Positions 1 to 64,000 of a stretch of 64,000 bases of DNA are shown here, piece after piece. The DNA is taken from contig CALXBY010000006.1 in assembly GCA_944386675.1 (NCBI GenBank), positions 330 through 64,329 on the forward strand, written 5' to 3'. The notes beneath the pieces are model-generated. The model was not told the origin of the DNA. It worked only from the letters and a program-made list of their open reading frames with translations, and searched no databases. Within the stretch, counting starts at the first letter, position 1. Each line of letters starts with the position of its first letter. The DNA comes from an uncultured Clostridia bacterium (GTDB taxonomy: Bacteria > Bacillota > Clostridia > TANB77 > CAG-508). The position numbers and the translations under genes were made by a program.

Positions 1-1
1 A

Positions 2-79
2 GCTGCTAAAAAAGCAGAAACAAAAGCAGCAAGTGCAAAAGCTGAAACAAAAAAAGCTACTGAAAAAGTAGAAGCTTAA
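2..79 (+). CDS. 3' end of an upstream CDS with an Ala/Lys/Glu-rich tail; possibly ribosomal protein L21 by position
   Basis: Frame is open from the window edge to TAA at 77-79 (...AAKKAETKAASAKAETKKATEKVEA*). It lies directly upstream of rpmA. Confidence 0.3.
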   Translation, partial: AAKKAETKAASAKAETKKATEKVEA

Positions 80-136
80 TTATTTTAGAATAATAAAAAT
101 GAGATATAAAATCTGAACCGAAAGGAGTGAGAAATC

Positions 137-403
137 ATGGCTCATAAGAAAGGTCAAGGTAGTAGCCATAACGGTAGAGAGAGTGAATCAAAACGTCTTG
201 GAGTAAAAAGAGCTGATGGTCAATTTGTTCTAGCTGGAAATATCTTAGTAAGACAAAGAGGAACAAAAGTACATCCAGGAACAAATGTAGGTAAAGGTAG
301 TGATGATACTTTATATGCATTAGTAGATGGAACTGTTAAATTTGAAAGAAAAGGTAGAGATAAAAAACAAGTTAGTGTTTATCCAGTAGAAACAGAAGCA
401 TAA
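137..403 (+). CDS. rpmA: 50S ribosomal protein L27
   Basis: [25 protein letters not shown]...RQRGTK...VKFERKG is the canonical L27 sequence. RBS AAAGGAG lies upstream. Confidence 0.97.
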
Positions 404-416
404 AGTATAAATGAAG

Positions 417-446
417 GAATCAAGTCGATAGCTTGGTTCTTTTTTT
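417..446 (+). terminator. Rho-independent terminator after rpmA
   Basis: Hairpin gaatcaag/cttggttc followed by a T7 run. Confidence 0.65.
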
Positions 447-582
447 ATTGAATTGGACGAAAAAATATTGAAAATATTTCTAAAAAACCATTTACATTTT
501 GAAAAAATTTGTATAAAATATACTAAATTTAAGTTAATTTGTCATAAACGAAAGAAAATCAAAAATGAAAGGGAGTATATCA

Positions 583-1875
583 ATGAAAATATTGATGTTA
601 ACATGGGAATACCCACCAAGAGTAGTAGGAGGAATTGCAAGGGTTGTATATGATTTATCAAGAACTCTATTAAAGGATGGTCATGATGTAACTGTTGTTA
701 CATACAAAGATGGAGATGCACCATATTTTGAGGATGATAAAGGTGTAAAAGTATATAGGGTTGATAATTATATGATAAATCCTAATAATTTTATAGATTG
801 GATAATGCAATTAAACTTTAATTTAATTGCAAAAGCAAATGAAATTATAGCAAAGCAAGGAAATTTTGATGTTATACATGCACATGATTGGCTAGTAGCA
901 TATGCTGCTAAGACATTAAAAAATTCATATAATATTCCGATTGTTGCTACGATACACGCAACAGAAGCTGGAAGAAATAGTGGAATTCATGATGAAACAC
1001 AAAGATATATTAATGATACAGAATGGATGCTAACATATGAAGCTTCAGAAGTTATTGTAAATAGTAATTATATGAAAAATGAGTTACAAAGACTATTTGG
1101 GTTACCTTATGAAAAAATAAATGTAGTGCCAAATGGTGTAAACTTAAATTTATTTAATGGAGTAGAAAGAGACTATAACTTTAGAAGAAGATTTGCCATG
1201 GATAACGAAAAAATTATATTATTTATGGGAAGATTAGTTTATGAGAAAGGTGTACAACATTTAATTAGTGCTATGCCTAAAATCTTAAATGGATATCATG
1301 ATTCAAAATTAGTTATTTGCGGAAAAGGTGGCATGTTAGATGAATTACAAGCACAAGTAAATGCAATGGGAATTGCAAATAAAGTATATTTTGCTGGATA
1401 TATGCAAGGAAAAGATGTTCAAAGAATGTATAAAGCAGCAGATATAGCAGTATTTCCAAGTACTTATGAACCATTTGGCATTGTGGCACTAGAAGCCATG
1501 TTATCTGAAAATCCAATTGTCGTATCAGATATTGGAGGATTAAATGAAATTGTTCAACATAGAGAAAATGGAATGAAAGCATATTGTGGAAATCCAAATT
1601 CATTAGCAGATTCAATTTTAGAGTTACTATATGACCATAAATTATGTGCAGATATAACTAAAAAAGCAAAAAATAAAGTTAGAAATGAGTATAATTGGAG
1701 TAAGATTGCGCAAGACACACATTTCACATATCAAAAAGCAATTTGTCAATCAATGGCTGAAAAACAAAAAAGAGAACTTGAACAAGAAAGAGCTAAGAAA
1801 ACCAAAAAGACAATTAAAGGCGAAAACGAAATTACAAATCTACTTAACTTTAGAAAACGCCAAGCTTATGCATAG
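583..1875 (+). CDS. Glycosyltransferase family 4 (glycogen-synthase-like GT-B fold)
   Basis: MKILMLTWEYPPRVVGGIARVV N-terminus and EPFGIVALEAM motif. Start moved from 565 to 583 because GAAAGGGAG lies 7-8 nt upstream of 583. Confidence 0.85.
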   Translation: MKILMLTWEYPPRVVGGIARVVYDLSRTLLKDGHDVTVVTYKDGDAPYFEDDKGVKVYRVDNYMINPNNFIDWIMQLNFNLIAKANEIIAKQGNFDVIHAHDWLVAYAAKTLKNSYNIPIVATIHATEAGRNSGIHDETQRYINDTEWMLTYEASEVIVNSNYMKNELQRLFGLPYEKINVVPNGVNLNLFNGVERDYNFRRRFAMDNEKIILFMGRLVYEKGVQHLISAMPKILNGYHDSKLVICGKGGMLDELQAQVNAMGIANKVYFAGYMQGKDVQRMYKAADIAVFPSTYEPFGIVALEAMLSENPIVVSDIGGLNEIVQHRENGMKAYCGNPNSLADSILELLYDHKLCADITKKAKNKVRNEYNWSKIAQDTHFTYQKAICQSMAEKQKRELEQERAKKTKKTIKGENEITNLLNFRKRQAYA

Positions 1876-1880
1876 TATAA

Positions 1881-1912
1881 AAAAGCTGTATTTCATAAAA
1901 TACAGCTTTTTT
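1881..1912 (+). terminator. Rho-independent terminator
   Basis: agctgtattt/aaatacagct stem followed by T6. Confidence 0.8.
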
Positions 1913-2100
1913 AAAACTTAAATACATAAAGTTTTAAATTAGAAAAATAAAACTTAAAGAATTTTCATAAATTCTACAAATTTAGCAAAAAAATGGTGTA
2001 TAATAAAGATGGCAAAAGAACAATAGATAAAGTGTAAAAACAAAGAATAAGAAATAGAAAACAAAAAAGGATTAAACAGTAAAATTTAGGAGGAATAAAA

Positions 2101-3003
2101 ATGGCAGAATTTAAATCAGGATTTGTAACATTAGTAGGAAGGACAAATGTTGGAAAATCAACACTTTTAAATCTATTAGTGGGAGAAAAAGTGGCAGCGA
2201 TTGCTAATAAAGTTCAAACCACAAGAACAGCAATAAAGGGCATCGCAAATAGAGAAAATGCACAAATTATATTCACAGATACACCAGGAATTCATAAACC
2301 AAAACATAAATTGAATGAAACAATGAATGAAACTTCTTTTGCAAGTATACCAGATGCAGATGTAATACTATTTGTAATTGAGGCTACAAGTGAAAATATG
2401 GGAAAAGGTGATAGCTTAATACTAGAAAAAATTAAAGAGGCAAAAAGAAAAACAATATTAATTATTAACAAAATTGATTTAGTAAAAAGAGAAACCTTAT
2501 TAAATTTAATAGATATATATCGTAAGGAATATGACTTTGAAGCAGTTATACCAATTTCTGCTACAAATGCTAAATATAGAGAAATTATTTTAGATGAAAT
2601 TGAAAAGAACTTAAAAGAAGGTCCTGCATATTATGATATAGAAGAATATACAGATCAAACAATGAGACAATTAGCAGAAGAAACAATAAGAGAAAAAGCA
2701 TTAAAATTGTTGCAGGATGAAGTGCCTCATGGAATATATGTTGAAGTTGAAAAAATGAAATTAAGAAAAAATAAAAATAATGAAGAGATTTATGATATAG
2801 AAGCAACTATATATTGCTTAAGAGAATCTCATAAAGGGATTATTATTGGAAAAAATGGAGAGATGCTAAAAAGAATAGGAAGAGCTGCAAGAATAGATAT
2901 GGAAGAAAATTTTGGTTTAAAAATCAATCTAAAAACATGGGTTAAAGTAAAAGAAGATTGGATTGATAATCAATCTATTGTTAATAAATTTAAATTACAA
3001 TAG
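2101..3003 (+). CDS. era: GTPase Era
   Basis: GFVTLVGRTNVGKSTLLN P-loop, DTPG, NKID, and a C-terminal KH-like region. Confidence 0.95.
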   Translation: MAEFKSGFVTLVGRTNVGKSTLLNLLVGEKVAAIANKVQTTRTAIKGIANRENAQIIFTDTPGIHKPKHKLNETMNETSFASIPDADVILFVIEATSENMGKGDSLILEKIKEAKRKTILIINKIDLVKRETLLNLIDIYRKEYDFEAVIPISATNAKYREIILDEIEKNLKEGPAYYDIEEYTDQTMRQLAEETIREKALKLLQDEVPHGIYVEVEKMKLRKNKNNEEIYDIEATIYCLRESHKGIIIGKNGEMLKRIGRAARIDMEENFGLKINLKTWVKVKEDWIDNQSIVNKFKLQ

Positions 3004-3102
3004 ATATAATAAACAAATAAAAATTATGACAAGGTTATTGAATAATAAAATAAAATTTTGCAAAAGATAATATTGAAAACTTGAAATTGGAGATGATAGC
3101 TT

Positions 3103-3321
3103 ATGATAAAAAAGATAGCTTGGGAGGCATTTAAAAATACAGGGGATATCAATACGTATTTGGAATTAAAACAAATAGAAGATTTAGAGGACAAAATAGA
3201 AAAAAATGATTTAAATATAGAAACAAAAAATGTTTTTGACAAAGAGAATTTTATTGACAAAGAAAATGTTAAGATAGAAAAAGAGTATAAAGATAAGGAA
3301 AACTATAAAAATTCATTTTAG
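3103..3321 (+). CDS. YqzL-family small protein
   Basis: N-terminus AWEAFKNTGDINTYLELKQIE resembles YqzL, and the position between era and recO is conserved. Confidence 0.6.
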   Translation: MIKKIAWEAFKNTGDINTYLELKQIEDLEDKIEKNDLNIETKNVFDKENFIDKENVKIEKEYKDKENYKNSF

Positions 3322-3332
3322 GGGATATAATT

Positions 3333-4061
3333 ATGGCAACAATAAAAGTAAAAGGAATTGTATTAGCAGAAAATAATATGGGTGATTATGACAAAATGCT
3401 TACAATCTTAACACCGAATTTTGGAAAAATATCATGTGCTGCTAAAGGGGCAAGAAAACCCAAAAGTGCTCTTTTAGCAGGAACACAACTTTTTTGCTTC
3501 TCAGAATATTTAATGTATCAGGGGACAAGTACATATCATGTAAATTCTTGTGAAACAATAGAAATGTTTTATAAAATTAGAACAGATTTGGATAAATTAA
3601 AGTATGCTATTCACTTGAATAAAATCGTACAAGATGTAACAGATGAAAATGAAAATTGTTATAATATATTACAATTATATTTAAATGCATTATATATGAT
3701 AGCAGAAACTGAAAAAGATAGGGATTTAGTTGTAAGTATTTTTAAACTAAGATTGTTAAAAATATTAGGTTTTACTCCGAGAGTAATGGAATGTGTTAAT
3801 TGTAAAGAAAAACAAAATTTAAGTTATTTTAGTATACGAGATAATGGTTTTAAATGTGCAGCTTGTAGCAAGCAAGATAAATCTTCTATATTTATGTCAG
3901 AAAGTACGGCAAATGCCATTAAATATACAATATCAGCTCCAGCTAGGAAGGTATTTTCATTTAATTTAAAAAATGAATCATTAGAAGAGTTTAAATTAAT
4001 TACTAGAATTTATTTTAATGAAAAGATGGAAAAAGAATATAAACTAGAAGAAATATTTTAA
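3333..4061 (+). CDS. recO: DNA repair protein RecO
   Basis: OB-fold N-terminus, CxxC...CxxC zinc motif (CVNCKE...CAAC), synteny after era. Confidence 0.9.
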   Translation: MATIKVKGIVLAENNMGDYDKMLTILTPNFGKISCAAKGARKPKSALLAGTQLFCFSEYLMYQGTSTYHVNSCETIEMFYKIRTDLDKLKYAIHLNKIVQDVTDENENCYNILQLYLNALYMIAETEKDRDLVVSIFKLRLLKILGFTPRVMECVNCKEKQNLSYFSIRDNGFKCAACSKQDKSSIFMSESTANAIKYTISAPARKVFSFNLKNESLEEFKLITRIYFNEKMEKEYKLEEIF

Positions 4062-4217
4062 GATAAACGTTAAAAGATAGATAAATCAATAGTATTTTTT
4101 AGGCAGATGAAGATATGTTTTATAATTTGCTTAAAAAGGTTGAAAAAAAGAAAAATAACATATATAATAAGCATATAACATAAATTAGAAACATGAAAGA
4201 AGAAGGGAGCGATTTTT

Positions 4218-4745
4218 ATGAAAATAAAAATAATAGGAAAGGAACTAAAGATAACAGAAGCAATTAACGATTATGTTGAAAAAAAATTAGACAGAATTGA
4301 TAAATATTTTGAAGATGCAGAAGCTGATGTTACATTAAGAACTGAGAAAAATGAACAAATAGCAGAAATTTGTGTATTAGCAGGAGGAGAAAAATTTAGA
4401 GCAGTAACAGAAGATAAAGATATGTATGCATCTATTGATAAAGATATAGATATATTGGAAGGTCAAATTAGAAAATCAAAAACAAAAAAAGAAAAAATGT
4501 TAAGAGAAGGTAGCATAAAAAACATGGAAGTTTCAGATGATAAGAGTTCTGAAATAACAAATGAAATTATAAAAACATCTTATTATGAAATTAAACCAAT
4601 GTTACCAGAAGATGCTGTATTAAAACTACAAGAAAAACCATCTCATAATTTCTTAACATTTATCAATGTAGAAACAGGAAAAGTAAATGTAATACATAAA
4701 TTAAAAGATGGAAAGAACTATGGTTTAGTAGAACCAGAGGCGTAG
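4218..4745 (+). CDS. hpf: Ribosome hibernation promoting factor, long form
   Basis: MKIKIIGKELKITEAINDYVEKKLDRIDKYF is typical of RaiA/HPF. The 175-aa length with a C-terminal dimerisation domain fits the long form. Confidence 0.9.
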   Translation: MKIKIIGKELKITEAINDYVEKKLDRIDKYFEDAEADVTLRTEKNEQIAEICVLAGGEKFRAVTEDKDMYASIDKDIDILEGQIRKSKTKKEKMLREGSIKNMEVSDDKSSEITNEIIKTSYYEIKPMLPEDAVLKLQEKPSHNFLTFINVETGKVNVIHKLKDGKNYGLVEPEA

Positions 4746-4749
4746 GAAT

Positions 4750-4785
4750 ATAGCTAACCTATTTATAGGTTAGCCATATTTTTTA
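4750..4785 (+). terminator. Rho-independent terminator after hpf
   Basis: gctaacct/aggttagc stem plus T run. Confidence 0.8.
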
Positions 4786-4813
4786 TAGTTTATATATTAT
4801 GGAGTAGTAAAAG

Positions 4814-6271
4814 ATGAAACTAAAGAATAAAACAGTATTTTTTATAATTTCGGTTATCATATCCTTTATTATTTTATGCTTTTTTGTAACAGGCTATTAT
4901 TCCATTGACACAGCAAGAATTTATTCACAGGGGTATATAGATTATGCAATCAAAGATGCCTATATAAAAGATGGAAGGTGGATTTCTGCTATTATATTTG
5001 TAATTGTAGGACTTATAAATCCAAGTATAGAAACAATGTATATTGTAAACATAATTTTGGCGATTATTATTCTATCTTTTAGTGTAATACAAATATACGA
5101 TATTATCGAAAAGTGTAAAAAATTAGAAAAGACAAAAAGCAAGATAATCGCTTTTTTGTTAAGTTATACATATATTTTTAATTTTTTGATTGTAGATGTA
5201 CTGAAATTTATAGATAGTTTTGTTATATCAATAAGTATATTAATATTTATCATTGCAATAAAGAAAATTATATTTGAAAAAAAGAAAAGACTAGGACTAT
5301 TATTAACTATATTTGGAGTTATATGTTATCAAGGAACAATACCTGTATATATTGCAACAGCGATTTTAGTAACACTATTAGAAAATAAAAGAATCAATAA
5401 AGAATATTTTAAAAAGATATTGCCATGTGCTATTTCTATCATCATAGCTGCTATTATTAGCCTTATTATTATTAATATAGTACCTATGATAACTGGAATG
5501 ACTAAAACAGATAGGATGAATGGAATAGACTATATCGAAAATATCAGAAAAAATCTGATGGTAATGAATGAAACTATTCTTTATTCATTCTATATGTTTC
5601 CACAATATGTATGGATAAGCATAGGGATGTTTACGATAATTATTTCAATAATTTATGGAATAAAGAAAAAAAATATGAATTATCCGATAAATATATTATT
5701 TATATTTATGATGTATATTTTTAGCTCTCTTGTAATGTTTCCAATACAACCTTTTAATAATGCACCAAGAGTAGCTTTGGTATTAGGGGAAAGTATTAGT
5801 GCAATGTATATATATAGTTATTGTACGAATTTTGAAAGACAAAAAATGAACTTATATGAAAAAACAATACTTATAATGATAATTATATATTTTATAGTTA
5901 CAATAATATCAATAATGAAAAGTACATATCAATACAAGCTAGGAAATATAATAGATGAGCAATTTTCTGAAAAAATAGAAAATGAAATTGTAAACTTAGA
6001 CAAACAAGGAATTACAATTAATAAAATTGGAATAAAATATACAGGTAATGGAAAAAACATTCAAAAATATAGTAGACTAGTGCGTAATCAATCTATGTAT
6101 ATGATGGGACTATATACAGTAATACTAAATGAATTTTATACAGGAAGAACATTGTCAAGTGTACAGGACTTTACAGAGCAGTTGGAACAAGAATATTTTG
6201 AAAATTCAAGCAAAGAAGAAGTACAATTTCAAAGTATAGGTAATGTATTATATATTTTAATTGATTTATAA
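4814..6271 (+). CDS. Polytopic membrane protein of unknown function (possibly a GT-C-like glycosyltransferase)
   Basis: 485 aa with many predicted TM helices. No motif could be assigned with certainty. Confidence 0.6.
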   Translation: MKLKNKTVFFIISVIISFIILCFFVTGYYSIDTARIYSQGYIDYAIKDAYIKDGRWISAIIFVIVGLINPSIETMYIVNIILAIIILSFSVIQIYDIIEKCKKLEKTKSKIIAFLLSYTYIFNFLIVDVLKFIDSFVISISILIFIIAIKKIIFEKKKRLGLLLTIFGVICYQGTIPVYIATAILVTLLENKRINKEYFKKILPCAISIIIAAIISLIIINIVPMITGMTKTDRMNGIDYIENIRKNLMVMNETILYSFYMFPQYVWISIGMFTIIISIIYGIKKKNMNYPINILFIFMMYIFSSLVMFPIQPFNNAPRVALVLGESISAMYIYSYCTNFERQKMNLYEKTILIMIIIYFIVTIISIMKSTYQYKLGNIIDEQFSEKIENEIVNLDKQGITINKIGIKYTGNGKNIQKYSRLVRNQSMYMMGLYTVILNEFYTGRTLSSVQDFTEQLEQEYFENSSKEEVQFQSIGNVLYILIDL

Positions 6272-6278
6272 ATTGAAA

Positions 6279-6407
6279 ATAAGAAAAGCGGCTTTGCCAC
6301 ATTGTAAAATTGCTTCGCAATTATTACACGAATATAAGAAGCTTAACCTTGTTGTATATAGAAAAATCTTATATATGGTCAAGATAAAAGTCGATTTTTC
6401 TATACAA
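6279..6407. repeat. ~130-bp structured intergenic repeat, copy 1 (partner inverted at 44654-44785)
   Basis: About 95% identical by eye to the reverse complement of 44654-44785. Internal hairpins: tgtaaaattgc-ttc-gcaattattaca and ttgtatatagaaaaatc...gatttttctatacaa. Confidence 0.85.
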
Positions 6408-6408
6408 T

Positions 6409-6440
6409 AAAAAAGGCAGGAAATCAAATCCTGCCTTTAT
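6409..6440 (-). terminator. Terminator for the SASP gene (bidirectional hairpin)
   Basis: ggcagg-N9-cctgcc with a T run on the minus strand. Confidence 0.7.
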
Positions 6441-6525
6441 GTATTTTAAATAAAATATATAAAAACAAAATTTAACTTTCTGCCTGAAACGAATTACTAT
6501 TCGTATGATTTAAGGTGTAAAACAA

Positions 6526-6723
6526 CTATTTCATTTGTTGTTCAGCTTGTTGTATCATTTTTCTAACCATGTTACCACCTATTTTACCAGCATCTTTAGC
6601 TGAAATATCACCATTGTATCCATCTTTTAAATTAACACCAACTTCGCTAGCTACTTCATATTTGAATTTATCTAAAGCGCTCATTGCTTCTGGAACTAAT
6701 TTTTTGTTACTGTTATTTGCCAT
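6526..6723 (-). CDS. Small acid-soluble spore protein, alpha/beta type
   Basis: KLVPEAMSALDKFKYEVASEVGV...GGNMVRKMI is the alpha/beta SASP signature. Confidence 0.95.
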   Translation of the reverse strand: MANNSNKKLVPEAMSALDKFKYEVASEVGVNLKDGYNGDISAKDAGKIGGNMVRKMIQQAEQQMK

Positions 6724-6898
6724 TGTTTATTCACCTCCAGTATATATACTTTATATTAGAAAAAACTTTTGCTTTTTCTAATACTAGCATTTGCAATATT
6801 TGAAAAAATAAACAGGAAATTTTTTCAAAAAATAAAATAAATGTTGACATCGAAAAATAAATAAATATATAATAAAGTGTAAAACAAAGGAGGAATTT

Positions 6899-7771
6899 AT
6901 GTATAAATTAGTAGCAATAGATTTAGATGGGACAATGTTAAATCATTATGGAGAAATAACGCCCAAGACGAAAGAAGTTGTAAAAAAATGTATAGATAAT
7001 GGAATAGAAATTGTATTAGCCTCTGGAAGACCAATAGATTCTATAAAAGCGATAGCTAAAGAATTGGGAATTGAAGGGTATTTTATAGCTGGTAATGGAG
7101 CATTGGTGTATGATATAAAAAATGACCAAACAGTGTATAAAAACTATATGAAAAAAGAAAAGGTACTAGAAATTATAAAAATATGTGAAGAGAATAGTAT
7201 TGCATATAATGTGTATACGGATAAGACAATATTAACTAAAAGTTTGAAATTTAATGTATTATATTATTACAAAGAAAATTTAAAGAAAGAAGAAGAAAAA
7301 AAGACCAATATTAGTATTGTCGAAAACATGTATGATTATGTAAAAAATTCAGAGGAACAAGACTTCTTAAAGATAACGATTTGTGATGAAAATAGTAGTA
7401 TATTCAATTCTATAATAAAAAAAATAAAAGAGATAAATGAAATTGAAGTTTTAGAAGTATCACATATGTCTAGGAAAATTATACAACAAGGAACAGAAGA
7501 GATTCCAGTAGAATATTTTTATACTGAAATTTCAGCAAATCATGTAGATAAATGGGATGCAATACAATTTTTGATGAAAAAATTAGAACTGAAAAGCGAA
7601 GAGATAATGGCAATAGGAGATAATATAAATGATAAAAAAATGATAGAAAATGCTAAATTGGGTATTGCAATGAAAGGGAGTACACCTAATGTTATAAATG
7701 TTGCAGATGATGTAACAGAAACCAATGATAATGAAGGCGTAGCAAAGGCTTTAGAAAAATATCTATTGTAA
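6899..7771 (+). CDS. Cof-type HAD-IIB phosphatase
   Basis: AIDLDGTML motif I and GDNINDKKM motif IV. Confidence 0.85.
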   Translation: MYKLVAIDLDGTMLNHYGEITPKTKEVVKKCIDNGIEIVLASGRPIDSIKAIAKELGIEGYFIAGNGALVYDIKNDQTVYKNYMKKEKVLEIIKICEENSIAYNVYTDKTILTKSLKFNVLYYYKENLKKEEEKKTNISIVENMYDYVKNSEEQDFLKITICDENSSIFNSIIKKIKEINEIEVLEVSHMSRKIIQQGTEEIPVEYFYTEISANHVDKWDAIQFLMKKLELKSEEIMAIGDNINDKKMIENAKLGIAMKGSTPNVINVADDVTETNDNEGVAKALEKYLL

Positions 7772-7914
7772 TATTACAACAATATTACAGAGATATTAAT
7801 TTTTAGTTACAGATGTGAGATTTCATTGATTTTGAAATTCAGATGCGTTAAAATAAAATAGATAGAAATTTGTAAAAAAATATACAAAAATAAATATAAA
7901 GGGAGGAATTTGTA

Positions 7915-8880
7915 ATGGCAACAAATCCAATGCAAAGAAAAGCAAGAAATTCATTTTTATTAGGAATGCTAATAATGCTAATTATAACAGGAGCAATAAT
8001 AGCATTATTAATGTTACAATTAATGAATATGAAGAAAGAAGAACAAGAAATAGAGGCGTCATATGTGACAGTGTACACCTTAAATACAGATGTGGAATCA
8101 GGTGATGAAGTAACAGAGGAAGATTTAACAATTACACAAGTAGTGAATTCAAATGCACCAACAGATTATCTTACTCCATCAGATTTAGGAACAAAAAACA
8201 TAGCAAAAATTTCAATGACAGCAGGAACTGTTTTGTCAAAAGAAATGCTATATGTTGATGAAACAGTAACTGGAAATGATGTAAGAAAGCAAGAATATAA
8301 TATGTTCGTATTACCATCAGATTTAGAAACAGGCGATTTTGTGGATGTTCGTCTACAATTACCTAGCGGAACAGATTATATAGTTGTAGCTAAGAAGAAA
8401 GTAGAAATACCATTAATTGCCGGTGTTGATTCAACAGATACAATATCAATTGAATTAAGTGAAGATGAAATTAATATGCTAAGTAATGCAATTGTAGATG
8501 CTTTTTATATTAATGGTGCAAAATTATATGTAAACAAATATACAGAACCAGGTTTACAAGAAGCCTCAACACCAACATATCCTGTAAATTATGATGTATT
8601 ACAATTAATTAATGGAAATCCAAATATTCTAGAAGAAGCAAGAACAGCTTTATGGAACAGATATAATTCAAGAGATTCATCAGGTACACAAACACAAGCA
8701 GTACAAAGAACAGATGTAATTGATGCAATAATTAATGCAAATCCAGAAGAATCAGAAACAAATTTACAAACAAATATGGAAGAAAGTATTACAAATTCTA
8801 TAACAACAAGACAAGAATATTTAGAAGGGCTATCAGCAGCAGCTGCTGCTGAAGCATCAGCAACAAATACAGCTCAATAA
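7915..8880 (+). CDS. CpaB/RcpC-like pilus assembly protein
   Basis: N-terminal basic stretch plus TM helix, then a SAF-like segment (VYTLNTDVESGDEVTEEDL) and an RcpC-like beta segment (GDFVDVRLQLP). Confidence 0.75.
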   Translation: MATNPMQRKARNSFLLGMLIMLIITGAIIALLMLQLMNMKKEEQEIEASYVTVYTLNTDVESGDEVTEEDLTITQVVNSNAPTDYLTPSDLGTKNIAKISMTAGTVLSKEMLYVDETVTGNDVRKQEYNMFVLPSDLETGDFVDVRLQLPSGTDYIVVAKKKVEIPLIAGVDSTDTISIELSEDEINMLSNAIVDAFYINGAKLYVNKYTEPGLQEASTPTYPVNYDVLQLINGNPNILEEARTALWNRYNSRDSSGTQTQAVQRTDVIDAIINANPEESETNLQTNMEESITNSITTRQEYLEGLSAAAAAEASATNTAQ

Positions 8881-8897
8881 AAGGAAAGGAAGTAATC

Positions 8898-9596
8898 ATG
8901 AAAAAAATAGGATTTATAGGGATGTATGACAAAACAGATTTAATACTAAATATCGCAAAAATATTAACAACAATGCATAAAAAAGTAATTGTAGTTGATT
9001 CAACATTAACACAAAAAGCCAAATATGTTGTACCAGTTATAAATCCTACAATTACGTATATTACAGATTTTGAAGATATTGATGTAGCAATAGGTTTTAA
9101 TAATGAGGTAGAAATGAAAGGATACTTAGGAATTGCAGAAACAGAAAAAATGCCTTATGATATTATGCTAATTGATGCTGACAATCAAAAAGCTATTGAT
9201 GAATTTGACTTAGTAAATGATGCAAAAAATTATTTTGTTACAGCATTTGATGCTTATTCTTTAAAAAGAGGACTAGAAATATTAAGTGGATTAAAAACAC
9301 CAATGGAATTAACAAAAATATTGTATGCTAAAGAGGTTCTTAAAGAAGAAGACGATTATTTAAATTTCTTATCTCTTGGCTATAAAGTTATGTGGAATGA
9401 ATTTAGAATATATTTTCCAATTGAAAATGGAGATTGGTCAGTATTAGCAGAAAATCAAAGAGTAGCAAAAATAAAATTTAAGAAATTAAGTACACAATAT
9501 AAAGATAATTTGGTTTATATAGCAGGAGAAATTTTAAATGATGTAAGTGAAAATCAAATAAGAAGAGCTGTTAAAATCATAGAAAGAGGAGTATAA
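8898..9596 (+). CDS. ParA/MinD-fold protein with degenerate Walker A (TadZ/CpaE-like)
   Basis: IGFIGMYDKTDLILNIAKIL replaces KGGxGKT. Strand pattern VIVVD and YDIMLIDAD fits the ParA fold. Confidence 0.6.
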   Translation: MKKIGFIGMYDKTDLILNIAKILTTMHKKVIVVDSTLTQKAKYVVPVINPTITYITDFEDIDVAIGFNNEVEMKGYLGIAETEKMPYDIMLIDADNQKAIDEFDLVNDAKNYFVTAFDAYSLKRGLEILSGLKTPMELTKILYAKEVLKEEDDYLNFLSLGYKVMWNEFRIYFPIENGDWSVLAENQRVAKIKFKKLSTQYKDNLVYIAGEILNDVSENQIRRAVKIIERGV

Positions 9597-9598
9597 AA

Positions 9599-27472: not shown

Positions 27473-27501
27473 GGGCTGGCGTTGCCACCCCCTTATTTTT
27501 T
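27472..27501 (+). terminator. GC-rich Rho-independent terminator
   Basis: ggggctggc gtt gccaccccc followed by ttatttttt. Confidence 0.8.
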
Positions 27502-27520
27502 ATTCGAAATAGAAAATTAC

Positions 27521-27549
27521 TTGAAAAATTGCATATAATCTAGTATAAT
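27521..27549 (+). promoter_or_regulatory. Sigma-A promoter for trpS
   Basis: TTGAAA, 17-nt spacer, TATAAT. Confidence 0.65.
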
Positions 27550-27585
27550 ATGGGTATTAAAAAGAGAAAGAAAAGGTGGAAAATA

Positions 27586-28593
27586 ATGAAAAAAAGAATA
27601 TTAACAGGTGATAGACCAACAGGAAAATTACATATAGGTCATTATTTTGGTTCATTAAAAAAGAGAATAGAAATGCAAAATAGTGGGGATTATGATATGT
27701 ATATCTTAATTGCAGACGTGCAAGCATTAACAGATAATTTTAATAATCCAGAAAAAGTAAGAAAAAATGTGAGAGAATTAGCAATGGATTATTTATCATG
27801 TGGGATAGATCCAGAAAAAACAACAATATACATTCAATCTATGATACCAGAAACAGCAGAATTAACCATATATTATTCAAATTTAGTAACCATTGCAAGG
27901 CTTGAAAGAAATCCAACCGTAAAAACAGAAATTGCACAAAAAAGAGAACTATTTGGAGAAAGTGTAACTTATGGATTTTTAGGATATCCAGTAAGCCAAG
28001 CAGCAGATATTACAACTTTTGATGGAGAGTTAGTTCCAGCAGGAGAAGACCAAGAGCCTTTAATTGAACAATGTAGAGAAATTGTAAGAAAATTCAATAG
28101 TATTTATGGAGAAGTTCTAGTAGAACCTAAAATTGTATTATCAGAAGGAAAAAGAATTAAAGGATTAGACGGAAATGAAAAAATGGGAAAATCTCTTGGA
28201 AATGCAATCTATTTATCAGATTCAGAAGAGGAAATTACAAAAAAAGTTATGAGTGCTGTAACAGATCCAAATAGAATAAAAAAAGAGGATTTAGGAAATC
28301 CTGATATATGTATGGTAGCATATTACCATAAATTATTTTCAAACCAAGAAGAAGTTGATACAGTATGCAATGAATGTAAAGCAGGAAAAAGAGGTTGTGT
28401 TGCTTGTAAAAAACAATTAGCAAAAAATATTATAGAATACTTAAGACCAATTAGAGAAAAAAGAAAATATTATGAAGAGCATCCAGAATTAGTAGATAAG
28501 ATTTTAAAAGAGGGAACAGAGAAAGCAAGAAAAACAGCACAAGCAACAATGAAAAAAGTGAAAAAAGCAATGAAATTAGACTATTTTGAATAA
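27586..28593 (+). CDS. trpS: Tryptophan--tRNA ligase
   Basis: TGDRPTGKLHIGHYFG (HIGH) and KMGKS (KMSKS). Start moved from 27550, which overlaps the -10, to 27586, which has AAAGGTGG upstream. Confidence 0.93.
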   Translation: MKKRILTGDRPTGKLHIGHYFGSLKKRIEMQNSGDYDMYILIADVQALTDNFNNPEKVRKNVRELAMDYLSCGIDPEKTTIYIQSMIPETAELTIYYSNLVTIARLERNPTVKTEIAQKRELFGESVTYGFLGYPVSQAADITTFDGELVPAGEDQEPLIEQCREIVRKFNSIYGEVLVEPKIVLSEGKRIKGLDGNEKMGKSLGNAIYLSDSEEEITKKVMSAVTDPNRIKKEDLGNPDICMVAYYHKLFSNQEEVDTVCNECKAGKRGCVACKKQLAKNIIEYLRPIREKRKYYEEHPELVDKILKEGTEKARKTAQATMKKVKKAMKLDYFE

Positions 28594-28598
28594 GAATA

Positions 28599-28706
28599 GT
28601 TGCCAAAGGGGACGGGGCATTTTGGCAACTTATAATATAAGTGTAATAAAAGATAATTTTTAAATATAAATCAAAGTTGCCAAAATGCCCCGTCCCCTTT
28701 GGCAAC
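28599..28706. repeat. Pair of inverted 31-nt hairpin units with a GGGGACGG loop, filling the trpS-obg spacer
   Basis: Unit 28599-28629 is gttgccaaaggggacggggcattttggcaac. Unit 28676-28706 is its exact reverse complement. The obg RBS follows within 3 nt. Confidence 0.8.
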
Positions 28707-28716
28707 ATGGAGGTAA

Positions 28717-29991
<1,275 letters not shown>

Positions 29992-30006
29992 AAATTAAAA
30001 AAATAG

Positions 30007-30035
30007 TTGACGAAAGGGCGAAAAAATGGTATAAC
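30007..30035 (+). promoter_or_regulatory. Sigma-A promoter for tRNA-Glu
   Basis: TTGACG, 17-nt spacer, (TGg)TATAAC, 16 nt upstream of the tRNA 5' end. Confidence 0.65.
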
Positions 30036-30051
30036 TATAAAGTAATTTTAT

Positions 30052-30126
30052 GGCCCCTTGGTCAAGCGGTTAAGACGCCACCCTCTCAAGGTGGAATCAT
30101 GGGTTCGATTCCCGTAGGGGTCACCA
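30052..30126 (+). tRNA. tRNA-Glu (anticodon CUC), CCA encoded
   Basis: Cloverleaf folded by hand: acceptor GGCCCCT/AGGGGTC, anticodon stem CCACC/GGTGG, loop CTCTCAA, T-loop GGTTCGATTCC. Confidence 0.9.
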
Positions 30127-30210
30127 AATATTAAAAGGGAGTAGCTTTCAATTACTAATCAACAGTCGCGATAGTTATATCTGGTTAGTAAACTTTTTTA
30201 GGAAGTAAGC

Positions 30211-30254
30211 AAGACTTTTAAAAGGAATAAAATCTTTTTAAGAGTCTTTTTTTG
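30211..30254 (+). terminator. Rho-independent terminator after tRNA-Glu
   Basis: aagacttttaaaagg...ctttttaagagtctt stem plus T7. Confidence 0.7.
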
Positions 30255-30441
30255 TGTTTAAAAGGTTTTATTTCTGTTATAGAAGTTAATAACGAAGGAA
30301 AAGAGGCGACTAAAAATGTAAAGAAAAATTTATAATGTAATTAATTTTTTTATAAAAATAAAACAAAATATTGATATGTTTTCACAATTTGGATAAAATA
30401 AAAGTGAAAATATACCAAAAAAATCAAAGGAGGAAAAAGGA

Positions 30442-33171
30442 TTGGAAAATAAGAATTGGTTTAACAAAGGAATTAAAGATGTCGAAAAAGAGTTAGAAAC
30501 AAATCAAGAAACAGGTTTATCGCAAGAAGAAGTTTCAAAAAGAAGAGAAAAATATGGCTTGAATCAACTAAAAGAAAAGAAAAAGAAATCACTACTTATG
30601 AGATTTATAGATCAATTTAAAGATTTTTCTATTATTATTTTAATTATTGCTGCTATTGTATCAGGATTTGTAGGTGTTGCAGAAGGAGAAGGTATTACAG
30701 ATACGATTATCATTTTAATTGTTGTTATTTTAAATGCAGTAATTGGTGTAACACAAGAATCAAAAGCAGAAAAATCATTAGAAGCATTGCAAAAATTGAC
30801 AGACCATGCATCTAAAGTTGTAAGAGATGGAAATGTAACCGTTGTTCCAGCAAAAGAATTAGTACCAGGTGACATTGTTGTATTAGATACAGGAGATTAC
30901 ATACCAGCAGATTTAAGAATAATAGAAGCAGTTAATTTAAAAACACAAGAATCTTCATTAACGGGAGAATCTGTACCAGTAGATAAAACAACAGAAAAAA
31001 TTGAAGGAGAAGATGTAGGAATTGGTGATAGAACCAATATGCTATTCTCATCTAGTCTAGTAACTTATGGTAGAGGAAAAGGAATTGTTGTAGAAACAGG
31101 AATGACAACAGAGGTTGGAAAAATTGCAGAAATGATAAATGAAACAGAAGAACAAATTACGCCTTTACAACAAAAATTAAATAAATTAGGAAAAACTTTA
31201 GGAATTACAGCCATCATTATTTGTGTGGTTATCTTTATAATAGGATTATTCCAACAAAAAGAACCAATTCATATGTTCATGACAGCTGTATCATTAGCAG
31301 TTGCTGCAATTCCAGAAGGATTGGTAGCCGTATCAACAATTGTTTTAGCAATTGGTGTACAAAAAATGGTAAAAAGAAATGCTATTGTAAAAAAATTACC
31401 AGCAGTTGAAACATTAGGAAGTGCAACCGTTATTTGTTCAGATAAAACAGGAACTTTAACACAAAACAAAATGACAGTAGAAAAAGTATTCTTAAATGGA
31501 GAAATAAAAGACTTAAGTGAAATCGATAGCAAAAATGTATCAGAAGATATGACCACATTGGTATATGCAAATATGTTATGTAATGATACCAAAATTGCAA
31601 AAGATGGAACATTAACAGGAGACCCAACAGAAACTGCATTAGTAGATATGGCATTTAAATTAAATTTTGACCCAAGTATCTATGACAGAATGATACGTAT
31701 CTCAGAAGTACCATTTGATTCTGATAGAAAATTAATGACAACGGTCAATAAAGTAAACGAAAAATACATCGCATATACTAAGGGCGGTGTAGATGAATTA
31801 TTAAGAATTTGTAAAGGATATTTATACAATAATGAAATAAAAAATGACCTAGACAATTATGCAGTTACCATAAGACAAAAAAATGAAGAAATGGCAAAAG
31901 AGGCTTTAAGAGTTTTAGCATGTGGATACAAAGAATTTGACCATGAACCAACTGACAAAGAATTAGAAAATATAGAAAGTGAATTAATCTTTGTGGGAAT
32001 GGTTGGAATGATAGACCCACCAAGAGAAGAAGCAAAAAAAGCTGTAGAAAAATGTAAAACAGCAGGAATCAAAACAGTAATGATTACAGGAGACCACAAA
32101 ATTACAGCAACAGCTATTGCTAAGAAGTTAGGAATTCTAGAAAATGAAGATGAAGCAATTACTGGTTTAGACCTAGAAAAGATGTCTGATGAAGAACTAC
32201 AAAAAAATGTAAGACATTATTCTGTATATGCGAGAGTTTCTCCAGAACATAAAGTAAGAATTGTAAAAGCATGGCAAAAAAACGGAGAAATTGTAGCCAT
32301 GACAGGAGATGGTGTAAATGATAGTCCAGCATTAAAAACAGCAGATATTGGTTGTGCAATGGGAATTGTTGGAACAGATGTTGCAAAAGAAGCAGCAGAC
32401 GTTATCTTAACAGATGATAACTTTGCAACGATTGTATCAGCAGTAGAAGAAGGAAGAAGAATTTATGATAATATCTTAAAAGTTATTCAATTCTTATTAT
32501 CAAGTAATATAGGAGAAGTTGTTGTATTATTCTTAGCAACATTATTAACCCCATTATTTGCTGAGTGGTTTGGCATAACAGATATTGCACACTTAGAAAT
32601 TTTATTACCAATTCACATTTTATGGATAAACTTAGTAACAGACTCATTACCAGCATTAGCATTAGCATTTGACCCAGCAAATGCAGATATTATGAATAGA
32701 AAACCAAATAAACCAGGAAAAGGCGTTTTTACAAAGGGAATGACATGGCGAATTGTATATCAAGGTGTTATGATAGGCTTATTAACACTTGGAGCATTTA
32801 TGATAGGACTTGCAACAACGACAGAACCAATTGATGGATTAACATTAGATGAATCAAAAATAGAAGTAGGTCAAACAATGGCGTTTGTTACACTAGCCTT
32901 TTCAGAATTAGTCCATGTATTTAATGTAAGAAATAACAAAAAATCAATCTTTAAAACAAAAGTATTTAATAATAGTAAATTAATATGGGCAGTACTTGGA
33001 TCAGCGCTATTAATGGGAGTTATCTTAGCAGTGCCAGCTTTAAGAGCAATCTTTAGTATACCAGTATTACCAACACAAAATATCTTAGAATTAATTGGTT
33101 TAGTTATAGCACCATTAATTATTGTAGAATTGTTTAAATTGTTTAAGATTAATAGTTTTAAAGATGAATAA
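30442..33171 (+). CDS. Calcium-translocating P-type ATPase (P2A/PMCA-SERCA-like)
   Basis: TTG start after AAAGGAGG. Motifs DKTGTLT, TGES, MTGDGVNDSPALK, and 10 TM helices. Confidence 0.93.
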   Translation: MENKNWFNKGIKDVEKELETNQETGLSQEEVSKRREKYGLNQLKEKKKKSLLMRFIDQFKDFSIIILIIAAIVSGFVGVAEGEGITDTIIILIVVILNAVIGVTQESKAEKSLEALQKLTDHASKVVRDGNVTVVPAKELVPGDIVVLDTGDYIPADLRIIEAVNLKTQESSLTGESVPVDKTTEKIEGEDVGIGDRTNMLFSSSLVTYGRGKGIVVETGMTTEVGKIAEMINETEEQITPLQQKLNKLGKTLGITAIIICVVIFIIGLFQQKEPIHMFMTAVSLAVAAIPEGLVAVSTIVLAIGVQKMVKRNAIVKKLPAVETLGSATVICSDKTGTLTQNKMTVEKVFLNGEIKDLSEIDSKNVSEDMTTLVYANMLCNDTKIAKDGTLTGDPTETALVDMAFKLNFDPSIYDRMIRISEVPFDSDRKLMTTVNKVNEKYIAYTKGGVDELLRICKGYLYNNEIKNDLDNYAVTIRQKNEEMAKEALRVLACGYKEFDHEPTDKELENIESELIFVGMVGMIDPPREEAKKAVEKCKTAGIKTVMITGDHKITATAIAKKLGILENEDEAITGLDLEKMSDEELQKNVRHYSVYARVSPEHKVRIVKAWQKNGEIVAMTGDGVNDSPALKTADIGCAMGIVGTDVAKEAADVILTDDNFATIVSAVEEGRRIYDNILKVIQFLLSSNIGEVVVLFLATLLTPLFAEWFGITDIAHLEILLPIHILWINLVTDSLPALALAFDPANADIMNRKPNKPGKGVFTKGMTWRIVYQGVMIGLLTLGAFMIGLATTTEPIDGLTLDESKIEVGQTMAFVTLAFSELVHVFNVRNNKKSIFKTKVFNNSKLIWAVLGSALLMGVILAVPALRAIFSIPVLPTQNILELIGLVIAPLIIVELFKLFKINSFKDE

Positions 33172-33173
33172 GA

Positions 33174-33482
33174 AAAAAGGGAATTTGGGGACGGACTCAT
33201 TTTTCCCTTTTTTAAATTTATCCAAGATAAAAAATATAGAATATAAAGTTATTTCACAATTTTGTATAAGCTAAATTTTCATAGAAATTCTAAAAGAAAA
33301 AAGTGTGCTTCTCTCATTATTGCTATAAAGTATAAGCAAAATGAGCAGTCCTCACTTTTTTCTTTAATAATAACTAAATTCAAATTTAGATATGCAAAAT
33401 CGTTTCATTTTTTATATTTTATATTTTTTTATTTTTTACTTTAAAAAAGGGAAAAATGAGTCCGTCCCCAAATTCCCTTTTT
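33174..33482. mobile_element. MITE-like palindromic element with perfect 43-bp TIRs of a different type and the same core family as 21135-21565
   Basis: TIR 33174-33216 (aaaaagggaatttggggacggactcatttttcccttttttaaa) is the reverse complement of 33440-33482. The core arms are homologous, in inverted orientation, to the arms of the 21.2-kb element. Confidence 0.75.
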
Positions 33483-33570
33483 ACACAATCCTTAATAAAA
33501 AATTAATAAATCCTCTATTTATTATTAATAAAAATGTGGTATAGTATATATGCTAGAGGAGGAAAAAATT

Positions 33571-34278
33571 ATGTATAATATATTAGTTGTAGATGATGAT
33601 AAAGAAATTGTAAATGCTATTGAAATCTATTTATCACAAGAAGGATATCATATTATAAAAGCCTATGATGGAGAAGAGGCTTTAGAAAAGTTAAAAGAAA
33701 ATGAAATTCATCTAATTATTTTAGATATCATGATGCCAAATAAAGATGGAATTGAAACATTGCAGGAAATTAGAAAAGATAAAACGATTCCAGTTATTAT
33801 GCTTTCTGCAAAATCAGAAGACTATGATAAAATTTCAGGATTAAATACTGGAGCAGATGATTATGTCACAAAACCATTTAATCCATTAGAATTAATAGCA
33901 AGGGTAAAATCAAATATTAGAAGATATGTTGACTTTAACCAAGTAAATATAAAGCCAGAAGCGAAAACGGGAAATCTATTGACAACAGGTGCTTTGGAAA
34001 TGAATGACGAGACAAAGAAAGTTACAGTAGATAGAAAAGAAATAAAGTTAACTGCAACAGAGTATAACATATTAAAATTTTTATTAGAAAATAAGGGAAA
34101 AGTATATTCTATAGAACAAATTTATGAAAATGTATGGAATGAAGAAAGCTATGGTGCAGAAAATATTATAGCGGTTCATATTAGACATATCAGAGAAAAA
34201 ATAGAAATTAATCCTAAAGACCCAAAATACTTAAAAGTGATTTGGGGAATTGGATATAAAGTAGAAGATATAAAGTGA
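33571..34278 (+). CDS. OmpR-family response regulator
   Basis: MYNILVVDDD receiver plus a winged-helix C-terminus. GGAGG lies 9 nt upstream of 33571. Confidence 0.9.
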   Translation: MYNILVVDDDKEIVNAIEIYLSQEGYHIIKAYDGEEALEKLKENEIHLIILDIMMPNKDGIETLQEIRKDKTIPVIMLSAKSEDYDKISGLNTGADDYVTKPFNPLELIARVKSNIRRYVDFNQVNIKPEAKTGNLLTTGALEMNDETKKVTVDRKEIKLTATEYNILKFLLENKGKVYSIEQIYENVWNEESYGAENIIAVHIRHIREKIEINPKDPKYLKVIWGIGYKVEDIK

Positions 34279-34366
34279 TAAACGAATGAATAAGTTAAAA
34301 ATGAAAAGGGAAAAGTTAGGCAAGAACAAACAAATAAGAATGATAATAAATAAAGAAGGTGAAGCC

Positions 34367-36457
34367 ATGCAAAATATAAGAGATTCAATATTGTTAAAAT
34401 TTTTATGTTATATATTAATCCCTATAATGATTTTCGTTTTAGCAATTAGTATTATAGATATATCCATTACTTCACAATATGGAGAAATGGATGGACCAGA
34501 AGAATATATTGAAACAGAAGAATTTGGAAGAGAATATTTAGCAACATTGATTTCTAATGTTCAAGATATTAATAGGGATAAAAGGCGAATGAAAGCAAGT
34601 GCAGAGGAAGTAGATACTTCAATGGATTTAAATGCGACAGAGACAAGTACAGAAGATATTGAAAGAGAAAATCCATATGATAATTATAGTGAAATAGAAG
34701 ATGAAAGCTATGCATATCCAGTATATTATGAATCAATACAATATAATAACACTAGATTAAGTCCATATATCAATTATATCATTATTGATAAAGAAACTGG
34801 AAATATGTTTACCAATATTAGGTCAAACAATTACCTTGAAGAAATCAATAAATTAAGAGCAGAAAAGACCAATTGGAGCTATCAAGATGGAAATATTGCA
34901 ACAAATATTACTAGCATTAATCAGGAAAGTGCAAAATATATAACATCATCTTATTATTCTGTAGATAATTTTGAAGGATATGAGATATATTCAAACATTG
35001 ACCCAACGATGTTAAATTATTCAAATTCCTTATATGTTCAACAAAGTGTATATAATCTATTTAAAGGACATGAAAACTTACCAAGCTATTTAATACCATT
35101 GTCAGCAATTTCAATTATTGCAATGATTGTGTATTTAATTTGGGCAACAGGACATGAAAAAGGAAAAGAAGGTATTCAATTAAATAGTTTAGATAAAATT
35201 TCTTATGAAATCATATCAATTGTGATTATGTTTATCATTGGAATGATGATAAGTTTTGCTGTAGCAAGTATAGAATCACAAATTCCTCAAAGGATTCTCG
35301 TATCTGTATTTTTGTTATGTTATTTAATTGGATATGCAAGTTTAGCAGTATGGGTTGCTACAACCATTAGACGATTAAAAGCAAAACAATTTATCCGTTC
35401 ATTCTTAACCTATAAAGTTTGTAGATGGATAAAAGTAACCATTCAAAAAATATTTAGAAAAGTAACAGATAAAGAAAATACAAATCGAAAAATCACAATA
35501 ATCTATTGGGGATTTGTTGTCATTAGTATTATACTAGCATGCACTATGTGGAGTGGAATCGGCTTAATAATTTTAATAGTCTTTTGGATATGGGTATATT
35601 ACAAATTATTACAATATAATAAAAAGATACAAAAAATAAATGAGGCATTGAGAAATATATATGAAGGAAATCCAAATGTAAAACTAAATGAAGAAGAATT
35701 AGAAGGAACATTAAAAATTATGGCAAAATACATTAATGATATAGCAGGAGGATTTACCAATGCCATTGAACAAAGTTTAAAATCAGAAAGACTAAAAACA
35801 GAATTAATCACAAATGTGTCACATGATATCAAAACACCGTTAACTTCAATTATAAACTATGTAGATTTATTGAAAAAAGAAGATATTCAAAATGCACAAG
35901 TAGAACAATATATTGCTGTGTTAGATAAAAAGTCACAAAGACTAAAAAAACTAATAGAAGACTTAGTAGAAGCGTCAAAAGTATCTTCTGGAAATGTAAA
36001 GCTAAATATGGAAGTGATTAACTTAAAAGAATTATTAAATCAAACAGTTGGAGAGTTTGAAGATAAGTTGGAAAAGAAAAACTTAAAAATAGAAATGGAT
36101 TTACCAAATGAAAATGTATTGATTAAAGCTGATAATCGATACTTATATAGAGTAATAGAAAATGTATTTAGTAATATTACAAAATATGCATTAGAAGGTT
36201 CTAGAGTGTATATCAAGCTAGAAAAACAAAAAGAAGAGGTATATCTAGAATTTAAAAATATATCAAAAGATAAATTAAATATTAGTGCAGAGGAATTAAT
36301 GCAACGATTTGTAAGAGGTGATAAATCTAGATACACAGAAGGAAGTGGATTAGGTCTTTCCATAGCAGAAAGTTTAACAGAATTACAAGGAGGAAAATTC
36401 AAGATTGATATAGATGGAGACCTATTCAAAGTAGAAATTAAATGGAAAAGTGAGTGA
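34367..36457 (+). CDS. Sensor histidine kinase (two TM blocks, HisKA plus HATPase_c)
   Basis: H-box SHDIKTPLTSI and G-box GSGLGLSIA. Start chosen at the ATG with GAAGGTGA upstream; the frame is open from 34286. Confidence 0.85.
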   Translation: MQNIRDSILLKFLCYILIPIMIFVLAISIIDISITSQYGEMDGPEEYIETEEFGREYLATLISNVQDINRDKRRMKASAEEVDTSMDLNATETSTEDIERENPYDNYSEIEDESYAYPVYYESIQYNNTRLSPYINYIIIDKETGNMFTNIRSNNYLEEINKLRAEKTNWSYQDGNIATNITSINQESAKYITSSYYSVDNFEGYEIYSNIDPTMLNYSNSLYVQQSVYNLFKGHENLPSYLIPLSAISIIAMIVYLIWATGHEKGKEGIQLNSLDKISYEIISIVIMFIIGMMISFAVASIESQIPQRILVSVFLLCYLIGYASLAVWVATTIRRLKAKQFIRSFLTYKVCRWIKVTIQKIFRKVTDKENTNRKITIIYWGFVVISIILACTMWSGIGLIILIVFWIWVYYKLLQYNKKIQKINEALRNIYEGNPNVKLNEEELEGTLKIMAKYINDIAGGFTNAIEQSLKSERLKTELITNVSHDIKTPLTSIINYVDLLKKEDIQNAQVEQYIAVLDKKSQRLKKLIEDLVEASKVSSGNVKLNMEVINLKELLNQTVGEFEDKLEKKNLKIEMDLPNENVLIKADNRYLYRVIENVFSNITKYALEGSRVYIKLEKQKEEVYLEFKNISKDKLNISAEELMQRFVRGDKSRYTEGSGLGLSIAESLTELQGGKFKIDIDGDLFKVEIKWKSE

Positions 36458-36501
36458 TAGAGATGTGCCAATCGTTCAAAAAGAGAACGAAGGGGACAGA
36501 T
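36458..36501. repeat. Degenerate solo copy of the 45-bp GGGAC TIR
   Basis: tagagatgtgccaatcgttcaaaaagagaacgaaggggacagat aligns with tagggacgtgccaaatcgtttcaaaatgagaccaaaagggacagac. Confidence 0.6.
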
Positions 36502-36511
36502 TTTCTAAGAA

Positions 36512-36555
36512 AATAATGGAACGTTTTGAGATACTTTTAACGTTCTATTATTTTG
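36512..36555 (+). terminator. Terminator after the two-component operon
   Basis: aataatggaacgtt...aacgttctattatt stem plus T run. Confidence 0.6.
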
Positions 36556-36610
36556 TATATATTGTTTATATATAATTTCAAATAATTTACCAGATTTTCA
36601 TAAAAAACGT

Positions 36611-36639
36611 TTGACATTTTTATCTATTTAATAGATAAT
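36611..36639 (+). promoter_or_regulatory. Candidate sigma-A promoter for the phosphorylase gene
   Basis: TTGACA, 17-nt spacer, GATAAT. Confidence 0.5.
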
Positions 36640-36703
36640 GTATATGTGAAATAAATTAAACATTAAGATAAGTTTGAAGAAAATTACTAAGGAGGAAATA
36701 TAG

Positions 36704-39274
36704 ATGTATGTTTTTAATAGGATAACGGTAAATCCACAATTACCAAAGAGAATAGAAAAATTAGGAGAAATATCTAATAACTTATGGTGGTCTTGGAATA
36801 CAGAATTTTTGAGATTGTTCCAAAAGATAGATATGGACCTATGGGAGCAATGTTCTAAAAACCCTGTGAAATTTTTAAAACAAGTATCACAAGAAAGATT
36901 AGAAAAAGCAGCAAAAGATTTAAGTTTCTTAAAGGAATATGACAAAGTTGCTGAAAATTTTGAAGATTATATGAATAGCAAAAATACGTGGTTTGCTAGT
37001 AAATATCCAAGTAATAAAAAAGATTTAATTGCATATTTCTCAGCTGAATATGGATTAGATCAAACAATACCAATTTATTCAGGAGGACTTGGAATTTTAT
37101 CAGGAGACCATCTGAAATCTGCAAGTGATTTAGGTATTCCACTTGTAGGTGTAGGATTATTATACAAAAATGGATATTTTAATCAAAAAATTAATGGATA
37201 TGGACAACAAGAAACAGAATATAATAATATTGATTTATATGATTTACCAATCAATCCAGTAAAAGATGACAAAGGTGATGATTTAACCATTTATGTTAAA
37301 TTCCCTAAAAGAAGATTGTATCTAAAAGTATGGCAAGTTAACGTAGGAAGAGTCAAATTATATCTATTAGACTCTGATATTCCTAAAAACAATGAAGAAG
37401 ATAGAGATGTGACTTTAAGATTATATGGCGGAGACCAAGAAATGAGAATTAGACAAGAAATTGTCTTAGGTATGGCAGGCGTTAGTCTTCTTACAAAGTA
37501 TTTAGGATTAAAGCCAACAATTTATCATATGAATGAGGGACATTCTGCATTTTTAAATTTAGAAATTATCAAAAATATAATCAAAGAAAAACAAGTTTCA
37601 TTTGAAGTAGCAAAAGATATAGCAAGTTCAAAAACTGTATTTACAACACATACACCAGTACCTGCTGGAAATGATATATTCCCAATCGAATTAGTGGAAA
37701 AATATTTCAAAGATTTCTGGCCAAGATTAGGAATTTCAAGAGAAGAATTCTTAAAATTAGGAATGAAGCCAGGACCAGACTTAGATAAAGGCTTTAATAT
37801 GGGAATATTAGCATTAAAAATTGCAGGAAAGAAAAATGGAGTTAGTAAACTTCATGGAGCAGTTTCTAGAGAATTGTTTAGTGAAGTTTGGCCTAATATT
37901 GCAGCAAATGAATCACCAATAGGATATGTTACAAATGGAATCCATACTTGTTCATGGCTTGCACCTAGATTAAAAGAATTATACAACAAATATTTGATTC
38001 CTTATTGGCAAGACAATATGCACCATGATTATGTATGGGAGAAAATTAAAAATATTCCAGATGATAAATTATGGAGTGCTCACGTAGAAAGAAAAAGAAA
38101 ATTAATTAATTTAGTAAAAGAGAACACAACAGAAAGATTAAGAAGATCTGGATATAGTTATGAAGAGATTAATGAAATTGTGTCAAAATTAAATCCAGAT
38201 GCATTAACAATTGGTTTTGCTAGAAGATTTGCAACATACAAAAGAGCAACATTAATATTTAAAGATATCGAAAGAATGACTCAAATTATGAATAATGCTG
38301 GAAGACCAGTACAATTAATCTTTGCAGGAAAAGCACATCCAGCAGATAAAGAGGGACAAGATTTAATAAAATATATTCATGAAGTATCTATGATGCCACA
38401 ATTTAAAGGAAAAATATTCTTATTGGAAAACTACAATATTGCTATGTCAAGATATCTAGTAAGTGGTGTAGATGTATGGTTAAACAATCCAAGAAGACCA
38501 ATGGAAGCATCAGGAACGAGTGGACAAAAAGCATCTGTAAATGGTGTTATCAACTTTAGTGTACTAGATGGTTGGTGGGCTGAAGGATATACACAAAATA
38601 ATGGATGGACAATTGGAACAAATGCAGAATATGATTCATATGAAGCACAAGATATGGCAGATAGCCAAAGTATGTATCATACATTAGAAGAAAAAATTAT
38701 TCCAACATATTATGACAGAGATAAAAATGGAATATCAAAAAGATGGCTAGAAATCATGAAAAATTCAATTATAACTACAGGAGGAAAATATAGTACAGCC
38801 AGAATGTTAGTAGATTATACAAATCAATTGTATATTCCATTATGTAATCTTACAAAGAAATATTATGAAAATATTGATAATGTAGCAGCATATAATGCAT
38901 GGAAAAAAGATTTATATGAAAATTGGAAAGATATTAAAATTACACAAGAAAATACTAATCTTGATAATATAACATTAGATGCTGGAAATAATATTGAAGT
39001 AGGATGTGAAGTACAACTTCCAAATATTGATGTAGAAAATGTAACTGTAGAAGCTTATTATGGAAAAATACTAGATAATGGTGTAGTAGAAAATGTAAGT
39101 ATTATTCCAATGCAATTACAAGAAGCAGATGAAGAGCATAGAAAATATTATTTTACAACAAAGATAGAGTTAACAACCGGAGGAAACTATGGTTATACAT
39201 TTAGAGTTATGCCAAAACATGAAATGTTATTAGAACCAGCAAACTTGAATTTAGTAAAATGGATAACCAAATAG
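36704..39274 (+). CDS. Alpha-glucan (maltodextrin/glycogen) phosphorylase, GT35 with DUF3417-type N-terminus
   Basis: NPQLPKRIEKLGEISNNLWWSWN N-terminus and EASGTSGQKASVNG pyridoxal-phosphate region. Confidence 0.9.
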   Translation: MYVFNRITVNPQLPKRIEKLGEISNNLWWSWNTEFLRLFQKIDMDLWEQCSKNPVKFLKQVSQERLEKAAKDLSFLKEYDKVAENFEDYMNSKNTWFASKYPSNKKDLIAYFSAEYGLDQTIPIYSGGLGILSGDHLKSASDLGIPLVGVGLLYKNGYFNQKINGYGQQETEYNNIDLYDLPINPVKDDKGDDLTIYVKFPKRRLYLKVWQVNVGRVKLYLLDSDIPKNNEEDRDVTLRLYGGDQEMRIRQEIVLGMAGVSLLTKYLGLKPTIYHMNEGHSAFLNLEIIKNIIKEKQVSFEVAKDIASSKTVFTTHTPVPAGNDIFPIELVEKYFKDFWPRLGISREEFLKLGMKPGPDLDKGFNMGILALKIAGKKNGVSKLHGAVSRELFSEVWPNIAANESPIGYVTNGIHTCSWLAPRLKELYNKYLIPYWQDNMHHDYVWEKIKNIPDDKLWSAHVERKRKLINLVKENTTERLRRSGYSYEEINEIVSKLNPDALTIGFARRFATYKRATLIFKDIERMTQIMNNAGRPVQLIFAGKAHPADKEGQDLIKYIHEVSMMPQFKGKIFLLENYNIAMSRYLVSGVDVWLNNPRRPMEASGTSGQKASVNGVINFSVLDGWWAEGYTQNNGWTIGTNAEYDSYEAQDMADSQSMYHTLEEKIIPTYYDRDKNGISKRWLEIMKNSIITTGGKYSTARMLVDYTNQLYIPLCNLTKKYYENIDNVAAYNAWKKDLYENWKDIKITQENTNLDNITLDAGNNIEVGCEVQLPNIDVENVTVEAYYGKILDNGVVENVSIIPMQLQEADEEHRKYYFTTKIELTTGGNYGYTFRVMPKHEMLLEPANLNLVKWITK

Positions 39275-39615
39275 GGACGTGCCAAATCGTTTCAAAATGA
39301 AACCAAAAGGGACAGACCTATCCCAAAAATCTTTTTTAAGATTATGATATCATAAAACATCATATTAAATAATTTGTGAAATGACGAATGTGAATGAAAT
39401 CATAATAGAAAAAATTAAGGTATCTAATAGGAGAATCTCAAAACTTAATTTTGAGAGGTGCCTATTAGATACCTTTAATTTTTCTTTATGATGTAATGTT
39501 AGCCGAGGAATGCTATAAATTATTTAATATAATGTTTTATTTAGCTTCATAGTAATAATTTTTTCAAAGGACTGTCCCTTTTGGTTTCATTTTGAAACGA
39601 TTTGGCACGTCCCTA
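39272..39615. mobile_element. Second MITE-like element with the same 45-bp TIRs (44/45 match), TA flanks and a different palindromic core
   Basis: TIR-L 39274-39318 and TIR-R 39569-39613. TA lies at 39272-73 and 39614-15. Confidence 0.8.
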
Positions 39616-40842
39616 TTGAACTAATTTATGTGTATAATCAAGATTGTTCCAAGAATCGTATTCATAGCCAATCGTATAGACATTAGTTGCCCAAATATCT
39701 TTTTCTAACATATATTTAGAGTTCTTATTAGTGCTAGTATCCATATATTTTTTTACAGAAGTGATAATTTCTAATTTCGGATTAATTTTTGATATTTCTG
39801 AAATTAAATATTTTCCTTTATTAGTAAAACCTAAGACTCTAATATAAGGCATAACTTTTTTTGATAATGCCATATCTTTTTTTGTAATTCCTAATAAGGC
39901 ATATAGTAAAATTCTCTGAAGTCTGGTATTTGTATATCTTTTGGACTTGATAATATTTAAAAATTCTACGACGCTATTGCAAGAATTTGCTGCATTTTTA
40001 ATAGCGTTTTCTAATCCTTCACTAACATCAGGAAGTTCTGCAATTTCTGAAATAGACATTTTTCGTAAATTATAGATAATCTGTTTCTCAAAGACAGATA
40101 AATCAGGAACGATATGTCCTACTTTTATATTTTCCAAAAGAAGAGAAAAAGTACTTTCTGGAACAACTTTTCTTAAAATATCCCAACCATTATTTTTGAC
40201 AATATTTCGTATAGCTGTAGCACTTGCAATATTTCCTGTAGTTGTGGTATCATGATATCCCGCATCATAACGTTCAATTGTAACAGGAATAATAGTACTT
40301 TTATATTTTTTCAAAGCCTTTAAATATTCGATGCCTAAAATATTGTTAGGAGAAGATAACACATTTGAAAATCTTCTAATATCATTTAAATACATAAGTA
40401 AAGCATTTTCACGAGCCTTTGGAAAGGACAAGCCTTTATTTAATTCATGTGCTAAGATATTTTTATAAGCTTTAGGCTCTTTATATAAAATATCTGCTAT
40501 CATATTTAAGGTAGAAATATTTCCTGATTCAGAACCAAAAGAAATATAATCTACAACTTTTAAAGAATCTAAAAGTTTGATAGCACCTTCTGCAAAGTTT
40601 TCTGCACTAGAGATAGAATATAGTAATGGAAGTTCAATAACTAAGTCAATACCATTTCTCAAGGCTATTTCTGCTTTTGTCCATTTATCTACTAAGGATG
40701 TGGAACCTCTTTGGGTAAAGTTTCCGCTAATAATAGCTATAGAATAAGAACAACCTGTATCTTGCATAGATTTTTGTAGGTGATATAAATGACCATTATG
40801 AAAAGGGTTATATTCTGCTACAATACCAAGAACTTTACTCAT
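39613..40842 (-). CDS. tmcAL: tRNA(Met) cytidine acetate ligase (YlbM/TmcAL nucleotidyltransferase)
   Basis: MSKVLGIVAEYNPFHNGHLYHL. Start moved to 40842, which has AAGGAAG upstream. Confidence 0.85.
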   Translation of the reverse strand: MSKVLGIVAEYNPFHNGHLYHLQKSMQDTGCSYSIAIISGNFTQRGSTSLVDKWTKAEIALRNGIDLVIELPLLYSISSAENFAEGAIKLLDSLKVVDYISFGSESGNISTLNMIADILYKEPKAYKNILAHELNKGLSFPKARENALLMYLNDIRRFSNVLSSPNNILGIEYLKALKKYKSTIIPVTIERYDAGYHDTTTTGNIASATAIRNIVKNNGWDILRKVVPESTFSLLLENIKVGHIVPDLSVFEKQIIYNLRKMSISEIAELPDVSEGLENAIKNAANSCNSVVEFLNIIKSKRYTNTRLQRILLYALLGITKKDMALSKKVMPYIRVLGFTNKGKYLISEISKINPKLEIITSVKKYMDTSTNKNSKYMLEKDIWATNVYTIGYEYDSWNNLDYTHKLVQ

Positions 40843-40993
40843 TTTCCAACTTCCTTTCTTAGAAATATTGTATAATTTATAAAATACTGATATAATGTTA
40901 TCATAAAAAATGTTAAAACACAATTAAAAAGAAAAGTTTTAAAATAAAAAAGAGATTTGTAATAAAATTGTAAATAAGAATATGGAGGTTTTT

Positions 40994-41431
40994 GTGGAAA
41001 AGGTCATAATATATACAGATGGTGCATGTTCAGGAAATCCAGGACCTGGTGGCTGGGGGTCTATTTTAATGTATAAGGAAAATTCAAAGGAAATATCAGG
41101 AGGAGAGAAAAATACTACAAATAATGTAATGGAATTAACAGCGGTTATTGAAGGGCTTAAATTATTGAAATTTCCTTGTGAAGTAGAAATATATAGTGAC
41201 AGTGCTTATGTCGTAAATGCATTTAATCAAGGATGGATATACAATTGGATAAAAAATAATTGGAGAACATCAGGAAAAGAACCAGTAAAAAACAAAGAAA
41301 TTTGGCAAGAATTGTATGCATTAACTAAAATACATAAGGTGAAATTTATAAAAGTAAAAGGACATAGTGATAATGAATTTAATAACAGATGTGACGAAAT
41401 GGCAAGAAATGCAATAAAAAATCTAGAATAA
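40994..41431 (+). CDS. rnhA: Ribonuclease HI
   Basis: [21 protein letters not shown] at 40994 lies 5 nt after GGAGG. ATG 40982 has no RBS. Confidence 0.85.
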
Positions 41432-41447
41432 AAGAAGGAGATGCAAA

Positions 41448-42689
41448 ATGATAGTAGAACAATTTATATTTACAGTTGTTTCACTTGCAATTTTTGTATA
41501 CATGTTTTTTAAAATGATAAAAAATAATGATACAAGTTATATTGTAATTTTAATATTAGAAGCAATTGGAATAGCTCTAAACTTTTTAGAATTTGCACTT
41601 TTTATAGAGCTAAATTTGTTTTTAAATCTATTAAAATATGTACTTTCAATTATAATACCAGGAATCGTTATTATATTGGAAAGACGAGGAATGACATTAA
41701 TAGAAATGATAAATGTAACAAAGGCAAAATTTTATTTAGCAGTTGGAAACGACAAAAAAGCAAAAGAAGCATTATTAAACTTAGTTTCAAAAGTGCCTAA
41801 TAGTTATAAAGGACATAAAATGCTTGCAGGATTATATGAAAAAGAAGGTGGAATGAGAAAATCAATTGATGAATATGTACAAGCAATTGATATTAACAAA
41901 AAAGATTATGAATCTTATTACAAAGTAGCAGAATTATTAAATAACTTAGATAAAAAAGACGAAGCAGCAGAAATGTTATTTAATTTATTAGGTAAAAAGC
42001 CAGATATGTATAAAGCAACAGAATTATTAGGGGATATATTGATTTCCAAAGAAATGTATAAAGAAGCTGTAAATATTTATCAAGAAGCCTTAAAATATAA
42101 TCCAGTAAGTTATGAAATACACTATAATTTGGGAATTGCATATACCATGTTAAATGATTTTCAAAATGCAAAAATTTGTTATGAGAAAGCAGCAGAAATT
42201 AATTCTTTACTATATAATGCAAAATATTCTTTAGCAGAAATCGCTTTAATTTATAAAGATTTAGAAGAAGCAGAAAAAAGATTTTTGCAAGCAATTGAAG
42301 AAGAAGAATTATCAGCAGATGGATATTACGAATTAGCCAAAATATATCTAATAAAAGGAGATAAAGAAACAGCTATAAAATATGCAAATACAGCTATTGA
42401 TATTGCTTCTAAAAAAATAGTAGAAAAGGTAAAAAAAGATCCATTATTTATACCAATTATGGCAAGAATCTCCATCCCATTTAACTTAGACAATCAAGAG
42501 GAAGAAAAAGAAAATAAATTAGAAGAAAAAGAAATAAAAGCCAAAGAACACCTAGAAGAAATGGTAGATATTACTAGACATTTAAGCTATAATGATATTA
42601 ATTTGTTAAAGAAAAACACAAAAGAGAAAAACGGTAGAGCAATTAATTTAGAAAATATAGAAAGAGAACAAGATGAACGACAAAAATGA
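41448..42689 (+). CDS. Membrane-anchored TPR-repeat protein
   Basis: Three N-terminal TM helices, then repeated TPR-like A..YY..A units. Confidence 0.75.
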   Translation: MIVEQFIFTVVSLAIFVYMFFKMIKNNDTSYIVILILEAIGIALNFLEFALFIELNLFLNLLKYVLSIIIPGIVIILERRGMTLIEMINVTKAKFYLAVGNDKKAKEALLNLVSKVPNSYKGHKMLAGLYEKEGGMRKSIDEYVQAIDINKKDYESYYKVAELLNNLDKKDEAAEMLFNLLGKKPDMYKATELLGDILISKEMYKEAVNIYQEALKYNPVSYEIHYNLGIAYTMLNDFQNAKICYEKAAEINSLLYNAKYSLAEIALIYKDLEEAEKRFLQAIEEEELSADGYYELAKIYLIKGDKETAIKYANTAIDIASKKIVEKVKKDPLFIPIMARISIPFNLDNQEEEKENKLEEKEIKAKEHLEEMVDITRHLSYNDINLLKKNTKEKNGRAINLENIEREQDERQK

Positions 42690-42781
42690 ATTTCATCAAA
42701 ATAAATTTAAATAGTTAAATATATTCAAATATACTCATAAAATCTTAAGGAAAAACTATAATGATATATAGGGGGGATTTT

Positions 42782-43597
42782 ATGAGTATGAATTTTTGTA
42801 TCATAGGAGGAGATTTAAGAAACTTTTTTTTAGCTCAACTATTATCTAAAGAAAAACAAGAAGTAAAACTATATGGATTTGATAAGTTGGAAAATTTCAA
42901 AGAATGTGAAAAATATGATAAAATGATGGATAGTTCTGATATTATTATTTTACCAATACCATTTTCTAAGGATAGTAAATATGTAAATATGCCATTTTCA
43001 AATACATATATTCCAATAAAGGAAATAGTTTACCATCTAGAAAATAAAATAATATTTGTTGGAAATATACATCAAGAATTAAAAGAAGAATTACATAGAA
43101 AAAATAGTCAAGTAATTGATTTTATGCAAAAAGAAGAATTTGCTGTGTTAAATGCTATTCCAACAGCAGAAGCTACAATTGAAATAATATTAAAAAATAC
43201 AAAAAAAATATTGCAAAATAGTAATTGCTTAATTATGGGATTTGGAAGAATTGGTAAAGTTTTAGCACATAAACTAAAAGGACTATCTGCAAAAATAACA
43301 TGTATGACAACGAGTGAAGAAGAGACGGCTTGGGCAATAGTATATGGATACGAAACTTTAACAATAAAAAATATGCAAAATAATTGTACAAAATTAAAAC
43401 AGTATGATATAATCATAAACACAATTCCTAAAGGAATATTTAAAGAAGAATTAAAAGAGATAAGAAAAGAAACATTACTAATCGATTTATCTTCAAAGCC
43501 TTATGGAATTGATAGAAAAATAGTAGAACAAGAAAAAATTAATTTTATAGAAGCACTAGGATTACCACGGAAAATCAGCACCAGTAACATCAGCTAA
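42782..43597 (+). CDS. dpaA: Dipicolinate synthase subunit A, with an apparent frameshift near the 3' end (conserved tail continues in the +1 frame to 43631)
   Basis: NAIPTAEATIE and GFGRIGK motifs. The frame ends LPRKISTSNIS*. The +1 frame reads SAPVTSAKYMKDIIKQYI*, like the LPGK.AP.T tail as I recall it. Confidence 0.85.
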   Translation: MSMNFCIIGGDLRNFFLAQLLSKEKQEVKLYGFDKLENFKECEKYDKMMDSSDIIILPIPFSKDSKYVNMPFSNTYIPIKEIVYHLENKIIFVGNIHQELKEELHRKNSQVIDFMQKEEFAVLNAIPTAEATIEIILKNTKKILQNSNCLIMGFGRIGKVLAHKLKGLSAKITCMTTSEEETAWAIVYGYETLTIKNMQNNCTKLKQYDIIINTIPKGIFKEELKEIRKETLLIDLSSKPYGIDRKIVEQEKINFIEALGLPRKISTSNIS

Positions 43598-43748
43598 ATA
43601 TATGAAAGACATAATAAAACAATATATATAAATAAAAAACTAAAATAAAGAGAACAATAAATTACAAAAGAGGGAACATATCTTAACATAATGAAAAATG
43701 TCCAAAGGTAAAGTGTGTCCTCTGACTATAGAAAAAGGAGAGAAAGAT

Positions 43749-44600
43749 ATGGTTTTAGATATTATAAAATCTATTATATTTGGAATTGTAGAAGGAATTA
43801 CAGAATGGTTACCAATTAGTAGTACAGGACATTTAATATTAGTTGAGCAATTTTTGAAATTTGAAAATGTTTCACCCCAATTTTGGTCAATGTTTCAAGT
43901 CGTTATTCAGTTAGGAGCTATTTTAGCAGTTGTCTTATTGTATTTTAAGAAAATTTGGCCAATTACAAAAAACAAAGAAAAAGCAATTAAACAGACAGGA
44001 ATTTTATCTTACTTTGATAAAAACATTATGAGTCTATGGGGAAAAATTTTAGTAGGATGTGTACCAGCAGCAATTATTGGATTATTATTTGATGAAACAT
44101 TTGAAGCATTATTTTATAATCCAACCTGTATTGCAATTGCATTAATAGTATTTGGTATTGCTTTTATTGTTATTGAAAATTGGAACAAGAACCGAAAGGG
44201 TGCAAAAGATAAAAATTCAGAAATTACATATAAGGATGCATTAATTATAGGGGTATTTCAATTATTAGCGGCTATTTTTCCAGGAACATCGCGTTCAGGA
44301 GCAACAATTATAGGAGGATTGTTAATTGGTTTATCAAGACCAAACGCAGCAGAATTTACATTTTATTTGGCAATTCCAACTATGTTAGGAGCTAGCTTAT
44401 TAAAATTAGTAAAATTTGGTTTAGAATTTACAAGTGCTGAAATTATTATTCTATTGGTGGGAATGATAATATCATTTATAGTATCTATGTTTGTCATTAA
44501 ATTCTTAATGAACTATATTAAGAAACATGATTTTAAAGTATTTGGATATTACAGAATAATACTTGGAATAATCGTATTAGCTTATTTCTTTTTAGTATAA
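43749..44600 (+). CDS. uppP: Undecaprenyl-diphosphate phosphatase
   Basis: GIVEGITEWLPISSTGHL and PGTSRSGATI motifs. AAAGGAG upstream of 43749. Confidence 0.93.
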   Translation: MVLDIIKSIIFGIVEGITEWLPISSTGHLILVEQFLKFENVSPQFWSMFQVVIQLGAILAVVLLYFKKIWPITKNKEKAIKQTGILSYFDKNIMSLWGKILVGCVPAAIIGLLFDETFEALFYNPTCIAIALIVFGIAFIVIENWNKNRKGAKDKNSEITYKDALIIGVFQLLAAIFPGTSRSGATIIGGLLIGLSRPNAAEFTFYLAIPTMLGASLLKLVKFGLEFTSAEIIILLVGMIISFIVSMFVIKFLMNYIKKHDFKVFGYYRIILGIIVLAYFFLV

Positions 44601-44616
44601 TAGTTAAAAAATAAAG

Positions 44617-44652
44617 ATAGCAATATAACTTTTTAGTATATTGCTATTTTTT
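44617..44652 (+). terminator. Rho-independent terminator after uppP
   Basis: atagcaatata/tatattgctat stem plus T6. Confidence 0.8.
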
Positions 44653-44653
44653 A

Positions 44654-44785
44654 TTGTATAGGAAAAATCGACTTTTATCTTGACCATATATAAGATTTTT
44701 CCGTATACAACAAGGTTAAGCTTCTTATATTTGTGTGATAATTGCGAAGCAATTTTACACATGTGGCGAAGTCGATTTTCTTATA
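44654..44785. repeat. ~130-bp structured intergenic repeat, copy 2 (inverted relative to 6279-6407)
   Basis: Its reverse complement matches 6279-6407 with a few substitutions or indels. Confidence 0.85.
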
Positions 44786-44791
44786 TGGTTA

Positions 44792-45034
44792 TTAAGTATT
44801 TTTACTATCTCTTCTATCATTATTAGAAGATGTTGCACATAATTTTTCATATTCTTTGCATTTAATTTTGTAATCCATTTGCATACATAAATAGCGATAA
44901 TAACTAAAAGCTTGTTCATATTGCATAATTGGATTAAACATAGGGTCTTTATATAATTCATTCATATCAAAGTTTGGATTTCCCATATTAAAATCCATAA
45001 ACGGTTGTTGATAATAGTTAAAATCTTTTTCCAT
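44792..45034 (-). CDS. Hypothetical small Asn/Tyr/Met-rich protein (possibly spore-associated, given the ylbJ neighbour)
   Basis: GGAGG lies 7 nt upstream of the ATG at 45034. No recognisable family. Confidence 0.5.
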   Translation of the reverse strand: MEKDFNYYQQPFMDFNMGNPNFDMNELYKDPMFNPIMQYEQAFSYYRYLCMQMDYKIKCKEYEKLCATSSNNDRRDSKNT

Positions 45035-45143
45035 AGAAAAACCTCCATTCGAATAATTAAAAATGTTTTTATACAGATTGTACAAATTTAATTCTAATAA
45101 AATATATTACTATAAATAAAATATATTACAAAAATGCAGATTA

Positions 45144-46202
45144 TCATAAGTCAAAATTAAAAAAAGGAAATATATTTATAAAAATAAATGTATATAATAC
45201 AGCTATGATTCCATGTAATAATTTTCCATATATATATGGTTTAATAGAGAGATCACTTTTAGAGGTAATACTAAGTACCTGTAATAGGACAGATATTCCA
45301 CCAAATCCAAGTAAAAATGCAGTAATCAATAAATTAATGGAAAGCTTTTTACAAGCAATATTAGAAATTGTACTAATTCCATTGGTAATTTCAAAAAAGC
45401 CTGTGAACAGTGGTTCAATAAAAGAAGGCGAAACATGAATAAACTGAAACAATGGTGTTACTATTATTTCAATAATATGTGTGATACCACTTGACTTTAA
45501 GATAGAAATAATAGAGGAAAAGATAACGACAAATCCACCAATTACTAAAATAGATTTTATACTACTTATGATACTTTCTGATAAAATTTCACCTAAATTA
45601 GATAAAGATGCTTGTGTTTTTTTATTTCCATAGGATTTAGAACTTGAGGAATAATTAACAGAAGATTTGTTTTTTTTCCAAAAGCGAAAAATAATACCAA
45701 CAGACAAAGAAGCAAGCAAGTGAGTTATGAATAATAAAAAACCTATCATAGTATTTCGGTAAAGTAAAATACCAACAGAACCAATAATAAATAAAGGACC
45801 AGAGTTATTGGTAAAACTTAAAAGTCTTTCACATTCTTCTTTGGTACAAATATTTTCTTTTCTAAAATTAGTGGCAATTTTTGCACCAATTGGATATCCA
45901 CTAATAATACCCATGATAAAAGCAAAAGCACCTTCACCTCTAATATTAAATAAAGGTTTCATAAATCGATTTAATAGATTACCAATATAATAAACAATAT
46001 TTGTGTGCATTAAAAGTTCTGTAGCAACAAAAAATGGGAATAGGGATGGAACAACTGAAGTAGCCCAAAGATTAATTCCTGATTTGACTGCAACTAAATT
46101 TGAATTTGAAAAAATTAAAATGGAAATTGTAAATAGTAAGAATAGTATGGATATAAGATTTCGTTTTAATTTAAATACTATAAAATTACACTTAAACAAC
46201 AT
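45144..46202 (-). CDS. ylbJ: Sporulation integral membrane protein YlbJ (nucleoside-recognition-domain family)
   Basis: Polytopic protein with VKSGINLWATSVVPSLFPFFV. RBS GGGAGG upstream. Confidence 0.8.
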   Translation of the reverse strand: MLFKCNFIVFKLKRNLISILFLLFTISILIFSNSNLVAVKSGINLWATSVVPSLFPFFVATELLMHTNIVYYIGNLLNRFMKPLFNIRGEGAFAFIMGIISGYPIGAKIATNFRKENICTKEECERLLSFTNNSGPLFIIGSVGILLYRNTMIGFLLFITHLLASLSVGIIFRFWKKNKSSVNYSSSSKSYGNKKTQASLSNLGEILSESIISSIKSILVIGGFVVIFSSIISILKSSGITHIIEIIVTPLFQFIHVSPSFIEPLFTGFFEITNGISTISNIACKKLSINLLITAFLLGFGGISVLLQVLSITSKSDLSIKPYIYGKLLHGIIAVLYTFIFINIFPFFNFDL

Positions 46203-46426
46203 AAAATCCTCCCTGAATTTAATTAAGAATGTTTAGTAAAATAATGATAATCAAGTCTAAAATTAAATTGTATAAAAAATAGTGAAATTAGAAAAATTCG
46301 TTGACTTTTTTTATAAAAGATAATATAATTAGTTCACTATTTTTATTCAATTAAAATTTTTTGTTCATATATTTTGAATCTAAAAAAACCCAATTTAAAA
46401 TAATTTTATTCAAGGAGGTGAGGAAT

Positions 46427-47071
46427 ATGCAGGAAACTTTAGAGCTAATATTACAAGAGATAAGAGAAGTAAAAACAAAAGTAGATACATTAGAAAAGAA
46501 AGTAGACGCTCTAGAAATTAAAGTAGATAATTTAGAAGAAAAATTCGATCAAAAGTTATCAGCATTAGAAGAAAAATTCGATCAAAAGTTATCAGCATTA
46601 GAAGAAAAATTCAATCAAAGGTTATCAGCATTAGAAGAAAAATTTGAACAAAAGTTATCAGCATTAGAAGAAAAATTTGAACAAAAGTTATCAGCATTAG
46701 AAGAAAAATTCAATCAAAAGCTATCAGCATTAGAAGAAAATTTCAATCAAAAGTTATCAATACTAGAAGAAAATTTTGACAAAAAATTATTATTACAAGA
46801 AGAAAGATATGACAAAAAATTAGTATCATTAGAAGAAAGATTAACAAAAATCATAGATGAAAAAATTGAGAAAGCAATTAGTAAACAAAGTAAGGAAATA
46901 GCAGCTGAATTTCATAATCTGTTTAGATATTTAGATAAAAGATTTAAACAAATCGAAGAAAAACTAGATGAAGAAATTTTAAATAATAGACTAGCTCATG
47001 AATCTTATGAAACAAGACTATGTAAAATTGAAGCAGGACAGAATTACTTAGAAAAAAGAATTGTTGGCTAA
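46427..47071 (+). CDS. Coiled-coil protein with 11-residue tandem repeats
   Basis: RBS AAGGAGGTGA. The unit LSALEEKF(D/N/E)QK is repeated about 7 times perfectly, with degenerate flanking units. Confidence 0.75.
   Translation: MQETLELILQEIREVKTKVDTLEKKVDALEIKVDNLEEKFDQKLSALEEKFDQKLSALEEKFNQRLSALEEKFEQKLSALEEKFEQKLSALEEKFNQKLSALEENFNQKLSILEENFDKKLLLQEERYDKKLVSLEERLTKIIDEKIEKAISKQSKEIAAEFHNLFRYLDKRFKQIEEKLDEEILNNRLAHESYETRLCKIEAGQNYLEKRIVG
46523..46852 (+). repeat. Tandem 33-bp repeat, ~10 units, within the coiled-coil CDS
   Basis: Unit ttatcagcattagaagaaaaattcgatcaaaag is iterated head to tail. The central units are nearly identical. Confidence 0.9.
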
Positions 47072-47157
47072 CAAAGAGCAAAATACAAATTAAGTGAATA
47101 AAAAAGTAAAAAATGCACATACCTATAATAGAATAAAGAAGGGAAGTGCATTTTTTT

Positions 47158-47388
47158 ATGGATAATAAAAAGTCAATAGAATCTGCTAAAAAAAATAATG
47201 AGGATTTCGAGAAAAGAATTAATAGTAAATTAGAAGAAAATTATGAAGTAGGAGAAGATAGTACGAAATACGGAGAATTTATTTCATCATATTTTGCATG
47301 GATATCTTTACCAAATCAAAAAGAAAGGGCAGAAGAACTAGATGCTATGACTAAAAACGAAAACAACAAAAATAAAAGAAAAAATTAG
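47158..47388 (+). CDS. Hypothetical small acidic/basic protein; weak call
   Basis: Open frame with a poor RBS, beginning right after a hairpin and T run. Confidence 0.35.
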   Translation: MDNKKSIESAKKNNEDFEKRINSKLEENYEVGEDSTKYGEFISSYFAWISLPNQKERAEELDAMTKNENNKNKRKN

Positions 47389-47470
47389 AAATAGAGAGAA
47401 ATATATATAAATTTTCTGAAAAATAATTGTATTTGACACAAAAAATCAAAAAAATCAAATAAAAATAAAG

Positions 47471-47498
47471 TTGAAAAAATAAAGAAAGAGCGTATAAT
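47471..47498 (+). promoter_or_regulatory. Sigma-A promoter of the ctsR operon
   Basis: TTGAAA, 16-nt spacer, TATAAT. Confidence 0.7.
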
Positions 47499-47507
47499 AA
47501 TAATGTA

Positions 47508-47531
47508 GGTCAAAGAAAGTCAAAGTCAAAA
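47508..47531 (+). promoter_or_regulatory. CtsR operator (heptad direct repeat)
   Basis: GGTCAAA GAA AGTCAAA GTCAAAA matches the (A/G)GTCAAA-NAN-(A/G)GTCAAA consensus. It lies just downstream of the -10. Confidence 0.85.
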
Positions 47532-47544
47532 GGAGATGAAACCA

Positions 47545-47991
47545 ATGCGAATGTCAGATGTAATAGAAGAATTTATAAAAGATTTATTTGATGAAGACAA
47601 TCAATTAGTAGAAATACAAAGAAATGAATTAGCAGAACATTTTAATTGTGTACCATCACAAATCAATTATGTTATATCAACAAGATTTAAACCATCTCAA
47701 GGTTATTATGTAGAGAGTAAAAGAGGTGGTGGGGGACATATTACAATAAAAAAAGTAAATAATACAAAGTCAGATTATTTTATGCACATTATAAAAAATA
47801 TTGGGGAAGAAATGACTTCTAATGATGTGGACATATTAATCAATGACTTTCTAACTTATAATTTAATAACAAAAGAAGAAGCAAAGCTCTTGAAAGTAGC
47901 AACAAGTGATAATGTATTACTTTTAGCAAAAGATGTAAAAGACAAATTAAGAGCTAAGATATTTAAGAATATGTTATTAAATATAGAATAA
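47545..47991 (+). CDS. ctsR: Class III stress-gene repressor CtsR
   Basis: MRMSDVIEEFIKDLF...PSQINYVISTRF...VESKRGGGGHI. Confidence 0.93.
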   Translation: MRMSDVIEEFIKDLFDEDNQLVEIQRNELAEHFNCVPSQINYVISTRFKPSQGYYVESKRGGGGHITIKKVNNTKSDYFMHIIKNIGEEMTSNDVDILINDFLTYNLITKEEAKLLKVATSDNVLLLAKDVKDKLRAKIFKNMLLNIE

Positions 47992-48004
47992 AGGAGGAAT
48001 TATT

Positions 48005-48571
48005 ATGTTATGTGATAATTGTAAAAAAAGAGAGGCAAATGTAAGATATTCAGAAAATATAAATGGAGTAAGAAGAGAATTGAATCTATGTGAGAAGTGT
48101 AGTAAAAAATTAGGAATTGGTGAAATTGGATTAGATATGCCAATTAATTTTTCAAGTTTTTTTGGAGATTTCATAGAAGATTTTTCAAATGCAGAATTTA
48201 TGCCAATGTTTAATGAATTGAAGACGCTAAAATGTGATCATTGTGGATATACATTTGAAGATATAGCTCATACAGGAAGAGTAGGCTGTGCAAATTGTTA
48301 TGATGTATTTCAAGATAGATTAGATCCTATTATTAGAAGAATTCAAAGTAGTAATCGTCATGTAGGAAGATTAGGAAAAAGCATTGATAAAAAAATAGAA
48401 GAAAAACAAGCAAGAAAAGAAAATAATATGCAAAGTAAAAAAGAAAAAACTCCAGAAGAAAAATTAGAAGGGCTAAAAGAAGATTTGAAACAAGCCATAA
48501 AAGAAGAACGATATGAAGAAGCAGCAAAATTGAGAGATGAAATAAAGAATTTAGAAGAAAACAATAAATAG
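48005..48571 (+). CDS. mcsA: McsA (zinc-finger activator of McsB with a UVR motif)
   Basis: CDNCKKREANV, CEKC, CDHC and CANC cysteine pairs. C-terminal YEEAAKLRDEIK is a UVR-like motif. Confidence 0.88.
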   Translation: MLCDNCKKREANVRYSENINGVRRELNLCEKCSKKLGIGEIGLDMPINFSSFFGDFIEDFSNAEFMPMFNELKTLKCDHCGYTFEDIAHTGRVGCANCYDVFQDRLDPIIRRIQSSNRHVGRLGKSIDKKIEEKQARKENNMQSKKEKTPEEKLEGLKEDLKQAIKEERYEEAAKLRDEIKNLEENNK

Positions 48572-48585
48572 AAAAGAGGGATAAC

Positions 48586-49593
48586 ATGAATTGGTATTTA
48601 CAAAGTGGAAAAGAATCAGATATTGCAATCAATACAAGAATACGATTCTCAAGAAATATACAAGGATATAACTTTCATCTAAGTCCAAAAGAACTACAAG
48701 AATTAGAAAATAAAATTAAAGATAATGTATATCTAATAGGATATGGATTAAGCTTTTTAAAGTTAGAAGATATGGATGATATTACAAAATTAAGTTTAGT
48801 AGAAAAGGGATTAATCAATCATAATTTTGCTTTTGAATCAGGTAATATAGGGGCTATTTTAGTCAATGATGAAGAAAATATTTGTATTATGATAGGCGAA
48901 GATGATCATCTAAAAATACAAGTATTTAGTAGTGGATTAGAGTTAGAAAATACCTTAAATTTAGCAATTGAAATTGATAAAAAGATAGAAGAAATATTTG
49001 GCTATTGTGTTAGCAAACAATATGGATATTTAACAGCTTGTCCGAACAATATTGGAACAGGCTTAAAAGCTTCAGTAAAACTACATTTACCAGCTTTAGC
49101 CAAAACAAGAAATACAGAAAAAGTACTAGAAGCAATTAATAACTTTGGTATTAATATTAAGGGTGTATATGATGAAGAAGGTCATATCGTAGGGGATATG
49201 TATGAGATATCTAATAAAAAGACATTAGGCATCACAGAAAATGAAATTATCCAAAATATTAGAATTGTTGTAGAAAAAGTGATTAAACAAGAAAGAGCAG
49301 CTAGAAGATTTTTAGCAAACGAAGGTATTGAAGTTGAAGATTTGATTTATAGAAATTATGGAATTTTAACAAATTGTAAAAAAATTACTATGGAAGAAGC
49401 ACAAAATTTATTATCCACTGTAAAATTAGGTGTGGATTTAGGAATTTTAAAAGAATTATCTGATTTACAAATACAAAAATTATACTTATACATTCAGCCG
49501 GGCAATTTACAAAAATATTTTGGAGAGCAATACGAAAGATTAGATAGAGAAATCAAAAGAGCAGAAATGATAAAACAAGTGATTAGTCAATAA
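48586..49593 (+). CDS. mcsB: Protein arginine kinase McsB
   Basis: Guanido-kinase motifs: RIRFSRNI, LTACPNNIGTGLKAS. Confidence 0.92.
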   Translation: MNWYLQSGKESDIAINTRIRFSRNIQGYNFHLSPKELQELENKIKDNVYLIGYGLSFLKLEDMDDITKLSLVEKGLINHNFAFESGNIGAILVNDEENICIMIGEDDHLKIQVFSSGLELENTLNLAIEIDKKIEEIFGYCVSKQYGYLTACPNNIGTGLKASVKLHLPALAKTRNTEKVLEAINNFGINIKGVYDEEGHIVGDMYEISNKKTLGITENEIIQNIRIVVEKVIKQERAARRFLANEGIEVEDLIYRNYGILTNCKKITMEEAQNLLSTVKLGVDLGILKELSDLQIQKLYLYIQPGNLQKYFGEQYERLDREIKRAEMIKQVISQ

Positions 49594-49613
49594 GAAAAAT
49601 ATTTTTCTGCAAT

Positions 49614-49641
49614 AAAAAATAGCCTCACAAGGAGGCTTTTA
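49614..49641. terminator. Bidirectional hairpin terminator between mcsB and the antisense small ORF
   Basis: agcctc acaag gaggct. The T run is stronger on the minus strand. Confidence 0.55.
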
Positions 49642-49809
49642 GGAATTTCCAAAATTGGTTGTGGACAAAATTTTTATAATTTTTTTTAGTATATCACAGA
49701 TAGCCATAGTGGCTAGACCGATTGCAAACAATATACACCCGATGTCTTTCTCGGGATTTACTAAAAAATTAATAGCTGCTAAAATAAAAATTATTGTACA
49801 ATATTTCAT
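49639..49809 (-). CDS. Small hydrophobic protein (56 aa), antisense between mcsB and clpC; absent from the ORF track
   Basis: AGGAGGA lies 7 nt upstream of the ATG. Sequence MKYCTIIFILAAINFLVNPEKDIGCILFAIGLATMAICDILKKIIKILSTTNFGNS has two hydrophobic helices. Confidence 0.55.
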   Translation of the reverse strand: MKYCTIIFILAAINFLVNPEKDIGCILFAIGLATMAICDILKKIIKILSTTNFGNS

Positions 49810-49933
49810 GGAAAAATCCTCCTATGGGTAAAACACAATCCAAGAAAGAACTTGGATATTAACAGTTACAATGCTAAATAACATAACTAAATTATATCAT
49901 ATATTGAAACAAAAATAAAGAAAAAATAGAAAA

Positions 49934-49964
49934 TGTCTCAAACAGAAACGTCCCTAATAGGACA
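49934..49964. repeat. Short GGGAC-family element
   Basis: tgtctcaaacagaaacgtccctaataggaca is homologous to 57781-57811 (tgtcccaaatagaaacgtccccaacttgaca). Confidence 0.6.
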
Positions 49965-49994
49965 AATGAATAATAGAAAGGTAAGGTGATAAAT

Positions 49995-52463
49995 ATGACA
50001 TATGATTTTACAAGTAGAGCAAAGAAAGCAATAGAAATTGCAAATGATGTAGCAATAGAATTAGGACATAGATATATTGGAACAGAACATTTGCTATATG
50101 GTTTGGCAAAAGAAGGTAGTGGTGTGGCATCTAAAGTATTAGAAAATCAAGAAATTACACCAGAAAATATTATAGATGTAACCATTGAATTGGTTGGAAA
50201 GGATGAACCGATTGATGAAACATTAGGGTTTACGCCAAGAACGAAAAGAGTTATTGAGAATGCATTTATAGAAGCAAGAAAATTAGGATATAACTATATA
50301 GGAACAGAACATCTTTTAATTGGATTATTAAGAGAAGGAGACAGTGTAGCAGCAAGAATTTTAATTGAATTAAATGTGAATATTCCAAAACTATATGGAG
50401 AAATCATAAGAGTTATTAATGAAGGTGAAGATTTAGCAGGAGAAAGTGACTCTAAAAATGGAAGAAGAAAATCTGGAAGCTATAACCAAACACCAACATT
50501 AAATCAATTTGGTGAAGATTTAACAGAAAAAGCAAAAGAAGGAAAATTGGACCCAATTATCGGAAGAAAAGAAGAAATTGAAAGAGTTATCCAAATTTTA
50601 TCAAGAAGAACCAAAAATAATCCTTGTTTAATTGGTGAACCAGGTGTTGGTAAAACGGCTGTTGCAGAAGGATTAGCACAAAAAATTGTGACAGGAGATG
50701 TTCCAGAAATTTTAAAGAATAAAAGAGTAGTAACAGTTGATATTTCTAGCATGGTAGCTGGAGCAAAATATAGAGGAGATTTTGAAGAAAGAATCAAAAA
50801 AGCATTAAACGAAGTTAAAAAAGCAGGAGATGTTATCCTATTTATTGATGAAGTTCATACAATTGTAGGAGCAGGTTCAGCAGAAGGTGCGATTGATGCA
50901 GCAAATATATTAAAACCATTACTAGCAAGAGGAGAAATTCAATTAGTAGGTGCCACAACTTTAAATGAATATAGAAAATTCATTGAAAAGGATTCTGCTT
51001 TAGAGAGAAGATTTAGCCCGGTAACGGTTAATGAGCCATCAGAAAAAGATACAATTACCATTTTGAAAGGTATCAAGGACAAATATGAGGCACATCATAA
51101 TGTCAAAATAACAGATGAAGCAATTGATGCAGCAGTTAAATTATCTGTTAGATATATTAATGATAGATATTTACCAGATAAAGCAATTGACTTGATTGAT
51201 GAGGCAGCATCAAGGGCAAGACTAAAAACATATATAGAACCAGATTCTTTAAAAGAATTGGAAGAGGAACTTGCAAATGTGACAAAAGATAAAGAAGAAG
51301 CAGTTAAGATACAAAAATTTGAAAAAGCAGCATCCTTAAGAGATAAAGAAAGAGAATTAAAAGCGAGATATGAAAAAGAACAAAATAAATGGAAAAATAA
51401 AAACAATAAATCTGTAACAGACATTACAGAGGAAAATATTGCAGAAGTCATTGCTAGTTGGACTGGAATACCTGCTAAAAAGATTACAGAAGATGAAAAT
51501 GAAAGACTAAAACATTTAGAAGAAAATTTACATGAAAGAGTAATCGGACAAAATGAAGCAGTAGAAGCAGTTGCAAAAGCAATTAGAAGAGGAAGAGTTG
51601 GATTAAAAGATCCAAAAAGACCAATTGGTTCATTTCTATTTTTAGGACCAACAGGTGTGGGTAAGACAGAACTATCAAAAGCATTAGCAGAATGTTTATT
51701 TGGTGATGAAAATGCCATGATAAGAATTGATATGTCTGAATATATGGAACCACATTCTGTGTCTAAATTAATTGGTTCACCTCCAGGATATGTGGGATTT
51801 GATGAAGGTGGTCAATTAACGGAAAAAATAAGGAGAAAACCATATTCTGTTATCTTGTTTGATGAAATTGAAAAAGCACATCCAGATGTAATGAATATGT
51901 TACTTCAAATTCTAGAAGATGGTAGATTAACAGATAGCCAAGGAAGAACGGTTAACTTTAAAAATACAGTTATCATCATGACTTCTAATATTGGGGCAAG
52001 ACTTATTACAGACAAAAAATCTTTAGGTTTTTCAGCAGATGTATCAAGTTTAGATGAAGATAAAAAAGAAGAAAAATCTAAAAAAGAATATGAAGAAACT
52101 AAAAAAGAAGTTATGGAAGCTTTGAAAAAAGAATTAAGACCAGAATTTATTAATCGTATTGATGAAATTATTGTATTCCATAAATTAACAGATAAAGAAA
52201 TTGATAAAATTATTGATATTATGCTAAAAGAAGTGGTTGGCAGATTAAAAGACCAAAAAATAGAAATAGAATTACAGCCATCTGTAAAAAAACTAATTGC
52301 AAGTAAAGGAATTGATAAGAATTTTGGCGCAAGACCTTTAAGAAGAACAATTCAAAGCATATTAGAAGATAGTTTAGCAGAAGAAATATTAGATGGAAAA
52401 TTGAAAAAGAATAAAATAAATAAAATTGGTGTTAAAGACGAAAAAGTAATAGTTGAGAAATAA
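49995..52463 (+). CDS. clpC: ATP-dependent Clp protease ATP-binding subunit ClpC
   Basis: Clp_N repeats, two AAA+ modules (GEPGVGKTA, GPTGVGKTE), UVR linker. Confidence 0.95.
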   Translation: MTYDFTSRAKKAIEIANDVAIELGHRYIGTEHLLYGLAKEGSGVASKVLENQEITPENIIDVTIELVGKDEPIDETLGFTPRTKRVIENAFIEARKLGYNYIGTEHLLIGLLREGDSVAARILIELNVNIPKLYGEIIRVINEGEDLAGESDSKNGRRKSGSYNQTPTLNQFGEDLTEKAKEGKLDPIIGRKEEIERVIQILSRRTKNNPCLIGEPGVGKTAVAEGLAQKIVTGDVPEILKNKRVVTVDISSMVAGAKYRGDFEERIKKALNEVKKAGDVILFIDEVHTIVGAGSAEGAIDAANILKPLLARGEIQLVGATTLNEYRKFIEKDSALERRFSPVTVNEPSEKDTITILKGIKDKYEAHHNVKITDEAIDAAVKLSVRYINDRYLPDKAIDLIDEAASRARLKTYIEPDSLKELEEELANVTKDKEEAVKIQKFEKAASLRDKERELKARYEKEQNKWKNKNNKSVTDITEENIAEVIASWTGIPAKKITEDENERLKHLEENLHERVIGQNEAVEAVAKAIRRGRVGLKDPKRPIGSFLFLGPTGVGKTELSKALAECLFGDENAMIRIDMSEYMEPHSVSKLIGSPPGYVGFDEGGQLTEKIRRKPYSVILFDEIEKAHPDVMNMLLQILEDGRLTDSQGRTVNFKNTVIIMTSNIGARLITDKKSLGFSADVSSLDEDKKEEKSKKEYEETKKEVMEALKKELRPEFINRIDEIIVFHKLTDKEIDKIIDIMLKEVVGRLKDQKIEIELQPSVKKLIASKGIDKNFGARPLRRTIQSILEDSLAEEILDGKLKKNKINKIGVKDEKVIVEK

Positions 52464-52465
52464 GG

Positions 52466-52494
52466 TGAACTTTAGGGACAGTCTTTAAAGTTCA
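52466..52494. repeat. Hairpin with a GGGACAG loop directly after the clpC stop
   Basis: tgaacttta GGGACAGTCT ttaaagttca. Confidence 0.5.
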
Positions 52495-52520
52495 GTACAA
52501 ATGAAAAGGCATTCCTAGAG

Positions 52521-52556
52521 AAAAAGAAAGCCTTGGGTTACAAGGCTTTCTTTTTG
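52521..52556. terminator. Bidirectional terminator shared by clpC (+) and the cupin gene (-)
   Basis: aaagaaagccttg ggtta caaggctttcttt with T runs on both strands. It overlaps the last codons of the cupin CDS. Confidence 0.8.
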
Positions 52557-52810
52557 ATAGACAACAGACAAACTACATGGTCGGTATTGTTTTCAAATTC
52601 ATGAGATTGTCCTTGCGGACAGTGAAATACTTCGCCTGTTGATTCGTTGATATACCATTCACAATCGGTTTCATGTTTGTGCAGCCGAATTTTTGAATGG
52701 GGTAACACGATTAATCTTCCGAAGGTGTAAGTACCGTCGGAAAATAAGGTCTTGGAGATAACCTCTCCTTTTTCAACTACGCTCTCTGGAAGGTCTGTCC
52801 AATCATTCAT
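52538..52810 (-). CDS. Small cupin-domain protein in a GC-rich islet
   Basis: HKHETDCEWY...GQSHEF is a cupin metal-site-like motif. Base composition is visibly richer in G+C than the neighbours. Confidence 0.7.
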   Translation of the reverse strand: MNDWTDLPESVVEKGEVISKTLFSDGTYTFGRLIVLPHSKIRLHKHETDCEWYINESTGEVFHCPQGQSHEFENNTDHVVCLLSIKKKAL

Positions 52811-52974
52811 AATAATTTAATTCTCCTTTCAGTTGGGTGAAAAATTTTTTTCGGTACCAAAAAAAGTATATCATAAATTTACATAAATAGCAAGATTGTG
52901 GATTTAGGCATATATTGAAAAATCAAGGAATACAATAAATGTGTGAACTTTATGTGAAAAATCAAAAAATACTA

Positions 52975-53003
52975 TTGACATTTCATAAAAATGGGTATAC
53001 ATT
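52975..53003 (+). promoter_or_regulatory. Sigma-A promoter of groESL
   Basis: TTGACA plus TATACA/TACATT with a 15-17 nt spacer. Confidence 0.6.
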
Positions 53004-53004
53004 A

Positions 53005-53031
53005 TTAGCAGTCACAAAGATAGAGTGCTAA
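53005..53031 (+). promoter_or_regulatory. CIRCE element (HrcA operator)
   Basis: TTAGCAGTC-N9-GAGTGCTAA against the consensus TTAGCACTC-N9-GAGTGCTAA. Confidence 0.9.
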
Positions 53032-53051
53032 AAATAAAGGAGGTAATTTAA

Positions 53052-53333
<282 letters not shown>

Positions 53334-53344
53334 GATTGTTGCTA

Positions 53345-55070
<1,726 letters not shown>

Positions 55071-55099
55071 TAAATATAAATGATTTGAATATAACAAAT

Positions 55100-55137
55100 A
55101 AAAATAGAACGTTTGTAATAAACGTTCTATTTTTTTA
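55100..55137. terminator. Bidirectional terminator after groEL
   Basis: atagaacgtt tgtaata aacgttctat plus T6. Confidence 0.8.
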
Positions 55138-55575
55138 TGAATAAACAATTAAAAGTATAGTTGGTATTAAAATCGCAATAAGGATTAATACAATACCTAC
55201 TATGGTAAAGATTGTTCCAAAAGTTTTAGGAAGCGTTTCTTCAGCAACATAATATTCATTATAATTTTCTGGATTAAAATAAATTTCTACATCTTGTCCA
55301 ATAGCAAATTTTGATTCTGAAAAACCATATAAAGATTCTTTAACATATTTTAAATTTTCTATTGTATACTCAAATACAGGATGCCAACTATAAGTATAGG
55401 TATTACTCAAACCTCTATTTTCATGTTTAAGAATATCAACAACTTTTGCGTGAGTTTTAGATGTGCAGTTTTTTTCTTTTGTTTTTTGTTTTTTTAAAAT
55501 GGCAATTCCGATAATAAAGAAAATAATTCCAATTAATCCCGAAATCCCGGAAAACATAGCAATAAAAATTTTCAT
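55135..55575 (-). CDS. DUF3592-like membrane protein (TM, beta domain, TM)
   Basis: Architecture only. Start chosen at MKIFIAMF; the frame is open to 55620. Confidence 0.55.
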   Translation of the reverse strand: MKIFIAMFSGISGLIGIIFFIIGIAILKKQKTKEKNCTSKTHAKVVDILKHENRGLSNTYTYSWHPVFEYTIENLKYVKESLYGFSESKFAIGQDVEIYFNPENYNEYYVAEETLPKTFGTIFTIVGIVLILIAILIPTILLIVYS

Positions 55576-55785
55576 ATTTACAATACTCCTATCAAATTTA
55601 TTATATATTTTGTATATCATTATATTTAAAAAAAGTCAATTTATTTTAAAAGTTATATGGAGATAACCTTTAAAAGATAAAAATGTAAAGTATACACTAC
55701 GTTTTGACAAGTAAACTTGACAAAATGTAAGAAAAATGTTATTATAAAATTAGATAGTTAATTTGATAAATAAGGGGGAATTTAT

Positions 55786-56097
55786 ATGAATAAAGAAGAG
55801 ATTTTAGCAAAAGCACAAAAAGGTTCTGATGAAATGGAACAAGCAGTTTTAACAAAATCTTTAGGAATTAGTACAATTGTTATACCTATTTTATGTCTTG
55901 TATGCATACTAATAAGAATCTATTTTGCAGAATATATGATTAGTGACTTGATTGTAATTACTCTTGCACAGTTAAGTATTTCAGAATTTTATCAATATTT
56001 TAAAATGAAGAAAATACATATGTTAATATTAGGAACTTGCACAACAATATTAGCAATTATATTTGCTTTTAGCTTCATTAATGAGGTGAGATTATGA
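55786..56097 (+). CDS. Small membrane protein paired with an XRE regulator
   Basis: Three hydrophobic helices. 4-nt overlap with the next gene. Confidence 0.6.
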   Translation: MNKEEILAKAQKGSDEMEQAVLTKSLGISTIVIPILCLVCILIRIYFAEYMISDLIVITLAQLSISEFYQYFKMKKIHMLILGTCTTILAIIFAFSFINEVRL

Positions 56098-56303
56098 AAG
56101 AAAATTTAATTTTAAAAAATAAATTAAAATTAGCAAGAGTAGAAAAAGAGTTATCTCAAGATGAATTAGCAAAATTAGTAGGTGTATCAAGACAGACAAT
56201 TAGCTCAATTGAAACTGGACAATTTTGTCCGACTGCAAAATTAGCATTATTGTTATGTATTGCTTTAGATAAAAAATTTGAAGATATATTTTATTTCGAA
56301 TAA
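56094..56303 (+). CDS. XRE-family helix-turn-helix transcriptional regulator
   Basis: LSQDELAKLVGVSRQTISSIETG. Confidence 0.88.
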   Translation: MKENLILKNKLKLARVEKELSQDELAKLVGVSRQTISSIETGQFCPTAKLALLLCIALDKKFEDIFYFE

Positions 56304-56317
56304 AAGGGGATGGTCTT

Positions 56318-57040
56318 ATGAAAAAATTTTTAAATATACGAAATATATTAATTATATTGATTATTATAATAGCAGTTGTTTTTATTTGTTTAGGAAGATC
56401 TGATAATCCTAAAGATTCAAAGGCATATCAATTATTTAATCGTTTTTATGAATATGGTCCAGAATATGGTCATAATGAGAATAATACGACTATGAAATTG
56501 GAAAATACAGGAGATAAAGAAATTACATGGATTTATGCAACAGATTATGATAATGAAAGAGAAATTGTATCTTCTATAACCCTTGGTCAAACTTCAAAAG
56601 AAACAAAACAACATGTACAATTAGTAAATATAACATCAAAAGAGGGAAGAGAGTCATACATTATGCTTGATGCAGACAAAATGTGTTATAAATTTGATAC
56701 AGCAAAGGAAGATGCTAGTGAAATTTATGCTAGTTGGGCACGAAATGTTATAGATTTAATTACTAATAATTCATATTATACAAGAGGATATGAATGGGTA
56801 GATGGAAATTTTATGTATTATGAATATTTTAAAGATACAGACATAAAATTTTATTTTGATTCTGATGGAGAATTAAGGTATTTAAGTGCTAGAATATTAG
56901 ATAGCAGTGTAAGTTCTAATCCTGATGAGGAATCATATATATATAAAGTTACAATCTCTCATGATAGCATAGATAATTCTTTAATCCAAATACCAGAAGA
57001 CTATGAGATAATAGATGCAGAACAAAATGGAATAGATTAA
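56318..57040 (+). CDS. Hypothetical membrane-anchored or secreted protein
   Basis: N-terminal signal/anchor with LG-R-S after the helix. No recognisable domain. Confidence 0.6.
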   Translation: MKKFLNIRNILIILIIIIAVVFICLGRSDNPKDSKAYQLFNRFYEYGPEYGHNENNTTMKLENTGDKEITWIYATDYDNEREIVSSITLGQTSKETKQHVQLVNITSKEGRESYIMLDADKMCYKFDTAKEDASEIYASWARNVIDLITNNSYYTRGYEWVDGNFMYYEYFKDTDIKFYFDSDGELRYLSARILDSSVSSNPDEESYIYKVTISHDSIDNSLIQIPEDYEIIDAEQNGID

Positions 57041-57062
57041 TATATATAGGTAAATATATAAT

Positions 57063-57096
57063 AAAAAAGAAACTAAGTTATCTTAGTTTCTTTTTT
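57063..57096. terminator. Bidirectional terminator (the + gene and the minus-strand tRNA operon)
   Basis: agaaactaag ttat cttagtttct flanked by A and T runs. Confidence 0.8.
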
Positions 57097-57172
<76 letters not shown>

Positions 57173-57198
57173 ATGATTTTGAATAATTTACAAAAAAA

Positions 57199-57275
57199 TG
57201 GCGACCCGGAACGGGCTCGAACCGTCGACCTCTAGCGTGACAGGCTAGCGTTCTAACCAACTGAACTACCGGGCC
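57199..57275 (-). tRNA. tRNA-Asp (GUC), CCA encoded
   Basis: Reverse complement GGCCCGGTAGTTCAGTTGGTTAGAACGCTAGCCTGTCACGCTAG...CCGGGTCGCCA. Confidence 0.93.
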
Positions 57276-57284
57276 GTAAAAACA

Positions 57285-57360
57285 TGGTGGTCGCTACAGG
57301 GCTCGAACCTGTGACCCCCTGCTTGTAAGGCAGATGCTCTCCCAGCTGAGCTAAGCGACC
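57285..57360 (-). tRNA. tRNA-Val (UAC), CCA encoded
   Basis: Reverse complement GGTCGCTTAGCTCAGCTGGGAGAGCATCTGCCTTACAAGCAG...AGCGACCACCA. Confidence 0.93.
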
Positions 57361-57380
57361 ATGTCCTTTCGACGAAATCT

Positions 57381-57409
57381 AGTATACAAAATTTTTGATA
57401 AGTTGTCAA
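57381..57409 (-). promoter_or_regulatory. Sigma-A promoter of the Val-Asp-Phe tRNA operon
   Basis: On the minus strand: TTGACA, 17-nt spacer, TATACT. Confidence 0.75.
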
Positions 57410-57605
57410 TACATTTTTATAAAAAATTTGAAAAAAATTAAAATAATTTTTTAAAATAACTAAAAAACACCAGAATATCAACAGTTTAAAAGAATAGAAA
57501 ATAAAAAAAGAAATAGTAACACAAATTCATAAAAAACATATTATATATCATACAGAAGAAAGAAAAAAAGAAACATAGTTCTTTTAACGGAAGGAGGTCT
57601 AGACT

Positions 57606-57722
57606 ATGCCAGAGAACAGAGGATGTGGAGGATTCGGATTTGGTGATGACTGCTGCTGGATTATAATCCTTATATTATTAATATGCTGTTGTTGCGGAGG
57701 TAACAGAGGAGGATGTTGCTAA
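57606..57722 (+). CDS. Tiny Cys/Gly-rich membrane peptide (38 aa), YjcZ-like; absent from the ORF track
   Basis: GGAAGGAGG lies 9 nt upstream. Sequence MPENRGCGGFGFGDDCCWIIILILLICCCCGGNRGGCC. Own terminator at 57747-57775. Confidence 0.65.
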   Translation: MPENRGCGGFGFGDDCCWIIILILLICCCCGGNRGGCC

Positions 57723-57746
57723 TCCTTTAATAGTTACTAAATAAAA

Positions 57747-57775
57747 AAGAGAAGTGTTTTTCACTTCTCTTTTCA
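57747..57775 (+). terminator. Rho-independent terminator
   Basis: aagagaagtg ttttt cacttctctt plus T run. Confidence 0.8.
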
Positions 57776-57779
57776 ATAT

Positions 57780-57823
57780 ATGTCCCAAATAGAAACGTCC
57801 CCAACTTGACACAATTGGGACAT
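57780..57823. repeat. GGGAC-family hairpin abutting the fadD-like stop codon
   Basis: atgtcccaa...ttgggacat 9-bp stem. The loop contains gaaacgtcccc. Confidence 0.65.

Positions 57824-64000: not shown

Follow-up and report, generated by a model that had tools for sequence, protein, structure and literature searches.

A palindromic repeat of uncultured Clostridia whose tips are in-frame stop codons, and its probable RAYT-type transposase partner in related genomes

TIRtrons consist of RAYT-like genes located between long terminal inverted repeats (TIRs), and these TIRs also occur as singles and as dimers (Di Nocera, De Gregorio and Rocco 2013, PMC3733652). For another group of palindromic repeats, the GTAG-REPs, the same authors noted that the termini "often provide the stop codon", TAG (Di Nocera et al. 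2013, PMC3733652). HTH-bearing TnpA-REP enzymes of subclass 2.1 (Quentin et al. 2018, PMC6006769), equivalent to RAYT group 1 (Bertels et al. 2017), have been described in Clostridia (PMC6006769, PMC5581495). According to work cited as reference 17 in PMC12306157, REPs within 15 nt of a stop codon cause ribosome stalling in E. coli. Stop codons at the tips of such repeats are thus already on record. It is their regularity that is unusual in the family described here, which we traced from one 64-kb stretch of DNA of an uncultured Clostridia bacterium ("the window") into related metagenome-assembled genomes (MAGs).

Element B and the other repeats of the window

Element B (39272-39615) is a palindromic repeat of 344 bp in the spacer of two convergent genes. 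Its left end (39272..39318, plus strand) is a single 47-nt repeat unit, TAGGGACGTGCCAAATCGTTTCAAAATGAAACCAAAAGGGACAGACC, and its right end (39569..39615, minus strand) is the same unit inverted. Between them lies a 250-bp AT-rich imperfect palindrome (39319..39568) with its centre near 39444-39448. Both tips are stop triplets, TAG at 39272-39274 and CTA at 39613-39615. As the earlier note on this DNA had claimed, they are the stop codons of the two neighbours, an alpha-glucan (maltodextrin/glycogen) phosphorylase gene (36704..39274, plus strand, 856 aa) and a gene for a TmcAL-like nucleotidyltransferase (PRK13670; 39613..40923, minus strand). An exact-protein look-up of the TmcAL-like ORF returned no match, probably because the listed ORF begins at an upstream TTG. 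The ends measure 47 nt if the TA is counted, and the sole mismatch between them is an A/T difference (GGGACAGACC versus GGGACAGTCC), in agreement with the 44 identical positions reported previously over a 45-nt span.

The sister element A (21135..21565, 431 bp) has perfect 47-nt ends (21135-21181 and 21519-21565). Its TAG tip is the stop codon of the SpoIVB gene (19905-21137, plus strand) and its CTA tip that of the MurC gene (21563-22945, minus strand). The ends of B deviate from those of A by one G>A change (AATGAGACC versus AATGAAACC) and by the A/T position, as had been noted before. The 20-mer GGGACGTGCCAAATCGTTTC occurs four times in the window, where none would be expected. Sequence comparison detected no similarity between the two cores, and the core of B matches its own inverse at 74% over 190 nt, which bears out its earlier description as an unrelated, imperfect hairpin. 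In addition to these four intact ends, the window contains one decayed end, a single unit (36458..36501, plus strand, TAGAGATGTGCCAATCGTTCAAAAAGAGAACGAAGGGGACAGA) adjoining the TGA of a histidine-kinase gene (36455-36457). Its TAG follows this TGA in frame, as was correctly observed before, and its orthologues at this gene end in loci L069 and L063 are intact units. The TIRs of a further element, C (33156-33500), were considered as diverged A/B ends, and were assigned to a separate family because only GGGGACG is held in common.

RNA folding of the whole of element B predicted one long hairpin (-157 kcal/mol, z = -17.6) with both stop codons in its base. A motif of the core, GTAATGTTAGCCGAGGAATG, is also present in intergenic DNA of two related loci (L041 and L021). 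A terminator consensus scan of the element found one weak terminator-like site, on the minus strand, and a promoter scan found promoter-like sites at chance level. In an Rfam scan of 20.9-40 kb, with E values up to 1, no credible family was obtained for A or B; matches to microRNA models lay on another hairpin at 28.6 kb and were dismissed as chance. We conclude that element B is a non-autonomous palindromic repeat, in which two inverted 47-nt units enclose a palindromic spacer, a build that resembles REPINs and MITEs.

Comparison of contigs from the same species revealed alternative alleles. The murC-spoIVB junction carries either the 431-bp element A (identical in three contigs) or a 49-bp palindrome (seven contigs), and the TAG/CTA junctions are the same in both. 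Between the window and L129, which has the short allele, the flanks are identical for more than 2.2 kb. The right arm of the short allele has two changed bases, 4 nt and 10 nt from its end. Replacement of the whole element extends to about 3 nt from the terminus and leaves the flanks untouched. Element B is wholly inverted in L126, again with unchanged TAG/CTA junctions. Size and orientation of the elements therefore vary between near-identical genomes, as is characteristic of mobile elements. For the long/short change at murC-spoIVB we infer a direction rather than observe it, and the two alleles may also have been exchanged between strains by homologous recombination import.

The transposase partner and comparison with known systems

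No RAYT gene was found by tblastn in the 64-kb window. In a related MAG, L001, two 55-nt inverted repeats (3904-3958 and 5082-5136; 96% complementary), which contain the 47-mer of the window, enclose an ORF of 251 aa (4164-4919). The same arrangement of repeat, ORF and repeat is present in L083, L056 and L025, always between ileS and a gene for an ABC ATPase. In these full master copies, the inverted repeat runs 8-9 nt past the TA, with the outer arm TGGAACGT.

The 251-aa ORF matched Pfam Y1_Tnp (E 7e-9) and, at its C-terminus (residues 216-249), HTH_11. Its best NCBIfam model was REP_Tyr_transpos (E 5e-17, 62 bits against a curated cut-off of 80), and the IS200 model scored 20 bits only. Residues H60, H62, Y120, N124 and P125, forming the HxH and Y-x3-N-P motifs, were invariant among 29 homologues. 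A single-sequence phmmer search of the transposase against PDB returned nothing, and TnpA-REP was reached only by profile and fold searches. With a profile of the 29 homologues, the best PDB match was 4er8, E. coli TnpA-REP (E 4e-4), while ISDra2 TnpA gave an E value of 0.56. An AlphaFold model (pLDDT 79.5) gave 4er8_A as the top Foldseek match (E 9e-6), followed by IS608 and ISDra2 TnpA structures. These motifs and the model identify the predicted partner, seen in related MAGs only, as a HUH/Y1 enzyme of the RAYT/TIRYT kind with a C-terminal HTH. The enzymes of TIRtrons are placed in TnpA-REP subclass 2.1 (RAYT group 1). In the present family, the enzymes share only 66% identity, whereas one and the same 20-mer recurs in about 20 species. 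Since the same ends flank a RAYT-type HUH/Y1 gene, the family fits the REP/REPIN-RAYT systems, in their "TIRtron/TIRYT" variant.

With TIRtrons the family shares a Y1 gene with C-terminal HTH that lies between long (55-nt) inverted repeats rather than short REPs, a moderate number of scattered repeat copies that occur singly, as dimers or in groups, a G-rich GGGGAC-type motif in the ends, and a single-copy gene at a conserved locus. The TIRYT motif GGGG[AT][CG]A[CG] is matched only approximately, by GGGGACGT in ends that begin with TG instead of TA (6/8) and by GGGACAGA in the inner repeat (GGGACAG); a second TIRtron, in L078 and L028, also has GGGGACGT. The TIRtron/TIRYT survey makes no mention of uncultured low-GC gut Clostridia, the hosts here. 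Unlike known TIR repeats, the dimers of the present family can hold palindromic cores of 250-340 bp, and for TIR repeats, termini that systematically serve as stop codons have not been reported.

Similarities to the GTAG REPs and REPINs of Gammaproteobacteria (E. coli, Pseudomonas, Stenotrophomonas) include palindromic extragenic repeats linked to a vertically inherited HUH-Y1 gene, a preference for 3' spacers, above all those of convergent genes, TAG-bearing termini that serve as stops, and inverted doublets that give long hairpins. The unit described here is nevertheless not a classical GTAG REP, i.e., an imperfect palindrome of 20-40 nt after an unpaired GTAG. It is 47-55 nt long and has two hairpins; the loop of the outer one contains the TAG, at a distance of 15 nt from hairpin 2. 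The tag is GTTAG/GTTGG (CGT-TAG-GG or GT-TGG-GG), the copy number is apparently lower, and the hosts belong to another phylum.

The IS200/IS605 elements and their palindrome-associated miniature derivatives resemble the present family in the fold and chemistry of the enzyme and in having hairpin ends without target duplication. A cleavage point about 15-19 nt 5' of a hairpin would be compatible with the spacing between TAG and hairpin 2. However, these elements are without inverted terminal repeats, whereas the ends here are inverted repeats of 47-55 nt. IS200/IS605 TnpA has Q, not N, four residues past the catalytic Tyr and lacks an HTH tail, and the elements have a fixed tetra- or pentanucleotide as target and insert 3' of it, while the consensus of the flank here is weak, at 0.3-0.7 bit for each position. 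MITEs that duplicate TA, such as the Correia elements of Neisseria and the IS630-derived MITEs, are likewise small, non-coding, gene-adjacent and co-transcribed elements with inverted ends. They are moved by DDE enzymes, with true TA duplication; in the present family, the dinucleotide lies within the inverted repeat, and a Y1 enzyme is the sole transposase seen between the ends.

Reading frame of the repeat tips

Exact copies of the 20-mer were found in 85 stretches from about 20 species-level MAGs, with 10-13 loci in individual fragmented MAGs. Pairing by blastn-short separated about 64 unpaired units from doublets of 49 to 475 bp. The 20-mer was absent from the viral contigs searched, which gives no pointer to phage. 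Repeat copies occupy 3' spacers with essentially no gap to the gene, and conservation starts sharply at position 0/-1, exactly at T(A/G)GGGAC. Almost no genes face the inner end of single units (reverse complement TAGGTCTGTCCC) in such a way that it could serve as a stop; the sole case is in L084.

Reading frame was surveyed for 112 ends from about 20 MAGs and 85 related loci, and independent TA-type ends entered by a gene of at least 100 codons were used for the in-frame test. TAG was in frame 0 at 21 of 21 such ends (p ~1e-10 at 1/3 per end). The six independent non-TA ends were read in frames 1 or 2 only, with a stop at +26 or +49, and the distribution of frames differed between TA and non-TA ends (Fisher p about 3e-6). 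At TG-type ends, genes run on into the repeat and acquire tails of 9-16 residues; this was never seen at TA-type ends. The proposal of the earlier note that the TAG phase is non-random relative to neighbouring genes has thereby been upheld: across about 20 MAGs, random phase of the TIRs relative to neighbouring stop codons was not found.

The stops at TA-type ends fall at the ancestral stop or at most one codon from it. In four of five comparisons, the stop codons of SpoIVB, MurC, GlgP and a Pth-like protein were in the same position as in repeat-free orthologues. The GlgP stop coincides in codon position with the TAA or TAG of the orthologues in L086-L089. The C-terminus of the TmcAL-like protein, ...HKLVQ*, is one residue shorter than those of repeat-free relatives, ...HKLITL* and ...KKIITI*. 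The comparison with element-free orthologues proposed in the earlier note therefore found SpoIVB, MurC and GlgP neither truncated nor extended, and the TmcAL-like protein shortened by a single residue.

Two orthologous pairs recorded different states of the junction. L086 has TAG, 14 nt and TAGGGACG, while its counterpart in the window has TAGGGACG alone, and L078 reads TAA-TGGAACAT-TAGGGACG where the counterpart in L010 reads TAGGGGACG. In both pairs, a spacer with outer arm is set against a merged junction, which argues for change after insertion.

Origin of the in-frame stop codons

RAYT/TIRYT-type enzymes act on single-stranded DNA hairpins and do not generate a target duplication. We consider it likely that the family of element B is a REP-associated tyrosine transposase system in which selection and erosion account for the junctions at stop codons. 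Copies would land by stop codons, or be exchanged when the repeat termini are cut and joined. Later small deletions would fuse the host stop with the TAG of the repeat, and purifying selection, acting also through TGG>TAG changes, would retain only junctions at which translation ends immediately. Once transcribed, the hairpin would probably also serve as a two-way 3'-end structure for both mRNAs. At the level of sequence comparison, the distribution of TA and TG ends by frame and the two eroded orthologous pairs favour selection plus erosion.

Two trivial readings of the TAG phase carry very little weight. There is next to no probability that the apparent phase arose by chance or results artificially from closing every ORF at its first stop. 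The window offers only four or five ends, with a probability of about 1%, and ORF ends are by definition the first in-frame stop; however, an out-of-frame TAG would let ORFs enter the repeat, which happens at TG-type and never at TA-type ends, and the probability falls to about 1e-10 over the 21 independent junctions. Moreover, curated profiles run almost to the C-termini of four window proteins, reaching within 1-5 profile positions of their own end and leaving 1-3 residues over. It is similarly improbable, if slightly less so, that the elements are MITEs of the IS630/Tc1-mariner type, for which a duplicated TA target and the first G would form TAG by accident. The earlier note had described the element as flanked by TA, and TA does adjoin all four window ends; being self-complementary, it could in the window alone be either a duplication or part of the inverted repeat. 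In relatives (L032, L021, L056), however, the two ends of one element read TG...CA, inverted and not direct, indicating that the terminal dinucleotide belongs to the inverted repeat rather than to a duplicated target. The extension of the full inverted repeat 8-9 nt beyond the TA in master copies points the same way, the enclosed gene encodes a Y1 HUH transposase with no DDE gene seen between the ends in related MAGs, and an accident of sequence cannot account for 21 in-phase ends out of 21. The picture of a TIR transposon between duplicated TA targets is not supported. Flanking direct repeats of at least 7 nt were not in excess across the family (11/84 versus a null of 14), and a 12-nt direct repeat, AATTTGTTCAAT, around the unit in L052, L057 and L058 was rejected as a duplication, being a one-off.

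Insertion directed by the enzyme, with cutting and joining at T^TA(A/G)-type sites so that the unit lies 5' of or within the host stop and selection plays a minor part, is a more serious alternative, albeit an unlikely one. The identity of the repeat TAG with the ancestral stop in four of five comparisons speaks for it, and of 16 cases in which the TAG does not serve as the stop, nine have a host stop that touches or overlaps the outer 8-9-nt arm. Single units have their TAG end facing the upstream gene, and at in-frame ends a TAA or TGA is found past the inner end of 8 of 15 independent units (about 20-25% expected), consistent with a host stop that the insert has pushed to its far side. The weak flank consensus TGG(A/T)(A/C)C(G/A)T resembles the 5' arm of hairpin 1, a likeness to be expected of a target similar to the cleavage site, and whole elements are replaced to about 3 nt from the terminus with intact flanks. 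Against this, 11 clusters of both TA and TG type lie 11-38 nt from a start codon and abut downstream ribosome-binding sites, so that stop codons are not obligatory targets. TG-type ends that lie, in frames 1 and 2, within the final codons of genes, the two orthologous pairs pointing to change after insertion, and a search that found no same-species empty/filled pair for a fresh insertion also weigh against it. Somewhat less probable still is a stop-codon-homing, self-entrenching repeat, whose Y1 enzyme would cut and rejoin at T^TAGGG termini and thereby install, swap and flip elements at host stops. If so, the element would own the stop codons of both neighbours, murC and spoIVB included, and simple loss would cost these genes their stops, leaving replacement by a family member as the only way out. 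The replacement of one element by another between fixed termini, seen within a single species, leaves room for an enzyme-directed component, and selection alone is not obviously sufficient, because frames 1 and 2 never occur at TA-type ends although the tails at TG-type ends are tolerated. It is possible, and somewhat more plausible than directed insertion, that the hairpin is kept at the stop for its use, as a bidirectional terminator, a 3'-end protector or a brake on translation termination. This and selection plus erosion can be true together. The fold of the whole element into one long hairpin with both stop codons at its base is consistent with such a use, as are the ordinary terminator hairpins or other hairpin repeats in the same spacers of relatives (L087, L088) and the survival of both convergent stops through element replacement and inversion. 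G-U pairing in REP stems and a preference for 3' locations have been published (PMC3733652), and stop-proximal REPs down-regulate translation according to work cited in PMC12306157. In both the E. coli REPs and the family of B, a stable hairpin starts at most 15 nt from the stop of the upstream gene; in the latter, known from its sequence, the stop is owned by the repeat and lies inside the hairpin base. However, the single weak terminator-like site on the minus strand of B and the lack of a matching Rfam family argue against a use of this kind, and long, short and inverted alleles on near-identical backgrounds suggest little functional difference.

The preferred reading, a RAYT-linked system shaped by selection and erosion, extends the RAYT/TIRYT-linked repeat families to uncultured low-GC gut Clostridia, with a clean and easily traced family. 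The survey of ends turns a published aside, that REP tips "often" give TAG stops, into a quantified rule of 21 in-frame ends out of 21, with a TA/TG dimorphism of the ends that follows reading frame and gene context. For the annotation of such genomes, TAG followed by GGGACG marks a repeat-borne stop, and C-terminal tails such as LGTCQIVSK are encoded by the repeat. To our knowledge, RAYT-driven spread of REPs has never been directly demonstrated in any organism. The natural long, short and flipped alleles at unchanged junctions could serve as a live test system for the movement of REP-type repeats.

Element B and the genes that end in it

Element B (39272-39615) lies between the convergent genes for alpha-glucan phosphorylase (GlgP; 36704-39274, plus strand) and a TmcAL-like nucleotidyltransferase (39613-40923, minus strand), and a TAG of the element is the stop codon of each. 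Its ends are a 47-nt unit, TAGGGACGTGCCAAATCGTTTCAAAATGAAACCAAAAGGGACAGACC (39272-39318), and an inverted copy (39569-39615), distinguished by one base. Element A (21135-21565), which likewise provides the stop codons of its neighbours SpoIVB and MurC, has perfect 47-nt ends, identical to those of element B except for one G>A. The 20-mer GGGACGTGCCAAATCGTTTC occurs 4 times in the window, against 0 expected. A decayed single unit at 36458 follows the TGA of a histidine kinase gene, also with its TAG in frame.

The 250-bp core of element B is an imperfect palindrome; the element A core is unrelated to it. As RNA, the element is predicted to fold over its whole length into a single hairpin (-157 kcal/mol, z = -17.6), with the terminal TAG and CTA triplets both within the stem base. 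What the earlier note described thus holds in every detail, from the inverted ends and the unrelated yet hairpin-forming core to the in-frame TAGs at the phosphorylase, the TmcAL-like gene and the decayed copy. Curated profiles reach nearly the final residue in GlgP, the TmcAL-like protein, SpoIVB and MurC alike. Of the 48 other long ORFs in the window, a minority of 7 stop at TAG.

A repeat family and its probable transposase

In one scan of species-representative genomes, 85 stretches containing the 20-mer were found in about 20 MAGs labelled uncultured Clostridia, Eubacteriales or Bacillota; a scan of viral contigs gave no occurrence. The commonest form among the copies found is the single 47-nt unit, while doublets measure between 49 bp (a perfect palindrome) and 475 bp. 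Ends have either TA or TG as their terminal dinucleotide. TG-type elements carry TG...CA at their two ends, so the dinucleotide belongs to the inverted repeat, which rules out a target duplication for the terminal TA. Flanking direct repeats around the copies were not found above chance. Where a single unit follows the Pth-like gene (L052 4483-4590, L057 5326-5420, L058 780-877; L numbers denote loci or contigs from related MAGs or from other samples of the window's species), the 12 nt before it recur behind it as a direct repeat (AATTTGTTCAAT), a local peculiarity absent at other copies.

In L001 the family's repeat takes the form of 55-nt inverted copies (96% complementary, TGGAACGTTAGGGACGTGCCAAATCGTTTCAAAATGAAACGAAAGGGACAGACCT) on either side of a 251-aa ORF, the whole lying between ileS and a gene for an ABC ATPase. 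This layout recurs in L083, L056 and L025, where the repeats are near-identical but the enzymes only 66% identical. The protein matches Pfam Y1_Tnp and HTH_11; its top NCBIfam model is the REP-associated tyrosine transposase (RAYT; 62 bits, cut-off 80), and the IS200 model scores 20 bits. HxH and Y-x3-N-P motifs are invariant in an alignment of 29 homologues drawn from 219 in the database. The best solved relative of the transposase profile is E. coli TnpA-REP (4er8), and an AlphaFold model (pLDDT 79.5) has 4er8_A as its top Foldseek match, with the IS608 and ISDra2 TnpA proteins ranking lower.

The full 55-nt end is predicted to fold as single-stranded DNA into two hairpins, TGGAACGT-[TAGGG]-ACGTGCCA, with TAG in the loop, and TCGTTTCAAAATGAAACGA. 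The GGGACG motif of the family spans the loop and 3' arm of hairpin 1. The outer arm of this hairpin is absent from the window copies, which have coding sequence there instead.

The gene and its repeats have the arrangement of TIRtrons, in which a RAYT-like "TIRYT" gene carries long TIRs that also occur genome-wide as singles, dimers and groups (Di Nocera et al. 2013, PMC3733652); here too, copies are dispersed as singles and doublets. Most TIRYTs fall into the HTH-bearing subclass 2.1, which is RAYT group 1 (Quentin et al. 2018, PMC6006769), and this group is present in Clostridia (Bertels et al. 2017, PMC5581495). L078 (1668-2868) and L028 (5823-6912) have another, distant RAYT-like gene (26% identical), flanked by 39-58-nt inverted repeats of its own, TGTCCTTTTGGGGACGTTTCTGTTTGGGACA, with a repeat copy at L041 about 5700-5730.

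Alleles, spacer turnover and other repeats

Other samples of the window's species were recovered through exact-protein look-ups. Between murC and spoIVB, three contigs, the window included, have the identical 431-bp element A. In seven (L129, L131-L134, L136, L137), the same TAG and CTA enclose a palindrome of 49 bp, TAGGGACGTGCCAAATCGTTTCAAAATGAAACGATTTGGtACGTCtCTA or TAGaGACG...CGTCCCTA. The window and L129 share identical flanks, 1,400 nt long to one side and 879 nt to the other. The right arm of the L129 allele has two changed bases, 4 and 10 nt from the end, an allele common to more diverged haplotypes; the arms of the long allele are perfect. These sequences are most simply read as showing that the entire element was replaced very recently, with limits no more than about 3 nt from its termini, though the difference may instead have been imported by recombination between strains. 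L131 and L133 have the G>A of TAGaGACG in the left arm, alleles of the L129 type in the right; the small palindrome looks as if it also flips.

Element B differs from its L127 copy at 3 positions. In L126 (4069-4412) it is present as the reverse complement (336/344 identity) between identical flanks and beside an identical GlgP protein, a polymorphism in whole-element orientation. The stops of both flanking genes are kept in all alleles of element B, as expected from tips that both end in TAG.

Turnover of the spacers is fast. In close relatives, the place of element B between glgP and tmcAL is taken by a palindromic variant of 49 bp in L086, a hairpin from a different family in L087 and an ordinary terminator hairpin in L088. 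The spoIVB-murC spacer of L026 (about 6019-6062) and L058 (about 3538-3584) consists entirely of a 36-bp hairpin of a second family, TAGAGGGATTCGGGGACGGAGCTTAAAATCCCTCTA. Its TAG is the MurC stop at the native position and is out of frame for SpoIVB, whose read-through adds 15 residues. In L057 (about 1925-2667), a short coiled-coil ORF with repeated GLRNEMHEQIN motifs occupies the place of element A.

A third palindromic element, C (33156-33500), has terminator-like hairpin ends, AAAAAAGGGAATTTGGGGACGGACTCATTTTTCCCTTTTTT. Its core, also present in an L017 element (1192-1527), is 81-88% identical to that of element A, inverted; one core thus occurs between two different kinds of ends. The hairpin repeat GTTGCCAAAGGGGACGGGGCATTTTGGCAAC forms a doublet at 28597-28706, after an ORF ending at 28593, and a single copy at 53378-53412, just upstream of a groEL-like gene; its Rfam hits fall under threshold and are due to chance. 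Its loop and those of element C contain GGGGACGG, which suggests that one genome harbours several repeat families related to each other. The motif GTAATGTTAGCCGAGGAATG of the element B core (39477-39556) recurs at L041 5592-5671 and L021 2585-2641, in 3' intergenic DNA adjoining other hairpin repeats, and such spacers look like mosaics of small repeats.

The window also contains a 98-nt non-coding sequence in two inverted copies 38 kb apart (6303-6400 and 44662-44759, 96% complementary). It is not a tRNA and contains AAATTGCTTCGCAATT; L112 has a similar motif after its TmcAL-like gene. Nine tandem 33-bp repeats of 11 codons each lie at 46466-46875, with 40-nt units readable in a putative frame as ...LSALEEKF.... 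Four 65-nt direct repeats (14534, 15270, 16320, 16764), starting near ATGGAGAATGCATCAAAAGC, are readable as similar putative protein starts (MENASKALLIAAG...).

Phase of the terminal TAG

All 112 ends matching the 20-mer with at most 3 mismatches were surveyed and grouped by flank similarity into 64 clusters. Where an ORF of at least 100 codons reaches a TA-type end, TAG is in frame in all 21 independent clusters (30 distinct junctions), against 1/3 expected per end (p about 1e-10), and the non-random phase proposed in the earlier note therefore holds. At the other gene ends next to TA-type ends, the host stop lies 3-13 nt upstream and in no case within the repeat. Genes running into non-TA ends (TG, GG, CA) are in frame 0 in none of 6 clusters: in five, frame 1 leads to a TGA 26 nt in (tail LGTCQIVSK), and in one, frame 2 leads to a stop at +49. 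The association of end type with frame has p about 3e-6. Ends facing a gene start lie 11-38 nt from the start codon, hard against the ribosome-binding site (8 TG clusters, 3 TA clusters).

Syntenic loci with and without the repeat allowed the C-termini to be compared, as the earlier note had proposed. SpoIVB ends in ...KQSKEVK (TAG) in the window and ...KQTREIN (TGA) in L057, MurC in ...IGPMLIC (TAG) and ...IGPMLLK (TAA), respectively. GlgP ends in ...KWITK (TAG) in the window, ...KWVTK (TAA) in L087 and ...KWITK (TAA) in L088 and L089. The Pth-like protein ends in ...AMNLFN (TAG, then a single unit) in L052, L057 and L058 and in ...AMNKFN (TAA) in the window. The repeat-borne TAG is thus at the ancestral stop position in these four cases; it comes one codon early in the TmcAL-like protein (...HKLVQ in the window and L086, ...HKLITL or ...KKIITI in relatives without the repeat).

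Two orthologous pairs of junctions show shortening: AAG TAG + 14 nt + TAGGGACG in L086 against AAA TAGGGACG in the window, and TAA-TGGAACAT-TAGGGACG in L078 against TAGGGGACG in L010. Small deletions of this kind would fuse the host stop with the TA(G) of the repeat, always leaving a TAG in frame where the old stop had been, and at a TG-type end a single transition, TGG>TAG, would rescue frame-0 read-through. Alternatively, the enzyme may join ends at places similar to the site that it cleaves. Of 16 junctions where the host stop has not merged with the TAG, 9 have this stop touching or overlapping the outer arm. The flanks have a weak consensus similar to the outer arm, and in 8 of 15 in-frame single units (expected, roughly a quarter) TAA or TGA comes after the inner end, opposite the TAG tip. 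All of this is consistent with such joining.

The phase rule is real and statistically solid. The class is already known: RAYT/TIRYT-tied REP-type repeats closely adjoin convergent genes at their 3' ends, and the tips of such repeats, which contain TAG, have been reported to provide stop codons (PMC3733652). What is new is the host group, the architecture of the repeat unit, how strictly the phase rule holds and how it is tied to the TA/TG end polymorphism, and the natural long, short and flipped alleles whose junctions are unchanged.
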